Assembly: GCA_018656065.1 (NCBI GenBank)
Contig: JABHZY010000024.1
Location: 5,227 to 69,226, forward strand
DNA length: 64,000 nucleotides
Reading direction: 5' to 3'
DNA from: Candidatus Komeilibacteria bacterium
GTDB taxonomy: Bacteria > Patescibacteriota > Patescibacteriia > UBA1558 > GWA2-36-10
Shown here: in pieces, positions 1 to 64,000 of the stretch
Numbering within the stretch: position 1 is the stretch's first letter
How the letters are laid out: each line of letters starts with the position of its first letter
The notes under the pieces: model-generated
What the model was told of the DNA's origin: nothing
Database searches by the model: none
The model's input: the letters and a program-made list of their open reading frames with translations, nothing else
Position numbers and translations under genes: made by a program

Positions 1-1
1 T

Positions 2-211
2 GATAGCGGAGGAGTCAAAGAAGTATTTAATAGTTCTAAGCAGGCTATTTTAGTGCCTGGTGACGATTTAAGAGCTTTAGTAATAGCAATTAAGAACTTA
101 TTGAATAATCCTTTAGAAGCTGATAAACTAGCAGTTGCCGCCTATAAGCGAGCTGGGCAATTTAAAGGCGCTCAAGAACAGTCATTAATATTAAAAGAAA
201 TTTTAAAATAG
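2..211 (+). CDS. C-terminal end of a GT-B (family 1/4) glycosyltransferase; 5' part lies outside the window
   Basis: Open frame from the window edge to TAG at 209-211. Translation ...GGVKEVFNSSKQAILVPGDDLRALVIAIKNLL... resembles GT4 C-termini. Confidence 0.6.
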   Translation, partial: DSGGVKEVFNSSKQAILVPGDDLRALVIAIKNLLNNPLEADKLAVAAYKRAGQFKGAQEQSLILKEILK

Positions 212-212
212 T

Positions 213-1382
213 ATGAAAAAATTTGATGTCATAATGCTCAACATGTCTAATTATTCCGAATGGGATGAGGGTGTTTCTAATCGTAATTATCATATTTTAC
301 GTGAGCTTTTAAATAGAGAAGAAGTCGGTAAAGTTTTGGCTGTAGATTATTTGCCACTTAATTTTAAAAGAGCTTTACGAACTTATAAAGAAGACTTGGT
401 TTTAAATATTGATAAATCTAAGATAGTAAAGAGAGGATTGACTCATAAAGTTTCTAAAATTTCTGAAAAACTTTATGTCTATACTGATATAGATTTTTGG
501 CTGAGACCAAAGAGTAGTATGAATAGAATTAAAAAGACTGCTATTGATTTGGGATTTGATGACTTTGTATTATGGTCATACTATCCTTTTGCTGCCCCGC
601 ATTGGGATAACATGGGTCAGAAGATGACAATTTTTGACGCAGTAGATAATTGGTTGCTTCATTCCTCTTATGAGAAATATACAGATAGGCTTAAGGCTAA
701 TTATGAAAAAATAAAAGATGAAACAGATTTAATTTTTGTAGTTTCTAAAAATCTAACTAATTTTTTTGATGATCAACCAAATGTCTATTGGGTGCCAAAT
801 GGAGTAGATATAAAACATTATAATAAAAAGTTTGCTCTAATGAACAGAGATATTTCTGATATTGCTAAACCGATAATTGGTTATGTTGGTGTAGTGCAAA
901 AAAAAGTTGATTTTGAATTATTAAAATATTTAGCTGATAAAAATCCTGATAAGTCTATTGTGATTGTTGGGCCAGTTTGGGCAGAGCAGGAAAAAGCTAA
1001 AGAAGTCTTAGCGCAACAAAAAAATGTATATTTCTTAGGCTATAAAAAATATAACGAAGCTCCTCAATATATCCAGCAATTTGATGTAGGAATAATTCCA
1101 CACAAAACAGCTGGTTTTAGTGCTACTACCAATCCAATGAAAATGTATGAATATTTAGCCTGTGGTAAACCAGTAGTTGCTACTGATAATATTGGGACAG
1201 AAAATGTAGAAGATATGATTTCTGTAGCTAAAGATTATGAAAGTTTTAATCAAGCTGTTAATAATGCTTTAGAAAATGATAAGCCAGAAGCTATAACTAA
1301 ACGCCGAGAGTTTGTTAAAAAGTTTTCTTGGTTTAATACAGTATCTAAGATGATTGATTTAGTTAATAATAAATTTAATTAG
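213..1382 (+). CDS. glycosyltransferase, GT-B fold (family 1/4)
   Basis: 389-aa ORF. The C-terminal NPMKMYEYLACGKPVVAT stretch is typical of the GT4 EX7E region. Lies in a cluster of glycan genes. Confidence 0.85.
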   Translation: MKKFDVIMLNMSNYSEWDEGVSNRNYHILRELLNREEVGKVLAVDYLPLNFKRALRTYKEDLVLNIDKSKIVKRGLTHKVSKISEKLYVYTDIDFWLRPKSSMNRIKKTAIDLGFDDFVLWSYYPFAAPHWDNMGQKMTIFDAVDNWLLHSSYEKYTDRLKANYEKIKDETDLIFVVSKNLTNFFDDQPNVYWVPNGVDIKHYNKKFALMNRDISDIAKPIIGYVGVVQKKVDFELLKYLADKNPDKSIVIVGPVWAEQEKAKEVLAQQKNVYFLGYKKYNEAPQYIQQFDVGIIPHKTAGFSATTNPMKMYEYLACGKPVVATDNIGTENVEDMISVAKDYESFNQAVNNALENDKPEAITKRREFVKKFSWFNTVSKMIDLVNNKFN

Positions 1383-1383
1383 T

Positions 1384-2250
1384 ATGAGGCCAGATATTTC
1401 CATTGTTATTGTTAATTGGAAAGCTAAAGATTTTTTAAAGAAATGTCTAAAATCTATTTTTGATTATCAAAACGATTATCAAGTAGAAGTATTTGTCGTA
1501 GATAATGATAGTCAGGATGGTAGTGTAGAAATGCTTAAAGAAAAATTTCCTCAAGTAATTTTAATGCCCCTAGCTAAAAATATTGGTTTTGGCGCTGCGA
1601 ATAATTTAGCTATAGATAAGGCCCAAGCAGAATATATATTTTTATTAAATCCTGATACAGAATTGACTAAAGACTTTTTAGATCACGCCTTTGTTTATAT
1701 GCAAAGTAATCCAGGGGTTGGTATTATAGCCCCTAAAATTCTAAATAGTGATGGTAGTCAACAATTATCAATTAGGCGTAATCCAAATTTGTTGTCTCAA
1801 ATTCTAGTGTTGTTTAAGCTGATAAATATATTGCCTAATAACAGAATATTAAGTAATTATTTATTTAAAAATTTTGATTATACTAAAGAACAATCAGTGG
1901 ATCAAATAATGGGTGCGGCTATGTTAATTCATAAGTCTGTTTTTGAAAAAATAGGTATTTTTGATGAAAAGTTTTTTATTTGGTTTGAGGAGGTTGATTT
2001 ATGCAAAAGAGCTCGTCAGGCCAATATAAGTATAAGATATTTTCCAGGCGCCGAGATTGTCCATCATGGCGGAGAGAGTTTTTCACAGGCGAATAGTTTG
2101 AAGAAGCAGTTATTTTTTAATAATAGCTTGCTATATTATTTTTATAAACATAAGGCTATCTGGCAGAGTTTTATAATTTTGTTATTGATTCCAATTAATA
2201 TAATTTTGACATTAGTTTATGTCATATTTTTCAAAAGAAAAACAAAATAG
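1384..2250 (+). CDS. family 2 glycosyltransferase
   Basis: N-terminal ISIVIVNWK...VVDNDSQDGS and LNPDT motifs (GT-A DXD type). C-terminal TM helix. Confidence 0.9.
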   Translation: MRPDISIVIVNWKAKDFLKKCLKSIFDYQNDYQVEVFVVDNDSQDGSVEMLKEKFPQVILMPLAKNIGFGAANNLAIDKAQAEYIFLLNPDTELTKDFLDHAFVYMQSNPGVGIIAPKILNSDGSQQLSIRRNPNLLSQILVLFKLINILPNNRILSNYLFKNFDYTKEQSVDQIMGAAMLIHKSVFEKIGIFDEKFFIWFEEVDLCKRARQANISIRYFPGAEIVHHGGESFSQANSLKKQLFFNNSLLYYFYKHKAIWQSFIILLLIPINIILTLVYVIFFKRKTK

Positions 2251-3667
2251 ATTTTTTCCTAAGTGGTTGGTAATATTTATAGTTTTAGAATTATTATCTG
2301 GCCTAGCTTGGCGTTTTAACGATCTTAATTGGGTTGTGCTACTTATTATCGCTTTAGTTAGCTTATTTTTTCTTTTTAAAAAACCAATTTATTCTCTTTA
2401 TATACCCTTGGCTGAAATTTTTTGGGGATCATTGGGTCACAGCTTTGATTATAATATTATTAACACCCGACTACTAATATTTATATTAGTAGTGCTAGTT
2501 TTTGTAATTACAAATATACGTCAATTAAATAAGTTAAAACTCTTCAAGGATAAAGCTTTGGGTAGAGTTTATTTGTTTTTATTATTTTTTATATTAGTTA
2601 CTGTTGTATCCGGATATTATAATAGCTATAATCTTAAAAAAGTATTTTTTGATGCTAATGCTTATTTCTATCTTTTATATTTACCTATTTGGTATGAAGT
2701 TTACGATAAAAAATATTTAAAAAATGTATTTGATATATTAAAAGCAGCTGTTTTAGTAATAGCTGTTAAAACCTTAGTGTTACTTAATATTTTTTCTCAA
2801 GGTTATGAATTTATAGATACAGATAGTATCTATAAATGGGTTAGAGACACTAGAACAGGAGAAATTACACCGTTCAAAGATTCTTTTTTTAGAATTTTTA
2901 TGCAATCTCAATTTTATTTAATCTTGGCTTGGTTTTGGTTGTTTTTAAAGCAGATGAAGGATTTCAAGAATAAAAATAGTTTTTTATTACTAGCTATTAT
3001 CTCCGCGGCATTAATGATTTCTTTATCTCGTAGTTTCTGGTTAGGAGCTTTTATTGGCCTATTATTTATAGTGATAAATATTTTTATTTATCAAAAAAAG
3101 CGTATTTCATTTCATATATTTTTATCTTTAGGTGCTGTAGCTGTAGCGGGTATTTTATTGGTACAGGTTTTTTACAATTTACCAATTTATAAAAATATAA
3201 ATATTTTTACACAACGCACAACTAGTGTAGCTGAACCAGCTGCTAATACTCGTAGTCAATTATGGGGACCAATGTGGCAAACAATAGCAGAGCGTCCAGT
3301 AATTGGGCATGGTTTCGGTAAAGAGATTAGTTTTAAATCTTCAGATCCTCGTATAAAAAATGTAGATAATCCTGAAGGCTGGACTACTACTTATGCTTTT
3401 GAATGGGGTTGGATGGATCAATTAGTTAAGGGCGGGGGGATACTAGTCTTATTATTTGTTATTTGGATAATGCAGCTTTATTATCGGGCTTATGTTAGGA
3501 TAACAACTGACCCTGTACTTAGCTTAGTATTAACCGCTACATTGACTAGTTTGCTAATTATTCATATATTTACACCATATATTAATCATCCGTTAGGTTT
3601 AGCATTTTTAATGCTTGTTAGTATAATTTTTGGATCGTATGCAAAAAAAACCAACAGTTACTATTAG
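2219..3667 (+). CDS. O-antigen ligase/polymerase-like polytopic membrane protein
   Basis: 482-aa ORF that is almost entirely hydrophobic helices with one large loop. Sits among GT genes. Confidence 0.7.
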   Translation: MSYFSKEKQNRFFPKWLVIFIVLELLSGLAWRFNDLNWVVLLIIALVSLFFLFKKPIYSLYIPLAEIFWGSLGHSFDYNIINTRLLIFILVVLVFVITNIRQLNKLKLFKDKALGRVYLFLLFFILVTVVSGYYNSYNLKKVFFDANAYFYLLYLPIWYEVYDKKYLKNVFDILKAAVLVIAVKTLVLLNIFSQGYEFIDTDSIYKWVRDTRTGEITPFKDSFFRIFMQSQFYLILAWFWLFLKQMKDFKNKNSFLLLAIISAALMISLSRSFWLGAFIGLLFIVINIFIYQKKRISFHIFLSLGAVAVAGILLVQVFYNLPIYKNINIFTQRTTSVAEPAANTRSQLWGPMWQTIAERPVIGHGFGKEISFKSSDPRIKNVDNPEGWTTTYAFEWGWMDQLVKGGGILVLLFVIWIMQLYYRAYVRITTDPVLSLVLTATLTSLLIIHIFTPYINHPLGLAFLMLVSIIFGSYAKKTNSYY

Positions 3668-4637
3668 TTTACTTACTTGGAATGGTCAAAAGTATTTACC
3701 TTGGCTATTGAAGAGTTTATCTAAACAATCCTTTAAGGATTGGGAGCTTTTGGTTCTTGATAATGCCTCTACTGATAAATCAGTAGATATAATACGAGAA
3801 TATTATCCTAAGGCGAGAATTGTACATCAAAAACAAAATATTGGTTTTGCCAAAGGGCATAATCTACTTATTAATTGGTCTAATTCAGATTATATATTAG
3901 TTTTAAATCAGGATTTGATATTAGAGCCAAATTATATCAGAGAGCTGGTAGATTTTTTACAACAAAATACTAAAGTAGCTAGTTGTAGTGGTAAGTTAAT
4001 GTATTGGAATTTTAAGGCTGGTCTTAAAACTAAGACTATAGATTCTTATGGTTTTAAAATAGATAAAAAAAGAGAAGTGACTGATAGATATCAAGGACGG
4101 TCAGAAATAAAAATTGATAATGAAGAGGTCTTTGGCTTATCAGCTACGGCCACTTTATATAGACGCAAAGCACTGGAGATTATAGCTGGGCAAGCAAAAG
4201 CTAATCATTTTCAATATTTTGATGAAGATTTTTTTGCTTATAAAGAAGATATTGATTTAGCTTGGCGACTTAGATTATTTGCTTGGGAAAATTGGTTAGT
4301 TACTACTACTAAAGCTTATCATCACCGCAGTGTGTCTAAAGGTAAGGATCTTAAAGAGTCTCGTAAGACTAGGGGGTTTGCTAATAAACTTTCTTATCGC
4401 AATCATTTAATGTTACTTTATAAAAATTCTTTTTATAAAAACCTGTTTAAAGATTTTTTAGCTATTAAATGGTATGAGTTTAAAAAATTTGTTTATTTAT
4501 TATTATTTGAAAGAAGCACTCTAGTAGGTGTAAAAGAATATTTTGCTAATATTCCAAGTTTAGCTAAAAAAAGAAAATACATTATGAGACATAGAAAAGT
4601 GAATGCAGATGAAATATATAAATGGTTTGAAAAATAA
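3630..4637 (+). CDS. family 2 glycosyltransferase
   Basis: VTISLLTWNG...VLDNASTDKS and LNQD motifs. Confidence 0.85.
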   Translation: MDRMQKKPTVTISLLTWNGQKYLPWLLKSLSKQSFKDWELLVLDNASTDKSVDIIREYYPKARIVHQKQNIGFAKGHNLLINWSNSDYILVLNQDLILEPNYIRELVDFLQQNTKVASCSGKLMYWNFKAGLKTKTIDSYGFKIDKKREVTDRYQGRSEIKIDNEEVFGLSATATLYRRKALEIIAGQAKANHFQYFDEDFFAYKEDIDLAWRLRLFAWENWLVTTTKAYHHRSVSKGKDLKESRKTRGFANKLSYRNHLMLLYKNSFYKNLFKDFLAIKWYEFKKFVYLLLFERSTLVGVKEYFANIPSLAKKRKYIMRHRKVNADEIYKWFEK

Positions 4638-4638
4638 T

Positions 4639-5445
4639 ATGGAACTTTCAATTGTAATTTTAAATTATAATAATAAAAATTTAGTCAAAGAACTTTTAAA
4701 GAATTTGACAGAATTAAATATTTCATATCAGTATGAGATTATTGTAGTTGATAATGCTTCTTATGATGGCATAAAAGATATTATTAAAGAAAAATTTCCA
4801 AATATTAAATTTATTCAGAGTGACAAGAATGGCGGTTTTGCTTCTGGTAATAATCTTGGCATTAAAGAAGCTCAGGGTAAGTATATTATGATTATGAATC
4901 CTGATTTAGCAATTTTATCTGACGCTATAGATAAACTTTATCAATATATGGAAAATAATCTTGAGGTGGCTTTGGCTGGACCAAGATTAATTAATGCTGA
5001 TAAAAGTGTACAGCCATCTTGTACCACATTACCAGATTGGAAGCTACCAATGTACAGACGCACATCTTTAGCCAATACTAAAGCTGGGAAGAAATGGTTA
5101 GATAAATATTTAATGAAGGATTTAGATCATTATAAAAATAATTATGTCCCAGCTTTGTTTGGAGCTTGTTTAATTTTTCGTCGTGATGCGCTAGATAAGG
5201 TGGGTTTATTAGATGAGCGCTATTTTATGTATTTAGAAGATTTAGATTGGTCTCGTCGTTTTTGGCAGAATGGCTATAAAGTGGCTTATGTTGGCGAAGC
5301 TGAGATTATCCACTTACATCGTCGTCAATCAGCTGCCCAGGGGCTTTTGAAGACATTATTTTCCAAAACAGCTCGTAATCATATTATTAGTTTTGTTAAA
5401 TATCTCCTAAAATTTAAGGGTCAGAAATTACCTAAAATTTCTTAA
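4639..5445 (+). CDS. family 2 glycosyltransferase
   Basis: MELSIVILNYNN...VVDNASYDG and MNPD motifs. The ATG at 4639 sits just after the upstream stop and is preferred to the track start at 4603. Confidence 0.85.
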   Translation: MELSIVILNYNNKNLVKELLKNLTELNISYQYEIIVVDNASYDGIKDIIKEKFPNIKFIQSDKNGGFASGNNLGIKEAQGKYIMIMNPDLAILSDAIDKLYQYMENNLEVALAGPRLINADKSVQPSCTTLPDWKLPMYRRTSLANTKAGKKWLDKYLMKDLDHYKNNYVPALFGACLIFRRDALDKVGLLDERYFMYLEDLDWSRRFWQNGYKVAYVGEAEIIHLHRRQSAAQGLLKTLFSKTARNHIISFVKYLLKFKGQKLPKIS

Positions 5446-5506
5446 TTTTACCTTGATTTATAAGCCAATTTCTTGTATTATTATTTTATAAGAAATTTTT
5501 AAATTT

Positions 5507-7009
5507 ATGGCAAAAAACCAAGAAAAAGAGCTTGATATCAATGATGAATATCAACAAAGATTAGCTAAATTAGATAATCTAAGAGAAGCTAAAATAGACC
5601 CTTATCCAGCCCAAAGTAATAAAACTACTGATGTGGCTGATTTTTTGAAAGATTTTGATAAATTATTAGCTAGCCAGAAGAAAATAATAATTGGAGGTAG
5701 GATTACTAGCTTACGTCTACAAGGTGGTTCCTGTTTTTTTCATTTTCAAGATTATTCGGGAAAAGTTCAAATATTTTTTAGAAAAGATCAGATCGGGGCA
5801 GAGGACTATAAAATTTTTAAAGAAAATATTGATACAGGCGATTTTATAGAAGTGGCTGGTACAGCTTTTGAAACTAAGACTAAAGAACCAACTCTTTTAG
5901 CTACAAGTTGGCAAGTTTTATCTAAGGCTTTATTGTCATTGCCAGATGAGTATTATGGCTTGAAAGATCCTGATCTTAGATTCAGAAAAAGATATTTAGA
6001 TTTATTAGTCAATCCAAAAGTAAAAGATACTTTTAAATTACGTAGCGATGTTATTAAATTGACTCGTCAATATTTTGATAAAGAAGGTTTTATAGAAGTA
6101 GACACTCCAGTTCTACAATCTGTAGCCGGCGGAGCCACCGCTGAGCCATTTATTACTCATCACAATGCTTTGGACATTGATATGTATCTTAGAGTCGCTC
6201 CTGAGTTGTATCTAAAACGTCTGATAGTTGGCGGCTATGATCAGGTTTATGAAATGGCTCGTTGTTTTAGAAATGAAGGTATAGATCATCAACATAATCC
6301 AGAGTTTACTCAAATTGAAGCTTATTGGGCATACAAAGAATATAGCTTTTTGATGGAATGGATGGAAAAATATTTTGAATTTTTAGTAAAGGGTATTAAC
6401 AATGGCGATACCAAAATAAAAAATGCTAAAGATATAATTGATTTTAAAGGACCATATCCAAGACTTGATTTTAAAGAAGCCTTAGACAAAGCTTTAAAAA
6501 TTGATCTTGATAAAACTAGTGATAAAGAATTGGTAGATATTGCTAAGCAAGCTAAGTTAGATGTCGATAAAACCTGGGGTAGAGGTAAGTTGTTAGATGA
6601 ACTGTATAAGAAATTTGTACGTTCCAAACTTATCCAACCAACCTTTATTATCAACCATCCGCTAGAGCTTTCTCCACTATCTAAGAAAATGCCAGATAGA
6701 CCAGGTTATGTAGAAAGATTTCAATTGGTAGTTAAAACTGCGGAACTTTGCAATGCTTTTTCTGAGCTCAATGATCCACTTGATCAAGAAGAGCGTTTTG
6801 CTGAGCAAAAGAAACTTCACGAAGCTGGCGATCAAGAAGCTCAAGGATCTGATGCCGAGTTTGTTGAAGCTCTTAAACATGGTATGCCGCCAACAGTTGG
6901 TTTAGGTGTTGGTATTGATAGATTAGTAATGATGCTTGGTGATATAGAAAATATCAAAGAAGTTATTTTATTTCCAACTATGAGACCAAAAAATAATGAA
7001 AATAAATAA
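5507..7009 (+). CDS. lysS: lysine--tRNA ligase (class II)
   Basis: 500 aa. OB-fold N-terminus and class II motifs including CFRNEGIDHQHNPEFTQIE and GVGIDRLVM. Confidence 0.97.
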   Translation: MAKNQEKELDINDEYQQRLAKLDNLREAKIDPYPAQSNKTTDVADFLKDFDKLLASQKKIIIGGRITSLRLQGGSCFFHFQDYSGKVQIFFRKDQIGAEDYKIFKENIDTGDFIEVAGTAFETKTKEPTLLATSWQVLSKALLSLPDEYYGLKDPDLRFRKRYLDLLVNPKVKDTFKLRSDVIKLTRQYFDKEGFIEVDTPVLQSVAGGATAEPFITHHNALDIDMYLRVAPELYLKRLIVGGYDQVYEMARCFRNEGIDHQHNPEFTQIEAYWAYKEYSFLMEWMEKYFEFLVKGINNGDTKIKNAKDIIDFKGPYPRLDFKEALDKALKIDLDKTSDKELVDIAKQAKLDVDKTWGRGKLLDELYKKFVRSKLIQPTFIINHPLELSPLSKKMPDRPGYVERFQLVVKTAELCNAFSELNDPLDQEERFAEQKKLHEAGDQEAQGSDAEFVEALKHGMPPTVGLGVGIDRLVMMLGDIENIKEVILFPTMRPKNNENK

Positions 7010-7595
7010 ATTATTAATAGCTACGCATAATATAGGTAAGTTTAAAGAATCAGAAGAAAGGCTTAGTAAAAATTTGCCAAATACAAAAATTATTTCATTA
7101 TCAGATCTAGGTATCACAGAAGATTTTGAAGAAACAGGTGAAACTTATGAAGAAAATGCTATGGGTAAAGCTAAATTTTATTATAATTTGGCTAAAATAC
7201 CAACTATAGCTGATGATTCAGGATTATCAGTTGATGCCTTAGGAGGAGAACCAGGAGTACATTCTAGAACTTGGCCAGGCTATACAGCCACAGATGAAGA
7301 ATTGTTGGAAATGATTTTAGATAAAATGAAAGATGTACCTAAAGATAAAAGAACAGCTTGCTTTGTCACGGTCATAGCATTTTATAACGGTGCAGAAGAA
7401 ATGATAGCTAAGGGAGAAGAATTTGGAAGTATATCTGATAAGTCTGAATCAAAAATGGATGAAGGCTTGCCATATAGCGCAGTATTTTTTCCTAAAGGAC
7501 ATAATAAAGTATTTTCACAGTTAAGTATTGAAGAAAAAAATGCGATAAGCCATCGTGGTAGAGCATTAGAAAAAATAATTAAAAAATTAAAATAA
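6996..7595 (+). CDS. rdgB: non-canonical purine NTP pyrophosphatase (RdgB/HAM1 family)
   Basis: IATHNIGKFKE N-terminus and ISHRGRAL C-terminal motif. Confidence 0.88.
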   Translation: MKINKLLIATHNIGKFKESEERLSKNLPNTKIISLSDLGITEDFEETGETYEENAMGKAKFYYNLAKIPTIADDSGLSVDALGGEPGVHSRTWPGYTATDEELLEMILDKMKDVPKDKRTACFVTVIAFYNGAEEMIAKGEEFGSISDKSESKMDEGLPYSAVFFPKGHNKVFSQLSIEEKNAISHRGRALEKIIKKLK

Positions 7596-7596
7596 T

Positions 7597-8166
7597 ATGG
7601 ATAAAAGAAATCTTTTGATCATGACTGGGGGAATATTAATAGCCTTGGTTTTGATGTTGAGTTTTCCAGTTAAAAAAATTACTATGGAAGAAGCAATTAT
7701 AAAAACAAATAAAGGAGATATCAAGGTAGCCTTATTTCTTAACAGAGTGCCAGTCACTGTAGAAAATTTTGTAAAATTAGCTCAAGATGATGTTTATAAT
7801 GACGTAAAATTTCACAGAGTAATGGAAGATTTTATGATTCAAACCGGTGATCCTCAAACTAAAGGTGAAGAAGGAAAAGATTTTGTTTACACTCCAGATA
7901 ATAGTGGTTTGCCAATCGCTGGTACCGGTGGACCAGGTTATACATTTGAAGATGAATTTCATCCAAATTTAAAACATAATATAGCTGGTATTTTATCTAT
8001 GGCTAATTCAGGTCCTGACACCAATGGTTCGCAATTTTTCATTACACATCTACCAACTCCTTGGTTAGATGGTAAACACAGCGTCTTTGGTCGGGTTTTA
8101 GAAGGTCAGGATGTAGTTGATTCAATAGTGCAAGGTGATTATATAAAGAAAGTAGTAATCAAATAG
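7597..8166 (+). CDS. ppiB: cyclophilin-type peptidyl-prolyl isomerase with N-terminal membrane anchor
   Basis: FHRVMEDFMIQTGDP and SMANSGPDTNGSQFFI motifs. Hydrophobic N-terminus. Confidence 0.92.
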   Translation: MDKRNLLIMTGGILIALVLMLSFPVKKITMEEAIIKTNKGDIKVALFLNRVPVTVENFVKLAQDDVYNDVKFHRVMEDFMIQTGDPQTKGEEGKDFVYTPDNSGLPIAGTGGPGYTFEDEFHPNLKHNIAGILSMANSGPDTNGSQFFITHLPTPWLDGKHSVFGRVLEGQDVVDSIVQGDYIKKVVIK

Positions 8167-8167
8167 T

Positions 8168-9415
8168 ATGTTAGATATTAAAAAAATTAGAGAAAATAAA
8201 AAAGACATTGAAAAATCTCTTCTTAAGCGTATAGATAAAAAAGATCTTGATTTAGATAAGATTTTAAAGCTCGATGATCAACGCAAAGAATATTTACTAG
8301 AAGTAGAGCAGCTGCAAGCTGAGCGTAATAAATCCTCTAAAACTAAGCCGGACGCTAAAACTATCAAAGCCATGAAAGCTTTGGGTGAAAAAATAAATTT
8401 TCTTGAAGCTAGTTTATTTGCCGTAGAAGATGAATTACAAGAAGCTTTAGCAGCTTTACCAAATATTGTAGCAGATGAAGTGGTAGCAGGCGGTAAGGAA
8501 AATAATAAAATTATTAAGACTTTTAGTGATAAGCCAAAATTAAATTTTGAAGCAAAAAATCACGTTGATTTAGCTACTGATTTAGGTCTGATAGATTATG
8601 AAAGAGCCGCTAAGATGTCTGGGGCTGGTTTCTGGGCTTATATTGGCGATGGAGCTTTACTTGAATGGGCTTTGCTTAATTATTTTGCTGATTATCATAG
8701 AGACAATAATTATACTTTTATAATTCCACCATACTTATTAACTGAGCAATCAGCTTTTACTTCTGGGCATTTACCGAAATTCAAAGATGATTTGTTTTGG
8801 GCTACTAAAGATAAATTATGCCTTAATGCTACTTCTGAAATGATGCTGGGGAATTATCATCGTGATGAGATGTTAGACACAAAATCTTTGCCATTAAAAT
8901 ATTATGCTTATTCAACTTGTTTTCGTAGAGAGGCTGGATCTTATAGAGCAGAGGAGAGAGGTATGATTCGTGGGCATCAGTTTAATAAAATTGAAATGTT
9001 TCAGTTTACTAAGCCAGCCGATTCATGGACAGCTTTTGATGAATTGTTAAAGCACGCTGAAAATCTTGTTGAAGGCCTAGGTTTACATTATACGTCTGTT
9101 CAGCTAGCCGCTGGGGATTGTAGTGCAGCAATGGCCAAGACAATAGATATAGAAGTTTGGATTCCATCTATGAATGGCTATAAAGAAGTATCTAGTGTGT
9201 CTAATGCTTTGGATTATCAAGCAAGGCGTGGTAATACTAGATTTAAAGATACTGATGGCAAAAATAAATTTGTACATACTCTAAATGCTTCAGGATTAGC
9301 TACTAGCCGTATTTTTCCAGCTATCTTAGAGCAATATCAGCAAGCAGACGGTACAGTCAAGATTCCGGAAGCTTTGCGTAAATACATGGGTGATAAAGAA
9401 TTTTTAGGAAAATAA
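8168..9415 (+). CDS. serS: serine--tRNA ligase
   Basis: Coiled-coil N-terminal arm. TCFRREAGS and NASGLATSR class II motifs. Confidence 0.97.
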   Translation: MLDIKKIRENKKDIEKSLLKRIDKKDLDLDKILKLDDQRKEYLLEVEQLQAERNKSSKTKPDAKTIKAMKALGEKINFLEASLFAVEDELQEALAALPNIVADEVVAGGKENNKIIKTFSDKPKLNFEAKNHVDLATDLGLIDYERAAKMSGAGFWAYIGDGALLEWALLNYFADYHRDNNYTFIIPPYLLTEQSAFTSGHLPKFKDDLFWATKDKLCLNATSEMMLGNYHRDEMLDTKSLPLKYYAYSTCFRREAGSYRAEERGMIRGHQFNKIEMFQFTKPADSWTAFDELLKHAENLVEGLGLHYTSVQLAAGDCSAAMAKTIDIEVWIPSMNGYKEVSSVSNALDYQARRGNTRFKDTDGKNKFVHTLNASGLATSRIFPAILEQYQQADGTVKIPEALRKYMGDKEFLGK

Positions 9416-10512
9416 TGTTGACTTGGATAGAAATAAATAAAAAGAATATTTTACACAATATTAGGCAGTTCAAAAATTTGGCGCCTAAGGCTGAGTTTTG
9501 GCCAGTAGTTAAAAGTAATGCCTATGGTCATGGCAGTAAAGAAATAGTAGCTTTCCTTAAAGGCAATGATGATGTGTCTGGATTTATGGTCGCCAACTTG
9601 GAAGAAGCTTTAGAGATTAAAGCTTTGACTAATAAGCCAATTATAGTACTTAGTTATTTTGATAGAGAAAACACTGAACTTTTAGAACAAGTAGATTCAC
9701 AAATTTCCTTACCAATTTATGATTTAGATACAGTAGATTATTTACAAGCCTTGAATAAAGATATTTTAGTAAATGTAAAAATAGAGACAGGTACATCTCG
9801 TTTAGGTTTTAGAGTCGATGAAGCTAAGAAGGCAATAGAGCACATAGAAGCTAAGAAAAATATAAATATTTTTAGCATCTTTACTCATTATGCAGAATCT
9901 GAGGCTGAAGATCAGACTTTTACTAAAAATCAATTAGCTATTTTTGAAAAAGCTACTAAAGATTATAAAAAATATAAACTTCATTCTGCTTGTAGTGCAG
10001 CTAGTATAGCTTTACCTGAGTCTCAAGGAAATATTGTTAGAATTGGTTTAGCTTTTTATGGCCTATGGCCCAGTGAAGCGACTAAGAGAAGAGCCTGGAT
10101 GTCCAAAATGTGTTTACAGCCTTTAATGTCTTGGAAAACTAAAGTAGTTCAAATAAAGCAATTAAAAAAAGGTGATTCGGTTGGTTATAATAGATCATAT
10201 AAATGTACTAAGGATTGCAAAGTTGTGGTCTTACCAATTGGCTATAATGAGGGCTATAGTAGATTACTTTCTAATAGTGGAGAAGTATTAATTAAGGGGC
10301 AGCGATGTTCGGTAAGAGGTAATATTTGCATGAATCTTACAATGGCAGAGATTCCAAATGACCTAGATGTAGAAGTGGGGGAGGTAGTTACATTGTTGGG
10401 ACAAGATAATGGTCAAAATATTAGTGTTGAGGAAGTGGCTAAACAATGTCAGACTATAAATTATGAAATAGTCACTAGAATAAATCCAAATTTAATCAGA
10501 AAGATAGTTTAA
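9415..10512 (+). CDS. alr: alanine racemase
   Basis: PLP-lysine motif VVKSNAYGHG. Start overlaps the serS stop (TAATG). Confidence 0.93.
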   Translation: MLTWIEINKKNILHNIRQFKNLAPKAEFWPVVKSNAYGHGSKEIVAFLKGNDDVSGFMVANLEEALEIKALTNKPIIVLSYFDRENTELLEQVDSQISLPIYDLDTVDYLQALNKDILVNVKIETGTSRLGFRVDEAKKAIEHIEAKKNINIFSIFTHYAESEAEDQTFTKNQLAIFEKATKDYKKYKLHSACSAASIALPESQGNIVRIGLAFYGLWPSEATKRRAWMSKMCLQPLMSWKTKVVQIKQLKKGDSVGYNRSYKCTKDCKVVVLPIGYNEGYSRLLSNSGEVLIKGQRCSVRGNICMNLTMAEIPNDLDVEVGEVVTLLGQDNGQNISVEEVAKQCQTINYEIVTRINPNLIRKIV

Positions 10513-10562
10513 TATTTAACGTTTTACGACACATAATATATAGATATATATTAAAGTAGGGT

Positions 10563-11387
10563 ATGAGTGGTTTAATTAAAACAACTAAATCATGGAAAAG
10601 GCATTTACCTCAAAGACCGCAAAAGGTCCAGAGGGGTTATTATGCTAAGCAAAAAAATATTCAACGCAAAACTGTTATTAGAATTATTTTTGTAATTTTT
10701 GTTATCTTAATCGTTCAAAGTATTTTTCAAATAAAGTATTTGAGAATTAAAAATATAGAATTAAATAATAATAATGACCTAGGTATCGAAGAAGTTCAAG
10801 AATTTATCTTAAATGAGCTTACAGTTACCAAGTTTTTCTTTTTTCAAAAGAATAATTATTTTCTAGTACCTATAGAAGACCTAGATGAACAATTGGTATT
10901 AAAATATAATTTGGAAGAAGTTGAGTTAGAGAAGAAATGGCCTAACACATTAAAAATTACAGTTAAGGAAAAAAGTTCACACTTTATTTGGCAGAAAGAT
11001 GACTTAATATACCTCTTAGATGCTACAGGGCTCTTAAATCGCCAAATCAGCATTTTGGACGATAAATACTTGGTCTTAGATGATAAGCGTAATCTTAGAC
11101 CTAGTGGAGAGCAAATTTTTACAGATCAAGAGATAAATATTATCAATCAGATATATTTAAACTGGATGGATATGATAGCTTCTAAAGCCAAGCTAAATAA
11201 AATTACTATTTATAATGATTGGAGCATCGAGTTGAATACTGAAGTTGGTTTTTATGTTAAGTTAGATAAGGATCAAGATATCCAAGAACAGTTAAATAAT
11301 TTAAAGGCGGTGCTAGAAGAAAATATTACAGGAGTAGATGTAGATTATATTGACGTTAGATTCGGGGATAAGGTCTATTTTAAGTAG
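10563..11387 (+). CDS. FtsQ-like cell division protein (TM anchor + POTRA-like domain)
   Basis: Basic N-terminus, a single TM helix, then LRIKNIELNNNNDL...-type POTRA region. Confidence 0.6.
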   Translation: MSGLIKTTKSWKRHLPQRPQKVQRGYYAKQKNIQRKTVIRIIFVIFVILIVQSIFQIKYLRIKNIELNNNNDLGIEEVQEFILNELTVTKFFFFQKNNYFLVPIEDLDEQLVLKYNLEEVELEKKWPNTLKITVKEKSSHFIWQKDDLIYLLDATGLLNRQISILDDKYLVLDDKRNLRPSGEQIFTDQEINIINQIYLNWMDMIASKAKLNKITIYNDWSIELNTEVGFYVKLDKDQDIQEQLNNLKAVLEENITGVDVDYIDVRFGDKVYFK

Positions 11388-11487
11388 ATTATTGTAATAA
11401 TCCATCGACCATGCTCAGGACGCAGGGCTATACTAGCCTTTTTATTATACATACTATGAACTGAGTATAATAACTCTTACACTCAGT

Positions 11488-11516
11488 TTGACAATATAAA
11501 ACCTAAGCTTTATAAT
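11488..11516 (+). promoter_or_regulatory. sigma70-type promoter giving a leaderless recombinase mRNA
   Basis: TTGACA(11488-93), 17 nt, TATAAT(11511-16). The ATG at 11523 lies only 6 nt after the -10. Confidence 0.6.
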
Positions 11517-11522
11517 ATAAAC

Positions 11523-12479
11523 ATGGTTAAAACAAATAAAAAGTATCAGCTTCCCCTCTTAGATGAGTATCTTGAAAATATTCAGTCTAATAACTACTCT
11601 ACTGAGACGGTCTACAACTATGAAAGAGACTTAAATACTTTTGAAAACTTTTTAGAGAGTGATATTAAAACAGAGTTTAAGAAATTAACTAAGAGGTCTA
11701 TTATAAAATTTAAGGCTTACCTATCCTCTACTTCTAGAACTACTGCTTCAAATGAAGTTGGTGAAAAAAAATTATCGAGTTATAGTATTAATCGTATACT
11801 GTCAGCCTTGCGTTCTTATTTAAAATTTTTAATTGACGTAGATTATAAAACTCCTGTGACTGCTGATGCTGTTAAGTTGCTTAAGACGGAAAAGAAGTAT
11901 GGGCAAGTACCAGAGATGAATCAATTGATTACTTTGATAGAAGCACCAAGTAAATTTGAAACTGATCCAACTATTAAGTTGCGTAACCGAGCAATGCTTG
12001 AAACTTTATTTGCTACTGGTATGCGTATTTCTGAGCTTCTTTCTCTTAAGCGTGAGCAACTAGATAATACTGGACGTATCTATGTAATGGGCAAAGGTAA
12101 GAAACAGCGTTTTGTTTATTTAACTCCTCGAGCTATCAAACATATTAAAGATTATTTAGCTACGCGTCATGATAGCACACCTTATATTTTTATTCCTTAC
12201 AGGGGTTTAAATAACGCTGATAAGAATAAAAAGATATCTACTAATTATTTGCAATCAAAAATAAAAAGATACAGAGAACTCTTGGCTATTAATATACCTA
12301 TATCAGCTCACTCTATTCGTCATAGCTTTGCTACCTATTTGGCCGAAAACGGCGCTAATCCGGCAGCTATTCAAATACTACTAGGACATGAGTCATTAGA
12401 TACAACTACTCGTTATGTACACGCTAGTGACCGTTATGCAGAAAAAATGCATACAGATTTCCATCCTCTCAAAAAATAG
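11523..12479 (+). CDS. tyrosine recombinase, XerC/XerD family
   Basis: N-terminal SAM-like domain. Catalytic region ATGMRISELLSL...HSIRHSFATYL...LGHESLDTTTRYVH (R-H-R-H-Y pattern). Confidence 0.88.
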   Translation: MVKTNKKYQLPLLDEYLENIQSNNYSTETVYNYERDLNTFENFLESDIKTEFKKLTKRSIIKFKAYLSSTSRTTASNEVGEKKLSSYSINRILSALRSYLKFLIDVDYKTPVTADAVKLLKTEKKYGQVPEMNQLITLIEAPSKFETDPTIKLRNRAMLETLFATGMRISELLSLKREQLDNTGRIYVMGKGKKQRFVYLTPRAIKHIKDYLATRHDSTPYIFIPYRGLNNADKNKKISTNYLQSKIKRYRELLAINIPISAHSIRHSFATYLAENGANPAAIQILLGHESLDTTTRYVHASDRYAEKMHTDFHPLKK

Positions 12480-12506
12480 GTATTAAATATAGATAATATA
12501 TTAATA

Positions 12507-12531
12507 AAATAGCTAATCTTAGCTATTTTTT
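12507..12531 (+). terminator. intrinsic terminator of the recombinase gene
   Basis: AAATAGCTAA-TC-TTAGCTATTT hairpin followed by a T run. Confidence 0.6.
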
Positions 12532-12552
12532 AGTTTATTTAGATTATAACTC

Positions 12553-12581
12553 TTGACAAATATTAATATCTATGTTATAGT
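12553..12581 (+). promoter_or_regulatory. promoter of RNA A
   Basis: TTGACA, 17 nt, TATAGT. Confidence 0.65.
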
Positions 12582-12587
12582 GAGTAA

Positions 12588-12710
12588 TCACCCAAGGAAG
12601 GTGAAACTTATCTGGACCAGCAAAGTCCAAAAGATCCCCCGCTGCTGGCGTTCGTCCCCCGTTTTCTCCTCACATGGAGAATTCTAGAACGCCAGCAGCC
12701 CCCCTTTTTT
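12588..12710 (+). ncRNA. orphan GC-rich small RNA A (about 123 nt), family unknown
   Basis: Starts downstream of a consensus promoter. Hairpins CACC/GGTG and TGGAC/GTCCA. A 13-bp stem (12641-53 / 12687-99) encloses a CUCC/GGAG hairpin. Ends in T6. No ATG ORF with an RBS. Confidence 0.55.
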
Positions 12711-12759
12711 ATAAGGGTTTTTTGTTTATTTAAAAATTTAGCTAAAATGAAAAAAGGGA

Positions 12760-12969
12760 CCTTACGATCAGATCCCTCTTCTTCCACCCCAGCACATGGG
12801 CCAGAATGGGTGCTCCCTATAAGGAAGCTGAGAAAGCGGCGTTCCGGATTAGCGTGTCGGTCTTCACGAAGGTTCAGCTTTACACTAATGACCTAGTGAA
12901 GTTTTAAACCAATTACATCAAATCCAGATGCCTACTTTACATTGTTGGTACGTTTGCTTTTTGAGCACA
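12760..12969 (-). ncRNA. orphan GC-rich RNA B (about 210 nt), family unknown
   Basis: Minus-strand promoter at 12976-13004. 3' hairpin GGGAUC/GGUCCC (12766-86) plus U6. Its U.G pair is valid only on the minus strand. Only ORFs of 16 codons or fewer. Confidence 0.55.
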
Positions 12970-12975
12970 AAAAGA

Positions 12976-13004
12976 ATAATATCACATATAGATATATTTG
13001 TCAA
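12976..13004 (-). promoter_or_regulatory. promoter of RNA B
   Basis: TTGACA(13004-12999), 17 nt, TATTAT(12981-12976) on the minus strand, directly after the M23 gene terminator. Confidence 0.6.
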
Positions 13005-13009
13005 TAGTA

Positions 13010-13040
13010 AAAGCCCCTATAGAAAAGGGGCTAATTTTAG
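13010..13040 (-). terminator. intrinsic terminator of the M23 peptidase gene
   Basis: AGCCCCT/AGGGGCT hairpin followed by a T run on the minus strand. Confidence 0.65.
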
Positions 13041-13060
13041 TTAAAATTTTATAGTATTAA

Positions 13061-14314
13061 TTAAGGCAGATAATTCAATGGATTAACAGGAATTCCGTTT
13101 AGACGTACTTCTAAATGAAGATGAGGTCCAGTAGAAAATGGTCCAGCTCCTCTAGTACCAGGCATACCACCAGTATAGCCGATAATATCCCCTTTAGAGA
13201 CAAATTGATCAGCGCTAACATTTATTTTATTAACATGACCATAGACACTAGATAGACCATCAGCATGGACTAGCATAATATAGCTATAACCAGTTGCTCC
13301 TCCATCTCTAGCTTTAGCTACGTAACCTGACTCTGCAGCTCTAAGAGCAGTGCCTTGTGGAGTAGCAATATCTATGGCATTATGTTCAAAAATATATCTA
13401 TAAGGATAATCTGGATCATGGAAATAAGCAGTTATCCGTTGTGATGGTATGGGCCACATTAATCCATCGCTATCAATACTATCTAATTGTAATTGACGGT
13501 TTAATTTTTCTCGAGCAATTTTTTCTAGATAAACTATATCATTATCAATTTGTTTTTGCTCTTCTTTAGCCTGACGAAGCAATTCTTGATATTTAGCTTC
13601 TTGACCTTCAGTAGAAGCCATTAAATTGAACTTTGATATTTTTTGTCCGTCTAAATTTCCTTTTTTACCATTTAATATATTTTTCAGAGTATCTAATTCA
13701 GTTTTTTCATTTTCTAAACTATCTTTATCATTATTTAAGGCTAATTTTATTTCTCCAAGATTTTCTACTCCTTCAAAAAGATTATCTTGCATATCTTCTA
13801 ACCTATTTAGGTCAGCTATAAAATCACTAAAATTATCATTTAGTATTAAAATTTCTAGCAAACTAGATTTTTGTTGTTGTCTATGTAGAGATCTAATTAC
13901 TTCAGCTAAGATGTCTTTTTGGTCATCTATCTCGTTTTCTTTAGCGTCTATCTTTAATTCAGTATTTTCTATTTTTAAATCAAGAGTTTCAACTTCTAAA
14001 CCAGCTGCTTCAATTTCTAAATTAATTTTAGCAATACTTTCATTAAGAGTACTAACTTGGTTAGAAAGACTGCCTAGTTCTTTTTGTTTAGCATAGATAT
14101 TTTTTTGATAGATATCTATTTGTCTATGTAATTCTTGAATTTCTGATCTTTTAGCATTAATATCCTGATTTACTTGCCATGTTTCCACAGTATCTAAGGT
14201 ATCTAATTTATACTCTACGGCTAAGCCGTTATTTGGCAAAAAAATAAAACTAAGCAGTGCTATAGTTAATATACTGGATAATACTCTAATAGTTTTTATT
14301 TTTATTTGTAGCAT
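13061..14314 (-). CDS. M23 family metallopeptidase with long coiled-coil (EnvC-like)
   Basis: Signal/TM N-terminus and about 250 aa of coiled coil. C-terminal HNAIDIA...GPHLHLEV LytM motifs. Confidence 0.9.
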   Translation of the reverse strand: MLQIKIKTIRVLSSILTIALLSFIFLPNNGLAVEYKLDTLDTVETWQVNQDINAKRSEIQELHRQIDIYQKNIYAKQKELGSLSNQVSTLNESIAKINLEIEAAGLEVETLDLKIENTELKIDAKENEIDDQKDILAEVIRSLHRQQQKSSLLEILILNDNFSDFIADLNRLEDMQDNLFEGVENLGEIKLALNNDKDSLENEKTELDTLKNILNGKKGNLDGQKISKFNLMASTEGQEAKYQELLRQAKEEQKQIDNDIVYLEKIAREKLNRQLQLDSIDSDGLMWPIPSQRITAYFHDPDYPYRYIFEHNAIDIATPQGTALRAAESGYVAKARDGGATGYSYIMLVHADGLSSVYGHVNKINVSADQFVSKGDIIGYTGGMPGTRGAGPFSTGPHLHLEVRLNGIPVNPLNYLP

Positions 14315-14368
14315 GGTTTATTAAATATAACTATATTATAGCATATTTATACTATATTGGCAAGAAAA

Positions 14369-15796
14369 CTAACTTAATTTTTTTATAGCCTTTTTTACTC
14401 TACTTAAGGCTTCTTCTTTGCCTAAGAATTCTAAAAGCTCTCCAGGTGATGGACTACGTTCTAATCCAGAACAAGCCACTCTTAATGGCCAAAAAATATC
14501 TCCTGGACTTAAATTTCTCTTGGCTATAATATCTTTAATAGAATTATTAATAGTATCTTGATCCCATTCGCTATGATGTATTTTTCCTAGGATGCCTAAA
14601 GCTAAGTTTATACCCTCTTTAGTTTTCTCAAAGTCTGATTTTTTAAAAATTAACATTTCTTTGTCATATTCTGGAAGATCAAATAAAAATTTACTATCTT
14701 CACCTAAATCAGCTAAGTTATCAATACGACTACCAAATAATCTCAAGACTTTTTTAGCTTTATGAGCATTTTTACCAAGAAATTTTTCGGTGTTAGATAT
14801 TAATTGTTCAAATCTTTTATCATTTTGTTCTATAATTTTGCGAATGTATTCAGCATTAAACCAATTAAGTTTAGTAATATCAAAGACAGCTCCGGCTTTA
14901 TTAATTTTCTCTAGAGAAAACTCTTTTATTAACTCATTAATCATAAAAAACTCTTGGTCATTACCAGGATTCCAACCTAATAGAGCTACATAGTTTATTA
15001 AAGACTCAATTAGGTAGCCTTTTTTTAAATAATCTTCCACAGCTACATCGCCTTGTCTTTTGGAAAGCTTTGATTTATCAGGGTTTAGCAGTAAGGGTAA
15101 ATGTACAAAAGTTGGTAAATTATATTTTAAAGCTTTATAAATTAAAATATGTTTTGGAAAAGACGGCATCCATTCCTCTCCTCTAATAACATGACTGATA
15201 CGCATGTCATGATCATCTACCACATTTGCTAAATGATAGGTTGGAAATTTATTAGACTTTAATATCACAAAATCATCTAAATCCTGCCCTTTTATAGAAA
15301 TTTTTCCATAGACAGCATCTTGGCCAACTATAATTTCATCATCAGGAATCTTAAAACGGACTACAAATTTTTGACCGGCTTGTATATTTTTATCAATTTC
15401 TTCTTTACTAAGATTTAGACAATGACGATCATATTTTGGTACTTGTTTATTTTTCTGCTGTTCTTCTCTTACTTTATCTAATCTTTCGGGAGAACAAAAA
15501 CATTTATAGGCTTGATTATTATTTATTAATTTATCACTAGCTTTTTGATATAAACTGAGACGGTCGGATTGATGTTTAACTTCTACATCAGACACTATAC
15601 CTACTTTAGCTAGAGTATCTATTAATTCTTGATCAGCATTAGCTATATATCTTTCTCGATCAGTATCTTCTATCCTAATGATAAATTCTCCTTTATTTTT
15701 TTTAGCCCACAAATAAGAGAATAGCGCAGTACGTAAACCACCTATATGTAAGTATCCAGTTGGACTGGGGGCAAATCTAGTTCTTATTTTCTCCAT
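14369..15796 (-). CDS. gltX: glutamate--tRNA ligase
   Basis: HIGG (HIGH) at the N-terminus and a KLSKR (KMSKS) motif. Confidence 0.96.
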   Translation of the reverse strand: MEKIRTRFAPSPTGYLHIGGLRTALFSYLWAKKNKGEFIIRIEDTDRERYIANADQELIDTLAKVGIVSDVEVKHQSDRLSLYQKASDKLINNNQAYKCFCSPERLDKVREEQQKNKQVPKYDRHCLNLSKEEIDKNIQAGQKFVVRFKIPDDEIIVGQDAVYGKISIKGQDLDDFVILKSNKFPTYHLANVVDDHDMRISHVIRGEEWMPSFPKHILIYKALKYNLPTFVHLPLLLNPDKSKLSKRQGDVAVEDYLKKGYLIESLINYVALLGWNPGNDQEFFMINELIKEFSLEKINKAGAVFDITKLNWFNAEYIRKIIEQNDKRFEQLISNTEKFLGKNAHKAKKVLRLFGSRIDNLADLGEDSKFLFDLPEYDKEMLIFKKSDFEKTKEGINLALGILGKIHHSEWDQDTINNSIKDIIAKRNLSPGDIFWPLRVACSGLERSPSPGELLEFLGKEEALSRVKKAIKKLS

Positions 15797-15801
15797 ATAT
15801 T

Positions 15802-16527
15802 TTATTGTTTTTTTCGCTTATTTCTATAAATTAAATAGGGAAATTGTATAATAGCTCTATTTATACGGAATAACCTATTGGGTTGTAAAATCAGTCGCCA
15901 TAGCCATTCTAAGCCAAAACTTTGTATAAATTTTGGCGCTCTCTTCATTTTACCAGACATGAAGTCAAAAGTCCCGCCTACTCCAGCCGCTATTTTAAGC
16001 TTAGGAATTTGCTTTATATTTTCTGATATCCATATATCTTGCTTCGGTGCTCCGAAGCCAACTAACATAATTTCAGGAGCAAATAATTTAGCTTTAGCTA
16101 AAGCAGTATTTTCATCAGCTACCTGGAAATCAAGACTAGGATATTTGGCCTTGATAGTCATAAAAAACTGATCTGTCTTTGTCCAACCTTCGCTATATAA
16201 ACAAAACATTATTTTTAGATCTTGGTTAATAGCTTTGTCAATTAGTATTTCTGTTAGTCGTGCACCTGTGATTCGATCATCAAGAGAAACTTTATGACCC
16301 ATGTATTGCAGAGCCTTGATGATACCAGTGCCATCAATCAAAGAAATGCTAGATTGATTAATAATTTTTAAAAATTCTTTATTTTTTTGACTACTAACTA
16401 CAAATTCAGGATTAATAGTAGCTATTTGATGAGTTTTGTCAGAATTTAAAAATTCAAGCAATTTATTTTTTAAAAGATGCTCGGCAATTACATTTACTTT
16501 TACTCCTAGAAGATTATATTCGGTCAT
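15802..16527 (-). CDS. WecB/TagA/CpsF family glycosyltransferase
   Basis: 241 aa. VGFGAPKQDIWI and RAPKFIQSFGLEWLWRL family motifs. Confidence 0.85.
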   Translation of the reverse strand: MTEYNLLGVKVNVIAEHLLKNKLLEFLNSDKTHQIATINPEFVVSSQKNKEFLKIINQSSISLIDGTGIIKALQYMGHKVSLDDRITGARLTEILIDKAINQDLKIMFCLYSEGWTKTDQFFMTIKAKYPSLDFQVADENTALAKAKLFAPEIMLVGFGAPKQDIWISENIKQIPKLKIAAGVGGTFDFMSGKMKRAPKFIQSFGLEWLWRLILQPNRLFRINRAIIQFPYLIYRNKRKKQ

Positions 16528-17075
16528 AAGTCAAAGGCTTGTAAACTAGTAAATGATGGTCCAGTTTTACTCAATTCACTTTCTATAAGTTCAAAGTATG
16601 ACGCAAAGAATGATTTTTGTACTGACCAATTTTCAAATTCCTTAAATTCTTTAAAATCAGCTGTTTGTTTTACTCTAGCCAAAGTAAGGTGTGTAGAAAA
16701 TTTACGAACTTCTTTATGTGCTAAACCATCTTCAAATAAAACCTGTTCTATCTCATCATATAAGTTCTGTAAAATTTCATTTTCTTTTATTTTTAAAACT
16801 AGAACTTTTGGTTGACGTTCATTAAATATTTCAGTTTGGTCAATTTCAAGTTCCAAATCATTTATAGCAAGATCCAATTTATTCAAGCTATCTATAATAT
16901 CTGGTATTTTATCTATTGGCATTTCACCTAAAAATTTTAAAGTTAGATGAATTTGATCAGGGTGAACTTTTTTTATCTTTTCCCAAGGTAAATCGAGTGC
17001 TTCAAATTTTTTGAATATATCTTTAACAATACTTGGATCAATTGGTAGAGATATAAATAATCTTTTAGTTTCCAT
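16524..17075 (-). CDS. thpR: RNA 2',3'-cyclic phosphodiesterase (2H / LigT family)
   Basis: Two HxTx motifs: HLTLKFLG and HLTLARV. Confidence 0.85.
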   Translation of the reverse strand: METKRLFISLPIDPSIVKDIFKKFEALDLPWEKIKKVHPDQIHLTLKFLGEMPIDKIPDIIDSLNKLDLAINDLELEIDQTEIFNERQPKVLVLKIKENEILQNLYDEIEQVLFEDGLAHKEVRKFSTHLTLARVKQTADFKEFKEFENWSVQKSFFASYFELIESELSKTGPSFTSLQAFDL

Positions 17076-17176
17076 AGTATGATTTTATCTTAAATATACT
17101 CAAAAATCAATGGCAATAATGTCTAAATTTTGTTATAATATATAGACCAAAAATAAAATAATAACTTTAAATTTTT

Positions 17177-18652
17177 ATGCCCAGTTTTTATAGGAAGAAA
17201 ATAGCGATTTTTACTTTATTGGCAATACTTATCCCCAATCTAGCTTTTGGAGCCGAAGTAAATTATGACAAAATAATATCTGATTCAGACGCGGAAAATT
17301 ATCAGTCTATGACCATGCCTGAGATTAGAGATTTTTTACGTTCACAAAATTCATATTTAAAAGATTTTAAGTATAGTGGAAATAATCCATCTCCTTCTCA
17401 GATAAAATCAGATCCTGAGAAGAAATATGTTCAAACCAGGTCTGCCTCTGAAATAATCTATAATGCTGCTCAAGAAGCTAAAATAAACCCACAATTTCTT
17501 TTGGTCCTACTTCAAAAAGAACAAGGTTTAATAGAATATTCTAATCCATCTGAGAGAGGTGTGAATTTTGCCATGGGCTATTATTGTTATGATGGAAATT
17601 ATTGTAATGTAAAATACAAAGGTTTCGGTAAACAAGTTAGAGGTGCTGCTTTACAGTTTAGATGGTACTTAGATAATATTTACAGTTATAATTGGCAGCC
17701 TAATAAACCAGCCTGTGCTGATGATCCTAATACACTTTTACCTTGCACTTCTAGAGGTACTGTAGTCACACCAGCTAATAAGATTACTGCGGCTATGTAT
17801 ATTTATACTCCGCATCTTCATGGTAATAAATTATTTTTTAGTCTTTGGAATAAATATGGTTTCGGTGGTTTAATTGACGAAGGAGATGATATACCAATTG
17901 GCAGTCTAGGTTTTTTGCCTGATGGAGCTTTGGTAAAAGCTAAAGATGGTGAAGAAGGAACTATTTATTTGATAGCCAATGGTCAAAAGAGAGCTTTTTC
18001 TAGTATGACCTCTTTGATATCAAGATTTGATCCAGATAAAGTGTTATCTGTAGATCAAGATGAGCTTGATAAATATGATGATGGTTCGTTGATTGCTCAC
18101 GCTAATTATTCACTCCTAGAAGATTCTAAGAGTAATAAATATTTAATTGATGGTCTGAATAAGAGATTGATAGTCTCAGACGAAGCTTTTAGGCAATTAG
18201 GTTTTAATCCTATGGAAATAGAAGGAGCTAATTCTTCTGATTTAGCTGCTTATGCAAATGGTGATGATTTGACTGAATCCTCTACTCCTTTTGCTGAATT
18301 ATGGCAAGATATGGATACTGAGACAGTTTATTTGGTAAAAGATGCTAAGAAACGTAGGATTATAGATCAGCTGATAATTGATGCCAATTTTCCTGATATG
18401 AAAATTAAAGAAGTAACAGCCAAAACATTAAGTGATTTAGAGACTGGTGCGCCAGTTAAGTTGGCCGATGGTACTTTATTTAAGAAAGCTTTAGATCCTA
18501 GGGTTTATGTGATTTCTAATGGTGAGCGTCGTTTAATTCCTGACGGCACTACTTTTGATAAATTAGGCTATGATTGGACTCAAATTTATACAATTTCTAA
18601 TAAAATATTAAATTTCCATAAACTTGGATCTACTATAGTCAGTCAAGAATAA
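17177..18652 (+). CDS. secreted cell-wall-associated protein with four C-terminal repeats of about 45 aa
   Basis: Signal peptide. INPQFLLVLLQKEQGL region. Repeats of the form YLIxxGxKRxI...LGYxxxxI at four positions. Confidence 0.6.
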   Translation: MPSFYRKKIAIFTLLAILIPNLAFGAEVNYDKIISDSDAENYQSMTMPEIRDFLRSQNSYLKDFKYSGNNPSPSQIKSDPEKKYVQTRSASEIIYNAAQEAKINPQFLLVLLQKEQGLIEYSNPSERGVNFAMGYYCYDGNYCNVKYKGFGKQVRGAALQFRWYLDNIYSYNWQPNKPACADDPNTLLPCTSRGTVVTPANKITAAMYIYTPHLHGNKLFFSLWNKYGFGGLIDEGDDIPIGSLGFLPDGALVKAKDGEEGTIYLIANGQKRAFSSMTSLISRFDPDKVLSVDQDELDKYDDGSLIAHANYSLLEDSKSNKYLIDGLNKRLIVSDEAFRQLGFNPMEIEGANSSDLAAYANGDDLTESSTPFAELWQDMDTETVYLVKDAKKRRIIDQLIIDANFPDMKIKEVTAKTLSDLETGAPVKLADGTLFKKALDPRVYVISNGERRLIPDGTTFDKLGYDWTQIYTISNKILNFHKLGSTIVSQE

Positions 18653-18657
18653 TATAT

Positions 18658-19449
18658 ATGATTACTTTTGCTAGCTTTGTTCCTCATTCTCCAATTTTGA
18701 TTCCTGAGGTCGGCAAAGAAAATCTAAAAAAATTAAAAGATACCATTCAAGCTTATAAAAATTTAGAGCATGATTTATATGCTTCTAAGCCAGATTTGGT
18801 AATTCTTATTTCTCCTCATGCCAATAGTCAAGAGGGTGAATTTTTTACTATCAATCAACAGCCAAAATTAAGAGCTGATTTTAAAGATTTTGGTGATTTG
18901 GTAACTAAGCTAGAATTTGATAATGATATTGGTTTGGGCTACCAAATAAAAGAATCTTGCGAAGATTATTTTCCAATTATGTTGACTTCTAATAAACAAT
19001 TAGATTACGGCTCAGGTGTACCGCTCCTCTATTTAATGGAACACTTGCCTAATACTAAAATTATTAGCATTGGTTATGCAGATTTACCTTATGGAGATCA
19101 TATAAAATTTGGTGAGTTAATTCGTAAACAAATTAATTTAGCTGACAAACGTGTGGCTATTGTAGCTTCTGGAGATCTTTCCCACAAACTACATAAAGAT
19201 TCACCAGCTGGTTATTCACCTCGAGCTCAAGAGCTTGATCAGACAATAATAAAACTACTTAATAATAATCAAGTTGATGATATTGTAAATATAGATCGAA
19301 AGTTAGTAAAAGAAGCTGGCGAATGTGGTCTACGTTCTTTGCTAATATTATTAGGGATTATTAAAGAATTAAACTATCAGCCTGAGAAATTGAGTTATCA
19401 AGCACCATTTGGGATTGGTTATTTAGTAGAAAACTTTAAAGTAAAATAA
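18658..19449 (+). CDS. class III extradiol dioxygenase-like (LigB/MEMO-like) family protein
   Basis: PHSPILIP N-terminus and SGDLSHKL motif. Function uncertain. Confidence 0.6.
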   Translation: MITFASFVPHSPILIPEVGKENLKKLKDTIQAYKNLEHDLYASKPDLVILISPHANSQEGEFFTINQQPKLRADFKDFGDLVTKLEFDNDIGLGYQIKESCEDYFPIMLTSNKQLDYGSGVPLLYLMEHLPNTKIISIGYADLPYGDHIKFGELIRKQINLADKRVAIVASGDLSHKLHKDSPAGYSPRAQELDQTIIKLLNNNQVDDIVNIDRKLVKEAGECGLRSLLILLGIIKELNYQPEKLSYQAPFGIGYLVENFKVK

Positions 19450-19467
19450 AACATTTTTAAAAGCTCC

Positions 19468-19734
19468 TTAAGAGGAGCTTTTTTTATATTCAGCTACAAG
19501 TTTAAAAAAATAACGCCATCGTCCAGATCCCTGGGCTAGTTCTTTGGTATCATCTAGACATTTTTCTACGAAATTTTTATCATGATCTTTGCAGATTTTG
19601 AAAACAGAATTCCTTTTTGATTGCGGAATTGCTAATTCATCTATAATACCTAAAGCTAAATCCTGCCATTGATAGGCTGGTGCTTTTTTCCCTTCTTTCT
19701 TCTTATTTTTGAATATATCGGCTATTTGTTGCAT
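19468..19734 (-). CDS. hypothetical protein (88 aa)
   Basis: ORF flanked by a terminator hairpin (19462-79). No family recognised. Confidence 0.45.
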   Translation of the reverse strand: MQQIADIFKNKKKEGKKAPAYQWQDLALGIIDELAIPQSKRNSVFKICKDHDKNFVEKCLDDTKELAQGSGRWRYFFKLVAEYKKSSS

Positions 19735-19859
19735 AAAGTCATTATAACAAATATATTTTGCTTTATATAGTTGACAAAATATAGTATATATAGTATATTA
19801 AGCTGTTTTGAAAAAGACAATCTATCGCCATAATTATCAAAATATAGTATATTATAGAT

Positions 19860-20360
19860 ATGTTTAAAATAGCTAAATATCCAGATCCAATACTCAGAAA
19901 AACAGCTAAGCCAATTAGTGATTTTAACGATGAATTAAAAAAGATGGCCAGCGATATGGCCGAGGTCATGTATGAAGATGATGGCATAGGATTAGCTGCT
20001 CCTCAAGTAAGTAAGAGCCTTAGGCTGATTGTAATAGGATTGGGACACGGCGATTTCAAGACTTATGTTAATCCAGAGATTACATTTTTTTCTAAAGAAA
20101 AAACCAAGACTGATGAAGGTTGTTTATCTTTACCAAAAATATTTGGTGATGTTATTAGGCCAAAGAAAATTCATGTAAAATATTACGATTTAGATGGTCA
20201 GGTGCACAAAGAAAAATTGAAAGGTATTGATTCTGTAATATTGCAGCACGAAGTAGATCATTTGAATGGAATTTTATTTATTGATAGAGTTGAAAAAATT
20301 AATCAGGGGCAAGAGTTATTAGATGCCCTAAAAAAACAACTTGATGAACAAGCCAAATAA
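19860..20360 (+). CDS. def: peptide deformylase
   Basis: GIGLAAPQV, EGCLS and QHEVDHLNG motifs. TTGACA-17-TATATT promoter near 19771-19799. Confidence 0.95.
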   Translation: MFKIAKYPDPILRKTAKPISDFNDELKKMASDMAEVMYEDDGIGLAAPQVSKSLRLIVIGLGHGDFKTYVNPEITFFSKEKTKTDEGCLSLPKIFGDVIRPKKIHVKYYDLDGQVHKEKLKGIDSVILQHEVDHLNGILFIDRVEKINQGQELLDALKKQLDEQAK

Positions 20361-21273
20361 ACAAATTATATTTTGGGGTACACCTGAGTTTGCTGTACCC
20401 TCTTTAGATACCTTAAATAAATTATCTTTAGTATCTTTGGTGATTACTCAGCCAGATAGACCAGCTGGACGTGGTAAAAAATTATTAGCCAGTCCAGTAA
20501 AAGAATATGCCAGTAAAAATAATATTGATATCTTGGATCCGCAAGAGCTGAATAAAGATTTTGCAGAAACTCTTAAAAAATATTTACCGGCTACTTTTAT
20601 AGTAGTAGCCTATGGCAAAATAATTCCGCAAGAAATATTAGATTTATCTGAACTAACAGCTATTAATATTCACCCATCAATGTTGCCTATATTACGTGGG
20701 CCATCTCCTATACAAACAGCGCTTTTACAAGGTTTTGATTCTACAGGAGTGTCATTAATGCAATTAGATAAAAAAATGGACCATGGGCCTATTTTGAGCC
20801 AAATAGAGGTAAAAATAGACTCAAATGAAGACTATATTTGCTTGTCTGAGCGATTATCTACTATTGGAGCTGATATATTAAATAAAAACATCTTAGATTA
20901 TCTAAATAGTCAGGCCACTCCTCTACCTCAGGATGATAATCAAGCTACTTTTTGTAAGATGATTAAAAAAGAAAATGGTCAGATTGATTGGCAAAAACCT
21001 GCTCAGGAAATTCATAATCAAGTTAGAGCTTATAGACAATGGCCTAGAGCTTATACAAAACTAGATAATTTGGATATTAAATTTTTAAAAACAGAAGTAG
21101 TGGCAGAAATTTTAAAACCAGGAGAAATAAAATTTGATAAAAACAGTTTAATAGTTGGCACAGTCGAAGATAGTTTAAAAATCTTAGAACTTCAGCCAGC
21201 TGGTAAAAAAGCCATGAGCTCTCAAGATTTTATACGAGGTTATCAAAAATATCTAGATAAAATTTTTCAATAA
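20341..21273 (+). CDS. fmt: methionyl-tRNA formyltransferase
   Basis: HPSMLPILRGPSPIQ motif. Overlaps def as an operon. Confidence 0.95.
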   Translation: MMNKPNKQIIFWGTPEFAVPSLDTLNKLSLVSLVITQPDRPAGRGKKLLASPVKEYASKNNIDILDPQELNKDFAETLKKYLPATFIVVAYGKIIPQEILDLSELTAINIHPSMLPILRGPSPIQTALLQGFDSTGVSLMQLDKKMDHGPILSQIEVKIDSNEDYICLSERLSTIGADILNKNILDYLNSQATPLPQDDNQATFCKMIKKENGQIDWQKPAQEIHNQVRAYRQWPRAYTKLDNLDIKFLKTEVVAEILKPGEIKFDKNSLIVGTVEDSLKILELQPAGKKAMSSQDFIRGYQKYLDKIFQ

Positions 21274-21305
21274 AAAATACTCTAATTAATTAGAGTATTT
21301 TTTAG
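21274..21305. terminator. bidirectional terminator
   Basis: Perfect palindrome AAAAAATACTCTAATTAATTAGAGTATTTTTT between convergent genes. Confidence 0.7.
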
Positions 21306-21306
21306 T

Positions 21307-22269
21307 TTATTTATTTTCTTTAGCTTGCCTTGCTTGAGCTAGCTTGGCTCTCATATTTTGTCTAACTTCATCGTTAGCATTTATAGATATCATACTTGCT
21401 GCCAGATCTAAATTACCAGATTTTAATAATTCTTCAAATAATTTTCCACTTGCTCTATCCAGAAATTCCTGACCTCCACTGTGATTTATTTTCGTTTTAT
21501 TAGCAAATAGCCATTTTCCGGATGTAACAAAATCATCATTATCAAGTGCTTCAATGAAAGCAAAATCATCCAATGATTCAGCTTCTTTTTTCTCTTTTTC
21601 CATCTTTTTAAAAACATCTCCCCATAAATCTTCTATCTCTTGTGTTCTAGCCTCTGTTTCTGGTATATCTGGCATAGCTTCTTCCTCTGCTATAGCCTCT
21701 CCCATGGCTTGTTTTTCAGCTGCTAATGGATCAATTAATTCTGTTGACTCCATAACATCTTTAAGATTTTTTGCTCTACCCTCTTTAGATCTTCCTTCGG
21801 GTAAAATATCTATCATTCTTTGAGCACCATCAAAATCTCCAGTATCACGATAAGCTCTAAACAAATCTCCACTTCTGTGGTCTAACCATCTTTCGTTATT
21901 TTCATATTTTCCGTCTTTAACAGATTCTAACCATGCTTCGGCTTTAGCCGTGTCTCCAGAAATAATGGCTTTATCAAAATCTTTTGTATTTTCAATACCT
22001 TCTTCTTGTTCTACTGAAGTTTCATTAGCATCTTGAGTAACTTGCTCTAATCCCATAGATTCTCTTTGAGCAGCTAGAGCATCAATATCTTCTGCCCCTA
22101 CTTTTTGAGCATAAGCTTTATCGGCAGCTATTTCATCTGCTGATATCTCACCTGTTACTGACTCCATATTTTCTGGAGCTTGCTCAACAGGGTTATTCTC
22201 GTTGTCTGGCGTAAGTTTTTCTTTTTCACTCATATGTTTTATTTTACTTTTTTCTTTTCTGTAACCCAA
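21307..22269 (-). CDS. acidic hypothetical protein
   Basis: 320-aa ORF rich in E and D. The start may instead be the ATG at 22233, which avoids overlap with the upstream gene. Confidence 0.55.
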   Translation of the reverse strand: MGYRKEKSKIKHMSEKEKLTPDNENNPVEQAPENMESVTGEISADEIAADKAYAQKVGAEDIDALAAQRESMGLEQVTQDANETSVEQEEGIENTKDFDKAIISGDTAKAEAWLESVKDGKYENNERWLDHRSGDLFRAYRDTGDFDGAQRMIDILPEGRSKEGRAKNLKDVMESTELIDPLAAEKQAMGEAIAEEEAMPDIPETEARTQEIEDLWGDVFKKMEKEKKEAESLDDFAFIEALDNDDFVTSGKWLFANKTKINHSGGQEFLDRASGKLFEELLKSGNLDLAASMISINANDEVRQNMRAKLAQARQAKENK

Positions 22270-23759
22270 AAACCTAAATATTTACCAAGCATCAATCTAG
22301 TTTGAGCATCTATAGCTGGTATAGAACCAAATATTATCATAGTAATTGGAAATATAATCCACTGTAATAACATTAGCAAATATTTAAAAGGTTTCATAAT
22401 TCTGGAACCTCTTTGTTTTGGCGGTATTGGCGGTAAGATAAATACACTCATTAAGGCAATTAAAATCATACCCACCATTCCAGAACGCATTAAGTTTTCT
22501 AGCATCAAAGGCGCGTTTTGAGTTAAGACACTAGTTAAGCCTTGTTTTTCAGCTAAATATAGAGGCAAATAACCCATGATAAATATTAACATTGGTGCAG
22601 TAGCCCAAGTATACACTCCTTCGGTCTGGTTCCAAGTATAAACCAATTTTTTATTGAAGGGCATTTTTTTATTTTTAGCAAATTGCCAAACCATATATGG
22701 AAAATGTTCTACTCCGTAAGCCCAACGACGCATTTGTTTATATTGATTTACCAAACTACGCCAGATATTCCCAACGTAAACAGTGTTCATTGATACAGGG
22801 ATATGCATTGGTTCTACTTCATAGTCACCATCATAATGTATCAAGCATTGTAAAAATATACGAGAGTCTTCAGTTACTATATTATTTTGCCAAAATCCAA
22901 TATCTACTAGTGCTTGCCAACTCATTGAATGGGAAGAAAAAGTAAATAATCTTTCTGGACGAGCCAAATCAGTTAATAACCAAAAAGTAGTGGAGTTAGC
23001 TACTACTCTAGTAATTGGATCAGATTCCCAAATGTTATTATGATAAAAAGCCATTGGTTGAAAAGAGGTTCGGTATGGATTTTTATGTGAAATAAATTTA
23101 TGGGTCAAGTAAGCAAAATAGTCTGGATGAGAAATAGTATCTACATCAAAAGCTGAGACAATAAGTTTTTTATAATCAAAACCTTCGGCATCAATATATT
23201 TTTTAACCTCATATCCAGCATGATAAAGATTAGAGCCCTTGCCTTTAATTTCGCCTTCTAAATTATCAGGATGAACAGTTATGATTATTTTATGAAAAAT
23301 ATCTTGGTATTTTTCTTTTATTTTATTAGCCAGAGGAACAAATTGTTCTTCATAACGACCCTCTCCAGCTAAAATTATTATCATTTGTTTTTGATCGTAT
23401 TTAGTTTTCCTAGCCAGATTATTAAAAGTAACATCAACAACCTCAAATGGCTCACCAGCAGTGGGTAAAAATACAATATGATGATATTCACGCCAGTGTT
23501 TATTGTGAGTATGTTTTAGAAATTGCCACCAGTCTACTTTAGTAGCTCGCCTATATTTAAACCAAGAAAGTAATAAAAATATAAGCATATAAGTAATACG
23601 CAAAACAAAATAGACATCAAAAATTATAACAAAATATATACCATATAATGGTGAGATAAATGATAGAGATATGGTAATAATAAAAGTAAGCCAGACCATC
23701 ATGCCAGGCATTATTTCTAGATTTCTATACTTATAATAGTCTTTATATTCTTGTTTCAT
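22239..23759 (-). CDS. membrane-embedded processive family 2 glycosyltransferase
   Basis: Multiple TM helices. FDVDT and TEDSRIF motifs plus the Q-x-x-R-W signature (QYKQMRRWAYG). Confidence 0.8.
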   Translation of the reverse strand: MKQEYKDYYKYRNLEIMPGMMVWLTFIITISLSFISPLYGIYFVIIFDVYFVLRITYMLIFLLLSWFKYRRATKVDWWQFLKHTHNKHWREYHHIVFLPTAGEPFEVVDVTFNNLARKTKYDQKQMIIILAGEGRYEEQFVPLANKIKEKYQDIFHKIIITVHPDNLEGEIKGKGSNLYHAGYEVKKYIDAEGFDYKKLIVSAFDVDTISHPDYFAYLTHKFISHKNPYRTSFQPMAFYHNNIWESDPITRVVANSTTFWLLTDLARPERLFTFSSHSMSWQALVDIGFWQNNIVTEDSRIFLQCLIHYDGDYEVEPMHIPVSMNTVYVGNIWRSLVNQYKQMRRWAYGVEHFPYMVWQFAKNKKMPFNKKLVYTWNQTEGVYTWATAPMLIFIMGYLPLYLAEKQGLTSVLTQNAPLMLENLMRSGMVGMILIALMSVFILPPIPPKQRGSRIMKPFKYLLMLLQWIIFPITMIIFGSIPAIDAQTRLMLGKYLGFWVTEKKKVK

Positions 23760-24835
23760 AAACTATACCGATCACTTTCTATGCCAACTGCCTCAGAAAT
23801 ATGTTTATAATTATCGTGTTGAATTATATTTTCTAGTTGTCTGTTTATGATATTTACAGCAGTAGGGCCATTATAAATTAGGCCCGTAATTAATTGCACT
23901 AAATTGGCACCAGCTTTAATTTTTTTGTAGGCATCATGTCCTGAAAAAATACCACCTGTTCCTATAATTTTATATTTACCTTCACTATGTTGATAAAGAT
24001 AAGCAATTATTTCATTAGATTTATCTCTGGTAGGCTGACCTGAAATACCACCTGGTTTATCTTGATTCTTTGATTTTAGATTTAAACTAGCTTTATCCTT
24101 AGCTAGATTAGAAGCAATAATAGCACTAATATTATATTTCTTAGCTAAATAAATAATATCATCTAGCTCTTCTTTGGACAAATCTTGACCAATTTTTAAC
24201 CAAATTGGCTTTTTAGATTTATTTATAGATTGTATTCTGTCTAAAATTGGTTCTAGTAATTTTTTTGACTGCAAACCAGTAAAACCAGCTACATTTGGAC
24301 AAGAAAGATTAATAGTAACAATATCAGCATGTTCTGCTAATATTTCAAAGCTAGCCTGATAATCATCGGCTGCTTTTTCCATAGCTACATTACTAGTTTT
24401 AGCAATACTAGCAGATATTAAAGCAGTTTTTGTTTTAAGTACCTCGGCTATTTTTTTAGCGCCTTGGTTGCATAAGCCATAATAAACAACTAAAGCTTTA
24501 TCTTTTGGTAGTCTCCAAAGCCTAGGCTTTGGGTTGCCTTCTTGGGCTTGATGAGTAATAGAGCCAATTTGAGCCCAAGCAAATCCCATAGCTGACCAAG
24601 TATTGATAGCTTTACCATTTTTGTCTAAACCAGCTGCTAAGCCAACTGGATTTTTAAAGTATAAGCCAAATAATTTTTGACGTAATCTAGGTGAAGTATA
24701 GTTTAACCTAGATTTTAATAACTTATTTAATAATTTTGATTTACTAAAAAAAGATAAGCCCCATAATGTAAAATCATGGATTTTTTCTGGATCAGTTAGA
24801 AATAGAATGGGTCTAATAATTTTTTGGTAAAACAT
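23756..24835 (-). CDS. pyrD: dihydroorotate dehydrogenase, class 2 type
   Basis: 359 aa with the N-terminal extension of class 2 enzymes. NLSCPN and GTGGI motifs. Confidence 0.92.
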   Translation of the reverse strand: MFYQKIIRPILFLTDPEKIHDFTLWGLSFFSKSKLLNKLLKSRLNYTSPRLRQKLFGLYFKNPVGLAAGLDKNGKAINTWSAMGFAWAQIGSITHQAQEGNPKPRLWRLPKDKALVVYYGLCNQGAKKIAEVLKTKTALISASIAKTSNVAMEKAADDYQASFEILAEHADIVTINLSCPNVAGFTGLQSKKLLEPILDRIQSINKSKKPIWLKIGQDLSKEELDDIIYLAKKYNISAIIASNLAKDKASLNLKSKNQDKPGGISGQPTRDKSNEIIAYLYQHSEGKYKIIGTGGIFSGHDAYKKIKAGANLVQLITGLIYNGPTAVNIINRQLENIIQHDNYKHISEAVGIESDRYSL

Positions 24836-25111
24836 TTATTTTTGTAAAATTTCTTTTAATTTTTTTAAATTCTCAGCCATAATTTTAACATAAAGATCTT
24901 TTATGAAATCAGGGTCAATATTATTTTTTTTAGCCCAAAGAGTGATATTTTCTTTTATTTCTATTTCCCTTTTAAAATCACGAATATTATCAGGATCCTT
25001 ACATTTAGCTACTTCCTCCATTAAGGATAGCCTAATGGCTAGGCTTTTGATAATTAGTTTATCTGCTTCGTCTATTTTTTCCCTAATTTTAGCTATTTTA
25101 TCTTGTGACAT
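24836..25111 (-). CDS. chorismate mutase (AroQ class, stand-alone)
   Basis: 91 aa. IREKIDEADKLIIKSLAIRLSLMEEVAKCK is typical of the AroQ helix 1. Confidence 0.75.
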   Translation of the reverse strand: MSQDKIAKIREKIDEADKLIIKSLAIRLSLMEEVAKCKDPDNIRDFKREIEIKENITLWAKKNNIDPDFIKDLYVKIMAENLKKLKEILQK

Positions 25112-25172
25112 ATTGAAAATAAGTAGCTATAATCTACCAGAAAAGCGATTATTTTTCAAGGGGTTTTATTGT

Positions 25173-25201
25173 TTGACAGAAGAAAATTTTAGGAATATAA
25201 T
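25173..25201 (+). promoter_or_regulatory. promoter of RNA C
   Basis: TTGACA, 17 nt, TATAAT (exact consensus). Confidence 0.7.
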
Positions 25202-25207
25202 ACAGCA

Positions 25208-25358
25208 ATTCAAGAGTACATGTTCAAGGAACAGAACGAGGAAATTAGGTGGGGCCTTTCCTTAGTTGGCTATTTAGTGAGCATCGGCACAGGCCACTGC
25301 TCGTTTTATCCAACGAAACGTACTCGGCTGCGTACGTTGTTCTGTTCCTCTCTTTTTC
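25208..25358 (+). ncRNA. orphan GC-rich structured RNA C (about 150 nt, four-way junction), family unknown
   Basis: Closing stem 25228-38 / 25335-48 with one G.U valid only on the plus strand. Three internal hairpins: AGGAAA/UUUCCU, GUUGG/CCAAC enclosing GAGCA/UGCUC, and ACGUAC/GUACGU. A U run follows the closing stem, and a second hairpin lies at 25362-84. Confidence 0.55.
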
Positions 25359-25401
25359 TATAACCAAGTCCTATGGGCTTGGTTTTCACTGTAATCAAAA
25401 A

Positions 25402-25419
25402 AGACTCACTAAAGAGTCT
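25402..25419. terminator. bidirectional terminator
   Basis: AGACTC-actaa-GAGTCT hairpin flanked by A and T runs. Overlaps the NUDIX gene stop. Confidence 0.6.
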
Positions 25420-25876
25420 TTGTTTTTATATTATGTTTTATTACTTGGTCTTTTTTGCCAAGTAGGAAATCAGCTTCGAATTTTTTATTTTCTAGAAATA
25501 CAGGAAACCAATATTGAGCATCGTTCCACATTTTTTTGTAGGGAATATTATCTAAATCAAACCACTTAGGTTTCATTTCTTCACTCTCCTCTACTAAGCC
25601 ACTAAAATTATCACAATGAAAAACATGCATTTCCAAATCTTGATCTTTATCTTGCCAAGAAAAGTCTATTATAGCTACCGGCTCCAAAGATTTTATTTCT
25701 AGAGAACATTCTTCAAATACTTCACGCCTAGCGGCCTCTTCTATACTCTCACCAACTTCAAGTTTACCGCCAAAACCATTTGTCTTGCCCACGCCGAAGC
25801 CTCTTTTCTTAAGACCTAATAATATTTGATTATCTTTAGTAATTAAAACTAGGGTTAGTACAGTTTTTTTAGGCAT
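25409..25876 (-). CDS. NUDIX hydrolase (MutT-like)
   Basis: Nudix box GGKLEVGESIEEAARREVFEECSL. Confidence 0.9.
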   Translation of the reverse strand: MPKKTVLTLVLITKDNQILLGLKKRGFGVGKTNGFGGKLEVGESIEEAARREVFEECSLEIKSLEPVAIIDFSWQDKDQDLEMHVFHCDNFSGLVEESEEMKPKWFDLDNIPYKKMWNDAQYWFPVFLENKKFEADFLLGKKDQVIKHNIKTKTL

Positions 25877-26285
25877 TAATCAAATTATTATCTAATAATT
25901 CTTTAAAATAAATGTCTAAATCATCTATTTGTTTTAGTTCTTCAGCGCTATACCATTTATATTGGTCGTTTTCTGATTCATCTAGTCTGATATTACCCTC
26001 TACTTCACCGATATAAGTCAGTCTAACTACATGTATTTCAGGTTTAGGGATAATATCTTGAGCAGCTATTAATTTTGGTATACCGACTAATTCTAAATTA
26101 GTCTCTTCTTTAATCTCACGCTTAAGATTGTCTATTAATACTGAGCCTGGATCAATACGACCACCAACTATATCCCAACGTCCTTTGATATCTGGATATT
26201 TATCCAATGAACGACGTAACATTAGATATTTACCTTCTTTGTTTTTTAGTAGAGCTTTAACACCTACTTGTAGTTTTACATCCAT
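25869..26285 (-). CDS. NUDIX hydrolase
   Basis: Nudix box GGRIDPGSVLIDNLKREIKEETNL. Confidence 0.9.
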   Translation of the reverse strand: MDVKLQVGVKALLKNKEGKYLMLRRSLDKYPDIKGRWDIVGGRIDPGSVLIDNLKREIKEETNLELVGIPKLIAAQDIIPKPEIHVVRLTYIGEVEGNIRLDESENDQYKWYSAEELKQIDDLDIYFKELLDNNLINA

Positions 26286-26286
26286 A

Positions 26287-26595
26287 TTATGATTCGTCTA
26301 ATATTATTTTTTTATCAAAACCACCTCTTTTATTAAATTTATCTTGTTTGATCTTTGCTATTTCTTCTTTATTAAAGCCGTATAATTTACAAATAGCATC
26401 AATTACTTCATAAATATCAGCTATTTCAGTAATATCTTCTGATTCTATAAATTCATTAGCTTCTTCTAGTAATTTAGCTTTTAATTTAATCTTGTATTCG
26501 TCGTCACTAGCAATATGAGTAACAGGCTGGCCGTTATTAGTAATAATTATTTCGGGAATTTTATCACGAATTAACTTGTTGTATTTTTTAGACAT
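26287..26595 (-). CDS. MazG-like / PRA-PH-like nucleoside triphosphate pyrophosphohydrolase
   Basis: 102 aa. KLIRDKIPEII...EEANEF...EIADIYEVIDAI all-alpha NTP-PPase pattern. Confidence 0.7.
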   Translation of the reverse strand: MSKKYNKLIRDKIPEIIITNNGQPVTHIASDDEYKIKLKAKLLEEANEFIESEDITEIADIYEVIDAICKLYGFNKEEIAKIKQDKFNKRGGFDKKIILDES

Positions 26596-27118
26596 CTTCT
26601 TCCCCTTCTTCTAGTTCTTCTATTTCTAATTCCTTATCTTCCTTTATTATTTCCTCCTCCTCTGGTTCTGGTTCTTCTTCTACTTCGTCTGGTTCAGGTT
26701 CTGGTTCTTCTTCTACCACTTCCTCTTCTACTTCGTCTGGTTCAGGTTCAGGTTCTGGTTCACTATTTGATGCTGCTGCACCACCTTCGCCATCTCCATC
26801 ATTTAATTCATCTAAAAGTTCATCTAGAGTAGAATTTTCTACTGAAAATAAAGTCTCTACAGTATCGTATAATTGATCCAACAAGTCTCTTGCTTCCTCG
26901 TCTAATGTATCTGATTGCACACGTTCGATTAGAGCTCCATTTCTCTTGTATATTGATAATCTATAAAGACCATTGGAAATCTTATTAAGATTCAAAACAC
27001 CACTGTTTAAACTTAAGTTATAGTAATCTTGAGAGCGGTGTTCCCAAGTATAAGACCCATTGTTAGTTTTTATTACTAATCTATTGAGTATATTTCTTAT
27101 TCTGTTTGGATTACTCAT
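26588..27118 (-). CDS. hypothetical protein with acidic Pro-Glu repeat tail
   Basis: 176-aa ORF. C-terminus reads EPEPEPEPDEVEEEVVEEEPEPEPDEVEEEPEPEEEE. Confidence 0.55.
   Translation of the reverse strand: MSNPNRIRNILNRLVIKTNNGSYTWEHRSQDYYNLSLNSGVLNLNKISNGLYRLSIYKRNGALIERVQSDTLDEEARDLLDQLYDTVETLFSVENSTLDELLDELNDGDGEGGAAASNSEPEPEPEPDEVEEEVVEEEPEPEPDEVEEEPEPEEEEIIKEDKELEIEELEEGEEDV
26640..26770. repeat. imperfect tandem duplication encoding the PE/acidic repeat
   Basis: The unit cttctacttcgtctggttcaggttc... occurs twice about 50 nt apart inside the CDS. Confidence 0.6.
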
Positions 27119-27142
27119 AATTTTTTAATTTAATTTTAAGTT

Positions 27143-29857
27143 TTATTTACCATGGCATTTTTTATATTTCTTACCACTACCACAGTAACAAGGATCGTTT
27201 CGGCCAATACGCTTACCAGTCTCATCAATTGGTTTATTAGATACAGCAGGATTAGCTTGTGAACGATTAGCTACTTGTTTTTGGAAAGGTTGATAGCCTT
27301 GTTTTTGTTCTTCAAAAACTTTTTGACTCTCCCCTGGTTTAGGACCAGAGGCTACTGTATTTCGTTTCAAGTTGACTTTAAATATAGAATAAACTATTTG
27401 CTTTCTAATTGCCTCTAGTAATTGATTAAACAAATTAAAAGCCTCGCGTTTATATTCAATTAAAGGATCTTTTTGGCCATAACCTTGTAAACCAATTCCA
27501 GTTCGAAGTTTGTCCATAGCAGTTAAATGCTCTACCCATAAAGTATCAATACTTTTTAGAACAATACTGCGCTCAATAATTTGCATTGGCTTCCAAGTAT
27601 CATCTTGTAAATCAACATTAGCATTAATATCTTCGGTTAAGGCTAAATATTTATTTTTAGCAATGGAATTAATATACTCAATTACTTTATCTCTATTGTC
27701 ATGAGAATTACTTTTGCCGTTTTGAGTTAAAAGTTCTTTAATTTTAATTTCTTCTTCTGATTCTAAAACAAAAATTGATTTTAGAGTTTCTAAAATTTCT
27801 TTAGGATCAAAGTCACCAGTATTTTTTTCACCCAGCGTATGGAATGAAACTACACTTTCAATTTCTTGATCAACATATTCTAGTACTATATCTTGAGAAC
27901 TTTTTTCAGTCTTATGTTCTTTGTCAGAAAATATTTCAAGTAATTGTTGGCGAGAACCATAAACTACTTGGCGATGTTTGTTAATTACATCATCATACTC
28001 TACTAAGTGTTTTCTAATATCAAAGTTATGGCCTTCCACTTTTTTCTGAGCAGATTCTATAGAATTGGAAATTAATTTATTTTCTATAGGCATATCTTCA
28101 GCAATACCTAGTTTATCCATCATATTTTTCATACGATCTGAGCCGAAAATACGCATCAAATCATCTTCCATAGAAATATAAAATTGAGATGAGCCAATAT
28201 CACCTTGACGCCCAGCTCGACCACGGAGCTGATTATCAATACGACGTGATTCATGACGTTCTGTGCCGAGAACATGTAAACCACCTAATTCAATAATCTC
28301 ATCACATTTAGCTTTATCCATTGGTGAACCACCTAAAATAATATCTACACCACGGCCAGCCATATTAGTAGCTACTGTAACAGCGCCTTTGCGACCAGCT
28401 TGAGATATAATTTCAGCTTCTTTTTCATGAAATTTAGCATTCAATAAATTATGTGGAATACCAGCTTTTTCTAATAATTTGCCAAGTTCTTCATTTTTAT
28501 CAATAGAAATTGTACCAACCAACACCGGTTGACCCTTATCATGACGTTCTTGAATTTCCCTGACAATTGCTTTTAATTTGCCACGATAAGATTTATAGAT
28601 TTTATCTCCTTGATCGTCTCTAGAAAATGCTTTGTTAGTTGGAATAACAGTCACATCTAAATTATAAATCTTAGCCATTTCTTCTGCTTCCGTAGCTGCT
28701 GTACCTGTCATACCTCCTAATTTTTTATACATCCGGAAGTAATTCTGAAAAGTTACTGTAGCTAAAGTCATACTTTCCTTTTGAATTTCTACTCCCTCTT
28801 TAGCTTCAATAGCTTGATGTAAACCTTCACTATAACGACGACCAGGCATCATACGGCCAGTAAATTCATCAATAATAATTACTTCATTATCTTGAATTAC
28901 ATAATCTCTATCTTTGCTAAATAAAGTTTTAGCTTTTAAAGCTGATTCTATATGATGGACACTTTCCATACCATGACTTTCATATATATTGTCCACGCCC
29001 AAAGATTTTTCCATTTTACTTACACCCTCTTCAGTTAAGGTGCAAGCTTTCATTTTTTCATCAATATTATAATCTTCATTTTCTTTGAGAGTTTGAATCA
29101 TTTGAGCAAATTGTCCATAACGATCTGTAGATTGATCAGCTGGAGCAGATATAATTAATGGAGTTCTAGCTTCGTCAATTAAAACACTATCAACTTCATC
29201 AATCAAAGTATAGTGTAAACCACGCTGAACTTGTTTTTCACTATCTTGGGTCATGTTGTCTCTTAGATAATCAAAACCAAATTCATTATTAGTACCATAG
29301 GTAATATCAGCTTGGTAAGCCTCCTTTCTTTCTACTGGACGTAGAGAATCATCTTCACTTGTGTCATAAACAAAAGCACTGTCATGAGCAATTACACCAA
29401 TGCTAATACCTAAAAAATCATAAACTTTTGCCATCCAAACAGCATCACGTTTAGCTAAATAATCATTTACAGTAATAACGTGTACACCTTTATCTGATAA
29501 AGCATTAAGATAAACTGCTAAAGTGGAAGTAAGAGTTTTACCCTCCCCTGTTTTCATTTCAGCAATCTGACCTTGATGTAAAACAATGCCTCCTAAAATT
29601 TGTACATTATAATGCCGTTGTCCCAAAGTACGTTGAGCAGCAACTTTTATAAGGGCAAAAGCCGGCACCAGGACATCATCCAATTTGGTACCGTCTTGTA
29701 TTTGCTTTTTTAGATTTAGACTTTCTTTTTTTAATTCGTCGTCGTTGAGTTTGAGAAATTCCTTTTCTTTTTCGTTTATAGCATCAACTTGTGGTTGTAA
29801 GCTTTTCAAGAATTTTTCATTCGCATCGCCAAATAGTTTATCTAGAAATTTTAACAT
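27143..29857 (-). CDS. secA: preprotein translocase ATPase SecA
   Basis: 904 aa. MKTGEGKTL Walker A, DEVDSVLIDEARTPLIIS, and the C-terminal zinc motif CYCGSGKKYKKCHG. Confidence 0.98.
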   Translation of the reverse strand: MLKFLDKLFGDANEKFLKSLQPQVDAINEKEKEFLKLNDDELKKESLNLKKQIQDGTKLDDVLVPAFALIKVAAQRTLGQRHYNVQILGGIVLHQGQIAEMKTGEGKTLTSTLAVYLNALSDKGVHVITVNDYLAKRDAVWMAKVYDFLGISIGVIAHDSAFVYDTSEDDSLRPVERKEAYQADITYGTNNEFGFDYLRDNMTQDSEKQVQRGLHYTLIDEVDSVLIDEARTPLIISAPADQSTDRYGQFAQMIQTLKENEDYNIDEKMKACTLTEEGVSKMEKSLGVDNIYESHGMESVHHIESALKAKTLFSKDRDYVIQDNEVIIIDEFTGRMMPGRRYSEGLHQAIEAKEGVEIQKESMTLATVTFQNYFRMYKKLGGMTGTAATEAEEMAKIYNLDVTVIPTNKAFSRDDQGDKIYKSYRGKLKAIVREIQERHDKGQPVLVGTISIDKNEELGKLLEKAGIPHNLLNAKFHEKEAEIISQAGRKGAVTVATNMAGRGVDIILGGSPMDKAKCDEIIELGGLHVLGTERHESRRIDNQLRGRAGRQGDIGSSQFYISMEDDLMRIFGSDRMKNMMDKLGIAEDMPIENKLISNSIESAQKKVEGHNFDIRKHLVEYDDVINKHRQVVYGSRQQLLEIFSDKEHKTEKSSQDIVLEYVDQEIESVVSFHTLGEKNTGDFDPKEILETLKSIFVLESEEEIKIKELLTQNGKSNSHDNRDKVIEYINSIAKNKYLALTEDINANVDLQDDTWKPMQIIERSIVLKSIDTLWVEHLTAMDKLRTGIGLQGYGQKDPLIEYKREAFNLFNQLLEAIRKQIVYSIFKVNLKRNTVASGPKPGESQKVFEEQKQGYQPFQKQVANRSQANPAVSNKPIDETGKRIGRNDPCYCGSGKKYKKCHGK

Positions 29858-29866
29858 ATACGTATT

Positions 29867-30226
29867 CTAATCTTTCTTTCTCCAAAATTTTAGTGATTTA
29901 AAATTTTTAATATTTTTTCTGAGTTTATCTAATCTTTTATCTTTATTTTTGACTAACAAACGAGCTAATTTTTCTTGAACTTTATCTACCGCAGCTCTAG
30001 CATCACTATCCTCTTCTTTGACAAAAATAGATTTTTTATCTGCTAAGCTTAATTTAGCTTCTACAGTGTAAACCTCTCCTTTGTTATGATGCTGATCTCT
30101 TTTTAACTTTACTTGAAAATCAAGAACATTTATTTGATATTTATCTAAATTATCAAATCTATCTTGTAGATATTGTCTAAAAGGTTCTGTGAGATTAAAA
30201 TTTTGATTATAAATTTGAATCTTCAT
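29867..30226 (-). CDS. hpf: ribosome hibernation promoting factor (HPF/RaiA family, short form)
   Basis: 119 aa. N-terminal MKIQIYNQNFNLTEPFRQYLQDRF pattern of sigma54-modulation/S30EA proteins. Confidence 0.8.
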   Translation of the reverse strand: MKIQIYNQNFNLTEPFRQYLQDRFDNLDKYQINVLDFQVKLKRDQHHNKGEVYTVEAKLSLADKKSIFVKEEDSDARAAVDKVQEKLARLLVKNKDKRLDKLRKNIKNFKSLKFWRKKD

Positions 30227-30233
30227 AGTTTTC

Positions 30234-30422
30234 TTATGCTTGTTCGGATTTTTTATCCATTATTTTTTTAATAATGAGAATAATAACTAATACTGCTGCT
30301 CCGCCTACTAACATTAAAAATGTCTTGTCTTGGTAAAAAGATGTTGCTTCAACGCCAGCTTCTTGAGCTTGAGCAGCTTTAGCCATAAAAATTAGACTAC
30401 TTAAGATTAATGCTTTTTTCAT
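30234..30422 (-). CDS. small secreted/membrane protein (62 aa)
   Basis: Signal peptide ending AQAQE plus one TM helix. Confidence 0.45.
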   Translation of the reverse strand: MKKALILSSLIFMAKAAQAQEAGVEATSFYQDKTFLMLVGGAAVLVIILIIKKIMDKKSEQA

Positions 30423-30479
30423 AGTTTTTGTTTAATTATTTTATATATTAAATATACCAAATTTAGCTTAATATCACAA

Positions 30480-32216
30480 TTATTCTAAGATTGCCTTGAT
30501 GCGTCTAATACCAGCTGATGAAGACTGTTCTTTTTTGATATGAAAATGACCTAAATGTTTAGTATTATCTACATGAGGACCGCCACAAATTTCTTTAGAA
30601 AAGCTTCCTACTTCATATATTTTTATCTTTTCACCATATTTATTATCAAAAAGACCAATAGCACCTTGATTTTTAGCTTCATCTACTGACATTTCTTTAA
30701 AATTTACTTCCAAACCAGCTTTAATTTGCTCATTAACCATATCTTCCACAGCTTGTTTTTGCTCAGGAGTTAATGCTTCAGGATGAACAAAATCAAACCT
30801 TAATCTTTTTTCATTGATATTACTACCACGTTGTTCGACGTGATCGCCTAATACATTTCGCAAAGCTTGATGTAGCAGATGAGTGGCAGTGTGATATTTG
30901 GTAGCCATTTCTCCGTCATCAGCTAATCCGCCTTTAAACATTCCAGCGCTAGCAGTTCTAGATAGTTCTTGGTGTTTTTTAAATTCAGCTTCGAATTCTT
31001 GCTTGTTTATTTTAATATTACTTTCTTGAGCTAATTCTTCAGTCATTTCTAGTGGAAATCCATAGGTAGAAAACAATACAAAAGCAGCTTTACCATCAAC
31101 AGTTTTTAGTTTAGTAAATTCTTTTAGTCCTTTTGCTAAAGTCTTAGTAAATTTCTCTTCTTCTTTGGTTAATTCAGAAATTATAAATTTTTTATTATCT
31201 ACTAACTCAGAATAACCTGATTTATATAAGTTAATTATTATTTCAGCTAATTCAACACAAAAATTGTTTTCTATATTTATTGATTTGCCAAATCTTATTG
31301 CTCTTCTGATTAATCTACGCAAAACATAACCTTGATCTTTATTGGATGGAGCTATACCACGTGGATCACCCATCATAAATACAGCCGATCTAATATGATC
31401 AGCTATGATTCTAAAAGACTTTTTATCATCTTCATATTTTTTACCAGAAAGTTTTTCTAGTTGTTTTATAATTGGCTGCCAGAGCTCAGTTAAATAATTA
31501 TCATCAAAGCCATTAAGCACCGCTAAGGTTCTTTCAAAGCCCATACCAGTATCAATATTTTTTTGTTTTAATGCTTCGTATTTACCATCAGCGGTTTTAT
31601 TGTATTGCATGATGACATTATTCCAAATTTCTACCCAACCATTATCATCTTCATGAAACACCTCAGGAGCATCTCCTTGACCTGTCCAATAGAATATCTC
31701 TGTATCAGGACCACAAGGACCAGTTTGTCCAGCTGGACCCCACCAATTTTCTTTTATCTTTTCTATTCTATCTTGAGCTACTCCGAGATCTAACCAAACC
31801 TTTTCTGATTGACTATCATAATTCGGCACATCTTCATTACCACCAAAAATAGATACAGCTAGATTTTTTTTGTCTAACTTTAATGTCCCAGTTAAAAATT
31901 CCCAAGAAAATTTAATAGTTTCTTCTTTAAAATAATCGCCTAATGACCAATTGCCAAGCATTTCAAAAAAAGTATGGTGGGTAGCATCGCCCACTTCGTC
32001 TATGTCTCCAGTTCGGACACATTTTTGGACATTGACTAATCTATTGCCTTCAGGATGTTTTTCTCCAACTAGATACGGCACCAAAGGATGCATACCAGCA
32101 GTAGTGAATAAAACTGTTGGATCATTTTCCGGAATTAAAGAAGCAGAGCTAATCAATGCATGATTTTGGCTCTGAAAATATTCAAAAAAACTCTTTTTTA
32201 ATTCTTGTGAAGTCAT
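30480..32216 (-). CDS. alaS: alanine--tRNA ligase, short form without the C-Ala domain
   Basis: Class II catalytic core. Editing-site HTATHLLHQAL and CGGPHV motifs. The ATG at 32216 (MTSQELKK) is preferred to the TTG at 32231. Confidence 0.93.
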   Translation of the reverse strand: MTSQELKKSFFEYFQSQNHALISSASLIPENDPTVLFTTAGMHPLVPYLVGEKHPEGNRLVNVQKCVRTGDIDEVGDATHHTFFEMLGNWSLGDYFKEETIKFSWEFLTGTLKLDKKNLAVSIFGGNEDVPNYDSQSEKVWLDLGVAQDRIEKIKENWWGPAGQTGPCGPDTEIFYWTGQGDAPEVFHEDDNGWVEIWNNVIMQYNKTADGKYEALKQKNIDTGMGFERTLAVLNGFDDNYLTELWQPIIKQLEKLSGKKYEDDKKSFRIIADHIRSAVFMMGDPRGIAPSNKDQGYVLRRLIRRAIRFGKSINIENNFCVELAEIIINLYKSGYSELVDNKKFIISELTKEEEKFTKTLAKGLKEFTKLKTVDGKAAFVLFSTYGFPLEMTEELAQESNIKINKQEFEAEFKKHQELSRTASAGMFKGGLADDGEMATKYHTATHLLHQALRNVLGDHVEQRGSNINEKRLRFDFVHPEALTPEQKQAVEDMVNEQIKAGLEVNFKEMSVDEAKNQGAIGLFDNKYGEKIKIYEVGSFSKEICGGPHVDNTKHLGHFHIKKEQSSSAGIRRIKAILE

Positions 32217-32309
32217 ATTATTATAATTCAAAAAATTTACTGTTTTTACAGTAAATCTGTATATATTTTAGTAAATTATAGCTTAAAAGTCAACTTATTT
32301 TAGTAAGTT

Positions 32310-32610
32310 AAAAACCCTGTCAGAGTACGAAGAAGCTGAAAGGGGGTTCAGCAGCTCGTTGATCACGAAGTGATCCTCTGACAGGGTGTGTCGTGGTGGA
32401 CCTTGATTAGGTTCCGCTCCGCTCTGATCGTGTGGCAGCGCTAGGCAATTTATTACCTAAATCAAGGTCCAACTATATTAATAGGGTCATCGGTGGAGGT
32501 CTGCTATAGCTGCTGGATCTAAAAGATCCATTGGCTTGGGTGCGTACACAGCCACAGCCACAGCCTCATGGAGGAGAGAAAGACACATCGATGACCCAAG
32601 AACATATAAC
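32310..32610 (-). ncRNA. orphan GC-rich structured RNA D1 (about 300 nt, three domains); strand tentative
   Basis: Three domains: an 11-bp stem 32315-25 / 32376-86 closing a three-way junction; a 15-bp stem 32398-412 / 32455-70; and a 12-bp stem 32484-95 / 32586-97. On the minus strand it is preceded by TTGACT-17-TATACT and ends in U5. One G.U in the third stem favours the plus strand instead. Confidence 0.45.
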
Positions 32611-32616
32611 CGAGCC

Positions 32617-32645
32617 AGTATATATTATATACTAAAGATAGTCAA
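32617..32645 (-). promoter_or_regulatory. candidate promoter of RNA D1
   Basis: TTGACT(32645-40), 17 nt, TATACT(32622-17) on the minus strand. Confidence 0.4.
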
Positions 32646-32661
32646 TATCTAGCAAATAAAC

Positions 32662-33120
32662 AAAAAAAAGTACCGGTCCCCCGCGTGAAATACGAGGGAC
32701 CGGCGAGAAAGGCTGCTACGAGCAAGCGTCGACGGGTTGAAGTATATTCTCTCCAGTTGGGACAGGATACCCCGGTCGGAGTTTGAGTCAACAGACAACA
32801 TGCTGGGGTCGCAAATCCCAGCGCTCCTTGAAACGGTCCTTGAAGGACCAGGTGCTTGCTTGCAATAGCAGCCACTTACAGTGGCCATCGCATTTTGATT
32901 GAATAGATCTGAGAGAGACGCCGGCGTTCCGTAGAACAGGTGTGATATGCTAGTCAAAGGCGCTAGCAGGCACACTGATGGTCTTGTCTCCCTATCCAGG
33001 GCAATCGTAAATTGATGGTCACTACCATCGTGTCGTATCTCCGTATTCTCGGACTTGTTTTTCCCTCCTAAGAAGTGTATTATGACACGCTGGCTTTAAA
33101 ATTGATGAACCCTTCTTGAC
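32662..33120 (-). ncRNA. orphan GC-rich structured RNA D2 (about 460 nt), family unknown
   Basis: Minus-strand promoter at 33127-56. Many local hairpins, including GAUGGU/ACCAUC, GCUAG/CUAGC, GCCAC/GUGGC, GGUCC/GGACC and GCUGGG/CCCAGC. An 11-bp terminator stem (32673-32703) has a U.G valid only on the minus strand and is followed by U8. The ORFs in this region run through the terminator. Confidence 0.55.
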
Positions 33121-33126
33121 TATTTA

Positions 33127-33156
33127 ATTTTAGACTAAACAAAGTAATATTGTCAA
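33127..33156 (-). promoter_or_regulatory. promoter of RNA D2
   Basis: TTGACA(33156-51), 18 nt, TAAAAT on the minus strand. Confidence 0.6.
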
Positions 33157-33207
33157 GAGTTTAGCTAATTTATCCACAAATATACTTAATTTATTGATTT
33201 TACAAGC

Positions 33208-33236
33208 TTTACAAAAATATATAAATATTATATTAT
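33208..33236 (+). promoter_or_regulatory. candidate promoter of the leader-peptide / 70-aa gene unit
   Basis: TTTACA, 17 nt, TATTAT. The ATG of the leader ORF lies 7 nt after the -10 (leaderless). Confidence 0.5.
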
Positions 33237-33243
33237 TTAGTTT

Positions 33244-33306
33244 ATGAAACAAATCAGCCAAACATATTATTTTCTTTGGCGTAACACTTATATTGATAAG
33301 TGGTGA
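33244..33306 (+). CDS. candidate 20-aa leader peptide MKQISQTYYFLWRNTYIDKW
   Basis: ATG at the predicted TSS. 6 of 20 residues are aromatic. The ORF covers segment 1 and segment 2 of the alternative structures. Confidence 0.4.
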   Translation: MKQISQTYYFLWRNTYIDKW

Positions 33307-33373
33307 TTTGTTATTTAGTTTTTAAATTTATATTAAATATCAGTTCGTCGCTTATCAATAAGCGATTTTTTTT
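33285..33373 (+). promoter_or_regulatory. candidate transcription attenuator (1:2, 2:3, 3:4 alternative hairpins)
   Basis: 1:2 hairpin CACTTAT/ATAAGTG (33285-302). 2:3 pairing ATTGATAAG (33292-300) with CTTATCAAT (33351-59), 9 perfect bp and extendable with wobbles. 3:4 terminator TCGCTTA-TCAA-TAAGCGA (33348-65) plus T8. Confidence 0.5.
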
Positions 33374-33413
33374 GTTTTTCGTCACTATCACTCTAGAGCC
33401 AAGGAGGGCCACA

Positions 33414-33626
33414 ATGCCCTGTACACTCAGCAAAGGTCAAGATGTTCGGAATATTGGAACTGGTGAAGCCCATATTATCACTGATATGCGCAAAACTCCT
33501 CCTCGTCAAATTGTTGGAGGTTGGGGGTCTGATGTCGTAGAATATACTCACATCCAGGTAGATGGGCAAACTAACAACGATGGGCATCCGGTTTGGCAAG
33601 CCTCTGGTGATTTCGAAGAAATCTAA
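33414..33626 (+). CDS. orphan GC-rich small protein (70 aa)
   Basis: Strong SD AAGGAGGG 5 nt before the ATG. Protein-like composition. Own terminator. The GTG at 33300 in the track is an unlikely start. Confidence 0.7.
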   Translation: MPCTLSKGQDVRNIGTGEAHIITDMRKTPPRQIVGGWGSDVVEYTHIQVDGQTNNDGHPVWQASGDFEEI

Positions 33627-33658
33627 GACTTGCTTTGGAGTAAGAGGAGCAAAAAGAA

Positions 33659-33690
33659 AGAGAGGTGCTAAGCGCCTCTCTTCTTCTATT
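33659..33690. terminator. terminator shared by the 70-aa gene and the convergent LRR gene
   Basis: AGAGAGGTGC-taa-GCGCCTCTCT hairpin with T-rich flanks on both strands. Confidence 0.6.
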
Positions 33691-33707
33691 TATAATTTTG
33701 TAATCCC

Positions 33708-34550
33708 CTATTTCTTTATAATATCTGTATTACTAAGACCAGCTTCTATGATATCTAGGTCATAAACAGAATAATTGTTACCTGAAATATTTAAAGTTTT
33801 TAAAGTTTTTAAATTAGCTAATTCATGAGGTAAGCCAGTAAATAAATTATTTGATAAATCTAATTCCTCCAGATTAGTAAGTTGACCTATTTCAGCTGGT
33901 AGATTAGTCATTTTATTATTACTAATATCTAAAATTCTTAATTTAGTGAGATTTCTAATTTCAGCTGGCAAAGTGTCACTTATATTATTATGAGATATAT
34001 TTAAAATTTCTAAATTAGACGCTTTTAAAACACGCTCCGGAAAAGAATTTAAGCTTGCATCTTCCATATTATGTTCTTTGATATTTTCATAATCTAAAAA
34101 AACAACTGCCCTAGTATTTTCTACCGTTTCTCTAAACTCTTCACTATCTGGATGATTATAAAATTTTGGAATGTAATGAAATCCTAGAGTAGCTATTATT
34201 ATAACTACAGCTCCTACAATAGCTAATATGCTTCGGCCATAGTCTACTTTAACTACATTTCTGCCAGATTGTTTAGCATTATTAACTTGTTTTGGCGTTT
34301 TCGGTTCGGTATATTTACCTTGTTTAATATAATTTTTATCTACTGCTTGACCCATCCATTGGATTATCCTGTTTTGCATAAAAATTAAAATTACAAATAT
34401 TGGCCACATGTTTGTAATTAAGCTAAAAGCTAATATAACGTAATAGTATAGTTTTAATTTATGACTTCTAGATTGCGGAGTGTCATTCTCTGAAATTATA
34501 AAATTGTTTTTATCCATATTTTTAGTATTAAAGTGACTATAGTATAACAA
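33708..34550 (-). CDS. membrane-anchored leucine-rich repeat (LRR) protein
   Basis: Two or three TM segments, then five or more LRRs (LxxLxLxxNxL), e.g. LEILNISHNNISDTLPAEIRNLTKLRILDISNNKMTNLPAEIGQLTNLEELDLSNN. Confidence 0.85.
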   Translation of the reverse strand: MLYYSHFNTKNMDKNNFIISENDTPQSRSHKLKLYYYVILAFSLITNMWPIFVILIFMQNRIIQWMGQAVDKNYIKQGKYTEPKTPKQVNNAKQSGRNVVKVDYGRSILAIVGAVVIIIATLGFHYIPKFYNHPDSEEFRETVENTRAVVFLDYENIKEHNMEDASLNSFPERVLKASNLEILNISHNNISDTLPAEIRNLTKLRILDISNNKMTNLPAEIGQLTNLEELDLSNNLFTGLPHELANLKTLKTLNISGNNYSVYDLDIIEAGLSNTDIIKK

Positions 34551-34599
34551 AAAAATAAATCTTATGAAACCTAAAAATTTATGCTATAATTATTATATT

Positions 34600-35103
34600 A
34601 TGTTAACTAAAGTTGCAAAAAATAAATTAGGTTTCACGCTAGTAGAATTATTAGTTGTAATTGCCATTATTGGTATTTTATCTACAGCAACTGTAGTTAA
34701 TTTACGAACAGCTAAAGCGAAAGCTCGAGACGCCAAAAGATTAGCTGAAGTTATGCAAATAACTAAAGCTGTGGAACTTTTTAATAGTGAAAAGGGCTAC
34801 TATCCTAATACAAATTGTCATAATTTACCCAGTGTAGTGCTTTGCACATCAAGATTAAGTAGTGGTAATTGGATACCTGAATTAGTAACAGAATTTGCAG
34901 CTAATCTACCAGATGATCCTCTAAATGCTAATGTTGATGGGGAGGAATATTTTTATTGGTTTACTAGAGACGCTGGTACTGGAAATCCTGCTGACTATTT
35001 TTATATATTATTTAATTTAGAAGTTACTGATAGAATAGACAATTGCAATAATCATCCATATGGCACAACATACTCATGTATGGGTGGCGGTGAATTACCA
35101 TAA
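34600..35103 (+). CDS. type IV pilin / pseudopilin-like protein
   Basis: Prepilin signal KNKLG|FTLVELLVVIAIIGILS (G-1, F+1, E+5). TGcTATAAT extended -10 at 34582-90, 9 nt upstream of the ATG at 34600. Confidence 0.85.
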   Translation: MLTKVAKNKLGFTLVELLVVIAIIGILSTATVVNLRTAKAKARDAKRLAEVMQITKAVELFNSEKGYYPNTNCHNLPSVVLCTSRLSSGNWIPELVTEFAANLPDDPLNANVDGEEYFYWFTRDAGTGNPADYFYILFNLEVTDRIDNCNNHPYGTTYSCMGGGELP

Positions 35104-35110
35104 ATAAAAA

Positions 35111-35132
35111 ACACCTTAAAATTTTTAAGGTG
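35111..35132. terminator. bidirectional terminator
   Basis: ACACCTTAAAA/TTTTAAGGTGT hairpin flanked by A6 and T6. Confidence 0.65.
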
Positions 35133-35145
35133 TTTTTTATTTTAC

Positions 35146-35541
35146 TTACAGACAATCTTTAGCTTTTAATAAGTCTATAGCAGATGGCGTAGCGCCATTT
35201 ACAATTTCGTTTGTTCTGGCTTCACCTAATTTTTCTATAAAACAAGCTGACATCTCAGGTGTTATCTCACTAGGTAGACTAACTACATCTACACCCATAT
35301 TATGCAGGGCTTCTTCCTGTTTATTTGGTATTAATGGATGATCAAAATTAGCCTCTTCAAAAGATACTCGCTCTTCTTCTGGCACTATTTTATAATCATC
35401 TATTTGAAGGATTAAGTAGCTATTTAATGTGCTGGCTATCAATTTATCTCTTAATTGAGCTGGATTAAAAATAATAATAACAATCAACCCTATGATAACT
35501 AATGAAATTATTAGACCTAAAAAATCTAATATTTTTTTCAT
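35146..35541 (-). CDS. N-terminally anchored hypothetical protein (131 aa)
   Basis: A single N-terminal TM helix. No recognised family. Confidence 0.5.
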   Translation of the reverse strand: MKKILDFLGLIISLVIIGLIVIIIFNPAQLRDKLIASTLNSYLILQIDDYKIVPEEERVSFEEANFDHPLIPNKQEEALHNMGVDVVSLPSEITPEMSACFIEKLGEARTNEIVNGATPSAIDLLKAKDCL

Positions 35542-35676
35542 AGCTTTATATTAATAATAATATTTTTATTATAATCTATTTTAAAAACAAAAGCTAAAAT
35601 AAAAACACAAACTTCAATGTGTTTAGGCTTAAAATAAGTGAACTAGAGCAAAAGCTTAGTGTTTAAGGACTTATAC

Positions 35677-35705
35677 TTGACAAATAGTCTTTTTTAGTGT
35701 AGAAT
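35677..35705 (+). promoter_or_regulatory. promoter of the DEAD-box helicase gene, followed by a structured 5' UTR of about 95 nt
   Basis: TTGACA, 17 nt, TAGAAT. The UTR contains CTCC/GGAG and ATGACC/GGTCAT hairpins. Confidence 0.6.
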
Positions 35706-35801
35706 ACTCTATTATTATGCTCCACTTTAAGGAGCGAGACTCGGAACCTCTTGTTTTATATAAATATGACCAGATGGAATATCGGGTCATAATTTTTATA
35801 T

Positions 35802-37070
35802 ATGACAAATACAAGAAAAAAACCATCGGGTTTTGCTGACTTAGGCATTTCTCCGACCATATTAAAGCAATTGCAAAAATTGAACTTTAATACCCCTACC
35901 CCTATCCAAGCTCAGGCTATACCAATAGCTATTACGGGCCAAGATTTAATGGGTATTGCTCAAACTGGTACTGGGAAAACCATTGCTTTTGGTATTCCTA
36001 TGATTCAAAGCCTCTATGCTAATAAAGGTACTGGTTTGGTATTATTACCTACTCGTGAATTAGCCGCTCAAGTAGACCAGTCTCTTAAGAATCTAGGCAG
36101 TGCCTTTGGTTTGCGCACTGCTATTTTAATTGGCGGCACTCCTCTTCCACCTCAAACTAGAGCTTTGAATGCTAGACCACATGTTATTATAGCTACTCCT
36201 GGTAGACTGATAGATCATCTACAAAGAAAAAGATCTATTCTTAATAATGTTAAAGTTTTTGTACTAGACGAAGCTGATCGAATGCTAGATATGGGATTTG
36301 AACCAGATATCAAAAGAATATTAAGCACTATCCCGGCTGGCAAGCGTCAAACTATGCTTTTTTCAGCTACTATGCCCCCTAAGATTACCAATTTAGCCAG
36401 AAACTACATGCGTTCACCTCTGCGTGTAGAGGTAGCTCCAGCTGGTACTACTGCCAAAGATATAACTCAAGAAGTATTTATCGTCCCTAGAGATAAAAAA
36501 CTTTCTTTGTTAGATCAATTATTGTCTGAATACAAAGAACGTGTACTTGTTTTTAGTCGTACCAAACATGGTGCTAAAAAAATTACTAGAGTAATAAATT
36601 CTTTAGGACATAAAGCCGCTGAGATTCATTCTAATAGATCTCTAACTCAGCGAACTAAAGCTTTAAAAGATTTTAAATCTGGATTTACTAGAGTTTTAGT
36701 AGCTACAGATATAGCTTCTCGTGGTATTGATGTAAAAGATATAGAATTGGTTATTAATTATGATTTACCTGACCAGGCTGATGATTATGTACATCGTATT
36801 GGGCGTACTGGTAGAGCTGGTAAAAAAGGTAAGGCTGTTTCATTTGTAGCCCCTGATCAAAAAAGAGATATTATAGCTATCGAAAGATTAGTGCGTATAA
36901 AATTGCCAATTAAACCATTACCTGCGATGAAAGCACGCATTATAGTGCCTAAAGAAGCTCCTAAAAGAAATTTTGCTAATCAAGGTGGTGGACGACCTCC
37001 ACGTCAAAAAAATAGTAACAGAACTCGTCGTTCCCAAGCTTTTAGACGTCGTCGTAAAAAAAGTATTTAA
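35802..37070 (+). CDS. DEAD-box ATP-dependent RNA helicase with basic C-terminal tail
   Basis: AQTGTGKT, DEAD, SAT and HRIGRTGR motifs. Confidence 0.93.
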   Translation: MTNTRKKPSGFADLGISPTILKQLQKLNFNTPTPIQAQAIPIAITGQDLMGIAQTGTGKTIAFGIPMIQSLYANKGTGLVLLPTRELAAQVDQSLKNLGSAFGLRTAILIGGTPLPPQTRALNARPHVIIATPGRLIDHLQRKRSILNNVKVFVLDEADRMLDMGFEPDIKRILSTIPAGKRQTMLFSATMPPKITNLARNYMRSPLRVEVAPAGTTAKDITQEVFIVPRDKKLSLLDQLLSEYKERVLVFSRTKHGAKKITRVINSLGHKAAEIHSNRSLTQRTKALKDFKSGFTRVLVATDIASRGIDVKDIELVINYDLPDQADDYVHRIGRTGRAGKKGKAVSFVAPDQKRDIIAIERLVRIKLPIKPLPAMKARIIVPKEAPKRNFANQGGGRPPRQKNSNRTRRSQAFRRRRKKSI

Positions 37071-37072
37071 TT

Positions 37073-37573
37073 ATGAGAGTACCTATTAGAAAAGGTGGTA
37101 AATTTACTCATATTAAGTCTGATCCATATATTACTCAGGCTAAATTTGATGAACTTAGTAATAAATTAGCTAGATTAAAAGAAGATATTCAACCTGAATT
37201 AGCTAAAGAGGTTAAGAGATTAGCTTTGATGGGTGATTTTTCTGAAAATGCAGCTTACCAAATAGCTAAAGGTAGATTACGCAGTACAAATTATAAGATG
37301 GATAAAATAGCTAAGCAAATTGCTGAAGCAAAAATTATAAAAACTGATCAAAATACTCATGCTATACAAATTGGTCATCAAGTAAGTCTAGAATGTAATA
37401 AAAAAATAATAAAATATCGTATCCTTGGTTCTTCAGAAACCAATCCTACTCAAGGGACAATATCTCATCAGTCTCCGCTTGGTAAATTACTTTTAAATAA
37501 ATCTGTAGGAGATACTATAGAACTTAAACTTGATGAGCAAATAGTAAATTATAAAATAATAAAAATAAACTAA
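37073..37573 (+). CDS. greA: transcription elongation factor GreA
   Basis: 166 aa. N-terminal coiled coil with the MGDFSENAAYQ motif and a C-terminal FKBP-like domain. Confidence 0.9.
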   Translation: MRVPIRKGGKFTHIKSDPYITQAKFDELSNKLARLKEDIQPELAKEVKRLALMGDFSENAAYQIAKGRLRSTNYKMDKIAKQIAEAKIIKTDQNTHAIQIGHQVSLECNKKIIKYRILGSSETNPTQGTISHQSPLGKLLLNKSVGDTIELKLDEQIVNYKIIKIN

Positions 37574-37576
37574 AAA

Positions 37577-37604
37577 CCGCCCTGAGCGTAGTCGAATGGG
37601 CGGT
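37577..37604. terminator. bidirectional terminator
   Basis: CCGCCC...GGGCGG hairpin flanked by A5 and T runs. Confidence 0.7.
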
Positions 37605-37611
37605 TTTCTTT

Positions 37612-38271
37612 TTACTTAGTACTTATTACTATCCATTGGCCACTTTCATCTTTTTTCATTTCTAATTTACTAAATTTAGCAAACATTTTTTCTAATTCTA
37701 CTTTGTCATAAAAACTATGAGGTATATCTTTTTCGGGACCAATTAAAGGAATGGCTGTATTTTTATCTAACATCTTATGTTCTTTGAAAGTTCGCCAAGT
37801 CTTTAAACATTTCTTGTCCGGAATAGTTATAAAAGTTTTACCTCCATCCATAAGAGCAGTATAAATTTCGTTTACTAATTTTTGTAAATCTTTTTTAAAA
37901 CCATGATTAATTGTTCGAATAGATATTATAAGGTCGTATTTATTAGGGATTATTTTCATATTAAACATATCAGCCTGTTTTATATTCCCTACTTTAAGCC
38001 CTAAAACCTCTTTGGTCATAGCTACTGAGGTTTCACTAAAATCAATCCCATCCACTTTAAAACCCAAGGAAGCTAAATAATTTAGATACTGTCCTTTACC
38101 ACAACCAATATCAAAAACATAACTATCTTTAAAATTTGTTTTAGATACAAATTCAACAAATAAAGGACTGATACCTTCTATAAAACAACAAGGTACCACT
38201 CCATCATTCATATCTTGCCAACTTTCATCTTTTTTATTAAAAGCTTTGTAGATTTTATCCCAATTTGCCAT
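37612..38271 (-). CDS. class I SAM-dependent methyltransferase
   Basis: Motif I VFDIGCGKGQY. Confidence 0.8.
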   Translation of the reverse strand: MANWDKIYKAFNKKDESWQDMNDGVVPCCFIEGISPLFVEFVSKTNFKDSYVFDIGCGKGQYLNYLASLGFKVDGIDFSETSVAMTKEVLGLKVGNIKQADMFNMKIIPNKYDLIISIRTINHGFKKDLQKLVNEIYTALMDGGKTFITIPDKKCLKTWRTFKEHKMLDKNTAIPLIGPEKDIPHSFYDKVELEKMFAKFSKLEMKKDESGQWIVISTK

Positions 38272-38322
38272 ATTTTTATTATAACTTATTGAAGAATAAA
38301 AACCGCCTATCTGGCGGTTTTC

Positions 38323-38442
38323 TTATTTGGTTTTTTTCTTAGCTTTTTCTTCAAGCATCACTCGTTTTGCTTCTAGTCTTTTAGCTGTTTTTTTAGAGCT
38401 AGATTTTTGTACTCTACCAACAGCATGTCTTCTTTTTGCCAT
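38323..38442 (-). CDS. unlisted small basic protein (39 aa) MAKRRHAVGRVQKSSSKKTAKRLEAKRVMLEEKAKKKTK
   Basis: ATG-to-TAA ORF below the track cutoff. Immediately followed by the CCGCC/GGCGG terminator (38302-17). About 45 percent K+R. Confidence 0.45.
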   Translation of the reverse strand: MAKRRHAVGRVQKSSSKKTAKRLEAKRVMLEEKAKKKTK

Positions 38443-38513
38443 ATAAGTGTCATTTATTATTAATTACAGAGGTATACTAGCTTGTTATTGGAATAAAATC
38501 AAGGCTGCGGGGC

Positions 38514-40151
38514 TTATTTGCCAATAATACATTGATTCTTCTCACAAAGTGGATATCCAGCTCCACAGTCAATTGGACCTTCACAACTAGCCGTACAAGG
38601 TGCGTCAATTGGATCAGGAGCATATTTTTTATTAATGTAATCTGTAGGATGACAAATTCTATCAGGCACGCAATCATCAACTGTTTCACACATATGCGAA
38701 AGAACATAAACTAAATCTACAGGTTTATTTTCATCTGAATTATCCTCTTGGTTTGAATCATCATCAACTTCTTCAGCTATATTTTCTAATTTTTTACGAA
38801 ATACAATAGCATTAGGTAAAGATCTGCCTGGTCCAATCATATAAGAATTATCATAATATAAAGCCGAACTACCACCGCCATCTAAATTTAGTGCTTCGGT
38901 AGCTCCTAAAGTTTTAAAAATCTCAGCAAAGTCTATCATATTAGCTGACCTAGCAATAACTAAATAAATATTCTGATCATCATAACCAATGCCACCTCTA
39001 GTTGCTTTTGAATTATAACTACTATAATGAGGCTCAGAATTTACAACTACTACACCATTTTCTATTAGGGAAGGACGATTTGAAATTCCTGCTATTTGAG
39101 TTGTGTTCCTATAAGTTAGCCAAGCTCCTATATTAGATAAACCTTTGTTTGGTCTATGAAAATGAAAATATTCACCGTTGGCTCCAGCGGCCATCCATGA
39201 GCCGTTGTGATAAAAACCAATATCTCTATTTATAACTATATTTAAATTACTATTTAAAACTGGAGATAAAAAAGAATTTTTAGTGCTTGCGCATTCAGCA
39301 TAATCTGGCGGACAAAAGTATGTTCCATTTATACCAATTTCAGCTGAGTTGTCTTGAACATAGGAAGCTAATGATTTAGTAGCGCAATCTCCATCGCAGT
39401 CTGCACTAATGGCAGTATCAGTTATCATCAAATATTTATCTTTAGTTAAAGTAACTAAACTAATATCAAAAGAACCTCTGCTGGTATCTATAGTGTATCT
39501 TTTATAAGATGAATATTCATCCAGTATTTCAGAATCTTGTATTATTGAAATTTTATCTAGATTGGCATTTGTGATACCTAAGCTCAAATACCTCATAATC
39601 TGATAGGCAGCTGGTCCATCTGGCATATAATATCTTTTATTATCAACTGGATTTATATACCAAGCTTCTCCATGAGCCTCTACCTGCAGGAGAATTTTAC
39701 CACTTAAATCACTGGCTAAATTATTATCATATATAGGTTTTTCTTCTCCTAAAGGATTTTGATTATTTCTTACTTCTTGACCATCACTTAAACCATCACC
39801 ATCAGTATCATAATTATAAGCATCGGTTCCTAGTCCATCTTCTAATTTATTACAAAGACCATCGCTATCTGAATCTAAACATTCAAAACGATCTTCAAAA
39901 CCAATTGGAATCTTAGTTAAGTTAGTATTAGTAATTCCTAGACCTAAGTCTCTCATCATTCCATAAGCAGCATTACCATCAGCCATATACATTCGACGAC
40001 CATCAGATGGTTGAACATACCAAGCCTCGCCATTTTCCTCTACTTGAAGCAAAATACGACCTCTAAGCCTAGTTTCAGCTGGAGCAGCCTCTGTAGACCC
40101 AATAGTAGTGAATAATATTAAGCCCATAATAACTAATAAAAGCTTTTTCAT
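38514..40151 (-). CDS. secreted multidomain protein with a phosphodiester glycosidase (DUF2233/NAGPA-like) domain
   Basis: Signal peptide. Two repeats of about 55 aa (ILLQVE..GEAWY...LGITN.NL.KI). Thrombospondin type 3-like DxDxDG repeats. INGTYF and LDGGGSSALY motifs. Cys-rich C-terminus. Confidence 0.7.
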   Translation of the reverse strand: MKKLLLVIMGLILFTTIGSTEAAPAETRLRGRILLQVEENGEAWYVQPSDGRRMYMADGNAAYGMMRDLGLGITNTNLTKIPIGFEDRFECLDSDSDGLCNKLEDGLGTDAYNYDTDGDGLSDGQEVRNNQNPLGEEKPIYDNNLASDLSGKILLQVEAHGEAWYINPVDNKRYYMPDGPAAYQIMRYLSLGITNANLDKISIIQDSEILDEYSSYKRYTIDTSRGSFDISLVTLTKDKYLMITDTAISADCDGDCATKSLASYVQDNSAEIGINGTYFCPPDYAECASTKNSFLSPVLNSNLNIVINRDIGFYHNGSWMAAGANGEYFHFHRPNKGLSNIGAWLTYRNTTQIAGISNRPSLIENGVVVVNSEPHYSSYNSKATRGGIGYDDQNIYLVIARSANMIDFAEIFKTLGATEALNLDGGGSSALYYDNSYMIGPGRSLPNAIVFRKKLENIAEEVDDDSNQEDNSDENKPVDLVYVLSHMCETVDDCVPDRICHPTDYINKKYAPDPIDAPCTASCEGPIDCGAGYPLCEKNQCIIGK

Positions 40152-40154
40152 ATT

Positions 40155-40754
40155 CTATTCAACAAAAGAAAAACTCTTAACTACTTTTTCAAAGATAGCT
40201 TCACTAGCCTCATTATCATTAGAAACATACAATAATCTATATGTGACATCGCCCTTTACTAAATGATATTCAATCATTTTTTTATCGTCAGTTTGTATTT
40301 CAAAGCGTGTGGCTGCTTGTCCAGCAACAGTAATTTCTTTAGTAATATAATCATCTTTGTCTTTAGCTAAATCTTCTAAGCTAATTCTAGACTTTTCTAT
40401 TACAATCTGTCCTAAATATTCAGACATTAAGCCCATAAGCCCATCCTTGTCTATAATTAAATAATCATCGATTAATTCATTGCTACCAGCAGTTTCTATA
40501 TCAGATTTCATAAAATGTTGCCAATACCAACCATCTGGTCTCATAACTGTGTAACCCATAGCCTTGTTTTCATATAAGACATATTCCTCTTCATCATCTG
40601 TAATAGCTAGATTATGATCTTTAATAAGGTCTTTTACTTCTTCAGCTTCTGTTATTGTATCTTCTGCTTTCTCAAATTCATCAACAACTTTTGAGCTACA
40701 AGCTGCGCCCATTAAAAAAGTAAGAACGAATAAACTTAGTAATATTTTTTTCAT
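40155..40754 (-). CDS. putative lipoprotein (199 aa)
   Basis: Signal peptide ending FLMGAAC. Confidence 0.55.
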   Translation of the reverse strand: MKKILLSLFVLTFLMGAACSSKVVDEFEKAEDTITEAEEVKDLIKDHNLAITDDEEEYVLYENKAMGYTVMRPDGWYWQHFMKSDIETAGSNELIDDYLIIDKDGLMGLMSEYLGQIVIEKSRISLEDLAKDKDDYITKEITVAGQAATRFEIQTDDKKMIEYHLVKGDVTYRLLYVSNDNEASEAIFEKVVKSFSFVE

Positions 40755-40779
40755 GGTTTTTTTATTAATTTATAATTTA

Positions 40780-41568
40780 TTAATATTGTCCTTTGCCTTT
40801 ATATTTTCCACTACGTACAGCTTCAGCTCCGCCTATCTCTGCCTGATTTGTTTTATGGTAGGCTTCAGAGGCAGTGAATTCAGATAAAATTTTCTCAATC
40901 ATTTCTGGCTGATCTTTATAACGTTCACGTAAAAAATCTTCTGCTGCTAAAAACTTAACTTCCATTGAGACTAGCTCTGGCTTCTTTTCCTTCATTGCTT
41001 CCCAAAAAGCTTCAGCTCTATCAAGACGTAAATCAAGTAAGAGGAAAGCTACTTTAGTTAATCCCTCGGCATGAGCAAGCTCTATTGAATTTTCAACATC
41101 ATCCTGAGTAGTTTTAGTCTTATCAAGTATTTTTATATTTTCATTACCTAAATTTTCAGAAGCATTAGTTTCTCTTTCAAATACTTCCATCATAGGTCCA
41201 GCTTCACTTAAAGAAGGATTATCGGCTGCATGTTTATCAAGAGCAGCAGCACGTCCTGCGGCAAAAATAACTAGCTTTGGAGGAACCCCCTTTTTTACTA
41301 GATCTTCATAATATTGCGCTGCAGCCAATGTTACGGCATTACCTCCACCAACAATGGCATTTTCACCGTCTTTATCTAAGTCTAAGTTCCTTTCTGCTGT
41401 TCGCCAGCCTTTATCATCAACTTCTTGAATAAGACGCGTAGGCTTCCATTTTTCTTCTCCTTTGACATCTACACGTTCAATACTATGCCCAGGAACAACA
41501 ATGACTTCTGCCTGATACAATTCTGACGGTTCTTGTTCTGCAGATAATTTTTCTCTATTAAACTTCAT
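40780..41568 (-). CDS. hypothetical protein (262 aa)
   Basis: ORF with no signal peptide. The ATG lies 6 nt after a TACAAT -10. Family not recognised with confidence. Confidence 0.55.
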   Translation of the reverse strand: MKFNREKLSAEQEPSELYQAEVIVVPGHSIERVDVKGEEKWKPTRLIQEVDDKGWRTAERNLDLDKDGENAIVGGGNAVTLAAAQYYEDLVKKGVPPKLVIFAAGRAAALDKHAADNPSLSEAGPMMEVFERETNASENLGNENIKILDKTKTTQDDVENSIELAHAEGLTKVAFLLLDLRLDRAEAFWEAMKEKKPELVSMEVKFLAAEDFLRERYKDQPEMIEKILSEFTASEAYHKTNQAEIGGAEAVRSGKYKGKGQY

Positions 41569-41574
41569 AGCTTT

Positions 41575-41607
41575 ATTGTAGCTTATTTTAGAAAAACAAA
41601 AAAGCCC
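41575..41607 (-). promoter_or_regulatory. conserved 33-nt promoter motif, copy 1
   Basis: Minus strand GGGCTTTTTTGTTTTTCTAAAATAAGCTACAAT. Nearly identical to the copies at 43270 and 43941. Confidence 0.55.
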
Positions 41608-41621
41608 AAAAATTTGGGCAA

Positions 41622-41802
41622 AAGAAAAAAGATTGAGAGGGGTTGGTGTGAAAGAAAAAGTGTTGATGGGGTTTGTTGTTGTGTGATAAGTGTGCAGTGT
41701 TGGGGATGCACTTTCTACTGCCTAACTTTTAAGCTTCAGAAAGCACATCCACAATCACTATACTTATCTTCCCTACGATTTCTTTCTACTCTCAATCTTT
41801 GA
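41622..41802 (-). ncRNA. orphan rod-like RNA E (about 180 nt), family unknown
   Basis: TTTACA-16-TATTAT promoter (41836-41809, minus). 11-bp closing stem 41629-39 / 41789-99 followed by U6. 13-bp apical stem 41704-16 / 41748-60 with two wobble pairs valid only on the minus strand. The 3' arm is CA- and C-rich. Confidence 0.55.
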
Positions 41803-41863
41803 GTCCTAATAATAACATATCTATAAAATATGTAAAGTCTAAGTTATACACAAGGTGTCCATT

Positions 41864-43243
41864 TTAATTCACTACTATTACACTATTTAAATCAGGATCT
41901 CCACTAACAGTATAAGTGCCATAAGTATTAATTTTCCAGACAAAGTAAGCTTGACCATTATCATCGGCTACTATTATTTGTCGTTTTGCTGCGACTACTC
42001 CTGGACCAGCTAAGGACAAAGTCATTTCAGTACCTGGGACAGTGGCTATAGCAGCGTAAATTTCACTGTATTCTCCTGGCTTAACATGTTCAAAAGAAGT
42101 TTGCATTACTATACTAAGTTCTTGTCCATCAAATTCTCCAACTAATCCACTAGTTTCCGTTTCGGTCATTGGATCAAGAGCTGTACCACTACTTAAAGGA
42201 GTTTCCCAAATTTGAACAAAACCCCAACTTAATGCTGTAATACCTTCGTAAGGACCATAATTTGTTATTCGATTACTACGCACCTCTACGGTCTCTGACC
42301 CTTCTTCAGCATCTGTGTAAGGATCATTGATATCTAAATAAGTTTGACCATCACCCTGATGAATCCCAGTAACAGTTACCATATGTCCACCAGTAGATTT
42401 ACCATCTGCATTAGCAAACTTTATACGTAATTCAACAGAAGCACCTTTTTCTAAAGCCTCTCTAATAGGATCTATAGTTTCAATGCCGTGTGTATCACCT
42501 ACTTTTGTAGTTCTAATTGGCAAGCCATGTCTAGCTGCCCAAAGATTTTTACCAGTTACAAAATCATCAGACTGAACACCATTAGCCATATTCCATTTCA
42601 TATCTTCTTTCAGCTCCTCTATCAATTCTTCTGGTTTTATAGATTTGTCTTCAGCATCTCCATGTTGATTTATGAGCGAGATTAAACCATTGGCTGCTGC
42701 GGTAGGAGCGCACTCACCTTTTTTTTGATCTATATCAGGTACATTCTCTTGAGTTATTTCAATTAATCCGTCATCAGCATAGACCAAATTAACTCCTAGG
42801 CCTTTCATAGCTTCTTCTGGATTGGTAATGGTGTCCAAATCCATTAACTCACTTAAATCAGATATTTTTATACTTACATTTTTACTAACACTTTCATCAT
42901 CAAGTTGGACTAAAATATTTTGTTCTTCAACAAAATTATCTGGCGCTTTAAAATATACTTTATTTCTTTTATTAGCTTTAGCTAAGACCATCATATCTTT
43001 AACTAGCCATTCAGTAGCTTCAAATATTCCGTTGTTATCTGAATCTATGGCTAAACTTAATTTACTTCTACTATCTTCACTTGCTAAAAAGTTGATTCCT
43101 AGGGCAGCATTGCCATTATTATAGCTAATAAGGCTTAAATCTGAGCCCAAAACAGCTATATCAGGCTCCTTATCCTGACCTTTTAGTAAGAATATAGCTA
43201 TTATAACTATAATTATTACAATAATTGGTATTATTTTCTTCAT
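41864..43243 (-). CDS. membrane-anchored surface protein with a papain-like (C39-like) cysteine peptidase domain
   Basis: N-terminal TM helix. KKGECAPTAAANGLISL (candidate catalytic Cys) and STGGHMVTVTGI...NDPY (candidate His/Asp). Confidence 0.6.
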   Translation of the reverse strand: MKKIIPIIVIIIVIIAIFLLKGQDKEPDIAVLGSDLSLISYNNGNAALGINFLASEDSRSKLSLAIDSDNNGIFEATEWLVKDMMVLAKANKRNKVYFKAPDNFVEEQNILVQLDDESVSKNVSIKISDLSELMDLDTITNPEEAMKGLGVNLVYADDGLIEITQENVPDIDQKKGECAPTAAANGLISLINQHGDAEDKSIKPEELIEELKEDMKWNMANGVQSDDFVTGKNLWAARHGLPIRTTKVGDTHGIETIDPIREALEKGASVELRIKFANADGKSTGGHMVTVTGIHQGDGQTYLDINDPYTDAEEGSETVEVRSNRITNYGPYEGITALSWGFVQIWETPLSSGTALDPMTETETSGLVGEFDGQELSIVMQTSFEHVKPGEYSEIYAAIATVPGTEMTLSLAGPGVVAAKRQIIVADDNGQAYFVWKINTYGTYTVSGDPDLNSVIVVN

Positions 43244-43269
43244 ATATTTATATTAAAGATTATAATTTT

Positions 43270-43302
43270 ACTATAGCTTATTTTAGAAAAACAAAAAAGC
43301 CC
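43270..43302 (-). promoter_or_regulatory. conserved 33-nt promoter motif, copy 2
   Basis: Minus strand GGGCTTTTTTGTTTTTCTAAAATAAGCTATAGT. Confidence 0.55.
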
Positions 43303-43340
43303 TGAAGTAGGGCTATAGAATAATATTAGAACTTTTTTAA

Positions 43341-43934
43341 CTAAATAATTTTAAATGCTATTAAGATAGCAATAATAATTAAACTTGCAGCGGCAAGTTC
43401 TTTTTTAAATCTTAACTTATCTACTCTTTCTGCAAAATAAATTGCAATTGATACTTGTATGAGTGTAGCTACATATATGCCTATGATAACTAAAGTTTTT
43501 TCGTAGAAATTACGCTCTAAAAAAATAGGCACAATCACAATAATATCATCCAGTATAGTTAAAAAAGATATAACAAAGCCTAGACCTATTAATTCCAGAA
43601 AACGAGCATTACTTATCTTTTTTATTTTGGCCACTTCTTTGGCTGTTTGTTTTTTACGCTCTGGCATAAAAAGACCAAAATAAATACCAATAGCTAAGGT
43701 AATAATAATACCAGCGATAATATAACGTACACCCGGAACACTTTTAATAGCTTCTGAAAATAAAATAGCCAAAATTATAGCTGCGGTAAGTGATAATAAT
43801 GTACCAATTGAAAAAGCTACTTTACCGAGCCTTGTTTTGGTAAGTGATGCAATGACTGGAATTCTAGTTAATGTATCATCAAAGCTAGCTACTGCTTTTA
43901 CTAAAAAACCTAAACTTATATTTTTGAATATCAT
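43341..43934 (-). CDS. integral membrane protein (197 aa, about 6 TM helices)
   Basis: Hydrophobic throughout. The ATG lies 6 nt after a TATGAT -10. Confidence 0.6.
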   Translation of the reverse strand: MIFKNISLGFLVKAVASFDDTLTRIPVIASLTKTRLGKVAFSIGTLLSLTAAIILAILFSEAIKSVPGVRYIIAGIIITLAIGIYFGLFMPERKKQTAKEVAKIKKISNARFLELIGLGFVISFLTILDDIIVIVPIFLERNFYEKTLVIIGIYVATLIQVSIAIYFAERVDKLRFKKELAAASLIIIAILIAFKII

Positions 43935-43940
43935 GACTGT

Positions 43941-43973
43941 ATCATAGCTTATTTTAGGGAAACAAAAAAGCCC
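43941..43973 (-). promoter_or_regulatory. conserved 33-nt promoter motif, copy 3
   Basis: Minus strand GGGCTTTTTTGTTTCCCTAAAATAAGCTATGAT. Confidence 0.55.
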
Positions 43974-43979
43974 CTAGGA

Positions 43980-44008
43980 TTGACAATATTAGTATAAAAT
44001 AGTTATAT
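43980..44008 (+). promoter_or_regulatory. promoter of the 139-aa gene
   Basis: TTGACA, 17 nt, TTATAT. Divergent from motif copy 3. Confidence 0.55.
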
Positions 44009-44058
44009 GTAGTTGTTAGTATAGTTCTTGTCACAAACCTCGGAAAGAGGGTGTCATT

Positions 44059-44478
44059 ATGTACTGGAAAAATGATGCTGAAGCAATCGCATTTTTACAA
44101 TCGCGCGGACAACTAATCCCTATGGATCCTAAAGACATCAGAGAAGTTGCCACATTAATTCTTGATTTAGAATTAAAGAGGGCTAGAGAAGCTGAAGAGG
44201 CAGCTGAAAAAAGAACTGCTAGAGAAAAAAGAGGTCTCCGAAATTGGGATATAATCAAAAGAGGTCGCGAAGTTGTAGAAGCTGAAGAGGCAGCTGAAGA
44301 AGCTCGCATCAGACAGGCTGCAGCCGATGAATTTAAGCGACGAAAAGAAGCTGAGGAGGCGGCTAATCGTTGTTCATCATGCGGTAAAATTAAAAAAACC
44401 TGTAACACATGCAGTACGACGGTATGTTGTGGAACAAACATAAGTGGGTACTGCTGGCATTGCTGGCATGATGATTGA
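44059..44478 (+). CDS. orphan GC-rich protein (139 aa): charged helical region plus Cys-rich C-terminus
   Basis: SD AGAGGGTG before the ATG. EAEEAAE repeated three times. Tail CSSCGKIKKTCNTCSTTVCCGTNISGYCWHCWHDD. Own terminator. Confidence 0.65.
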   Translation: MYWKNDAEAIAFLQSRGQLIPMDPKDIREVATLILDLELKRAREAEEAAEKRTAREKRGLRNWDIIKRGREVVEAEEAAEEARIRQAAADEFKRRKEAEEAANRCSSCGKIKKTCNTCSTTVCCGTNISGYCWHCWHDD

Positions 44479-44479
44479 A

Positions 44480-44513
44480 GAGCGTTCGAAAATTCGGGCG
44501 CTCGTTTCTTTTT
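44480..44513 (+). terminator. intrinsic terminator of the 139-aa gene
   Basis: GAGCGTTCGAA/TTCGGGCGCTC stem with two U.G pairs valid only on the plus strand, followed by a T-rich run. Confidence 0.6.
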
Positions 44514-44619
44514 ATCTAAAATTTACAAACAAAAAATCATCTCAAAAGATGACTTTCTGTTGACAGGGGTGTTGGGACATGATTGGAACTTTTTTTGATG
44601 AAAATGCTTAATAATTGTA

Positions 44620-44979
44620 TTATTTTTGTCTGTCTGATTTCCAATTATTATAATCTACACAGCTTTTACCATCCCAACAAAACTTTTCACCACAAGTACA
44701 CTGCTCTCTATATGATTCTTCTAGACTACACGTATAATCAATATGCCCTTGCATCCCCTCATTTTCAAGCTGTCTTTCACAGCTTGGCGGCGGCGCGCAG
44801 GAAGTAATTGTTTGCCATTCACCTCCACTAATTTTACAATCTATCTCTATATCGCCAGTTAGCTTATTTTTTTTAACTTCTTCTCGTACAACTTCTTCTT
44901 TACTACTATTATATTCTTTCCAAACAAATACTCCTCCAAATATAATAGCTGAAATTAAAATGGATAAAATAATTTTCAT
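44620..44979 (-). CDS. small secreted/anchored Cys-rich protein (119 aa)
   Basis: N-terminal hydrophobic helix. 10 Cys in the mature part. Confidence 0.55.
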   Translation of the reverse strand: MKIILSILISAIIFGGVFVWKEYNSSKEEVVREEVKKNKLTGDIEIDCKISGGEWQTITSCAPPPSCERQLENEGMQGHIDYTCSLEESYREQCTCGEKFCWDGKSCVDYNNWKSDRQK

Positions 44980-45041
44980 AATTTTGATATTTATTTAAAT
45001 AACGTCCTTAGTATAACAAAAAAAAGGTAGTAGGATTCGAA

Positions 45042-46106
45042 CTAAACTATATTCCCACTGGCAATCAACTCATCTTTTTTATAAACAGCCAATATCTGTC
45101 CCGAAGCTACGCCAGCTTGAGATTTTTTAAACTCAGCTATTAGATCTCTCGACTTCGCTCGAGATGACAAAACGATGTCTTGACCAGGCTGTCGATAGCG
45201 GATTTGAGCCTTAGCTTTAAGAGGTAATTTATGCTCCTTACCAAGCCAATGTAAATCAGTCATTTGAACACTTTTGTTGTACAGAGCCTCATCATCTACA
45301 TGACCGACTATAAGTTTGTTATTTTTAATATCTTTAGATACTACATACCATGGACCAGAACCACCAATATCCAAACCTTTCCTTTGTCCAATCGTATAAT
45401 ACCAAACACCTTGATGCTCACCCAAGACATTACCTTTAGTATCGACTATCTCCCCTGTCTTAGGTTTTATTTTTTGTTGTAAAAATATTTTAAGATCTAC
45501 TTTACCAATAAAACAAATTCCCTGACTATCTTTACGGTCAGCATTTGGTAGTTTGGCTTGCTTAGCAATTTTACGAACTTCAGGTTTCTCGATATCGCCA
45601 ATTGGAAAGACTGCTTTGGAAAGCTGGGTTTGATTTAAACCGGCTAGAAAATATGATTGGTCTTTATTTAGATCTTTACCTCTTAGTAAATGAAATCCAT
45701 CCTTATCTTCTTTGACTTGAGCATAATGCCCAGTAGCTATTTTATCAAAACCAAGTTTGATAGCTTTTTCTAAAAACAACTTAAATTTGATTTCATTATT
45801 ACATAAGACATCAGGATTTGGAGTCAGACCTGCCTTATAATTATCAAATATATAATTTACTACCTTGTCATGATATTCTGCTTCAAAATCAAAAGTCTGA
45901 ATAGGCACTTTAAGATGTGCAGCTACTCTATAAGCCATTAAACGGTCTTCTTTCCAAGGACAAGTGCCTTTAACATTCACTTTTTCGGAAAAGTTTTTCA
46001 TAAAGGCAACCTCTACTTCATAGCCTTGTTGTTGTAGTAAATACAAAGCCACAGCGCTATCTACACCGCCAGAAAGCCCTACTAAAATTTTGGTTTTCTT
46101 TGTCAT
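45042..46106 (-). CDS. mnmA: tRNA 2-thiouridine(34) synthase
   Basis: PP-loop VGLSGGVDS and conserved catalytic Cys regions. Confidence 0.95.
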   Translation of the reverse strand: MTKKTKILVGLSGGVDSAVALYLLQQQGYEVEVAFMKNFSEKVNVKGTCPWKEDRLMAYRVAAHLKVPIQTFDFEAEYHDKVVNYIFDNYKAGLTPNPDVLCNNEIKFKLFLEKAIKLGFDKIATGHYAQVKEDKDGFHLLRGKDLNKDQSYFLAGLNQTQLSKAVFPIGDIEKPEVRKIAKQAKLPNADRKDSQGICFIGKVDLKIFLQQKIKPKTGEIVDTKGNVLGEHQGVWYYTIGQRKGLDIGGSGPWYVVSKDIKNNKLIVGHVDDEALYNKSVQMTDLHWLGKEHKLPLKAKAQIRYRQPGQDIVLSSRAKSRDLIAEFKKSQAGVASGQILAVYKKDELIASGNIV

Positions 46107-46123
46107 TTTATTTAAACTGCGCT

Positions 46124-46618
46124 TTATTCACGACTTGTTATAATTAAATCCATAGAATCTTTTAATTCGGTTATTAATTTTACTTGATCAAGTCTTTCTA
46201 AATTACTATCTTCAATAATTGCACTAACTTGAGTCATGTCTACGTCATCTACAGTTCCGGCATCTCCTGCTTCAGCCATAAGAACTAGTAATTGATCTTT
46301 CCTCTCTTCATTGAGATCACTATGATCTATAATACCAATAATTTTATCCATATCTACATCATCCTGATTGGCCAAAGACTCTAATACACCATCTAGCATT
46401 TCATCTCTTAATTTCCGGCTTTCATCAGAATTAACTGGTTTTAATTTAGCCACTTGCTCAACAGCTGCAAATTCAGCTAGCGACATTACTTCAGCCGCTG
46501 GCAACTTAGCCTTATCTTTTATATCTTCTACCGGCCTAGGTTTACCTGCTAGTCTAGCACTTTTTGATCTTTTTTTAGGCGTATCTCCTATTAATTTAGC
46601 TCCTTCAAATTTATTCAT
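46124..46618 (-). CDS. acidic hypothetical protein (164 aa)
   Basis: ORF with a repeated DVDM..I..IIDxS(D/N)L pattern. No recognised family. Confidence 0.5.
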   Translation of the reverse strand: MNKFEGAKLIGDTPKKRSKSARLAGKPRPVEDIKDKAKLPAAEVMSLAEFAAVEQVAKLKPVNSDESRKLRDEMLDGVLESLANQDDVDMDKIIGIIDHSDLNEERKDQLLVLMAEAGDAGTVDDVDMTQVSAIIEDSNLERLDQVKLITELKDSMDLIITSRE

Positions 46619-46678
46619 ATGTTTATATATTACCTTAAAAATATAGCATGTAACTACTTGAATTTCAATTATTTAATC

Positions 46679-46707
46679 TTGACATAATCTTTAATATATT
46701 CTATTAT
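46679..46707 (+). promoter_or_regulatory. promoter of the 77-aa gene
   Basis: TTGACA, 17 nt, TATTAT. Confidence 0.65.
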
Positions 46708-46787
46708 ATTTTTTCACGTACATTTCGACCTGATAGCAAAATACTCTCCTGTCTCCATTAACCCCGATTTCTCTAACGGAGGTAAAG

Positions 46788-47021
46788 ATGAAAGCACCTA
46801 CCCTGGATTTTCCCAACGACGAAACAGCTGTGATCCTAATGCCCAATTGCCGTATAGCTACCGCTCTGCGCGAATTCCTCTTTGAACATGACTTCCATAT
46901 GAAGTCCCAAGATACTCAAGGAGGATTGATTATTCGGATACCAGCGGACGCGGACATTACTGAATCTAAGGAGCGTCTGCAGATTCTCTATGGCAAATTT
47001 TGCTATAAACAAGGTATTTAA
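46788..47021 (+). CDS. orphan GC-rich small protein (77 aa)
   Basis: SD GGAGGT 4 nt before the ATG. Protein-like composition. 5' UTR of about 75 nt. Own terminator. Confidence 0.7.
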   Translation: MKAPTLDFPNDETAVILMPNCRIATALREFLFEHDFHMKSQDTQGGLIIRIPADADITESKERLQILYGKFCYKQGI

Positions 47022-47045
47022 GGTGTCGCCTAAACGGTAATACCT

Positions 47046-47076
47046 AAAAAGGCCAATCCTTCGGGGGCGGCCTTTT
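47046..47076. terminator. terminator (GGCC...UUCG...GGCC hairpin)
   Basis: AAAAAGGCCAATCCTTCGGGGGCGGCCTTTT between convergent genes. Confidence 0.65.
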
Positions 47077-47084
47077 AGCTTTAT

Positions 47085-48584
47085 TTATTTCCCTATCTTA
47101 AATATATTTATTTTTTCTAAACCTTTGTCAGCTAATTTAATTCTTTCTTTAGTGCGAGCATAAAGAGTGAATAATCTTTCACCTTTTTTAACATGATCAT
47201 CAAACTCTTTATTAAGATAAATACCTGCTAATTGATCAGCTGGCGCACCTAAAATACGAGCTATGGTATTAATACCCTTATTATCAGTAAAAATGATCCT
47301 ACCTGACTTAGGAGCATTATAATACTTCTTATGAGCCGCTAAGACTATATCATTTGGATCAATATCATATTTACCACCTTGAGCTTTAAGAATTTCTTGC
47401 ATTTTTTTCCAAGCAGCCCCTGACTCTAAAGTCTTCCAAGCTATAGCAGCTCCTTGGCCTTTTTTAGCCTTACCAGCTAATTCTAGAAGCTCTCCAGCTA
47501 AATGTATTGCTTTATTAGCTAAATCAGCTGGATAATTATCTTTTTGTTGCAATACTCTCAAAACATCACGAGCCTCTAAAGCCGGACCAACACCCATGCC
47601 AATTGGGTCTTCAGTCTGAATCATTATTACTTTTATTTTTATATTAAATTTTCTGGCAATGTATTTAAACTTTCTTTCCAATTCTTTAGCTATCTTCATG
47701 TTTGGAATTTTAGTAGTTTCACCTACTGGCATGTCTATTACTAAATGAGTTACTCCAGAGGCAACTTTTTTAGCCATAATAGAAACCAACATCTTGTCGT
47801 AAGGTTCCATAGATAATGGATAGGATACTTTCAGAATTTTATCATCCGCTGGAGCCAAATTAAGGCCACCACCCCAAACTAAACATCCACCTACTTTTTT
47901 AACTATTTTTTTAATCTCTTTAGCACTAAAAGAAACTGGCGCTAAAACTTCCATAGTATCTGATGTGCCAGCTGGAGATGTGATAGCTCTAGAAGAGTTT
48001 TTAGGTATTACTAAGCCCAAAGCAGCAATAATGGGTATCACTATCATAGTAGTCCTATTTCCAGCTAAACCGCCCACGGAATGCTTATCTACGACCATCT
48101 TATGAGGAAATTTAAGCATTTCTCCGGTCTCAGCCATAGCTTTGGTCATAAAATACAATTCTTGATCATCATAATCACGTATAAAACTAGAAGCTACAAA
48201 ATAAGTGGTTTCAGTACGCGTTAGGATTCCCTTGGCAATGTCAGAGAATATTTGATAAAAATCCTCGTAGTTTAATTTTTTACCCAATAATCTTTTTTTA
48301 ATAGCTTTAATAGATTTGGCTCGTTCAATAAATTCTATTTCCGCAATAGTATTTGGAGAAATTTTCATCTTTTCCCAAATATCTTTATAAAAACCTATCT
48401 GTCCGAGCTTAACCCTTTTTTGACTGGTGTTTGCTTCTGCAATTACAGAATGATCTGGCCAAGTAATTTTTACTTTATCACCCGCTTTAATTCCATAGCG
48501 CCTAGCTTCTTCTCTATTCAGTAATACTATATTAGATTGACCAGTTTTAATGTCTAATTTTTTTATTTTTAGATAATATGGCAT
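47085..48584 (-). CDS. AMP phosphorylase-type (archaeal DeoA-like) nucleoside phosphorylase
   Basis: 499 aa with the N-terminal extension of about 80 aa absent from thymidine phosphorylases. DKHSVGGLAGNRTT motif. Confidence 0.85.
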   Translation of the reverse strand: MPYYLKIKKLDIKTGQSNIVLLNREEARRYGIKAGDKVKITWPDHSVIAEANTSQKRVKLGQIGFYKDIWEKMKISPNTIAEIEFIERAKSIKAIKKRLLGKKLNYEDFYQIFSDIAKGILTRTETTYFVASSFIRDYDDQELYFMTKAMAETGEMLKFPHKMVVDKHSVGGLAGNRTTMIVIPIIAALGLVIPKNSSRAITSPAGTSDTMEVLAPVSFSAKEIKKIVKKVGGCLVWGGGLNLAPADDKILKVSYPLSMEPYDKMLVSIMAKKVASGVTHLVIDMPVGETTKIPNMKIAKELERKFKYIARKFNIKIKVIMIQTEDPIGMGVGPALEARDVLRVLQQKDNYPADLANKAIHLAGELLELAGKAKKGQGAAIAWKTLESGAAWKKMQEILKAQGGKYDIDPNDIVLAAHKKYYNAPKSGRIIFTDNKGINTIARILGAPADQLAGIYLNKEFDDHVKKGERLFTLYARTKERIKLADKGLEKINIFKIGK

Positions 48585-48589
48585 AAATT

Positions 48590-50356
48590 TTAAAATTTGA
48601 TAACTTCACCAGGATCTAAATCCTTAGCTACCCTATCTTCTGTTTTTCTAATTTCTTTGCTTGGTTCTTTAATTTGTTTCTTAACTTCTTTCTTAGTCTC
48701 TACTGGCTTAATTTTAGATTCTTCTCTTTTTACAGAAGGCTTTCTACCTTTTAAAGCGTCTGCTAAAGAAGTAAATTCTTCCTCTTTGCCATTGTCAGAA
48801 ATTATTTTAATACTAGAAGGAGGTGGAACTTTACCAGCCCTAGAAAGATCTAAACATTCTCGACAATAGATAGGCTTTTTAGGATCTGGGTCAAAATTTA
48901 TTGTGGTGTGTTTACCACATAAGTCACAAACTACATTTTTGGTAAAACCTGTGTCTTTTGGTTTGCGTTTTCTTGGCTTTTTTTCTCTGTTAGTAGTTTC
49001 TGTTGTTTTAGAAACAACTCTATCGGCAGTTTTAGCAACTGTGCCAGTGGCTGGTACATTCACATCTTCGTCTCCTCTGCCCTCAGCCCAGCGAATAATT
49101 CTATCTTCTATTACTTCTCTTGGTTTGGCATATCTCTCACGAGTAATATTAATTATTTTATCTTTGACACCTGCAGCCTCTTCGGTCATGGCCACTGGTG
49201 GCAATGTTTTAGCAGAAAAACCCTCTGAAGTAACACCATCAATCATTAATTTAATATAAATTTCAAATTTAGAAAGATTAACTAAATCTTCTTGAGTAAA
49301 AGTTGGAAAAAATTCTTTTTCTAAAAACTCAGCGTCAGCTGCACCAACTCTAAAATTGACTATAGTACCAACATTACCAAACACAGCAGCTGTCATTTCT
49401 TCAGGAACTTGTTCAATATATTGATGGGCAATAATAAGATTTAGTTTATATTTTCTAGCTTCAGATAATATATTAGCAAATGACTCAGTAGCAAAATTTT
49501 GAAATTCATCTACATATAAGTAAAAATCTTTTCTTTCTTCTTCTATAGTATCTACTCTACTCATAGCAGCTAATTGGATTTTAGTAATCATCATAGCTCC
49601 TAGCAAGGCTGAATTATCTTCACCAACTCTACCTTTAGAAAGATTTAACAGCAAAATTTTCTGACCATCCATAATCTCTCTCATATTGAAAGATGATCTA
49701 ACTTGGCCTAAAATATTTCTAATCAAGGCTGATGACAAGAAACGGCCAACCTTATTTTGAATAGGTGCTATGGCCTCTGCTTGAAATCTATCAGGATACT
49801 TACTATATTCATCTACCCAAAAAGCTTTAACAACAGGATCAGATATTTTTTCTACAACTTTTTTCCTAAAAGCTTTATCAGTCAACATTCTCATAATACC
49901 TAAGAGAGTTGAGCCAGGATATTCTAATAAAGCTGAAATGGCGTGATGCAGTACATATTCTAATCTTGGCCCCCAGGAATCAGCCCAAATCTTTTGAAAT
50001 ACACCGATTAATCCCGATACTACCAAATGCCTTTGACTAGCATCTACTTGTTCTAAAACATTAAAACCAATTGGAAAATCCAAGTCAGCTGGATTGAAAT
50101 ATATAACGTCATTAATACGTTCGCGTGGTACAAAATTAATGACTTTTTCTACTAAATCACCATGAGGATCTACTACACAAACACCTTTTCCATCTTGAAT
50201 ATCTTGGATAATCATATTTTCCAAAACAGTAGATTTACCCATGCCAGTTTTGCCAATAAAATACATATGGCGACGTCTGTCATCAGTTTTAATTCCAAAT
50301 TTTACATTGGAATTTCTATAATTTGTTTCAGCAAAAATTGTTATTTTATCATTCAT
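48590..50356 (-). CDS. TraD/VirD4-like (type IV secretion coupling-protein family) P-loop ATPase with C-terminal zinc ribbon and Lys-rich tail
   Basis: Walker A GKTGMGKS and Walker B LYVDEFQNF. CDLCGK...CRECL at residues 477-502. Confidence 0.8.
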   Translation of the reverse strand: MNDKITIFAETNYRNSNVKFGIKTDDRRRHMYFIGKTGMGKSTVLENMIIQDIQDGKGVCVVDPHGDLVEKVINFVPRERINDVIYFNPADLDFPIGFNVLEQVDASQRHLVVSGLIGVFQKIWADSWGPRLEYVLHHAISALLEYPGSTLLGIMRMLTDKAFRKKVVEKISDPVVKAFWVDEYSKYPDRFQAEAIAPIQNKVGRFLSSALIRNILGQVRSSFNMREIMDGQKILLLNLSKGRVGEDNSALLGAMMITKIQLAAMSRVDTIEEERKDFYLYVDEFQNFATESFANILSEARKYKLNLIIAHQYIEQVPEEMTAAVFGNVGTIVNFRVGAADAEFLEKEFFPTFTQEDLVNLSKFEIYIKLMIDGVTSEGFSAKTLPPVAMTEEAAGVKDKIINITRERYAKPREVIEDRIIRWAEGRGDEDVNVPATGTVAKTADRVVSKTTETTNREKKPRKRKPKDTGFTKNVVCDLCGKHTTINFDPDPKKPIYCRECLDLSRAGKVPPPSSIKIISDNGKEEEFTSLADALKGRKPSVKREESKIKPVETKKEVKKQIKEPSKEIRKTEDRVAKDLDPGEVIKF

Positions 50357-50359
50357 ATT

Positions 50360-51850
50360 TTAAGCAGTTGGTAAATTAGGTGGTGCTTGACCCTTATGCC
50401 TAGGAGCTTCGATAGTTGCTGTGTCTTTTTTAGCAAATTTTTCTTCAAAATGTTTATCTGATAAATCAACATTAAAATTAGGTGTAACTAATTGTCTAGT
50501 TAATTCTTCACTAACTTCACTTTTACCAACTTCTTCTAATTTATTAACTGGTAATGATGAAGGTGGTTCAGATTTCTTAGTTTCAGTACGTTGTAATAAT
50601 GGAGCTTTAACAAACTTACTTGGAAAATGCCAAATAGTAGCTAACTCTTCTGTATTTAAAATAAAATAATTATGTCCTCTGGTACCACTACGATTTTTAT
50701 AGCCAGCCATCAATCTCTTTCTACGCCAAGCTGTACGAGTTTTTATAAAGAAATAATTAATTTTGGTCTTAGTTTTTTTATCTGGCATAAAAGAATTAAG
50801 ATCCAGGGTATTAAATTGTTTGATAGAACCAAAAACAGAAGATATTACTCTGGCTGGAGCATACAATTCTTTTGGAGAAATATATATCAAACGAATTTTA
50901 CATTCAAAACCAGTTTTACTAGCCTTTTTTTCTATAGCTTCTACAGCTCCTTTTTCACCTGGAGTAAGGTGAAGCATTAAAGATGGCATATCATCCTTAG
51001 TCTTACTAGCTGGTGAGGCAGTCAAATCTTGCGGCCAGATCATAGGCTCTCCAGTAGACAAGAAAAATAAGCTCGTAATAGGATCAAATACCCTATTAAA
51101 AAAACCTTTCTTTTCAGTAAACTTTTTTCCAGCTATTTTATAAGCTTCTTTCATACTACGTTTTGGCCAACCAAAACCCGTTGGTTTAACCAAAATTTGA
51201 AACCAAACCTGTTCACCAATTTGGATTTTACTCATTGTTTCTAGCATTGAAGCTAAAGGATCTTTGAATTCACCAGACACAGCATCTTCAAACTCTGTAT
51301 AAGTTCTGATAGGATAGGCTTCATTCTCGGCCAAAATTACCTCTGCACCCCAAATGTTATGAGTGTCATTTGGATAATCATCGGGCGTATCACCTACATA
51401 GTCTTCTACTTCAGTAATCTCTGCATCTGGATACTGAGAATAAATAGAACTTTCTATCAAATCACGATATTGACTAGGAGTTCTTATCAAAAATTGTACA
51501 TAACCATCAATACTAACTATTTCAAAGGTAAAACTAAGTTGAAAATTTCCATCTCTATATATTTCCAAGAGATTTAAGGGGCTATGAGCACCTGATACTG
51601 TAGAAAAAAGTTGCTCTACAGCCTTTGGAGTCTGTTCAGTATCTTTTGGCACATCAATAGCTAAAATGACAAATTTTTGAGTTCCAAACCATTTTAAACT
51701 TTGTCTAAGATGCCAAATTTCAAATATACCTCGAGAAATTACAATGAAATAAATAAGCCAGCCTCCATTTTTGAAGAATAACCAAGCTACTGCACCAAAG
51801 CCTTGGTCCATAGCTGCGTACAATGCTGAAAAATCTAAAGTTAATTCCAT
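50360..51850 (-). CDS. membrane protein coupled to the TraD-like ATPase
   Basis: 496 aa with N-terminal TM helices. Its stop lies 4 nt from the ATPase start. Confidence 0.55.
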   Translation of the reverse strand: MELTLDFSALYAAMDQGFGAVAWLFFKNGGWLIYFIVISRGIFEIWHLRQSLKWFGTQKFVILAIDVPKDTEQTPKAVEQLFSTVSGAHSPLNLLEIYRDGNFQLSFTFEIVSIDGYVQFLIRTPSQYRDLIESSIYSQYPDAEITEVEDYVGDTPDDYPNDTHNIWGAEVILAENEAYPIRTYTEFEDAVSGEFKDPLASMLETMSKIQIGEQVWFQILVKPTGFGWPKRSMKEAYKIAGKKFTEKKGFFNRVFDPITSLFFLSTGEPMIWPQDLTASPASKTKDDMPSLMLHLTPGEKGAVEAIEKKASKTGFECKIRLIYISPKELYAPARVISSVFGSIKQFNTLDLNSFMPDKKTKTKINYFFIKTRTAWRRKRLMAGYKNRSGTRGHNYFILNTEELATIWHFPSKFVKAPLLQRTETKKSEPPSSLPVNKLEEVGKSEVSEELTRQLVTPNFNVDLSDKHFEEKFAKKDTATIEAPRHKGQAPPNLPTA

Positions 51851-51982
51851 ATTTGTATTTATATTATACCCTTTTTTGAACTTTTTTTAAAGTCTTAATT
51901 AAAACAAAACACCTTCCTTATCTATCAAACAATAGATATTTACAAAGGAAGGTGTTTTTTTAAATTTTATATTAAGATGTTT

Positions 51983-53095
51983 TTATTCAGTCTTGTCAGT
52001 TTTTAATGAATAGCGTCCTTTTTCATCGCGGACAAATTTATCTTTATTCATTAAGGCTAATGTAATAGTAGTTTCTTTAATCATGCGTTTTTCAAAAACT
52101 GCTTCAGTGATTTCTTTCTTAGTTAAAGGTTTGTCACTGTCATTTAAAATATCAGCAATTACATCTGCAACTACACCTGGCTTATATCCCCATTCTTTTA
52201 AGGCATAAATACCACGGCCAACTAATACATACTTTTTATCTAAAATTAATTCATTATGAATGGTCGCTGGATAGGCTTTACGATGATCAAAAGCCATTTG
52301 ATTAATAATATCGGCAATATTTGTAAAATGCATAGGCTTACCTTTTTTCTGTAAGACTAGATAAATTTTATCATTCATTCTACGTGGAGTAATGCTTGCC
52401 CATTCTACTAATCCCCATTCTTCATAAGGATTTGATTTCAATTTTTTAGTAACATTAATAAAGTTTATAACTACTCTATCTGTTAAATCATTATTATTAT
52501 CATAAAATTCAGTTTCTTGAATTTTCTCAATAAGCTCATCTAAATTTAAAGTATCACCATGACCATCTATTAGAGAACGTATATTATCAATAGTGTCATT
52601 AAACAAATCTACATTGGCTTCTGGAGTCTTCCAAAAACCATTACTGTGCTTTGTTTCCTTAGCAAAACTAAATCTATGACTTAAGAGCTGATTTAATATA
52701 AATTTGATAGCAGATTTATTTTCTTCTGAACTACCAGGAATTGCTAACAATTCATCTATTAAATTTTCTTCAGACATCAAACCACCATGCTCAGCTAAAG
52801 TTGAGTTGGCAATATCTTCAATCTCTTTAAGGATAGTTTGATTGAAGCTTTTATTTATCTTTTTCAGAGAAGTGTTTTCAATTTGTCTAATTCTCTCACG
52901 AGTAACGCTATATTGTTTACCAATATCCTCAAGAGTCTTTTTCTCTGAACCAGATAAGCCGTGACGCATTTTTATAATTTCTTGCTCACGTTCTGATAAA
53001 GCAGTCAAAATATTTTCTAAAGTTTGATGGGGATCAAAATCAGACAGCTTTGACAGATGCTTTGATGTAATTACTTGATCTAAAATTCCAGACAT
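51983..53095 (-). CDS. sigma-70 region 4-like HTH protein with C-terminal HARE-HTH-like domain
   Basis: LSEREQEIIKMRHGL...TLEDIGKQYSVTRERIRQIENTSLKKI (region 4 pattern). C-terminal winged-HTH-like region ...IHNELILDKKYVLVGRGIYALKEWG. Confidence 0.65.
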   Translation of the reverse strand: MSGILDQVITSKHLSKLSDFDPHQTLENILTALSEREQEIIKMRHGLSGSEKKTLEDIGKQYSVTRERIRQIENTSLKKINKSFNQTILKEIEDIANSTLAEHGGLMSEENLIDELLAIPGSSEENKSAIKFILNQLLSHRFSFAKETKHSNGFWKTPEANVDLFNDTIDNIRSLIDGHGDTLNLDELIEKIQETEFYDNNNDLTDRVVINFINVTKKLKSNPYEEWGLVEWASITPRRMNDKIYLVLQKKGKPMHFTNIADIINQMAFDHRKAYPATIHNELILDKKYVLVGRGIYALKEWGYKPGVVADVIADILNDSDKPLTKKEITEAVFEKRMIKETTITLALMNKDKFVRDEKGRYSLKTDKTE

Positions 53096-53242
53096 ATACT
53101 TTCTTTACAATTTATCTGATTTTATTTGTAATAATAAAATTCCATTATAAAGTAACATATTTTCTAAAATTAGTCAAGACCCCTAGCATGAATATACCAG
53201 CGGTCTTGAGTTATTAGCTAATTTTAGCCAAAATTGTAATTT

Positions 53243-54148
53243 TTAAGATTTTCTCTTGCGCCAAATAGTCAAAAGTGGTGAAGCTAAGAATATAGAAGAA
53301 TAAGTACCAATAATAACACCTAAAACTAAGGCTAAAACAAAGTTTTTGATACTTTCTCCACCGAAAAAGTATATAGCTAACAGTACTAATAACGTAGTAA
53401 CTGAGGTATTGATAGATCTGACAATAGTTTGGTTAACACTAATATTAACTATTTCACTAAAACTCTTATTATTATTTTTAAAAAGATTTTCTCTAGTTCT
53501 ATCGAAAGTAACAATAGTATCATGAACAGAAAAACCAAGGATTGTAAGTAAGGCTGTCACAAATAAACTATCTACTTCAATATTTAGGAAATAACCTAAG
53601 GCAGCAAATATACCTGCAATAACCAAAATGTCATGTGTTAAAGCTATGATAGCAGCTATGCCAAATTTCCAAGAAGCTACCGGTTTCGATACTTTACGAA
53701 AGGCATAAGCAATATATAAAACAATAAAGACCAAAACTACTAAAATAGACTGAACTGCCTTTGCTTTTAATTCATTGCCAATAATTGGACCAACTGCTTC
53801 AAAACGCAATTCTGAGAATTGATTATCCTCTACTCCTTCAATCTCTATAGCAGCTAATCCGCTATTAATTTCTTGATGAGTACTTTCATCTATCTCTTCA
53901 AAACGAATAATATAGTCATGTTCGCCACTTGGTTGTAACTTTAAGCTATTAATATCTAAATCTACTAAAGACTTTGACACTTGTTCCATACTTGGTCTAG
54001 CTTTAGAGTATGAGACTTCTAAAATACTACCGCCTGTAAAATCAATTCCGAGTTTTAAACCCCACAGAGCCAAGAAAATTATAGATATTGTAACTAATAG
54101 GCCAGAAAACCCAAACCAAATTTTTCTTTTTCCAATAATATCGTACAT
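53243..54148 (-). CDS. secF: protein translocase subunit SecF
   Basis: 301 aa. GIDFTGG motif and six TM helices. Confidence 0.93.
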   Translation of the reverse strand: MYDIIGKRKIWFGFSGLLVTISIIFLALWGLKLGIDFTGGSILEVSYSKARPSMEQVSKSLVDLDINSLKLQPSGEHDYIIRFEEIDESTHQEINSGLAAIEIEGVEDNQFSELRFEAVGPIIGNELKAKAVQSILVVLVFIVLYIAYAFRKVSKPVASWKFGIAAIIALTHDILVIAGIFAALGYFLNIEVDSLFVTALLTILGFSVHDTIVTFDRTRENLFKNNNKSFSEIVNISVNQTIVRSINTSVTTLLVLLAIYFFGGESIKNFVLALVLGVIIGTYSSIFLASPLLTIWRKRKS

Positions 54149-54152
54149 ATAG

Positions 54153-55823
54153 TTATTGTTTTTTCTTATTTACACCAAATAAACACAATTTATTTTCTAA
54201 ATGTTTATTAACTATCATTCTTAAGAATGTTCTAGTTAAAGTAATAGCTGAGAACATAGATACTAAAATACCAATAGCTAATGTAATAGCAAAACCTTTA
54301 ATAATAGAAGTACCAAACCAAGCTAATATAATACAAGTAATAATTGATGATATATTTGAGTCTCTAATAGATGCCCAAGCTCGGATAAAACCATTTTCTA
54401 TAGCTGTATTTAAGCTTTTGCCCTTGCGTAATTCTTCTTTAGTACGTTCAAATATTAATATATTAGCATCTACAGCCATACCAATAGAAAGTATAAACCC
54501 AGCTACACCAGCTAAAGTCATAGTAATTGGAATAATTTCGAAAATAGCTAGAGCTAATACAGTATAGATAGCTAAAGCAATCACTGATAATAGACCAGGT
54601 AATCTATAAAAAACTAGCATAAATAAAGCTGCAGCAGCTAAACCTATCAAACCAGCTAATAAACTTTTATTAACTGATTCTTCACCTAAGCTAGCTCCAA
54701 TGGTAGTTTGACCAATAAGTTCTATTGGTACTGGTAAAGCTCCTAAATTTAAATTTTTAACTAGCTCCTTAGCTTCTGGGATAGTAAAACTTCCGGAAAT
54801 TTGAGCTTGTCCATCTTTAATAGGCTCATTTACTACAGGGCTAGAAATTAATTCTCCATCCAAAAATATTGCAATTGGTTTGCCAACATTCTCTGTAGTA
54901 ATTTGGCCAAATAAATCTTTTCCTTTGTCATTAAATGATAACAACACTATTGGAGCTTGAGTATTTTGTTGAAAACTAAGCTGTGCCTTAGCCACATCAC
55001 GACCACTTAACCCAGATTCTTCCCATACTATATTAGCTAAATCAGCGTTAGCCTTTTGAAATAAAATATGAGCAGAATGTACTTCTACTTCTCCTTGATC
55101 ATTTAATCTTTGATCTATTTTTTTTATAATATGATAACCAAATTGAGATTCTATAAGTTCTGACGCTATTTCATCAGATTGAAGTTGATCAAAAATAGCT
55201 TCATCAAATTCTGGTACAAAAACGTCTCTAACTACAAAGCCCAGATCTCCGCCATTCATAGCAGAACCAGGATCTTCACTATATTCGGTAGCTAAAGTAC
55301 TAAAATCTTCTCCAGCTAAAGCTCTCGCTAATATCTCTTGAGCTTGAACTTTAATTTCATCTATTTCCTCTTCTCCCTCAACAACTTCTTCAATAACAGG
55401 CTCACCTTGAAGTTTAAATTCAAGATGCGGAGTTTTATCAATAATAGCTATAGCCTCATTAGCATCTTTAACGCCAGCTAATTCTACAATTATACGATAA
55501 TTATCTCCACTAAAGTTAGTCTGTACTACTGGTTCAGAGACACCGTAGGCATTTACACGACGTTCAATCACATCACGAAGTGCTTCTACACCATCCCTCT
55601 TCTCATCGCCTTCCATAGCTGAAACATCAGCCTGATAGACTAAATGAGTACCTCCTTGAAGATCTAAACCTAAATGTACCTTAAATTTACCAAACCATCC
55701 TGGAGCGCTAGGCCAAACGACCATAGCAGCAAAAATAGTTAGTAAAACAATAAAGGCAAATGTGGTTCTTACCTTAGTAGCAGTTACCTGCCCTTTGTTT
55801 GAAATTTTACTGTATTTATTCAT
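54153..55823 (-). CDS. secD: protein translocase subunit SecD carrying an inserted parvulin (PpiC-type) PPIase domain
   Basis: LGLDLQGGTH and VELAGV motifs with C-terminal TM helices. Residues about 155-256 read DFSTLATEYSEDPGSAMNGGDLGFV...FDEAIF...SQFGYHIIK. Confidence 0.9.
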   Translation of the reverse strand: MNKYSKISNKGQVTATKVRTTFAFIVLLTIFAAMVVWPSAPGWFGKFKVHLGLDLQGGTHLVYQADVSAMEGDEKRDGVEALRDVIERRVNAYGVSEPVVQTNFSGDNYRIIVELAGVKDANEAIAIIDKTPHLEFKLQGEPVIEEVVEGEEEIDEIKVQAQEILARALAGEDFSTLATEYSEDPGSAMNGGDLGFVVRDVFVPEFDEAIFDQLQSDEIASELIESQFGYHIIKKIDQRLNDQGEVEVHSAHILFQKANADLANIVWEESGLSGRDVAKAQLSFQQNTQAPIVLLSFNDKGKDLFGQITTENVGKPIAIFLDGELISSPVVNEPIKDGQAQISGSFTIPEAKELVKNLNLGALPVPIELIGQTTIGASLGEESVNKSLLAGLIGLAAAALFMLVFYRLPGLLSVIALAIYTVLALAIFEIIPITMTLAGVAGFILSIGMAVDANILIFERTKEELRKGKSLNTAIENGFIRAWASIRDSNISSIITCIILAWFGTSIIKGFAITLAIGILVSMFSAITLTRTFLRMIVNKHLENKLCLFGVNKKKQ

Positions 55824-55880
55824 ATATTTTTGTAATCGACAATGTCAGTATTTTAGCATATTTAATGATTTTGACAAGCT

Positions 55881-56774
55881 CTATCCACTTATAACAGATT
55901 TTATCCAAATATCTAATAAATTAGCAAAATCCTCCCCTCCCACTTGTATAGCCTTTGGCAGTAATGAATTATTAGTCATACCAGGAATTGTATTGATTTC
56001 TAAGAAATATATCTTATCCTCATCTACAATAAAATCACTACGACTAATATGTCTAGCTCCCAAAGCTAAGTGCATTTTAAGTGCTTGAGCTTGGAGTTCT
56101 TCAGCTAATTTATTATCTATTAGCGCTGGGCATAATTCTTCAACTAATTTATTATCATACTTACTTTCATAATCAAAAAAAGAATTTTTAGAACGTATCT
56201 CTATAACTGGCAAAGCAAAAGCTTCTCCATCTTTATCTATAATAGGAACCGTCAACTCTTTTCCTTCTATATAATCCTCTACTAAAACTTTATCACTATA
56301 TTTAAAAGCCTTTTCTAATGATTTATCTAAATCTGCTTGATTATGAGCAATTGATATTCCAATTGAACTACCACCAGCTAAAGGCTTGATGACTACTGCT
56401 TTTTTAAATTCTATTTTAGTAAGTTTATTTAAAATTTGATCCCCAGCTAATAAAAGACCTATCTTCTCCGCTAAATATTTACTTAAATATTTATCCATAC
56501 CTACTGCATGAGCTTCTACGTCAGAAAATATAAAAGGAACGCCTAAGGTTTTCAAAAAACCTTGTACTACTCCATCTTCTCCGCCAGGACCATGAAAAAC
56601 TGGAACAGCTGCTTGATATTTTTTATACTCTGCTAAAAATTTATCTAAATCTTTTGGAAAATCAAATACTGTCACTTCATAATTTTTCTTAAGTGCTTGA
56701 ATTACATTTTCACTGGAGGCTAGAGCGACTTCTCTTTCAGAACTAGTCCCGCCCGTTAGTACAGCAATTCTCAT
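55881..56774 (-). CDS. ddl: D-alanine--D-alanine ligase
   Basis: ATP-grasp fold. MRIAVLTGGTSSEREV N-terminus and EINTIPGMT motif. Confidence 0.93.
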   Translation of the reverse strand: MRIAVLTGGTSSEREVALASSENVIQALKKNYEVTVFDFPKDLDKFLAEYKKYQAAVPVFHGPGGEDGVVQGFLKTLGVPFIFSDVEAHAVGMDKYLSKYLAEKIGLLLAGDQILNKLTKIEFKKAVVIKPLAGGSSIGISIAHNQADLDKSLEKAFKYSDKVLVEDYIEGKELTVPIIDKDGEAFALPVIEIRSKNSFFDYESKYDNKLVEELCPALIDNKLAEELQAQALKMHLALGARHISRSDFIVDEDKIYFLEINTIPGMTNNSLLPKAIQVGGEDFANLLDIWIKSVISG

Positions 56775-56778
56775 ATAT

Positions 56779-57573
56779 TTATTTTTTAATACTAAAAGCT
56801 TGTATAGCTAAACCTAAATAAGGAAATATCTTAGCTAGTATTTTATTTTCTAGTTTTAAATATATTTTATAAAATTTTAATAAAAATTTATTATTAGATC
56901 TTACAAAATAATCATAAGTATAAAAAATTTTAACATCAAAATCTGCTTTTTTCAACTGCTTTTTCAAAATCCAAGGCTTATAACTTTCAGCATCAGGCTC
57001 AATAACTTCTTTAGAAGCCTTATTTAGACCTATATGGCTAAATATTTTACTAAATACTCTATTTATAGCCCAAGTATAGAAAAATGGATTATAAGGCTTT
57101 AAAAATTCACTATTTGGTTCACCAAGCAAAACAAAAGTGCCGCCTGTCTTAAGTACTCTATTAGCTTCTTTAAAAGTATCATCTACTGCAAAAAAATGAT
57201 GCAGAGATCCATTTATAATTACCATATCAAAATAATTATCCGGATAAGGTAAATTTACTACCTCTGAACATTCTAATTTTAACTTTGGATATTTTTCTTT
57301 AGCAATTTTTAATACCTCTTCAGATAAATCTACCCCGTAGACTTCTTCGGATATTTGAAATAAAGAATTGGCCAAACGACCAGTGCCGCAGCCCAATTCT
57401 AAACTTTTTTTAATTTTTTTTGCTCCTAAAAATAATTTTAAATTATCAAAATTCCAAGCATCTACAATTTTTGCGCTAGGAGGATCTATGTGCCAATGAT
57501 CATATTTGGCTGCAGTCTCATTATAATATTCTTTCTGGACCTTAGATTTTTCAGTGTATAAGTTTTGACTCAT
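56779..57573 (-). CDS. class I SAM-dependent methyltransferase
   Basis: Motif I LELGCGTGR. Confidence 0.8.
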   Translation of the reverse strand: MSQNLYTEKSKVQKEYYNETAAKYDHWHIDPPSAKIVDAWNFDNLKLFLGAKKIKKSLELGCGTGRLANSLFQISEEVYGVDLSEEVLKIAKEKYPKLKLECSEVVNLPYPDNYFDMVIINGSLHHFFAVDDTFKEANRVLKTGGTFVLLGEPNSEFLKPYNPFFYTWAINRVFSKIFSHIGLNKASKEVIEPDAESYKPWILKKQLKKADFDVKIFYTYDYFVRSNNKFLLKFYKIYLKLENKILAKIFPYLGLAIQAFSIKK

Positions 57574-57583
57574 TAAAATTGTT

Positions 57584-59683
57584 TTATAAATCTAAATCGT
57601 TTACCTTTTCCCAATCATTTTCATTTAAAACTGCCACGTAATCATTAGCTATAACATACATATAGTCATCCAAATATAAAGCGCGTTTTACATCTGGTAC
57701 ATTAAGCGCTCTAACTAACTCTAGGCTATCATTAGCATATGAAAATACATAACCGCCTTTATAAGATGGTAAGAAAAATACTTCATGTTTTGGATCTTGT
57801 AAAAAGGCATGATGATTATGTAAGGCTTCACTACCATACTCTTCTAAAGAATATTTAGCAATTTCTCTTGGGTTACTTGGATCTGACACATCAAAATTAG
57901 AAATTTTTACTTGTCTATTTTCCATGCCTATACCTAATATATTATCTTCTGATAATGGATGTAAATATGATGAATAACCAGGAATCTTTAATTGACCAAC
58001 CATTTTTGGATCTTTTGGATTAGATAAATCTAAAGTATAAAATGGGTCAGTTTGTCTGAAAGTTACTAAATAACCTACTTCACCAATAAATCTAGCAGCG
58101 TAAATGCGCTCACTTAAACCTAAGTCTAAAATAGAACCTTTAATCTTTAAATTTTTATCTAAGACATAAACATCATTAACTTGAGTATCACGACCACCTC
58201 TTCCAAAACCCCAACGTTCACCAATGGTAGTAGCCACCCTAAGATGATTATCATATTCATCCATTGAAAACTGATTTAATAGATACCCAGGTACTGTACC
58301 GGTAGCATCAATTTTTAAATTATCAATATCAATTTTTACAATTCCAGTAGTATTTAAATATCTTTTATTATCTTCATAATAATCAACCATTCTGTTCTGC
58401 ATCTCATTTTCTAATTTCAAGGTCTCATCTTTATCTAAAGATTGCATCCAATCATTTAATACAGTTTGCAGTTCATTCAATTTAGAACTATTACTAATAT
58501 CATAAGTACTTAATTTTTTTAATTTCTTTTGTACTTCTGCAGATACCAAGCCGTCCATTTTAGTAGTCATAAAATCAAACATAAAATCAAACATATCTAA
58601 ATTTTGATTATAAGCTACATAAAGAGCCTCTTTTGACATATAAACATTTGAGCTTCCCTGATCACCTACAAAAGAAATACTATCGTCAAACTCTCCAGAT
58701 TCAACATCCAAACTTAAAGCTGTAAAAGTAGAGCTTATTTGCCCTGGATTAACTGGATAATATATATCACCACAAGGCACTAACATTGCCTCACCCTCTC
58801 TAATAAACGGACTAATTGGACAAGGATTATAAGTATTTATTCTAGTCTGAGTGAGTAAGTAAATCTTATCATTATATAATCTAGAAGTTGTTAACCAAGT
58901 ATTATCATCTAATTTTACATCCCACTTTTTATTTGGGTCTTTAGGATCTGACACATCATAAGCTACTATATCTTGCCCTGAAAATACAACTAAAGTATCA
59001 TTTGCTAAAAGTAAATCACCAGTTAAATCAATTTTAGAGCTGAGCTCTAAATCACTTACTGGCCAAGCATTTATAATATTAGTTTTAGTTTTATTTTCAA
59101 ATTGTACTTTTTCAAAATTTCCATCTAAATCAAAATCTTCTATAAGCACTGGAGATCCAGCAGTTGCCCAATAACCACTTATATCAGAAAAGAAAATTTC
59201 CTTACCGTTGGTTTTGACAATATCTGGCTCATCAATACCCATAACTTGCACATTTGTATCTGAAACTCTATCTGGACTGCCGCCTCCGTCTCCCCAAACA
59301 ACAGCTTCGTTTATACCCATATCTTTAGCCATCCCAACACTATCCTCCATCATCATTGCTGGTTCTGCAAAAGAACGTACAGAATTAATACCGTAATTTA
59401 CTGAATCATTTACTTCTTTTAAATAAGCTTTAAATTCATCCGCAGACTTAAACTTTTTAAAATTAGTATCTTTGGCTAATCTATTTGTTAAAGGGTTAAA
59501 ATTTAAATGCTGATTATTGTTAGGACTAGTATCTATTTTGGAAACCATAGTCACTAAAGCTACTGCGGATAATAAAATTAAAGCCACTAAATAAACTGGG
59601 GTAAAACCAAATTTATTAAATATAGATTTTTTATTTTTTTTCCTTGATTTTGCTCTTCTTTCAGAGAGTTTGTTTTTAAACAT
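57584..59683 (-). CDS. secreted beta-propeller domain protein
   Basis: N-terminal TM/signal segment. TNVQVMGIDEPDIVKTNGKEIFF-type motif and repeated blades. Confidence 0.7.
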   Translation of the reverse strand: MFKNKLSERRAKSRKKNKKSIFNKFGFTPVYLVALILLSAVALVTMVSKIDTSPNNNQHLNFNPLTNRLAKDTNFKKFKSADEFKAYLKEVNDSVNYGINSVRSFAEPAMMMEDSVGMAKDMGINEAVVWGDGGGSPDRVSDTNVQVMGIDEPDIVKTNGKEIFFSDISGYWATAGSPVLIEDFDLDGNFEKVQFENKTKTNIINAWPVSDLELSSKIDLTGDLLLANDTLVVFSGQDIVAYDVSDPKDPNKKWDVKLDDNTWLTTSRLYNDKIYLLTQTRINTYNPCPISPFIREGEAMLVPCGDIYYPVNPGQISSTFTALSLDVESGEFDDSISFVGDQGSSNVYMSKEALYVAYNQNLDMFDFMFDFMTTKMDGLVSAEVQKKLKKLSTYDISNSSKLNELQTVLNDWMQSLDKDETLKLENEMQNRMVDYYEDNKRYLNTTGIVKIDIDNLKIDATGTVPGYLLNQFSMDEYDNHLRVATTIGERWGFGRGGRDTQVNDVYVLDKNLKIKGSILDLGLSERIYAARFIGEVGYLVTFRQTDPFYTLDLSNPKDPKMVGQLKIPGYSSYLHPLSEDNILGIGMENRQVKISNFDVSDPSNPREIAKYSLEEYGSEALHNHHAFLQDPKHEVFFLPSYKGGYVFSYANDSLELVRALNVPDVKRALYLDDYMYVIANDYVAVLNENDWEKVNDLDL

Positions 59684-59747
59684 ATATTTATTTTATTTAC
59701 ACTGCTAAACGCAATTATTATATTTATTTTTATATTATAACACAAAA

Positions 59748-60434
59748 CTAGTTAGCGCCAAAACGTCTATGTCTTTTATCAAACTCTTCTATAGCTAGGT
59801 CTAAATCTGCTTGACTAAAATCTGGCCAGTCTGTTTCAGGAAAATAAAATTCACTATAGACTGATTGCCAAGTTAAAAACCCAGATAAGCGTTGTTCGCC
59901 AGAAGTACGTATTATCATATCAGGATCAAGCATGCCAGCTGAATCAATATTTTGACTAATTATGTCTTCTGTAATTTGATCCGCTGTAATTCCAGCTTGA
60001 CTAATTTTTTTATAAGCCCTAACTAATTCATCTCTACCTCCATAGCTTAAACAAATATTTAATATTCCTTTTTTACCATCTTTAGTTTTTTCTAAGGCTG
60101 TAGTCATAGATTTTTGTATATCATCAGCAAAATCTTCTCGTCTACCAAAAAAATTCACTTTAACTCCTTGCTTGGCTAAAATATTTATTTCTTTATTTAT
60201 CAATAATCTAAATAGATCCATCAGATAAACTACTTCTTTTTTATCTCTGTTCCAATTTTCTGTAGAAAAAGCATAGACAGTTAAAATTTTAATACCTTTA
60301 TCAAAGGCGTACTGAGCAATAGTTTTTAAATTTTCAAAACCTTGCCGATGACCTTCAAAAGTAGGCAAACCTTTTGCTCGAGCCCAACGACGATTACCAT
60401 CTAATATAATACCTATATGTTTTGGAATTTTCAT
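59748..60434 (-). CDS. uppS: isoprenyl transferase (undecaprenyl diphosphate synthase)
   Basis: HIGIILDGNRRWA and RTSGEQRLSGFLTWQ motifs. Confidence 0.95.
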   Translation of the reverse strand: MKIPKHIGIILDGNRRWARAKGLPTFEGHRQGFENLKTIAQYAFDKGIKILTVYAFSTENWNRDKKEVVYLMDLFRLLINKEINILAKQGVKVNFFGRREDFADDIQKSMTTALEKTKDGKKGILNICLSYGGRDELVRAYKKISQAGITADQITEDIISQNIDSAGMLDPDMIIRTSGEQRLSGFLTWQSVYSEFYFPETDWPDFSQADLDLAIEEFDKRHRRFGAN

Positions 60435-60468
60435 ATTATTATTATAACACCATAGACAAAATAAAAAA

Positions 60469-60486
60469 ACGCCCCTGACGGGGCGT
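60469..60486. terminator. bidirectional terminator
   Basis: ACGCCCC-tgac-GGGGCGT hairpin flanked by A7 and T7. Confidence 0.7.
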
Positions 60487-60502
60487 TTTTTTATTAAATT
60501 TA

Positions 60503-60877
60503 TTAATCAACTGTTTGTGCGAAAAGTTCACTAAGTACAAATCTAGATACAGCATAGGCAGTTAAAATAATAACTAAACCTACAACGCCTGCGCCAATTA
60601 ACTTTTTGGCTTCATCTACTTTTTCAGAACTTCCATAAGAAGTCATCCATTTGAAACCACCAAATAAGATAATTAAAGTAGTTAATATTCCTAGAAAACC
60701 TAAGATAATGTTAATTACCCCTCCAATGGTTTCTCTTAAAGGTTTTGACCCTAAGGCAATATTAGATGTAGAAAAATCGTCATACCCCCAAGCATTAACG
60801 TCAGCAGGCTGAGCGTTAGCTACATTAGCTGCTAAACTAGGAGCTAATACCAAAGCAAATGTTAATATTTTCTTCAT
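60503..60877 (-). CDS. small secreted two-TM protein, TrbC/VirB2-like (T4SS pilin-like) topology
   Basis: Signal peptide ending ANAQP, then two hydrophobic helices in a 124-aa protein. Confidence 0.5.
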   Translation of the reverse strand: MKKILTFALVLAPSLAANVANAQPADVNAWGYDDFSTSNIALGSKPLRETIGGVINIILGFLGILTTLIILFGGFKWMTSYGSSEKVDEAKKLIGAGVVGLVIILTAYAVSRFVLSELFAQTVD

Positions 60878-60993
60878 TTTATTATGAATTACTATTTAAT
60901 TAATTACAAAATTATTATAGCATTAAATTGTTTGTTTGTAAAATTTGCTGAGAATAAATCTAGATTAAAACAATAACTAAATCTATAAAGCTG

Positions 60994-61003
60994 TGGCTCG
61001 GGG
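60994..61003 (-). repeat. direct repeat of the tRNA-Gln 3' end (CCCCGAGCCA)
   Basis: The 10-nt tggctcgggg at 60994-61003 is identical to 61089-61098. Confidence 0.6.
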
Positions 61004-61088
61004 CGTTGGGCTATTGCCCAGCATCTTTAGTTATTTCGCTTGCAGCTCAGATTTATTTAGATCCCAGCCTGCACTCACTTTGTTCGTT

Positions 61089-61162
61089 TGGCTCGGGGAC
61101 AGGGAGTCGAACCCCGATTGACGGGACCAGAACCCGTTGTCCTACCATTAGACGATCCCCGA
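61089..61162 (-). tRNA. tRNA-Gln (anticodon CUG), CCA encoded
   Basis: Manual cloverleaf. Acceptor TCGGGGA/TCCCCGA, D arm GTC/GAC, anticodon stem ACGGG/CCCGT with loop TTCTGGT, T arm CGGGG-TTCGACT-CCCTG, then G-CCA. Confidence 0.9.
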
Positions 61163-61169
61163 ATAATAA

Positions 61170-62666
61170 TTAAAGCATTTCTCCACCAAAAGTATCCAAC
61201 ACCTCTTCTATTCCATTTTCACTTTTACCTTTAAAATTTTGATGATTTTGTTTATAGTTAGGGTCAATTTCAAAACTTATACTTATCTTTCTATCTAATA
61301 TTTCATTAAAAGTGGCTATTAAATTTTCTTTTACTTCGGGCTTATCCAATTGCTCTCTATGAAAATCATATTCTAAACCAATAATAAGTAAATTTTGTTC
61401 TATGCTTAAAGGATGGCTAGTTTGTAACATAGCAGACAAAGAATGATTCAACGGTTTAGCATTAGCTACTACTTTATGCCAATTAGTTTGAAGATTTTTA
61501 ATATCTTCGGTATTTAAATTAATTTTTTTTTTTGACTTTTCCTCGACTACATCACTTGAAAAATCTTTAGTTTCTTCTTGGGCTAATAAAAATTCTACAC
61601 ACGCTAATTCCAGTGGCAATTGATCTATCATTGTTTCTTTAATAGACAGCTTATCTAAAACAATATTTAATAATTTTGATATATCTTCTAAAGCAAAATC
61701 TTGAGCATGTTTTTTTATAGAATCAGTTAAGTTATCATCAAAATCAATAACAAAACTTGGGCCAATAATCTTATAAAGCATTATCTGTCTAATATAATCT
61801 ACAAAATCTGAAATGAAAATATTTAAATCAGCTCCCTCATCTACTAGTTTATTTATTTGATTCAAGGCTGTTGAAAGATTTTTTAATCGAAGCGCCCCTG
61901 TTAATTCATCAATAGCTTGCCAATTACTATTTGGTAAGACCAAAGAAGCTAATTCATCTGTAACCTTACCCCCACTTATAGAAATAACTTGACCTAATAA
62001 TGATTCGGCATCTCTAAGACATCCCTCACTACGACGAGCTATCTCTGATAAAATTTTCTCTGAAATTTGTACTTTTTCCCATTCAGCAATTTCAGTCATT
62101 CTTTTCACGATATCTTTAATAGGAATTTTCTTTAAATCAAATCTTTGGCAACGAGAAATAATAGTTTCTGGAACTTTATGAATTTCTGTAGTAGCTAGTA
62201 TAAAAATAACTCTCTTAGGCGGCTCTTCCAATGTTTTGAGTAAAGCATTAAAAGCAGATTTAGAAAGCATATGAACCTCATCTACAATAAAAACCTTATA
62301 GCCATTACTATTAAATGGTGGAATCTGTGAATTAGCAATGATATTATCACGTACATTGTCTACACCAGTATGAGAAGCAGCATCAATCTCTATGATATCC
62401 ATAGATCGTCCGGCTAATATAAGATTGCAATTTTCACAATTGTTACATGGCTCAGACTCTTTATCTTTACGATTAGTACAATTTAATGAACGAGCAAAAA
62501 GACGGGCCAAACTAGTTTTGCCCGTACCGCGAGGTCCAACAAATAAATAAGCGTGGGCTAAATTCCCACTAGCTATTTCATTTTCTAAAGTAATCTTAAT
62601 CGGCTTTTGACCGACTATTTCTTTGAAAACTTTTGGTCTATATTTTCTATAAATGACTTCTGACAT
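61170..62666 (-). CDS. dnaX: DNA polymerase III subunit gamma/tau
   Basis: GPRGTGKTS Walker A, a zinc module CTNRKDKESEPCNNCENC, and SRCQRF. Confidence 0.95.
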   Translation of the reverse strand: MSEVIYRKYRPKVFKEIVGQKPIKITLENEIASGNLAHAYLFVGPRGTGKTSLARLFARSLNCTNRKDKESEPCNNCENCNLILAGRSMDIIEIDAASHTGVDNVRDNIIANSQIPPFNSNGYKVFIVDEVHMLSKSAFNALLKTLEEPPKRVIFILATTEIHKVPETIISRCQRFDLKKIPIKDIVKRMTEIAEWEKVQISEKILSEIARRSEGCLRDAESLLGQVISISGGKVTDELASLVLPNSNWQAIDELTGALRLKNLSTALNQINKLVDEGADLNIFISDFVDYIRQIMLYKIIGPSFVIDFDDNLTDSIKKHAQDFALEDISKLLNIVLDKLSIKETMIDQLPLELACVEFLLAQEETKDFSSDVVEEKSKKKINLNTEDIKNLQTNWHKVVANAKPLNHSLSAMLQTSHPLSIEQNLLIIGLEYDFHREQLDKPEVKENLIATFNEILDRKISISFEIDPNYKQNHQNFKGKSENGIEEVLDTFGGEML

Positions 62667-62669
62667 AAT

Positions 62670-63254
62670 CTAAAGATTGAGATCGAGTTCGTCAGTAGAA
62701 GCCACTTTATTATTAGTTTTAATTATATTCTCTACAGCTGCCCAAGCGCTATCAGAATCCTTGGAGACTAATATAACCGCCTCATCACCCTCCTCTCCTT
62801 TAAAATATGTAACAGAAGCTAAGAGCACTTTATATATTTTGTCTCCAGCTAAAATCACAAATTCATTAGTGGCCTTATCTTTAATAAGATGGCCAACTAA
62901 CCTTGTTCTTTCTACTGGCGATATTTGTTTAAAAATAAATGAACCGTCCTGACTTATAGTTAATTTTAATATATCTCCTTCTACAAGTTTTGACTTAGAA
63001 GCATAATTAGCTGGCACACTATATTGCTTACCATCTGGCCCTATCATTATCTGACCATTAAACACTCCTTCAACTATCAAACCTTCATCGCCATCAATTT
63101 CTTTACCAACCTGAGCAGCTCGTAGACTATAGTCTACTGCTTGGGAAGAAGATTTTCCAGTTATTTCACCTAAAACTTGTTTAGTTTTAGTCAATTCTAA
63201 TTCTAAATTATATACTAAAGCTTCTAAATCTTTTATTTTTTTGGTTTTAGACAT
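62670..63254 (-). CDS. hypothetical protein (194 aa)
   Basis: ORF tightly coupled to dnaX. No recognised family. Confidence 0.5.
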   Translation of the reverse strand: MSKTKKIKDLEALVYNLELELTKTKQVLGEITGKSSSQAVDYSLRAAQVGKEIDGDEGLIVEGVFNGQIMIGPDGKQYSVPANYASKSKLVEGDILKLTISQDGSFIFKQISPVERTRLVGHLIKDKATNEFVILAGDKIYKVLLASVTYFKGEEGDEAVILVSKDSDSAWAAVENIIKTNNKVASTDELDLNL

Positions 63255-63340
63255 TTTTGTTTTTGTTTACGAGCTTTTTTGGCTCTATTTCACCTAATAA
63301 TTTATCACAAAATTTGGCTCTTGGCAATATAAATTTTTAT

Positions 63341-64000
63341 TTATGGACGAGCCATATTAGCTTTAATTTCATTTTCTATAACTGTTTTATCACGACCATA
63401 TTTAAGGCGTGATAATTCTTTAATAGCCTTAGCTAATTCATAGTTACCTTTTTCTGGTAATATGGGATTAAAATTAAAGGCCGGCGGATTTTGATTATCT
63501 ATTAATAATTTTATATAACAGGTAAATTTTGGCATATTTACCAAATCATATTCCGTTACTACTGGTGCCATTTGTTTAGCTATAACTTCTGCATCATCAA
63601 CACCAATTCTATATGATATCAATGTACCAACATTACCAAAAATTGCATCTTTAACGCTGGTATCTCCATCTTTAACTAACTGAGCTAAAAATTGATGTGC
63701 CAAAACTAAGTTAAGTTTATATTTTCTAGCTTCTGATAATATTATCGAAATACTATCCGTTATATAATTTTGGAACTCGTCAATATATAAATAAAAATCA
63801 TCTCTTTCTTCTTCTGGTGTATCTACTCTACTAAGAGCAGCAAATAATATTTTACCAATCATTATCATACCCAATAAACTACTATTCATTTCTCCAATCT
63901 TACCTTTAGATAAATTAATTATTATTATTTTATTTTCATCCATAGCCTTTCTAAAATTAAAAGCGCTCTTAGTTTGAGAAATAATAGGACGAATAGTATC
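63341..64000 (-). CDS. second TraD/VirD4-like ATPase (paralog of 48590..50356); N-terminal part lies outside the window
   Basis: The frame stays open upstream of the track ATG to the window edge (...DTIRPIISQTKSAFNFRKAMDENKIIIINLSKG). It aligns with LIRNILGQVRSSFNMREIMDGQKILLLNLSKG of the first copy. Walker B LYIDEFQNY. Confidence 0.8.
   Translation of the reverse strand, partial: DTIRPIISQTKSAFNFRKAMDENKIIIINLSKGKIGEMNSSLLGMIMIGKILFAALSRVDTPEEERDDFYLYIDEFQNYITDSISIILSEARKYKLNLVLAHQFLAQLVKDGDTSVKDAIFGNVGTLISYRIGVDDAEVIAKQMAPVVTEYDLVNMPKFTCYIKLLIDNQNPPAFNFNPILPEKGNYELAKAIKELSRLKYGRDKTVIENEIKANMARP

Follow-up and report, generated by a model that had tools for sequence, protein, structure and literature searches.

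An orphan open reading frame predicted to combine a long charged helix with a cysteine-rich tail in the variable mnmA-greA interval of Candidatus Komeilibacteria bacterium

The mnmA-greA interval of Candidatus Komeilibacteria bacterium holds, in the 64-kb stretch of DNA analysed here (the window), an open reading frame (ORF) located on the plus strand at 44059..44478, stop codon included, which had been described in the first-pass annotation as a gene for a 139-aa protein and whose frame and amino-acid sequence were confirmed. Three parts can be distinguished in the predicted product: a helix-loop-helix (aa 1-43), an Ala/Glu/Arg/Lys-rich helix (aa 44-103), and a Cys8His2 tail (aa 104-139). The ORF is oriented opposite to nearly all its neighbours and is preceded by an upstream region (43973..44058, plus strand) that is specific to this arrangement of the locus and contains a -35-like box, a weak -10, a stem-loop, and a GAGGG motif. 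The left boundary is the terminator-tail/promoter module GGCTTTTTTGTTTYYCTAAAATAAGCTA (43945..43972, minus strand), which drives the gene of a 197-aa membrane protein; this 28-nt module is present in three copies in the window, all of them in this island, where they precede the 197-aa, C39_2, and 262-aa genes. On the mnmA side, the ORF is adjoined, on every examined contig that extends across, by a convergent minus-strand gene (44620..44979, in the region 44528..44979, with its own terminator at 44561..44528) encoding a secreted Cys-rich protein of 119 aa with a signal anchor and 9 Cys, which is also an orphan and bears the NCBI name hypothetical protein.

Around the ORF, related genomes (80 loci) keep a backbone made up of a VirD4-like ATPase, AMP phosphorylase, and MnmA, and in the closest relatives GreA comes next, sometimes with a p199 lipoprotein in between. 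Between mnmA and greA there is as little as 0.6 kb (L032) and as much as the 7.5 kb of this window, and the interval differs between strains and species, the ORF being part of this flexible segment; none of the 80 syntenic loci of relatives contains the ORF, the 119-aa gene, the 197-aa membrane protein, the C39_2 peptidase, or the 262-aa protein. In Patescibacteria (CPR), variable islands often encode small proteins without relatives. Within the species, the gene was called on contigs from at least 30 public assembly blocks, the longest of 448 kb, and always in the same context. A second within-species arrangement (L013 and L014) is 99-99.8% identical up to 43972, where homology stops and a methyltransferase, a 210-aa gene, and a 186-aa DUF8412/OmdA gene replace the ORF. 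As this strain breakpoint falls at the edge of the 28-nt module, the ORF occupies the margin of a cassette-like flexible island, and its presence there probably reflects recent acquisition or assembly within the island rather than inheritance. An insertion with target duplication or terminal inverted repeats was considered and rejected: the 18-nt inverted repeat at 43951-68/44505-22 corresponds to terminator T-tracts, and the same is true of the direct repeat AAACAAAAAA. The strain SNPs are clustered in recombination tracts, which lie within 45384-45929 of mnmA or affect the 3' end of the 197-aa gene, while the segment 43414-45383 is devoid of SNPs in all contigs; due to this identity among strains, purifying selection on the ORF cannot be shown.

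The coding character of the ORF was evaluated by the in-frame codon score and by the GC content at each codon position. When the ORF's own bases were shuffled, the open frame was retained in none of 20000 shuffles, and the chance of an open frame in AT-rich DNA is about 1e-4 per 139 codons. With 0.135, the in-frame codon score exceeds all off-frame scores obtained for 46 host genes (0.056 at most) and is below the scores of all 46 host genes in their own frame (mean 0.39, sd 0.07, minimum 0.176), with a codon adaptation that is 3.5-4.4 sd lower than that of host genes. The antisense strand carries a 136-aa ORF with a codon score of 0.066, which is unsurprising because of the GAR/GCN-rich codons on the opposite strand. 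The GC content by codon position (0.51/0.48/0.29) reproduces the coding pattern of the genome (0.45/0.32/0.20) moved upward, and host-favoured codons are preferred, as GCT in 11 of 19 cases, GAA in 14 of 18, AAA in 9 of 11, and AGA in 7 of 15. The gene had been defined as GC-rich and its GC content is indeed 42-45% in comparison to ~33% in the surroundings, but the excess is mostly due to amino-acid composition since host codon usage applied to the 139-aa protein already predicts 39.9%, the observed value being 42.7%; the GC3 excess is modest (z=2.4). A structured RNA in place of a gene was ruled out by the lack of any Rfam family match in the ORF region, by an RNA fold z-score of only -2.9 with the terminator included, and by the clear codon-position periodicity. 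Altogether, these features point to a probable protein-coding unit with an atypical adaptation to its host.

The signals around the ORF are of unequal quality. The gene had been credited with its own TTGACA promoter; a -35-like TTGACA is present on the plus strand at 43980-43985, but the -10 behind it is poor, consisting of either TTATAT at 44003-44008 (17-nt spacer) or TATATG at 44004-44009 (18 nt), and a consensus promoter scan did not list the site at 43980. The upstream region also includes a leader of ~45 nt, and GAGGG is found at 44047-44051, 7 nt 5' of the ATG. The proposed embedding of this Shine-Dalgarno (SD)-like motif in a hairpin holds insofar as GAGGG is enclosed by the stem-loop CCUC-GGAAA-GAGG (44038-44050), which is present in the MFE fold too, although its stem comprises just 4-5 bp. 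SD-like motifs at -16 to -7 occur in only two of 49 window genes, this ORF being one of them; because SD motifs are almost absent in the genome, GAGGG represents an oddity of the ORF rather than routine evidence of translation and may be irrelevant in this host. Many host genes have, instead of an SD, a TATAAT-like box a few bases 5' of the start codon, and the translation signal of the ORF is therefore foreign in style. At the opposite end, the terminator scan revealed on the plus strand a strong intrinsic terminator, GAGCGTTCGAAAATTCGGGCGCTC followed by GTTTCTTTTT (44480..44513), which begins 2 nt past the stop codon; its stem (44480-44503) has 10 bp with 6 G-C pairs and the T-tract extends to ~44513. 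Since the reverse complement has no T-tract, the terminator is strand-specific, in agreement with what had been reported for it. With its -35 box, GAGGG, host-like codon preferences, and plus-strand-only terminator, the ORF looks like a self-contained expression unit.

The central part of the gene is built on repeats. The 18-nt sequence GAAGCTGARGAGGCRGCT is found in exactly three copies on the plus strand (44188-44205, 44278-44295, and 44347-44364), each encoding EAEEAA, and nowhere else in the 64 kb, against 0.01 matches expected by chance; the three-copy repeat noticed at first sight was thus a real feature of the gene. GAAGCTGARGAGGCRGCT is the core of longer 36-nt repeats with spacings of 90 and 69 nt, which indicates that the helical region arose by internal duplication. 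In one population allele (L024, one sample), the 90-nt unit between copies 1 and 2 is deleted in frame, with the consequent loss of one 30-aa unit and a product of 109 aa in which both ends are intact; the retention of the frame is the outcome forced by the 90-nt repeat spacing. In addition, contigs break at 44305-44323, just past repeat 2, in several assemblies, which is consistent with coexisting length alleles.

In the AlphaFold model, obtained from the single sequence, helices are predicted at residues 6-15 and 24-102, the latter continuous over ~79 residues with a pLDDT of about 80-95. The region 24-103 contains 17 E, 4 D, 13 R, 7 K, and 16 A, that is 21 acidic and 20 basic residues, and is characterized by 15 i/i+4 opposite-charge pairs, sparse hydrophobic residues, and no hydrophobic heptad seam. 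According to the model, this E/K/R-rich segment would be an ER/K-type single alpha-helix in character and not a coiled coil. The low-complexity repeat-derived helix accounts for 43% of the 139-aa protein. The N-terminus has a faint likeness to SAP/LEM helix-extended-helix motifs in Foldseek (E about 5), and profile searches on the N-terminal piece gave no support for a SAP/HeH-like fold, which may be regarded as a faint lead.

The tail, RCSSCGKIKKTCNTCSTTVCCGTNISGYCWHCWHDD (aa 104-139), includes the Cys-rich module C105-H137 (44371..44469, plus strand), which is a proposed metal-binding knot of 33 residues delineated by Cys/His spacing. Its pattern is C-x2-C-x6-C-x2-C-x4-CC-x7-C-x2-C-x-H, with Cys residues at positions 105, 108, 115, 118, 123, 124, 132, and 135, the terminal His at 137, and an extra His at 134; the two His residues of the first count were found, while its nine Cys are in fact eight, the number that the pattern written at that time itself holds. 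Within 33 residues of a protein that has no signal peptide, there are thus three CxxC motifs, one CC pair, and the two His residues. In 35 residues there are 8 Cys and 9 Ser/Thr, with a Cys density of 23%, and the tail is unchanged in all recovered copies, the deletion allele included. The minimum ligand set of zinc ribbons and knuckles (at least two CxxC or CxxH pairs, four ligands) is provided by C105/C108, C115/C118, C123/C124, C132/C135, and H134/H137. However, a curated zinc-ribbon match for the tail was found neither in Pfam nor in NCBIfam, sequence matches in PDB did not go below E=0.05, and the best Foldseek hits, largely proteins containing zinc fingers or zinc ribbons, had E>=1.8, none being significant. 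The pLDDT of the tail is 42-66 in the full-length model, and the tail modelled alone shows short beta-bridges with a mean pLDDT of 59, a value that makes the fold search uninformative. The preference of the first-pass annotation for a zinc-ribbon-type domain is therefore retained in part: from the Cys/His arrangement, metal binding is still the most plausible reading of the tail, which probably binds metal, but the assignment to zinc ribbons in particular is unsupported; classical ribbons have a longer spacer than the x6 that separates knuckles one and two here.

Searches for relatives were carried out at several levels. The whole protein had no homologue in a k-mer and phmmer search of 5.8 billion proteins or in an exhaustive phmmer search of 1.84 billion representatives; the protein collection does not include the ORF's own sequence, so no self-match was expected. 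Nothing significant was obtained in Pfam, NCBIfam, PADLOC, and PDB with the full protein, nor in Pfam and PDB with the separate N-terminal and C-terminal pieces. Likewise, no homologue was detected by tblastn of the product against phage and plasmid records or by peptide-pattern scans of viral contigs and JGI metagenome contigs, and the inspection of the 80 related loci for Cys-tailed small ORFs revealed none that was analogous, just unrelated Fur-like proteins. A marginal match to PHROG 14117, annotated as virion structural protein (E=7.7e-4), was rejected as phage evidence, being only about 5-fold better than segment-shuffled controls of the protein, 5 of 9 of which match other PHROGs with E=0.004-0.05.

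The comparison with known small Cys-ligand proteins is based on spacing and on weak PDB matches of the tail, none of which is significant (RBM22 zinc finger, desulforedoxin, and the zinc ribbons of bL32, bL28, and S27a). All of these are metal-binding modules and, like the zinc-finger and zinc-ribbon character of most Foldseek hits, speak for metal binding by the tail. The tail shares with small zinc-ribbon/knuckle proteins such as bL32/bL28/eS31 and the archaeal CPxCG micro-proteins the presence of paired CxxC motifs in a short segment, and its CSSCG resembles the CPxCG knuckle of the latter; in contrast to zinc ribbons, it has four Cys pairs and His instead of two pairs, only 6 residues separate its first two knuckles, and the module is predicted to be carried by a helix of ~79 residues. 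The spliceosomal RBM22/Slt11 N-terminal zinc finger has the identical C-x2-C-x6-C-x2-C spacing and a basic spacer (CQTCSKLKNVCQTC vs. CSSCGKIKKTCNTC); however, it is eukaryotic, the match has E=0.05 with each matched stretch alone well below significance, and the resemblance is one of spacing only. The N-terminal Fe(Cys)4 site of desulforedoxin/desulfoferrodoxin shares with the tail the CxxCG...VCCG arrangement and the adjacent Cys ligands, with x14 in the tail instead of x15, but the match is weak (E=0.33), the tail has no Pfam match, an additional CxxC lies inside the spacer, a CxxC-x-H is added to the tail, and a long N-terminal extension to the protein; neither the C-x2-C-x15-C-C motif nor the family profile that define the desulforedoxin type is found. 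DksA/TraR proteins are close to the product in size, are likewise cytoplasmic, and also place a Cys-ligand module at the C-terminus behind a long helical region, whereas PF01258 (zf-dskA_traR) is not matched even at E<=10, the CxxC-x17-CxxC spacing is absent, and one continuous charged helix is predicted instead of an antiparallel coiled-coil hairpin with a DxxDxA tip. The product would work in the manner of a small zinc-knuckle protein, with a general layout reminiscent of DksA/TraR, and would be a small Cys-ligand protein that is outside the described families, with a ligand spacing that has no match in curated ones.

At the level of gene organization, the ORF is comparable to phage morons, which are likewise single genes with a promoter-like box and a terminator, placed in opposite orientation in a variable region, and with codon use and a translation signal that are atypical for the host. 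The autonomous promoter-gene-terminator unit and the neighbour-unlike composition of morons are both recognizable here, with a weak -10 and a GC excess due mostly to amino-acid composition. Unlike morons, the ORF has cellular neighbours and no prophage around it, besides lacking homologues in phages (tblastn) and viral contigs.

The explanation that is preferred, about evenly poised between right and wrong, is that of a genuine lineage-restricted accessory gene encoding a cytoplasmic protein in which a metal-chelating tail would be mounted on a rigid helical spacer. In this scheme, the ORF would be its own small transcription unit and its 139-aa product would remain in the cytoplasm. The N-terminal module (aa 1-43) would be a short helix-loop-helix, followed by a charged helix of ~60 residues (aa 44-103), built by duplication and variable in length in the population, which would most likely act as a rigid single-alpha-helix spacer. 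The 33-residue Cys8His2 tail would most likely fold around about two metal ions through interleaved CxxC/CC knuckles, with Zn2+ as the most probable metal and Fe as a possible one in an organism of anoxic waters. The resulting metal knot would provide the surface that contacts a nucleic acid or a protein partner, and the helix would keep it at a distance from the N-terminal module.

A different reading, unlikely and still the strongest competitor, is that the ORF is young or non-functional, a piece of DNA of foreign origin or expanded by repeats whose frame is open by accident, either a proto-gene or a decaying acquired gene, which is perhaps transcribed and yet not maintained for a protein function. 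Such an origin would agree with the absence of homologues in any search, a codon score under that of all 46 host genes, the large share of the protein that is low-complexity repeat-derived helix, the weak -10 element, the openness of the antisense frame, and the lack of polymorphism that could show constraint. Nevertheless, the ORF is equipped with matched signals (the -35 box, a well-spaced SD-like motif, and a dedicated strand-specific terminator past the stop); its non-repeat N- and C-terminal parts are open and have coding-type GC periodicity or ordered CxxC spacing, its synonymous choices favour host-preferred codons, and it is intact in at least 30 assembly blocks, the sole indel allele being in frame, as the 90-nt spacing imposes. 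It is less probable, and on the whole improbable, that the same architecture ends in a redox or iron centre instead of a structural zinc site. The tail could then be an Fe(Cys)4 site of the desulforedoxin/rubredoxin type or a small Fe-S site, or else serve as a thiol-disulfide switch or metallothionein-like buffer. Of all single alignments of the tail, the best is that with desulforedoxin, in which CxxCG-x14-VCCG of the query faces CxxCG-x15-VCCG, and the Cys density is high (23%); moreover, the names of related MAGs and samples suggest that the host lives in oxygen-deficient marine water. On the other hand, this alignment has E=0.33 with no Pfam match for the tail, the extra CxxC interrupts the desulforedoxin-like spacer, and the two Trp and the Tyr of the tail are atypical for metallothioneins.

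The tail had also been read as a RiPP-like core peptide, and the corresponding hypothesis is that residues 1-104 are a long helical leader and residues 105-139 a core modified by unlinked enzymes (thioether, thiazole, or sactionine-type), possibly released by the nearby C39-like peptidase. Long helical leaders occur in known RiPP classes such as NHLP and Nif11, and both the core-like composition of the tail, with the Cys and Ser/Thr content given above, and a Peptidase_C39_2 protein encoded 0.8 kb from the ORF speak for this hypothesis, as does the general resemblance to long-leader precursors (NHLP/Nif11 lanthipeptide, SCIFF/ranthipeptide), which combine a long helical N-terminal part with a Cys/Ser/Thr-rich C-terminus. 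RiPP precursors normally adjoin their maturase, however, and the annotated window, which apart from a few short ORFs covers about 560-64000 (the ~560 nt before it belong to a glycosyltransferase-type gene) and hence about 43 kb upstream of the ORF and 20 kb beyond it, contains no LanB/C/M, radical-SAM/SPASM, YcaO, DUF692, or ATP-grasp maturase and no transporter-peptidase, its sole ATP-grasp protein being a D-Ala-D-Ala ligase. The statement that lanthipeptide, radical-SAM, and cyclodehydratase (YcaO-type) genes are missing is thus borne out for the Pfam-annotated parts of this span. The NCBIfam precursor and leader models give no match at E<=1, and there is no GG/GA cleavage motif ahead of the Cys block, where the sequence is ...KEAEEAANR. 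As for the C39_2 gene, it lies across the strain breakpoint and is carried by the alternative arrangement without the adjoining ORF, and its product has an N-terminal membrane anchor instead of being fused to an ABC transporter. With no tailoring enzyme in the annotated window, no leader family, and no cleavage motif, the RiPP reading was not upheld and is judged very improbable. A more speculative version is slightly less probable again, in which the tail would be the core of a new ribosomal Cys-cross-linked or metal-binding CPR peptide with a long helical leader, whose maturation enzymes would be elsewhere in the genome and which would possibly be exported or processed with the C39-like peptidase and the secreted 119-aa orphan.

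Returning to the preferred reading of an accessory gene with a metal-chelating tail, the product, should it be expressed and bind metal, would be one more lineage-specific small Cys-knuckle protein in the large uncharacterised gene pool of CPR, of modest interest for fold and small-protein biology on account of a ligand spacing without counterpart in curated families and of its proposed, polymorphic single-helix spacer. The useful outcome is, in this respect, a negative one, namely that the RiPP lead is unsupported in the annotated window. Apart from this locus, a GC-rich gene-free block of 0.8 kb was observed at about 32300-33120; it has no Rfam match and looks like two minus-strand structured RNA genes, and it may be the more intriguing object of the window.

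Across the Komeilibacteria, the interval between mnmA and greA (37573-45042 in the window) is a hot spot for differences in gene content, its length ranging from 0.6 kb to 7.5 kb among the window and the related loci L032-L037. In the window it mostly encodes predicted extracytoplasmic proteins, including a Cys-rich protein of 119 aa, a membrane protein of 197 aa, a membrane-anchored C39_2 peptidase, a protein of 262 aa, a lipoprotein and a NAGPA-domain protein. The gene of the 119-aa protein (44620..44979, minus strand) is the convergent neighbour of the ORF encoding the Cys-rich 139-aa protein, and its product, which has a signal anchor at the N-terminus and 9 Cys residues, is an orphan, since a search of 5.8 billion proteins returned nothing but itself. 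The two genes adjoin on all the examined contigs that span them, and a functional pairing of their products is possible.

A terminator-tail/promoter module, GGCTTTTTTGTTTYYCTAAAATAAGCTA, is present in three copies in the 64 kb, all on the minus strand and all within this variable island, located directly 5' of the 262-aa gene (41579-41606), of the C39_2 gene (43274-43301) and of the 197-aa gene (43945-43972). Similar copies lie 5' of genes in the alternative segment found in another strain of the same species (L013, around 2045-2085, 2727-2782 and 5092-5143), and the junction at which the two strain arrangements diverge, position 43972, is the exact edge of a module copy. Because the module fronts island genes and the junction falls on its edge, the sequences suggest a shuffling of cassettes by recombination mediated by this module. 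Another element of about 28-40 nt, CATCAAAAAARGTTYCAAYYATGTCMCA, follows closely after the stop codon that ends the 119-aa gene (44573-44600, minus strand); it is single-copy in the window and also occurs 3' of two genes of the alternative segment (L013, around 783-826 and 2660-2700). It may be a common 3'-end element of the island cassettes.

The distribution of SNPs among strains is mosaic. Up to 65 SNPs are concentrated in about 500 nt of mnmA (45384-45929), a local divergence of about 12-20%, and the divergent allele encodes a MnmA of 357 aa, which resembles the MnmA of sister species L031. A further 11 SNPs fall where the 197-aa gene has its 3' end (43338-43413). The 2 kb separating these two tracts are identical among strains, and therefore the mosaic indicates recombination tracts between lineages.

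With regard to expression signals, the genome hardly uses Shine-Dalgarno motifs, which were found in 2 of the 49 genes whose starts were considered over the whole window. A TA[TAC]AAT box ending 3-14 nt 5' of the start codon precedes 10 of the 49 genes, compared to 4.8 ± 2 expected from shuffling, and six such boxes end exactly 6 nt from the start codon. The rarity of the former and the proximity of the latter suggest that the mRNAs of operon-first genes are leaderless or carry a very short leader. In the region 32232-32293 (minus strand), alaS has its own promoter, TTGACT-17-TAAAAT, conserved in the related loci L032-L034 and L042, and a perfect palindrome, TTTACTGTAAAAACAGTAAA, that lies 3' of the -10 box and ahead of the TTG start codon. 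In E. coli, AlaRS is autoregulated via a palindromic operator, which the alaS palindrome recalls.

A block of about 0.8 kb (32300-33120) has a GC content of 43-58% in a genome of 33% GC, and no gene is called there in the public assemblies. It looks like two adjoining RNA genes on the minus strand, named units A and B. Unit A (from about 33120 to 32662; fold z=-4.95) has a promoter, TTGACA-18-TAAAAT, and a terminator (32704..32672) followed by T8; unit B (from about 32610 to 32305; fold z=-8.98) has a promoter including TATAAT and a terminal hairpin followed by T5. In unit B, GGACCUUGAUU(U)AGG/CCUAAUCAAGGUCC make up a stem of 14 bp, with ACCA after it; the pairing of the stem is kept despite base changes in a related species (L033/L111). 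Neither unit matched an Rfam family at E<=5-10, and ARAGORN found neither a tRNA nor a tmRNA. Both units, promoters and terminators included, are carried by L111 (2250-3060), and a pattern scan of metagenomes gave matches in only two organisms, that of the window and that of L111.

Elsewhere in the window, two small plus-strand ORFs are conserved in related species, yet absent from some public gene calls: one of 77 aa (46788..47021), flanked by the 164-aa gene and that of the AMP phosphorylase, is similar to L031 3164..3448, and one of about 71 aa (33411..33626) shares 48.5% identity (tblastn) with L033 15094..15306. A second, shorter VirD4/TraG-like gene (63341..63943 and 63497-63963) has about 67% nucleotide identity to part of the gene of the 588-aa VirD4-like protein (48590..50356) and lies near a T4SS-pilin-like gene (60503..60877); the VirD4/TraG-like and T4SS-pilin-like genes may be parts of the CPR type-IV-secretion-like apparatus.

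Follow-up and report, generated by a model that had tools for sequence, protein, structure and literature searches.

We analysed a window of 64,000 nucleotides, the whole stretch of DNA presented here, from a Candidatus Komeilibacteria bacterium. The features given below with window coordinates lie on its minus strand. At 48590..50356 the window encodes a soluble P-loop ATPase of 588 aa (ATPase1), assigned to the TrwB/VirD4-like T4CP type by Pfam, NCBIfam, hhalign and Foldseek. Its partner, a 496-aa subunit with a DUF8128 domain (PF26449), is encoded at 50360..51850 and was recognised by PF26449, an AF2 model, Foldseek and adjacency. Upstream of this split pair, at 51983..53095, is a gene for a protein with sigma-70 region 4 and HARE-HTH domains (Pfam), a conserved neighbour that stands directly upstream of the split pair in 39/67 loci. 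The 496-aa ORF ends in TAA, followed by AAT and the ATG of ATPase1, and this 3-nt gap makes translational coupling of the two genes plausible from the sequence. The DUF8128 gene has the ATPase gene as its immediate same-strand neighbour in 51/73 species-level loci; in the remaining 22/73, no ATPase gene was found within 10 kb of the DUF8128 gene.

The operon context of the split pair is one of core housekeeping genes. SecDF and the sigma-like gene lie upstream, an AMP/thymidine phosphorylase gene begins 5 nt downstream of ATPase1, and in the locus L089 the pair is followed by NUDIX and NTPase genes. Pfam scans of the larger ORFs detected no VirB4, VirB6, VirB8-10 or relaxase in the window; these ORFs otherwise encode housekeeping proteins and a XerC/D-like recombinase. 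No T4SS channel or VirB4 gene was found in the window or in the 10 kb beyond it, and the DUF8128 partner family was not found in IMG/VR viral contigs. With its housekeeping context, no relaxase and a family absent from IMG/VR, the locus is not a classical conjugative element, and an earlier sequence-only reading was right to set it apart from a conjugation apparatus.

That reading had also taken the 588-aa protein for an ATPase of the T4SS coupling-protein type, and the family searches agree. TrwB_AAD_bind scored 42.1 bits against a Pfam cut-off of 20.5, and T4SS-DNA_transf, TraG-D_C and DUF87 also exceeded their cut-offs, while FtsK_SpoIIIE, AAA_10 and CagE_TrbE_VirB gave no Pfam match in ATPase1. 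In hhalign, the ATPase1 profile matched TrwB with a probability of 94% (E 9e-8) over 261 columns reaching from Walker A to Walker B, versus only 2.7% for VirB4/TrwK and 7% for PrgJ. A Foldseek search with the ATPase1 model retrieved TrwB, HerA, DotL and Cag-beta. TrwB chains (E about 1e-9) had the best TM-scores, 0.52-0.56; the lowest E-value, 2.9e-10, belonged to Thermococcus HerA, and HerA TM-scores were 0.33-0.42. The E. coli FtsK motor, used as a BLAST query, had no match in the window or in related loci, and no transmembrane segment was predicted in ATPase1. By these sequence and structure comparisons, ATPase1 is assigned to the coupling-protein (T4CP) type and not to the HerA/FtsK housekeeping enzymes.

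The catalytic motifs of ATPase1 are intact. In the Walker A motif GKTGMGKS (residues 35-42, 50231..50254), G35, K36, T37, G38, M39, G40 and K41 were invariant among 44 ATPase1 homologs, as were D283 and E284 of YVDEF (residues 281-285, 49502..49516), which aligns with the Walker B region of TrwB. Between the two motifs lies an all-alpha insertion at about residues 106-230 (49667..50041). The AF2 model has helices at 106-230 and the hhalign alignment with TrwB spans that region, so the insertion, as modelled, occupies the position of the T4CP all-alpha domain. Towards its C-terminus, ATPase1 has a CxxC-x17-CxxC treble-clef zinc ribbon (residues 474-503, 48848..48937), matched by PF23477 (zf_Tbcl_2, 40.6 bits) and TIGR04272 (39.9 bits), whose C477, C480, C498 and C501 were invariant in the 44 homologs. 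It is followed by an 85-aa Lys/Glu-rich tail (48593..48847) with 17 K and 11 E, predicted to be disordered (pLDDT below 50). Both elements had been described in the sequence-only reading.

The same reading had called the 496-aa product a membrane protein coupled to the ATPase. The coupling part of this claim is plausible given the 3-nt gap, and the adjacency of the two genes is conserved; the wording "membrane protein" is too strong, as the model points to a bitopic, largely cytoplasmic protein with one weak N-terminal helix. The precomputed PF26449 annotation was present on 120/120 listed homologs. In the AF2 model (pLDDT 76, pTM 0.68), an N-terminal helix is followed by a two-lobed alpha/beta domain and a disordered tail. 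The long helix, residues 18-57 (51680..51799), is a putative membrane anchor; its residues 18-36 reach a moderate Kyte-Doolittle value of 1.26 over 19 residues, and N-terminal hydrophobicity fell below the threshold of 1.6 in 44/120 listed homologs. Near the C-terminus lies a conserved PPNLP motif (50369..50383, from alignments), in which P490, L493 and P494 were invariant and N492 nearly so among 14 sequences. P490, N492, L493 and P494 were conserved at 90% or more among 62 sequences, and a loose form of the motif occurred in 119/120 listed homologs. In Foldseek, each of the best 14 matches of the DUF8128 model was a TrwK/VirB4 chain of full length (E 2e-4 to 2e-2); the VirB4 structure 4ag5, which holds the C-terminal domain only, was absent from the matches, as were TrwB and HerA. 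At the fold level DUF8128 thus looks like the N-terminal domain of VirB4, as judged from one search with low TM-scores of about 0.31, which count against the likeness. So does the profile comparison with TrwK, PrgJ, TrsD and TrsE, in which the probability was below 1% and no similarity at the sequence level was seen.

A second copy of the ATPase runs off the right edge of the window, as had been noticed before. The frame at 63341..64000, open to the edge, comprises the C-terminal 219 codons of a gene that continues past the window, and it is homologous to ATPase1 in protein (50% identity over 214 aa, E 3e-68) and in DNA (67% identity over 473 nt, E 4e-34). The full gene lies at 7461-9914 of ENA contig L081 of the same genome. 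A separate paralogous membrane partner, for which the sequence beyond position 64000 was to be inspected, is not there; instead, a single 817-aa protein carries PF26449 and the T4CP Pfam families in the order TM helix, DUF8128, T4CP ATPase. The DUF8128 subunit aligns to residues 41-386 of this protein (E 8e-20), and ATPase1 to residues 391-810 (44% identity). The N-terminus is strongly hydrophobic (Kyte-Doolittle 2.23), and no TM segment lies between DUF8128 and the ATPase; therefore, DUF8128 and the ATPase must share one side of the membrane, the cytoplasmic side.

L054, L071 and L089 likewise have fused forms. Of the best 120 matches to the fused protein, 4 were fragments, and the full-length ones were fused in 116/116 cases. 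The fused junction carries the motif PSNMP or PSNLP about 35 aa before Walker A, and the junction of the split pair (PNLPTA, stop, AAT, ATG) coincides with it. Since the second copy is a single DUF8128-ATPase protein, the split pair represents one protein whose gene has undergone fission. Read from the sequences, the copy at 48590-51850 appears to have come apart into two genes precisely where the domains meet, and its ATPase appears to have gained the zinc ribbon and the charged tail: the zinc-ribbon motif was present in 117/120 listed ATPase1 homologs versus 0/116 fused paralogs. The linkage between the two domains is thus conserved by adjacency in the split form and by fusion in the paralog.

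The fused copy sits near dnaX. Between the two, with the fused paralog directly upstream, is orf194 (62670..63254), a conserved gene with no assigned function, recognised by synteny. It stands after the fused gene in four independent genomes (66-71% identity), and searches of Pfam, NCBIfam, PHROG and PDB gave it no significant match. It is a possible partner of the fused paralog. At 60503..60877 a 124-aa VirB2-like protein is encoded; its pilin-like character, proposed earlier, is upheld by PF18895 (T4SS_pilin, 32.5 bits against a cut-off of 26.6) and NF045849 (36.6 bits), and by a predicted signal-peptide-like segment with two further hydrophobic segments. A tRNA-Gln stands between the pilin gene and dnaX, and the pilin gene is missing from the equivalent position in L089. 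The pilin probably belongs to the same T4SS; it is not a conserved neighbour of the T4CP genes.

Compared with known systems, ATPase1 shares with TrwB (R388) and VirD4/TraD/TraG the P-loop motor of the FtsK/HerA superfamily and the all-alpha insertion between Walker A and B. Classical T4CPs, however, are anchored by two TM helices at the N-terminus of the motor chain itself and have no DUF8128 domain, of which profile comparison found no signal in TrwB, PcfC or TrsK. Unlike in TrwB/VirD4, the anchor and DUF8128 are on a separate polypeptide in the split pair and fused in the paralog; ATPase1 ends in a zinc ribbon, whereas classical T4CPs end in an acidic relaxosome-binding tail; and, in contrast to TrwB/VirD4 systems, no relaxase or T4SS gene is near the split pair. 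HerA and the FtsK/SpoIIIE/TcpA translocases belong to the same ATPase superfamily, with Foldseek E-values that rank high, but their HAS-barrel/NurA pairing and gamma domain were not seen with ATPase1. VirB4 (TrwK, R388) resembles the fused paralog in its two-domain layout of about 800 aa, in which a membrane-associated domain at the N-terminus precedes the ATPase; the ATPase of the split pair is T4CP-like and unlike VirB4. For an N-domain on its own gene there is a precedent on pGO1, where TrsD, described as a remote homolog of the N-terminal part of VirB4, lies directly upstream of the DUF87 ATPase TrsE.

Remote homologs with the TM-DUF8128-T4CP order of the fused paralog were found on Streptomyces sp. 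BHT-5-2 plasmid p1 (814 aa), B. subtilis plasmid pPMO031_2 (942 aa) and C. botulinum pCLJ (800 aa), and in Bacillus phage G (gp156). Their identity is only about 20-29%; the probabilities of detection in them were 89-99% for DUF8128 and 99-100% for the ATPase. On the Streptomyces plasmid, where DUF8128 reached 97% (E 9e-11), the homolog stands between a VirB4-like gene, preceded by PrgI, and a gene for an SLT/NlpC_P60 cell-wall hydrolase. On the B. subtilis plasmid, the homolog, there with two TM helices, is followed by Replic_Relax, TcpC, PrgI and VirB4, and gp156 adjoins the VirB4-like gp155. The Streptomyces and B. subtilis plasmid homologs adjoin PrgI/VirB3 and VirB4, whereas the copies in Patescibacteria are found on the chromosome, in duplicate and apart from the T4SS genes, and one of them is split. 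Judged by sequence, the proteins would form a T4CP subclass with a membrane-anchoring helix and DUF8128 before a TrwB/VirD4-like motor, a subclass also present in monoderm T4SS clusters.

Passages of PMC12102498 (Quinonero-Coronel et al. 2025) report 5,713 T4CP homologs in 2,918/3,035 Patescibacteria genomes (96%) and VirB4 in 2,417 (80%). The T4CP homologs number about two per genome and lie away from virB4, only 148/5,713 being near it, and most Patescibacteria have no relaxase. The part of Table S1 considered here has VirB4 in every Komeilibacteria genome shown. The earlier statement that no other T4SS parts are present is accordingly correct for the window but not for the lineage, and the remote homologs lie in T4SS clusters. 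In Ca. Southlakia epibionticum, according to passages of PMC10633639, the T4SS is essential, the T4CP-like gene SEML1_0142 is essential at all three time points, and a second one, SEML1_0293, is non-essential; PMC12102498 mentions a single non-essential Southlakia t4cp, and in Table S1 of Wang et al. SEML1_0142 is entered in addition, marked essential. The order SEML1_0294 (sigma-like), SEML1_0293 is the sigma-gene synteny of the split pair, and the ATPase domain of both T4CP-like proteins begins near residue 380-400. By copy number, synteny and ATPase start, the Patescibacteria T4CP homologs and the two Southlakia genes very likely belong to the same gene family as the genes described here. 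The passages of the two papers found by term search do not mention the N-terminal domain, the zinc ribbon or the existence of split and fused forms, and DUF8128 as a term was not found in the literature searched.

Our best explanation, held about as firmly as it is doubted, is that the genes at 48590-51850 and the edge gene are a domesticated monoderm-type T4CP kept as two old core-genome paralogs and forming part of a T4SS encoded elsewhere. Several observations count against feeding of a T4SS: the lack of a T4SS channel or VirB4 gene in the window and the adjoining 10 kb, the rarity of T4CP genes near virB4 and the absence of relaxase from most Patescibacteria in the passages cited, the dispensability of SEML1_0293 although the Southlakia T4SS is essential, and the DUF8128 loci with no ATPase nearby. 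The rarity near virB4 and the dispensability of SEML1_0293 would suit a T4CP-derived translocase exapted to work independently of a T4SS in a housekeeping or nutritional role, either taking up or handling DNA or RNA at the membrane for nucleotide salvage or acting on the chromosome in an FtsK-like way. Exaptation was raised in PMC12102498 itself, host-RNA feeding has been proposed for a cultivated Patescibacteria representative (2026 preprint), and the higher prevalence of T4CP than of VirB4, the housekeeping and nucleotide-salvage neighbours, dnaX beside the fused copy and the zinc ribbon and basic segment of the split ATPase fit as well. We nevertheless consider this reading rather unlikely. 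No channel partner was found, and a pore is unlikely to arise from subunits with a single TM helix each; a gene present twice is expected to exceed VirB4 in prevalence when MAGs are incomplete; the salvage genes are neighbours in close relatives alone, in which the gene order may just have been preserved; FtsK-type Pfam and BLAST signals are lacking, TM7x having its own, separately annotated ftsK; and full-length remote homologs lie inside T4SS clusters.

It is improbable that DUF8128 and the ATPase act as a VirB4-like ATPase of pilus biogenesis, together mimicking the two domains of VirB4 and providing the energy to assemble the nearby VirB2-like pilin. The Foldseek matches of DUF8128, the VirB4-like size of the fused protein, the T4SS_pilin gene 2.5 kb away and the TrsD/TrsE precedent speak for it, but the ATPase profile sides with TrwB, the listed Komeilibacteria genomes have a genuine VirB4, the Streptomyces and Bacillus clusters hold the homolog plus a separate VirB4, and the pilin adjacency is not conserved. 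More improbable still is the proposal of the sequence-only reading, a self-contained minimal DNA or protein translocation system of ATPase, membrane protein and pilin. The pair is tightly linked and conserved and the 64 kb hold no other T4SS parts, yet the partner is bitopic and largely cytoplasmic and not a polytopic channel, so that the pair cannot be self-sufficient; the fused form forces the entire DUF8128 onto the ATPase side of the membrane, VirB4-based T4SS genes are present elsewhere in the lineage, and the pilin link is not conserved. We give least credence to a HerA-type helicase that serves in repair of DNA or in defence against phages, DUF8128 being its effector or adaptor. HerA had the best single Foldseek E-value, Sir2-HerA, TdpAB and DndH defence complexes were among the matches, and ATPase1 matches DUF87; however, TM-scores favour TrwB, and the higher Pfam and NCBIfam scores are those of the T4CP models. 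No nuclease partner such as NurA or Sir2 accompanies the ATPase. Unlike defence islands, the genes belong to the core genome, are near-universal and are inherited vertically at two copies per genome, and the remote homologs are in T4SS clusters.

For the domesticated coupling protein, family assignment, intact catalytic motifs, adjacency, fusion and the T4SS context of remote homologs are shown computationally. In the mechanism that we propose, the ATPase would form a hexameric ring, which DUF8128 subunits would dock with and tether to the cytoplasmic face of the membrane; the conserved PPxNLP peptide may take part in the contact between DUF8128 and the ATPase. The ring would use ATP to feed its substrate into a T4SS of the VirB4/VirB3/VirB6/VirB2 type encoded elsewhere, with substrate and direction of transport as presumed here. 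The split copy would most likely act on nucleic acid or on a protein with nucleic acid bound to it, and its zinc ribbon and basic, charged tail would recognise this substrate.

The 588-aa protein encoded at 48590–50356 on the minus strand (ATPase1) had been read as an ATPase of the type IV coupling protein (T4CP) type, and this assignment was borne out by Pfam, profile and structural comparisons. ATPase1 exceeded the cut-offs of the T4CP models TrwB_AAD_bind (42.1 bits against 20.5), T4SS-DNA_transf (28.8 against 20.1) and TraG-D_C (24.5 against 22), and likewise that of the DUF87 model. A profile of 44 ATPase1 homologs was aligned with TrwB by hhalign at 94% probability (E = 9e-8), from Walker A to Walker B and including the helical insertion; both Walker motifs were invariant across the homologs. 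The insertion, an all-alpha block in the NBD, occupies residues 106–230 of the AlphaFold2 model, where pLDDT was 50–77 (69 for the whole protein), and the TrwB alignment covers this region. When the model was searched with Foldseek, TrwB chains were recovered at E ~1e-9, with top TM-scores of 0.52–0.56. HerA, DotL, Cag-beta, HerA-type defence ATPases and the VirB4 C-terminal domain were recovered as well, all of them expected for a member of this ATPase superfamily. By computation, ATPase1 is shown as a T4CP-type motor that its sequence predicts to be catalytically intact.

Classical T4CPs carry an N-terminal TM domain on the same chain, whereas in ATPase1 no hydrophobic segment was found ahead of the P-loop, so that the polypeptide lacks such a domain. 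The membrane anchor of the split pair is instead carried by a separate protein, the DUF8128 subunit. The end of ATPase1 proved to be as first described, with a CxxC-x17-CxxC zinc ribbon (a treble-clef zinc finger at residues 474–503) and a Lys/Glu-rich tail of 85 residues. The zinc ribbon was present in 117 of the 120 ATPase1 homologs listed.

The DUF8128 subunit is the product of a 496-aa ORF (50360–51850, minus strand). All 120 of its listed homologs, one of them 91% identical, bear the precomputed database annotation PF26449 (DUF8128). The family comprises more than 3,654 proteins in a 90%-identity cluster set and, at 50% identity (E ≤ 1e-3), some 3,220 clusters, and occurs in at least 593 species-representative genomes; the source names given for the matches were those of Patescibacteria groups only. 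To profile the pair, 80 species-level loci were fetched around DUF8128 genes, of which 73 had enough downstream sequence. In 51 of these 73 loci DUF8128 was followed by a co-directional ATPase1 homolog, while the remaining 22 (~30%) had no T4CP ATPase within 10 kb. At one of the Patescibacteria loci (L010:10001–12782), a glycosyltransferase gene rather than an ATPase gene lies downstream of DUF8128. The sequence-only reading had set against its own interpretation a non-secretion ATPase with an unlinked partner; what emerged was a TrwB-like motor whose linkage to the partner is conserved.

The AlphaFold2 model of the DUF8128 subunit (pLDDT 76, pTM 0.68) consists of a long N-terminal helix of moderate hydrophobicity (residues 18–57), a well-predicted alpha/beta region (60–410) and a disordered tail that terminates in a conserved PPxNLP motif. 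In a Foldseek search of the PDB, the top 14 matches were all TrwK/VirB4 chains of R388 (E from 2e-4 to 2e-2, probability 0.63–1.0), and the match after these was at E 0.065. The TM-scores to TrwK were low (~0.31), and the Foldseek output did not report which TrwK residues were aligned. Structures containing the VirB4 C-terminal domain alone, TrwB and HerA, all of which were found with the ATPase1 model, were missing from the DUF8128 matches, so that the VirB4 N-terminal domain is the simplest candidate for the part matched. In hhalign comparisons of DUF8128 profiles (62 and then 169 sequences) with a small VirB4 alignment and with TrwK, PrgJ, TrsD and TrsE, no probability reached 1%, which confines the likeness to the level of the fold. 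Searched against PDB sequences, the DUF8128 profile gave only chance matches to ribosomal protein S6 (E ~0.3). We regard the resemblance to the VirB4 N-terminal domain, drawn from a predicted model, as a fold-level lead that falls short of an established relationship.

A second ATPase copy had been noted at 63341–64000 (minus strand), and its frame is indeed open to the window edge and homologous to ATPase1 at both the protein (50% identity) and the DNA level (67% identity); at these identities the duplication must be old. The sequence past 64000 was recovered by looking up orf194, the adjoining gene at 62670–63254 (minus strand), in public assemblies. In place of the separate membrane partner sought there, a single fused protein of 817 aa was found, annotated with DUF8128 (PF26449) and T4CP families, and the second ATPase copy is its C-terminal half. 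In alignments, residues 41–386 of the fusion match the 496-aa protein (E = 8e-20) and residues 391–810 match residues 7–420 of ATPase1 (44% identity). The fused paralog begins with one TM helix, which is followed by DUF8128; with no TM segment between that domain and the ATPase, DUF8128 has to lie in the cytoplasm. By the Rosetta-stone argument, the fusion further implies that the two products of the split genes act as one unit.

Fused genes of 813–852 aa were found in three further genomes. Among the best 120 matches to the fused protein, 116 were full-length and all of these were fused, the other four being fragments; the zinc ribbon was found in none of the 116. The fused proteins carry a PSNMP or PSNLP motif about 35 residues ahead of Walker A. 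At the split locus the DUF8128 gene ends in PPNLPTA and a stop codon, 3 nt ahead of the ATPase1 start, in agreement with the initial placement of the 496-aa ORF directly upstream of the ATPase. Comparison of the two junctions places the split exactly at the domain border. The strongly conserved orf194 lies directly 3' of the fused gene. An orf194 homolog followed the fused gene in all four genomes seen, with 66–71% identity in the three others, and dnaX came next in the three genomes with sufficient sequence. Searches of Pfam, NCBIfam, PHROG and the PDB gave nothing significant for orf194, a possible partner of the fused ATPase. On the 448-kb ENA contig of the same genome that covers the DNA past the window edge, the fused gene is immediately preceded by two short ORFs (77 and 163 aa; L081:6713–7457), neither reaching a Pfam threshold.

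The architecture is also found outside Patescibacteria. The PHROG family phrog_5156 spans both DUF8128 and the ATPase in the fused order. In tblastn searches, the fused protein was matched weakly but over its full length in plasmids of Streptomyces, Bacillus and Clostridium and in Bacillus phage G; archaeal plasmids were also among the records matched. The DUF8128 part alone gave no tblastn match to plasmids; its divergence is beyond the reach of BLAST and called for profiles. With the profile of 169 sequences, DUF8128 was detected in each of the four remote proteins tested: gp156 of Bacillus phage G (98.8% probability, E = 5e-17), an 814-aa Streptomyces plasmid protein (97%, E = 9e-11), an 800-aa protein of C. 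botulinum pCLJ (96%, E = 3e-9) and a 942-aa B. subtilis plasmid protein (89%, a partial match, E = 2e-6). The classical T4CPs TrwB, PcfC and TrsK showed no DUF8128 signal.

In the Streptomyces plasmid, the genes for PrgI (VirB3-like) and a VirB4-like ATPase precede the 814-aa gene, and an SLT/NlpC_P60 hydrolase is encoded two genes downstream. In the B. subtilis plasmid, the 942-aa gene is followed by Replic_Relax, TcpC, PrgI and VirB4 genes. In the 497-kb phage G (L093:4249–8391), gp155, a VirB4-like ATPase, adjoins the DUF8128-T4CP fusion gp156. Since the remote homologs lie within T4SS clusters, the fused protein most plausibly represents a subclass of monoderm T4SS coupling proteins, and the Patescibacteria genes its chromosomal descendants. 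This reading agrees with the conclusion, already published, that the T4SS of Patescibacteria derived from monoderm conjugation machinery. A phage origin was considered and set aside, DUF8128 being absent from IMG/VR viral contigs, yet phrog_5156 and Bacillus phage G do bear the fused architecture.

The window itself (G+C ~32%) is filled with housekeeping genes, among them those for aminoacyl-tRNA synthetases, SecA, SecDF, Ddl, UppS, DnaX, MnmA, FtsQ and an XerC/D-like recombinase. ATPase1 matches a protein of a Candidatus Komeilibacteria MAG at 100% identity. Pfam scans of its larger ORFs found no VirB4, VirB6, VirB8-10 or relaxase, and no relaxase or mating-pair-formation (T4SS) genes were found in the 64 kb or in the next 10 kb. 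The early remark that no other T4SS parts accompany the pair holds for the window and fails for the lineage, because VirB4 is present in all Komeilibacteria genomes (class ABY1) among the rows of Table S1 of PMC12102498 that were available to us. Classical T4CPs are encoded with relaxase or T4SS genes, which is true of the remote Streptomyces and Bacillus plasmid homologs but not of the window genes. A scan for promoters and terminators gave counts no different from those in shuffled sequence.

Upstream of the pair lies a gene for a 370-aa protein with an N-terminal sigma-70 region 4 and a HARE-HTH (RNA polymerase delta-like) domain (51983–53095, minus strand). This sigma-like gene was immediately 5' of DUF8128 in 39 of 67 species-level loci, and the order SecD, SecF, sigma-like gene, DUF8128, ATPase recurred widely among the loci. 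Synteny of the sigma-like and T4CP-like genes is maintained across Patescibacteria classes. On the other side, a 499-aa AMP/thymidine-phosphorylase-like gene (47085–48584, minus strand) starts 5 nt past ATPase1. At another Patescibacteria locus, L089, NUDIX and NTPase genes come after this phosphorylase-like gene, an arrangement that places nucleotide-salvage genes in the same operon in close relatives.

The 124-aa ORF at 60503–60877, described as pilin-like, passed the T4SS_pilin threshold (PF18895, 32.5 bits against 26.6), while its TrbC score of 21.5 was under the cut-off of 27.9; it has a signal-peptide-like segment (residues 4–22) and two further hydrophobic segments (47–65 and 90–108). 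Its neighbours are UppS on one side and tRNA-Gln/dnaX on the other, and it is not encoded beside virB4 or other T4SS genes. In a published count, the pilin gene was near virB4 in 1,135 of 1,948 assemblies. The pilin was rejected as a conserved member of the module: it is absent from the equivalent L089 site, and the gene for tRNA-Gln (anticodon CTG; 61089–61162, minus strand), the sole RNA gene detected in the window, lies here between it and dnaX. Elsewhere in the window, a type IV pilin-like N_methyl protein (34564–35103, plus strand) adjoins a leucine-rich-repeat gene (33708–34550, minus strand), and the 32–34 kb block is the G+C maximum (0.379). At 44031–44478, two ORFs of 136 and 139 aa occupy nearly the same DNA on opposite strands; the one on the plus strand has a Cys-rich C-terminal tail (CSSCGKIKKTCNTCSTTVCCG...CWHCW).

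T4CP homologs as a general class are already known in Patescibacteria. In PMC12102498, 5,713 VirD4-type homologs were counted in 2,918 of 3,035 genomes, and just 148 of these homologs lay close to virB4; VirB4 was found in 2,417 genomes, VirB2-like pilins were widespread and relaxases few. In Ca. Southlakia epibionticum, Wang et al. (PMC10633639) described a T4SS cluster with no recognisable coupling protein. Two T4CP-like proteins appear in their Tables S1 and S2: SEML1_0293 (921 aa, TrwB_AAD_bind at 402–719), which was non-essential by Tn-seq, and SEML1_0142 (1,019 aa, P-loop domain at 381–800), which was essential at all three time points and is flagged as a core, Patescibacteria-enriched family. 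In both, an ATPase start near residue 380–400 is consistent with a putative N-domain of DUF8128 size. SEML1_0293 is directly 3' of the essential sigma-like SEML1_0294 (annotated RpoS), a synteny that matches the split pair of the window. If this synteny reflects orthology, the split would be derived, and Saccharibacteria would have the gene in its fused form. Like the fused gene of L081, SEML1_0142 is preceded by small hypothetical genes, one of which is essential.

In the mechanism that we propose, the motor would form a hexamer, DUF8128 would hold this hexamer at the membrane, and the motor would cooperate with a VirB4/VirB3/VirB6/VirB2-type T4SS encoded elsewhere. For the split paralog, the zinc ribbon, the basic segment preceding it and the charged tail would select a nucleic-acid-type substrate. 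The chances of this mechanism we put at about even. What computation does show beneath it is that the cytoplasmic partner DUF8128 is conserved and forms one protein with the motor in the paralog and in remote homologs, the latter in T4SS-cluster context. In the main competing account, the motor was exapted for handling nucleic acids independently of the T4SS. In its favour, the T4CP genes are detached from virB4, their neighbours are housekeeping and nucleotide-salvage genes and the syntenic Southlakia gene is dispensable; from the non-essential Southlakia homolog, PMC12102498 also suggested that t4cp may be exapted. With the monoderm homologs lying inside T4SS clusters, we consider such a role the less likely of the two.

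A self-contained minimal translocation system, as first suggested when no other T4SS parts were seen nearby, is unlikely, DUF8128 being cytoplasmic and fused to the motor in the paralog. A VirB4-like role in pilus assembly would suit the fold of DUF8128. It is unlikely for the pair, as the C-terminal ATPase of VirB4 fits VirB4 models and ATPase1 does not: it had no Pfam match to AAA_10 or CagE_TrbE_VirB, and its profile gave probabilities of 2.7% against TrwK and 7% against PrgJ in hhalign. A HerA-type role in repair or defence is likewise unlikely, since the structural similarity to HerA is at the superfamily level only, the NCBIfam HerA score was 15.5 bits against a cut-off of 970 and the neighbours include no nuclease partner. 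An FtsK/SpoIIIE motor was also rejected: ATPase1 had no FtsK Pfam match (motor signature or gamma domain), and the E. coli FtsK motor, used as a tblastn query, had no match at E < 1e-3 in the window or in 1.43 Mb of related loci, a sample short of genome-wide.

The split/fused coupling-ATPase feature is real and conserved. The term DUF8128 was not found in the literature searched, and in the passages of PMC12102498, of a 2025 T4SS review and of Wang et al. that term searches brought up, nothing is said of the N-terminal domain, of a zinc ribbon or of paralogs in split and fused states. The anchor-DUF8128-motor architecture, its occurrence in monoderm T4SS clusters, the ancient fused/split pair and the resemblance in fold to the N-terminal domain of VirB4 all appear undescribed there. 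If that likeness is real, it bears on the divergence of VirB4 and VirD4. We think it improbable that every part of a further proposal holds, in which DUF8128 is truly homologous to the VirB4 N-terminal domain, the T4CP subclass links VirB4 with VirD4, the split paralog is a relaxase-independent nucleic-acid motor and the fused one is the essential coupling ATPase. Were it true, a T4CP subclass of monoderms and Patescibacteria would have kept the two-domain layout that the common ancestor of VirB4 and VirD4 possessed, and the split paralog could import or export DNA or RNA via the essential T4SS, feeding nucleotide salvage.

Near-universal T4CP-like genes thus gain a defined architecture of membrane anchor, DUF8128 domain and TrwB-like motor, the same as that inside bona fide monoderm T4SS clusters, and the DUF8128 family gains its first functional context. 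Two ancient paralogs are kept by the lineage, one of them split and bearing a zinc ribbon. One T4CP-like paralog of Southlakia is essential in the published Tn-seq data, whereas the t4cp discussed in PMC12102498 is non-essential. Patescibacteria depend on an essential T4SS of unexplained function, and these proteins are testable candidates for the delivery of substrates to it.
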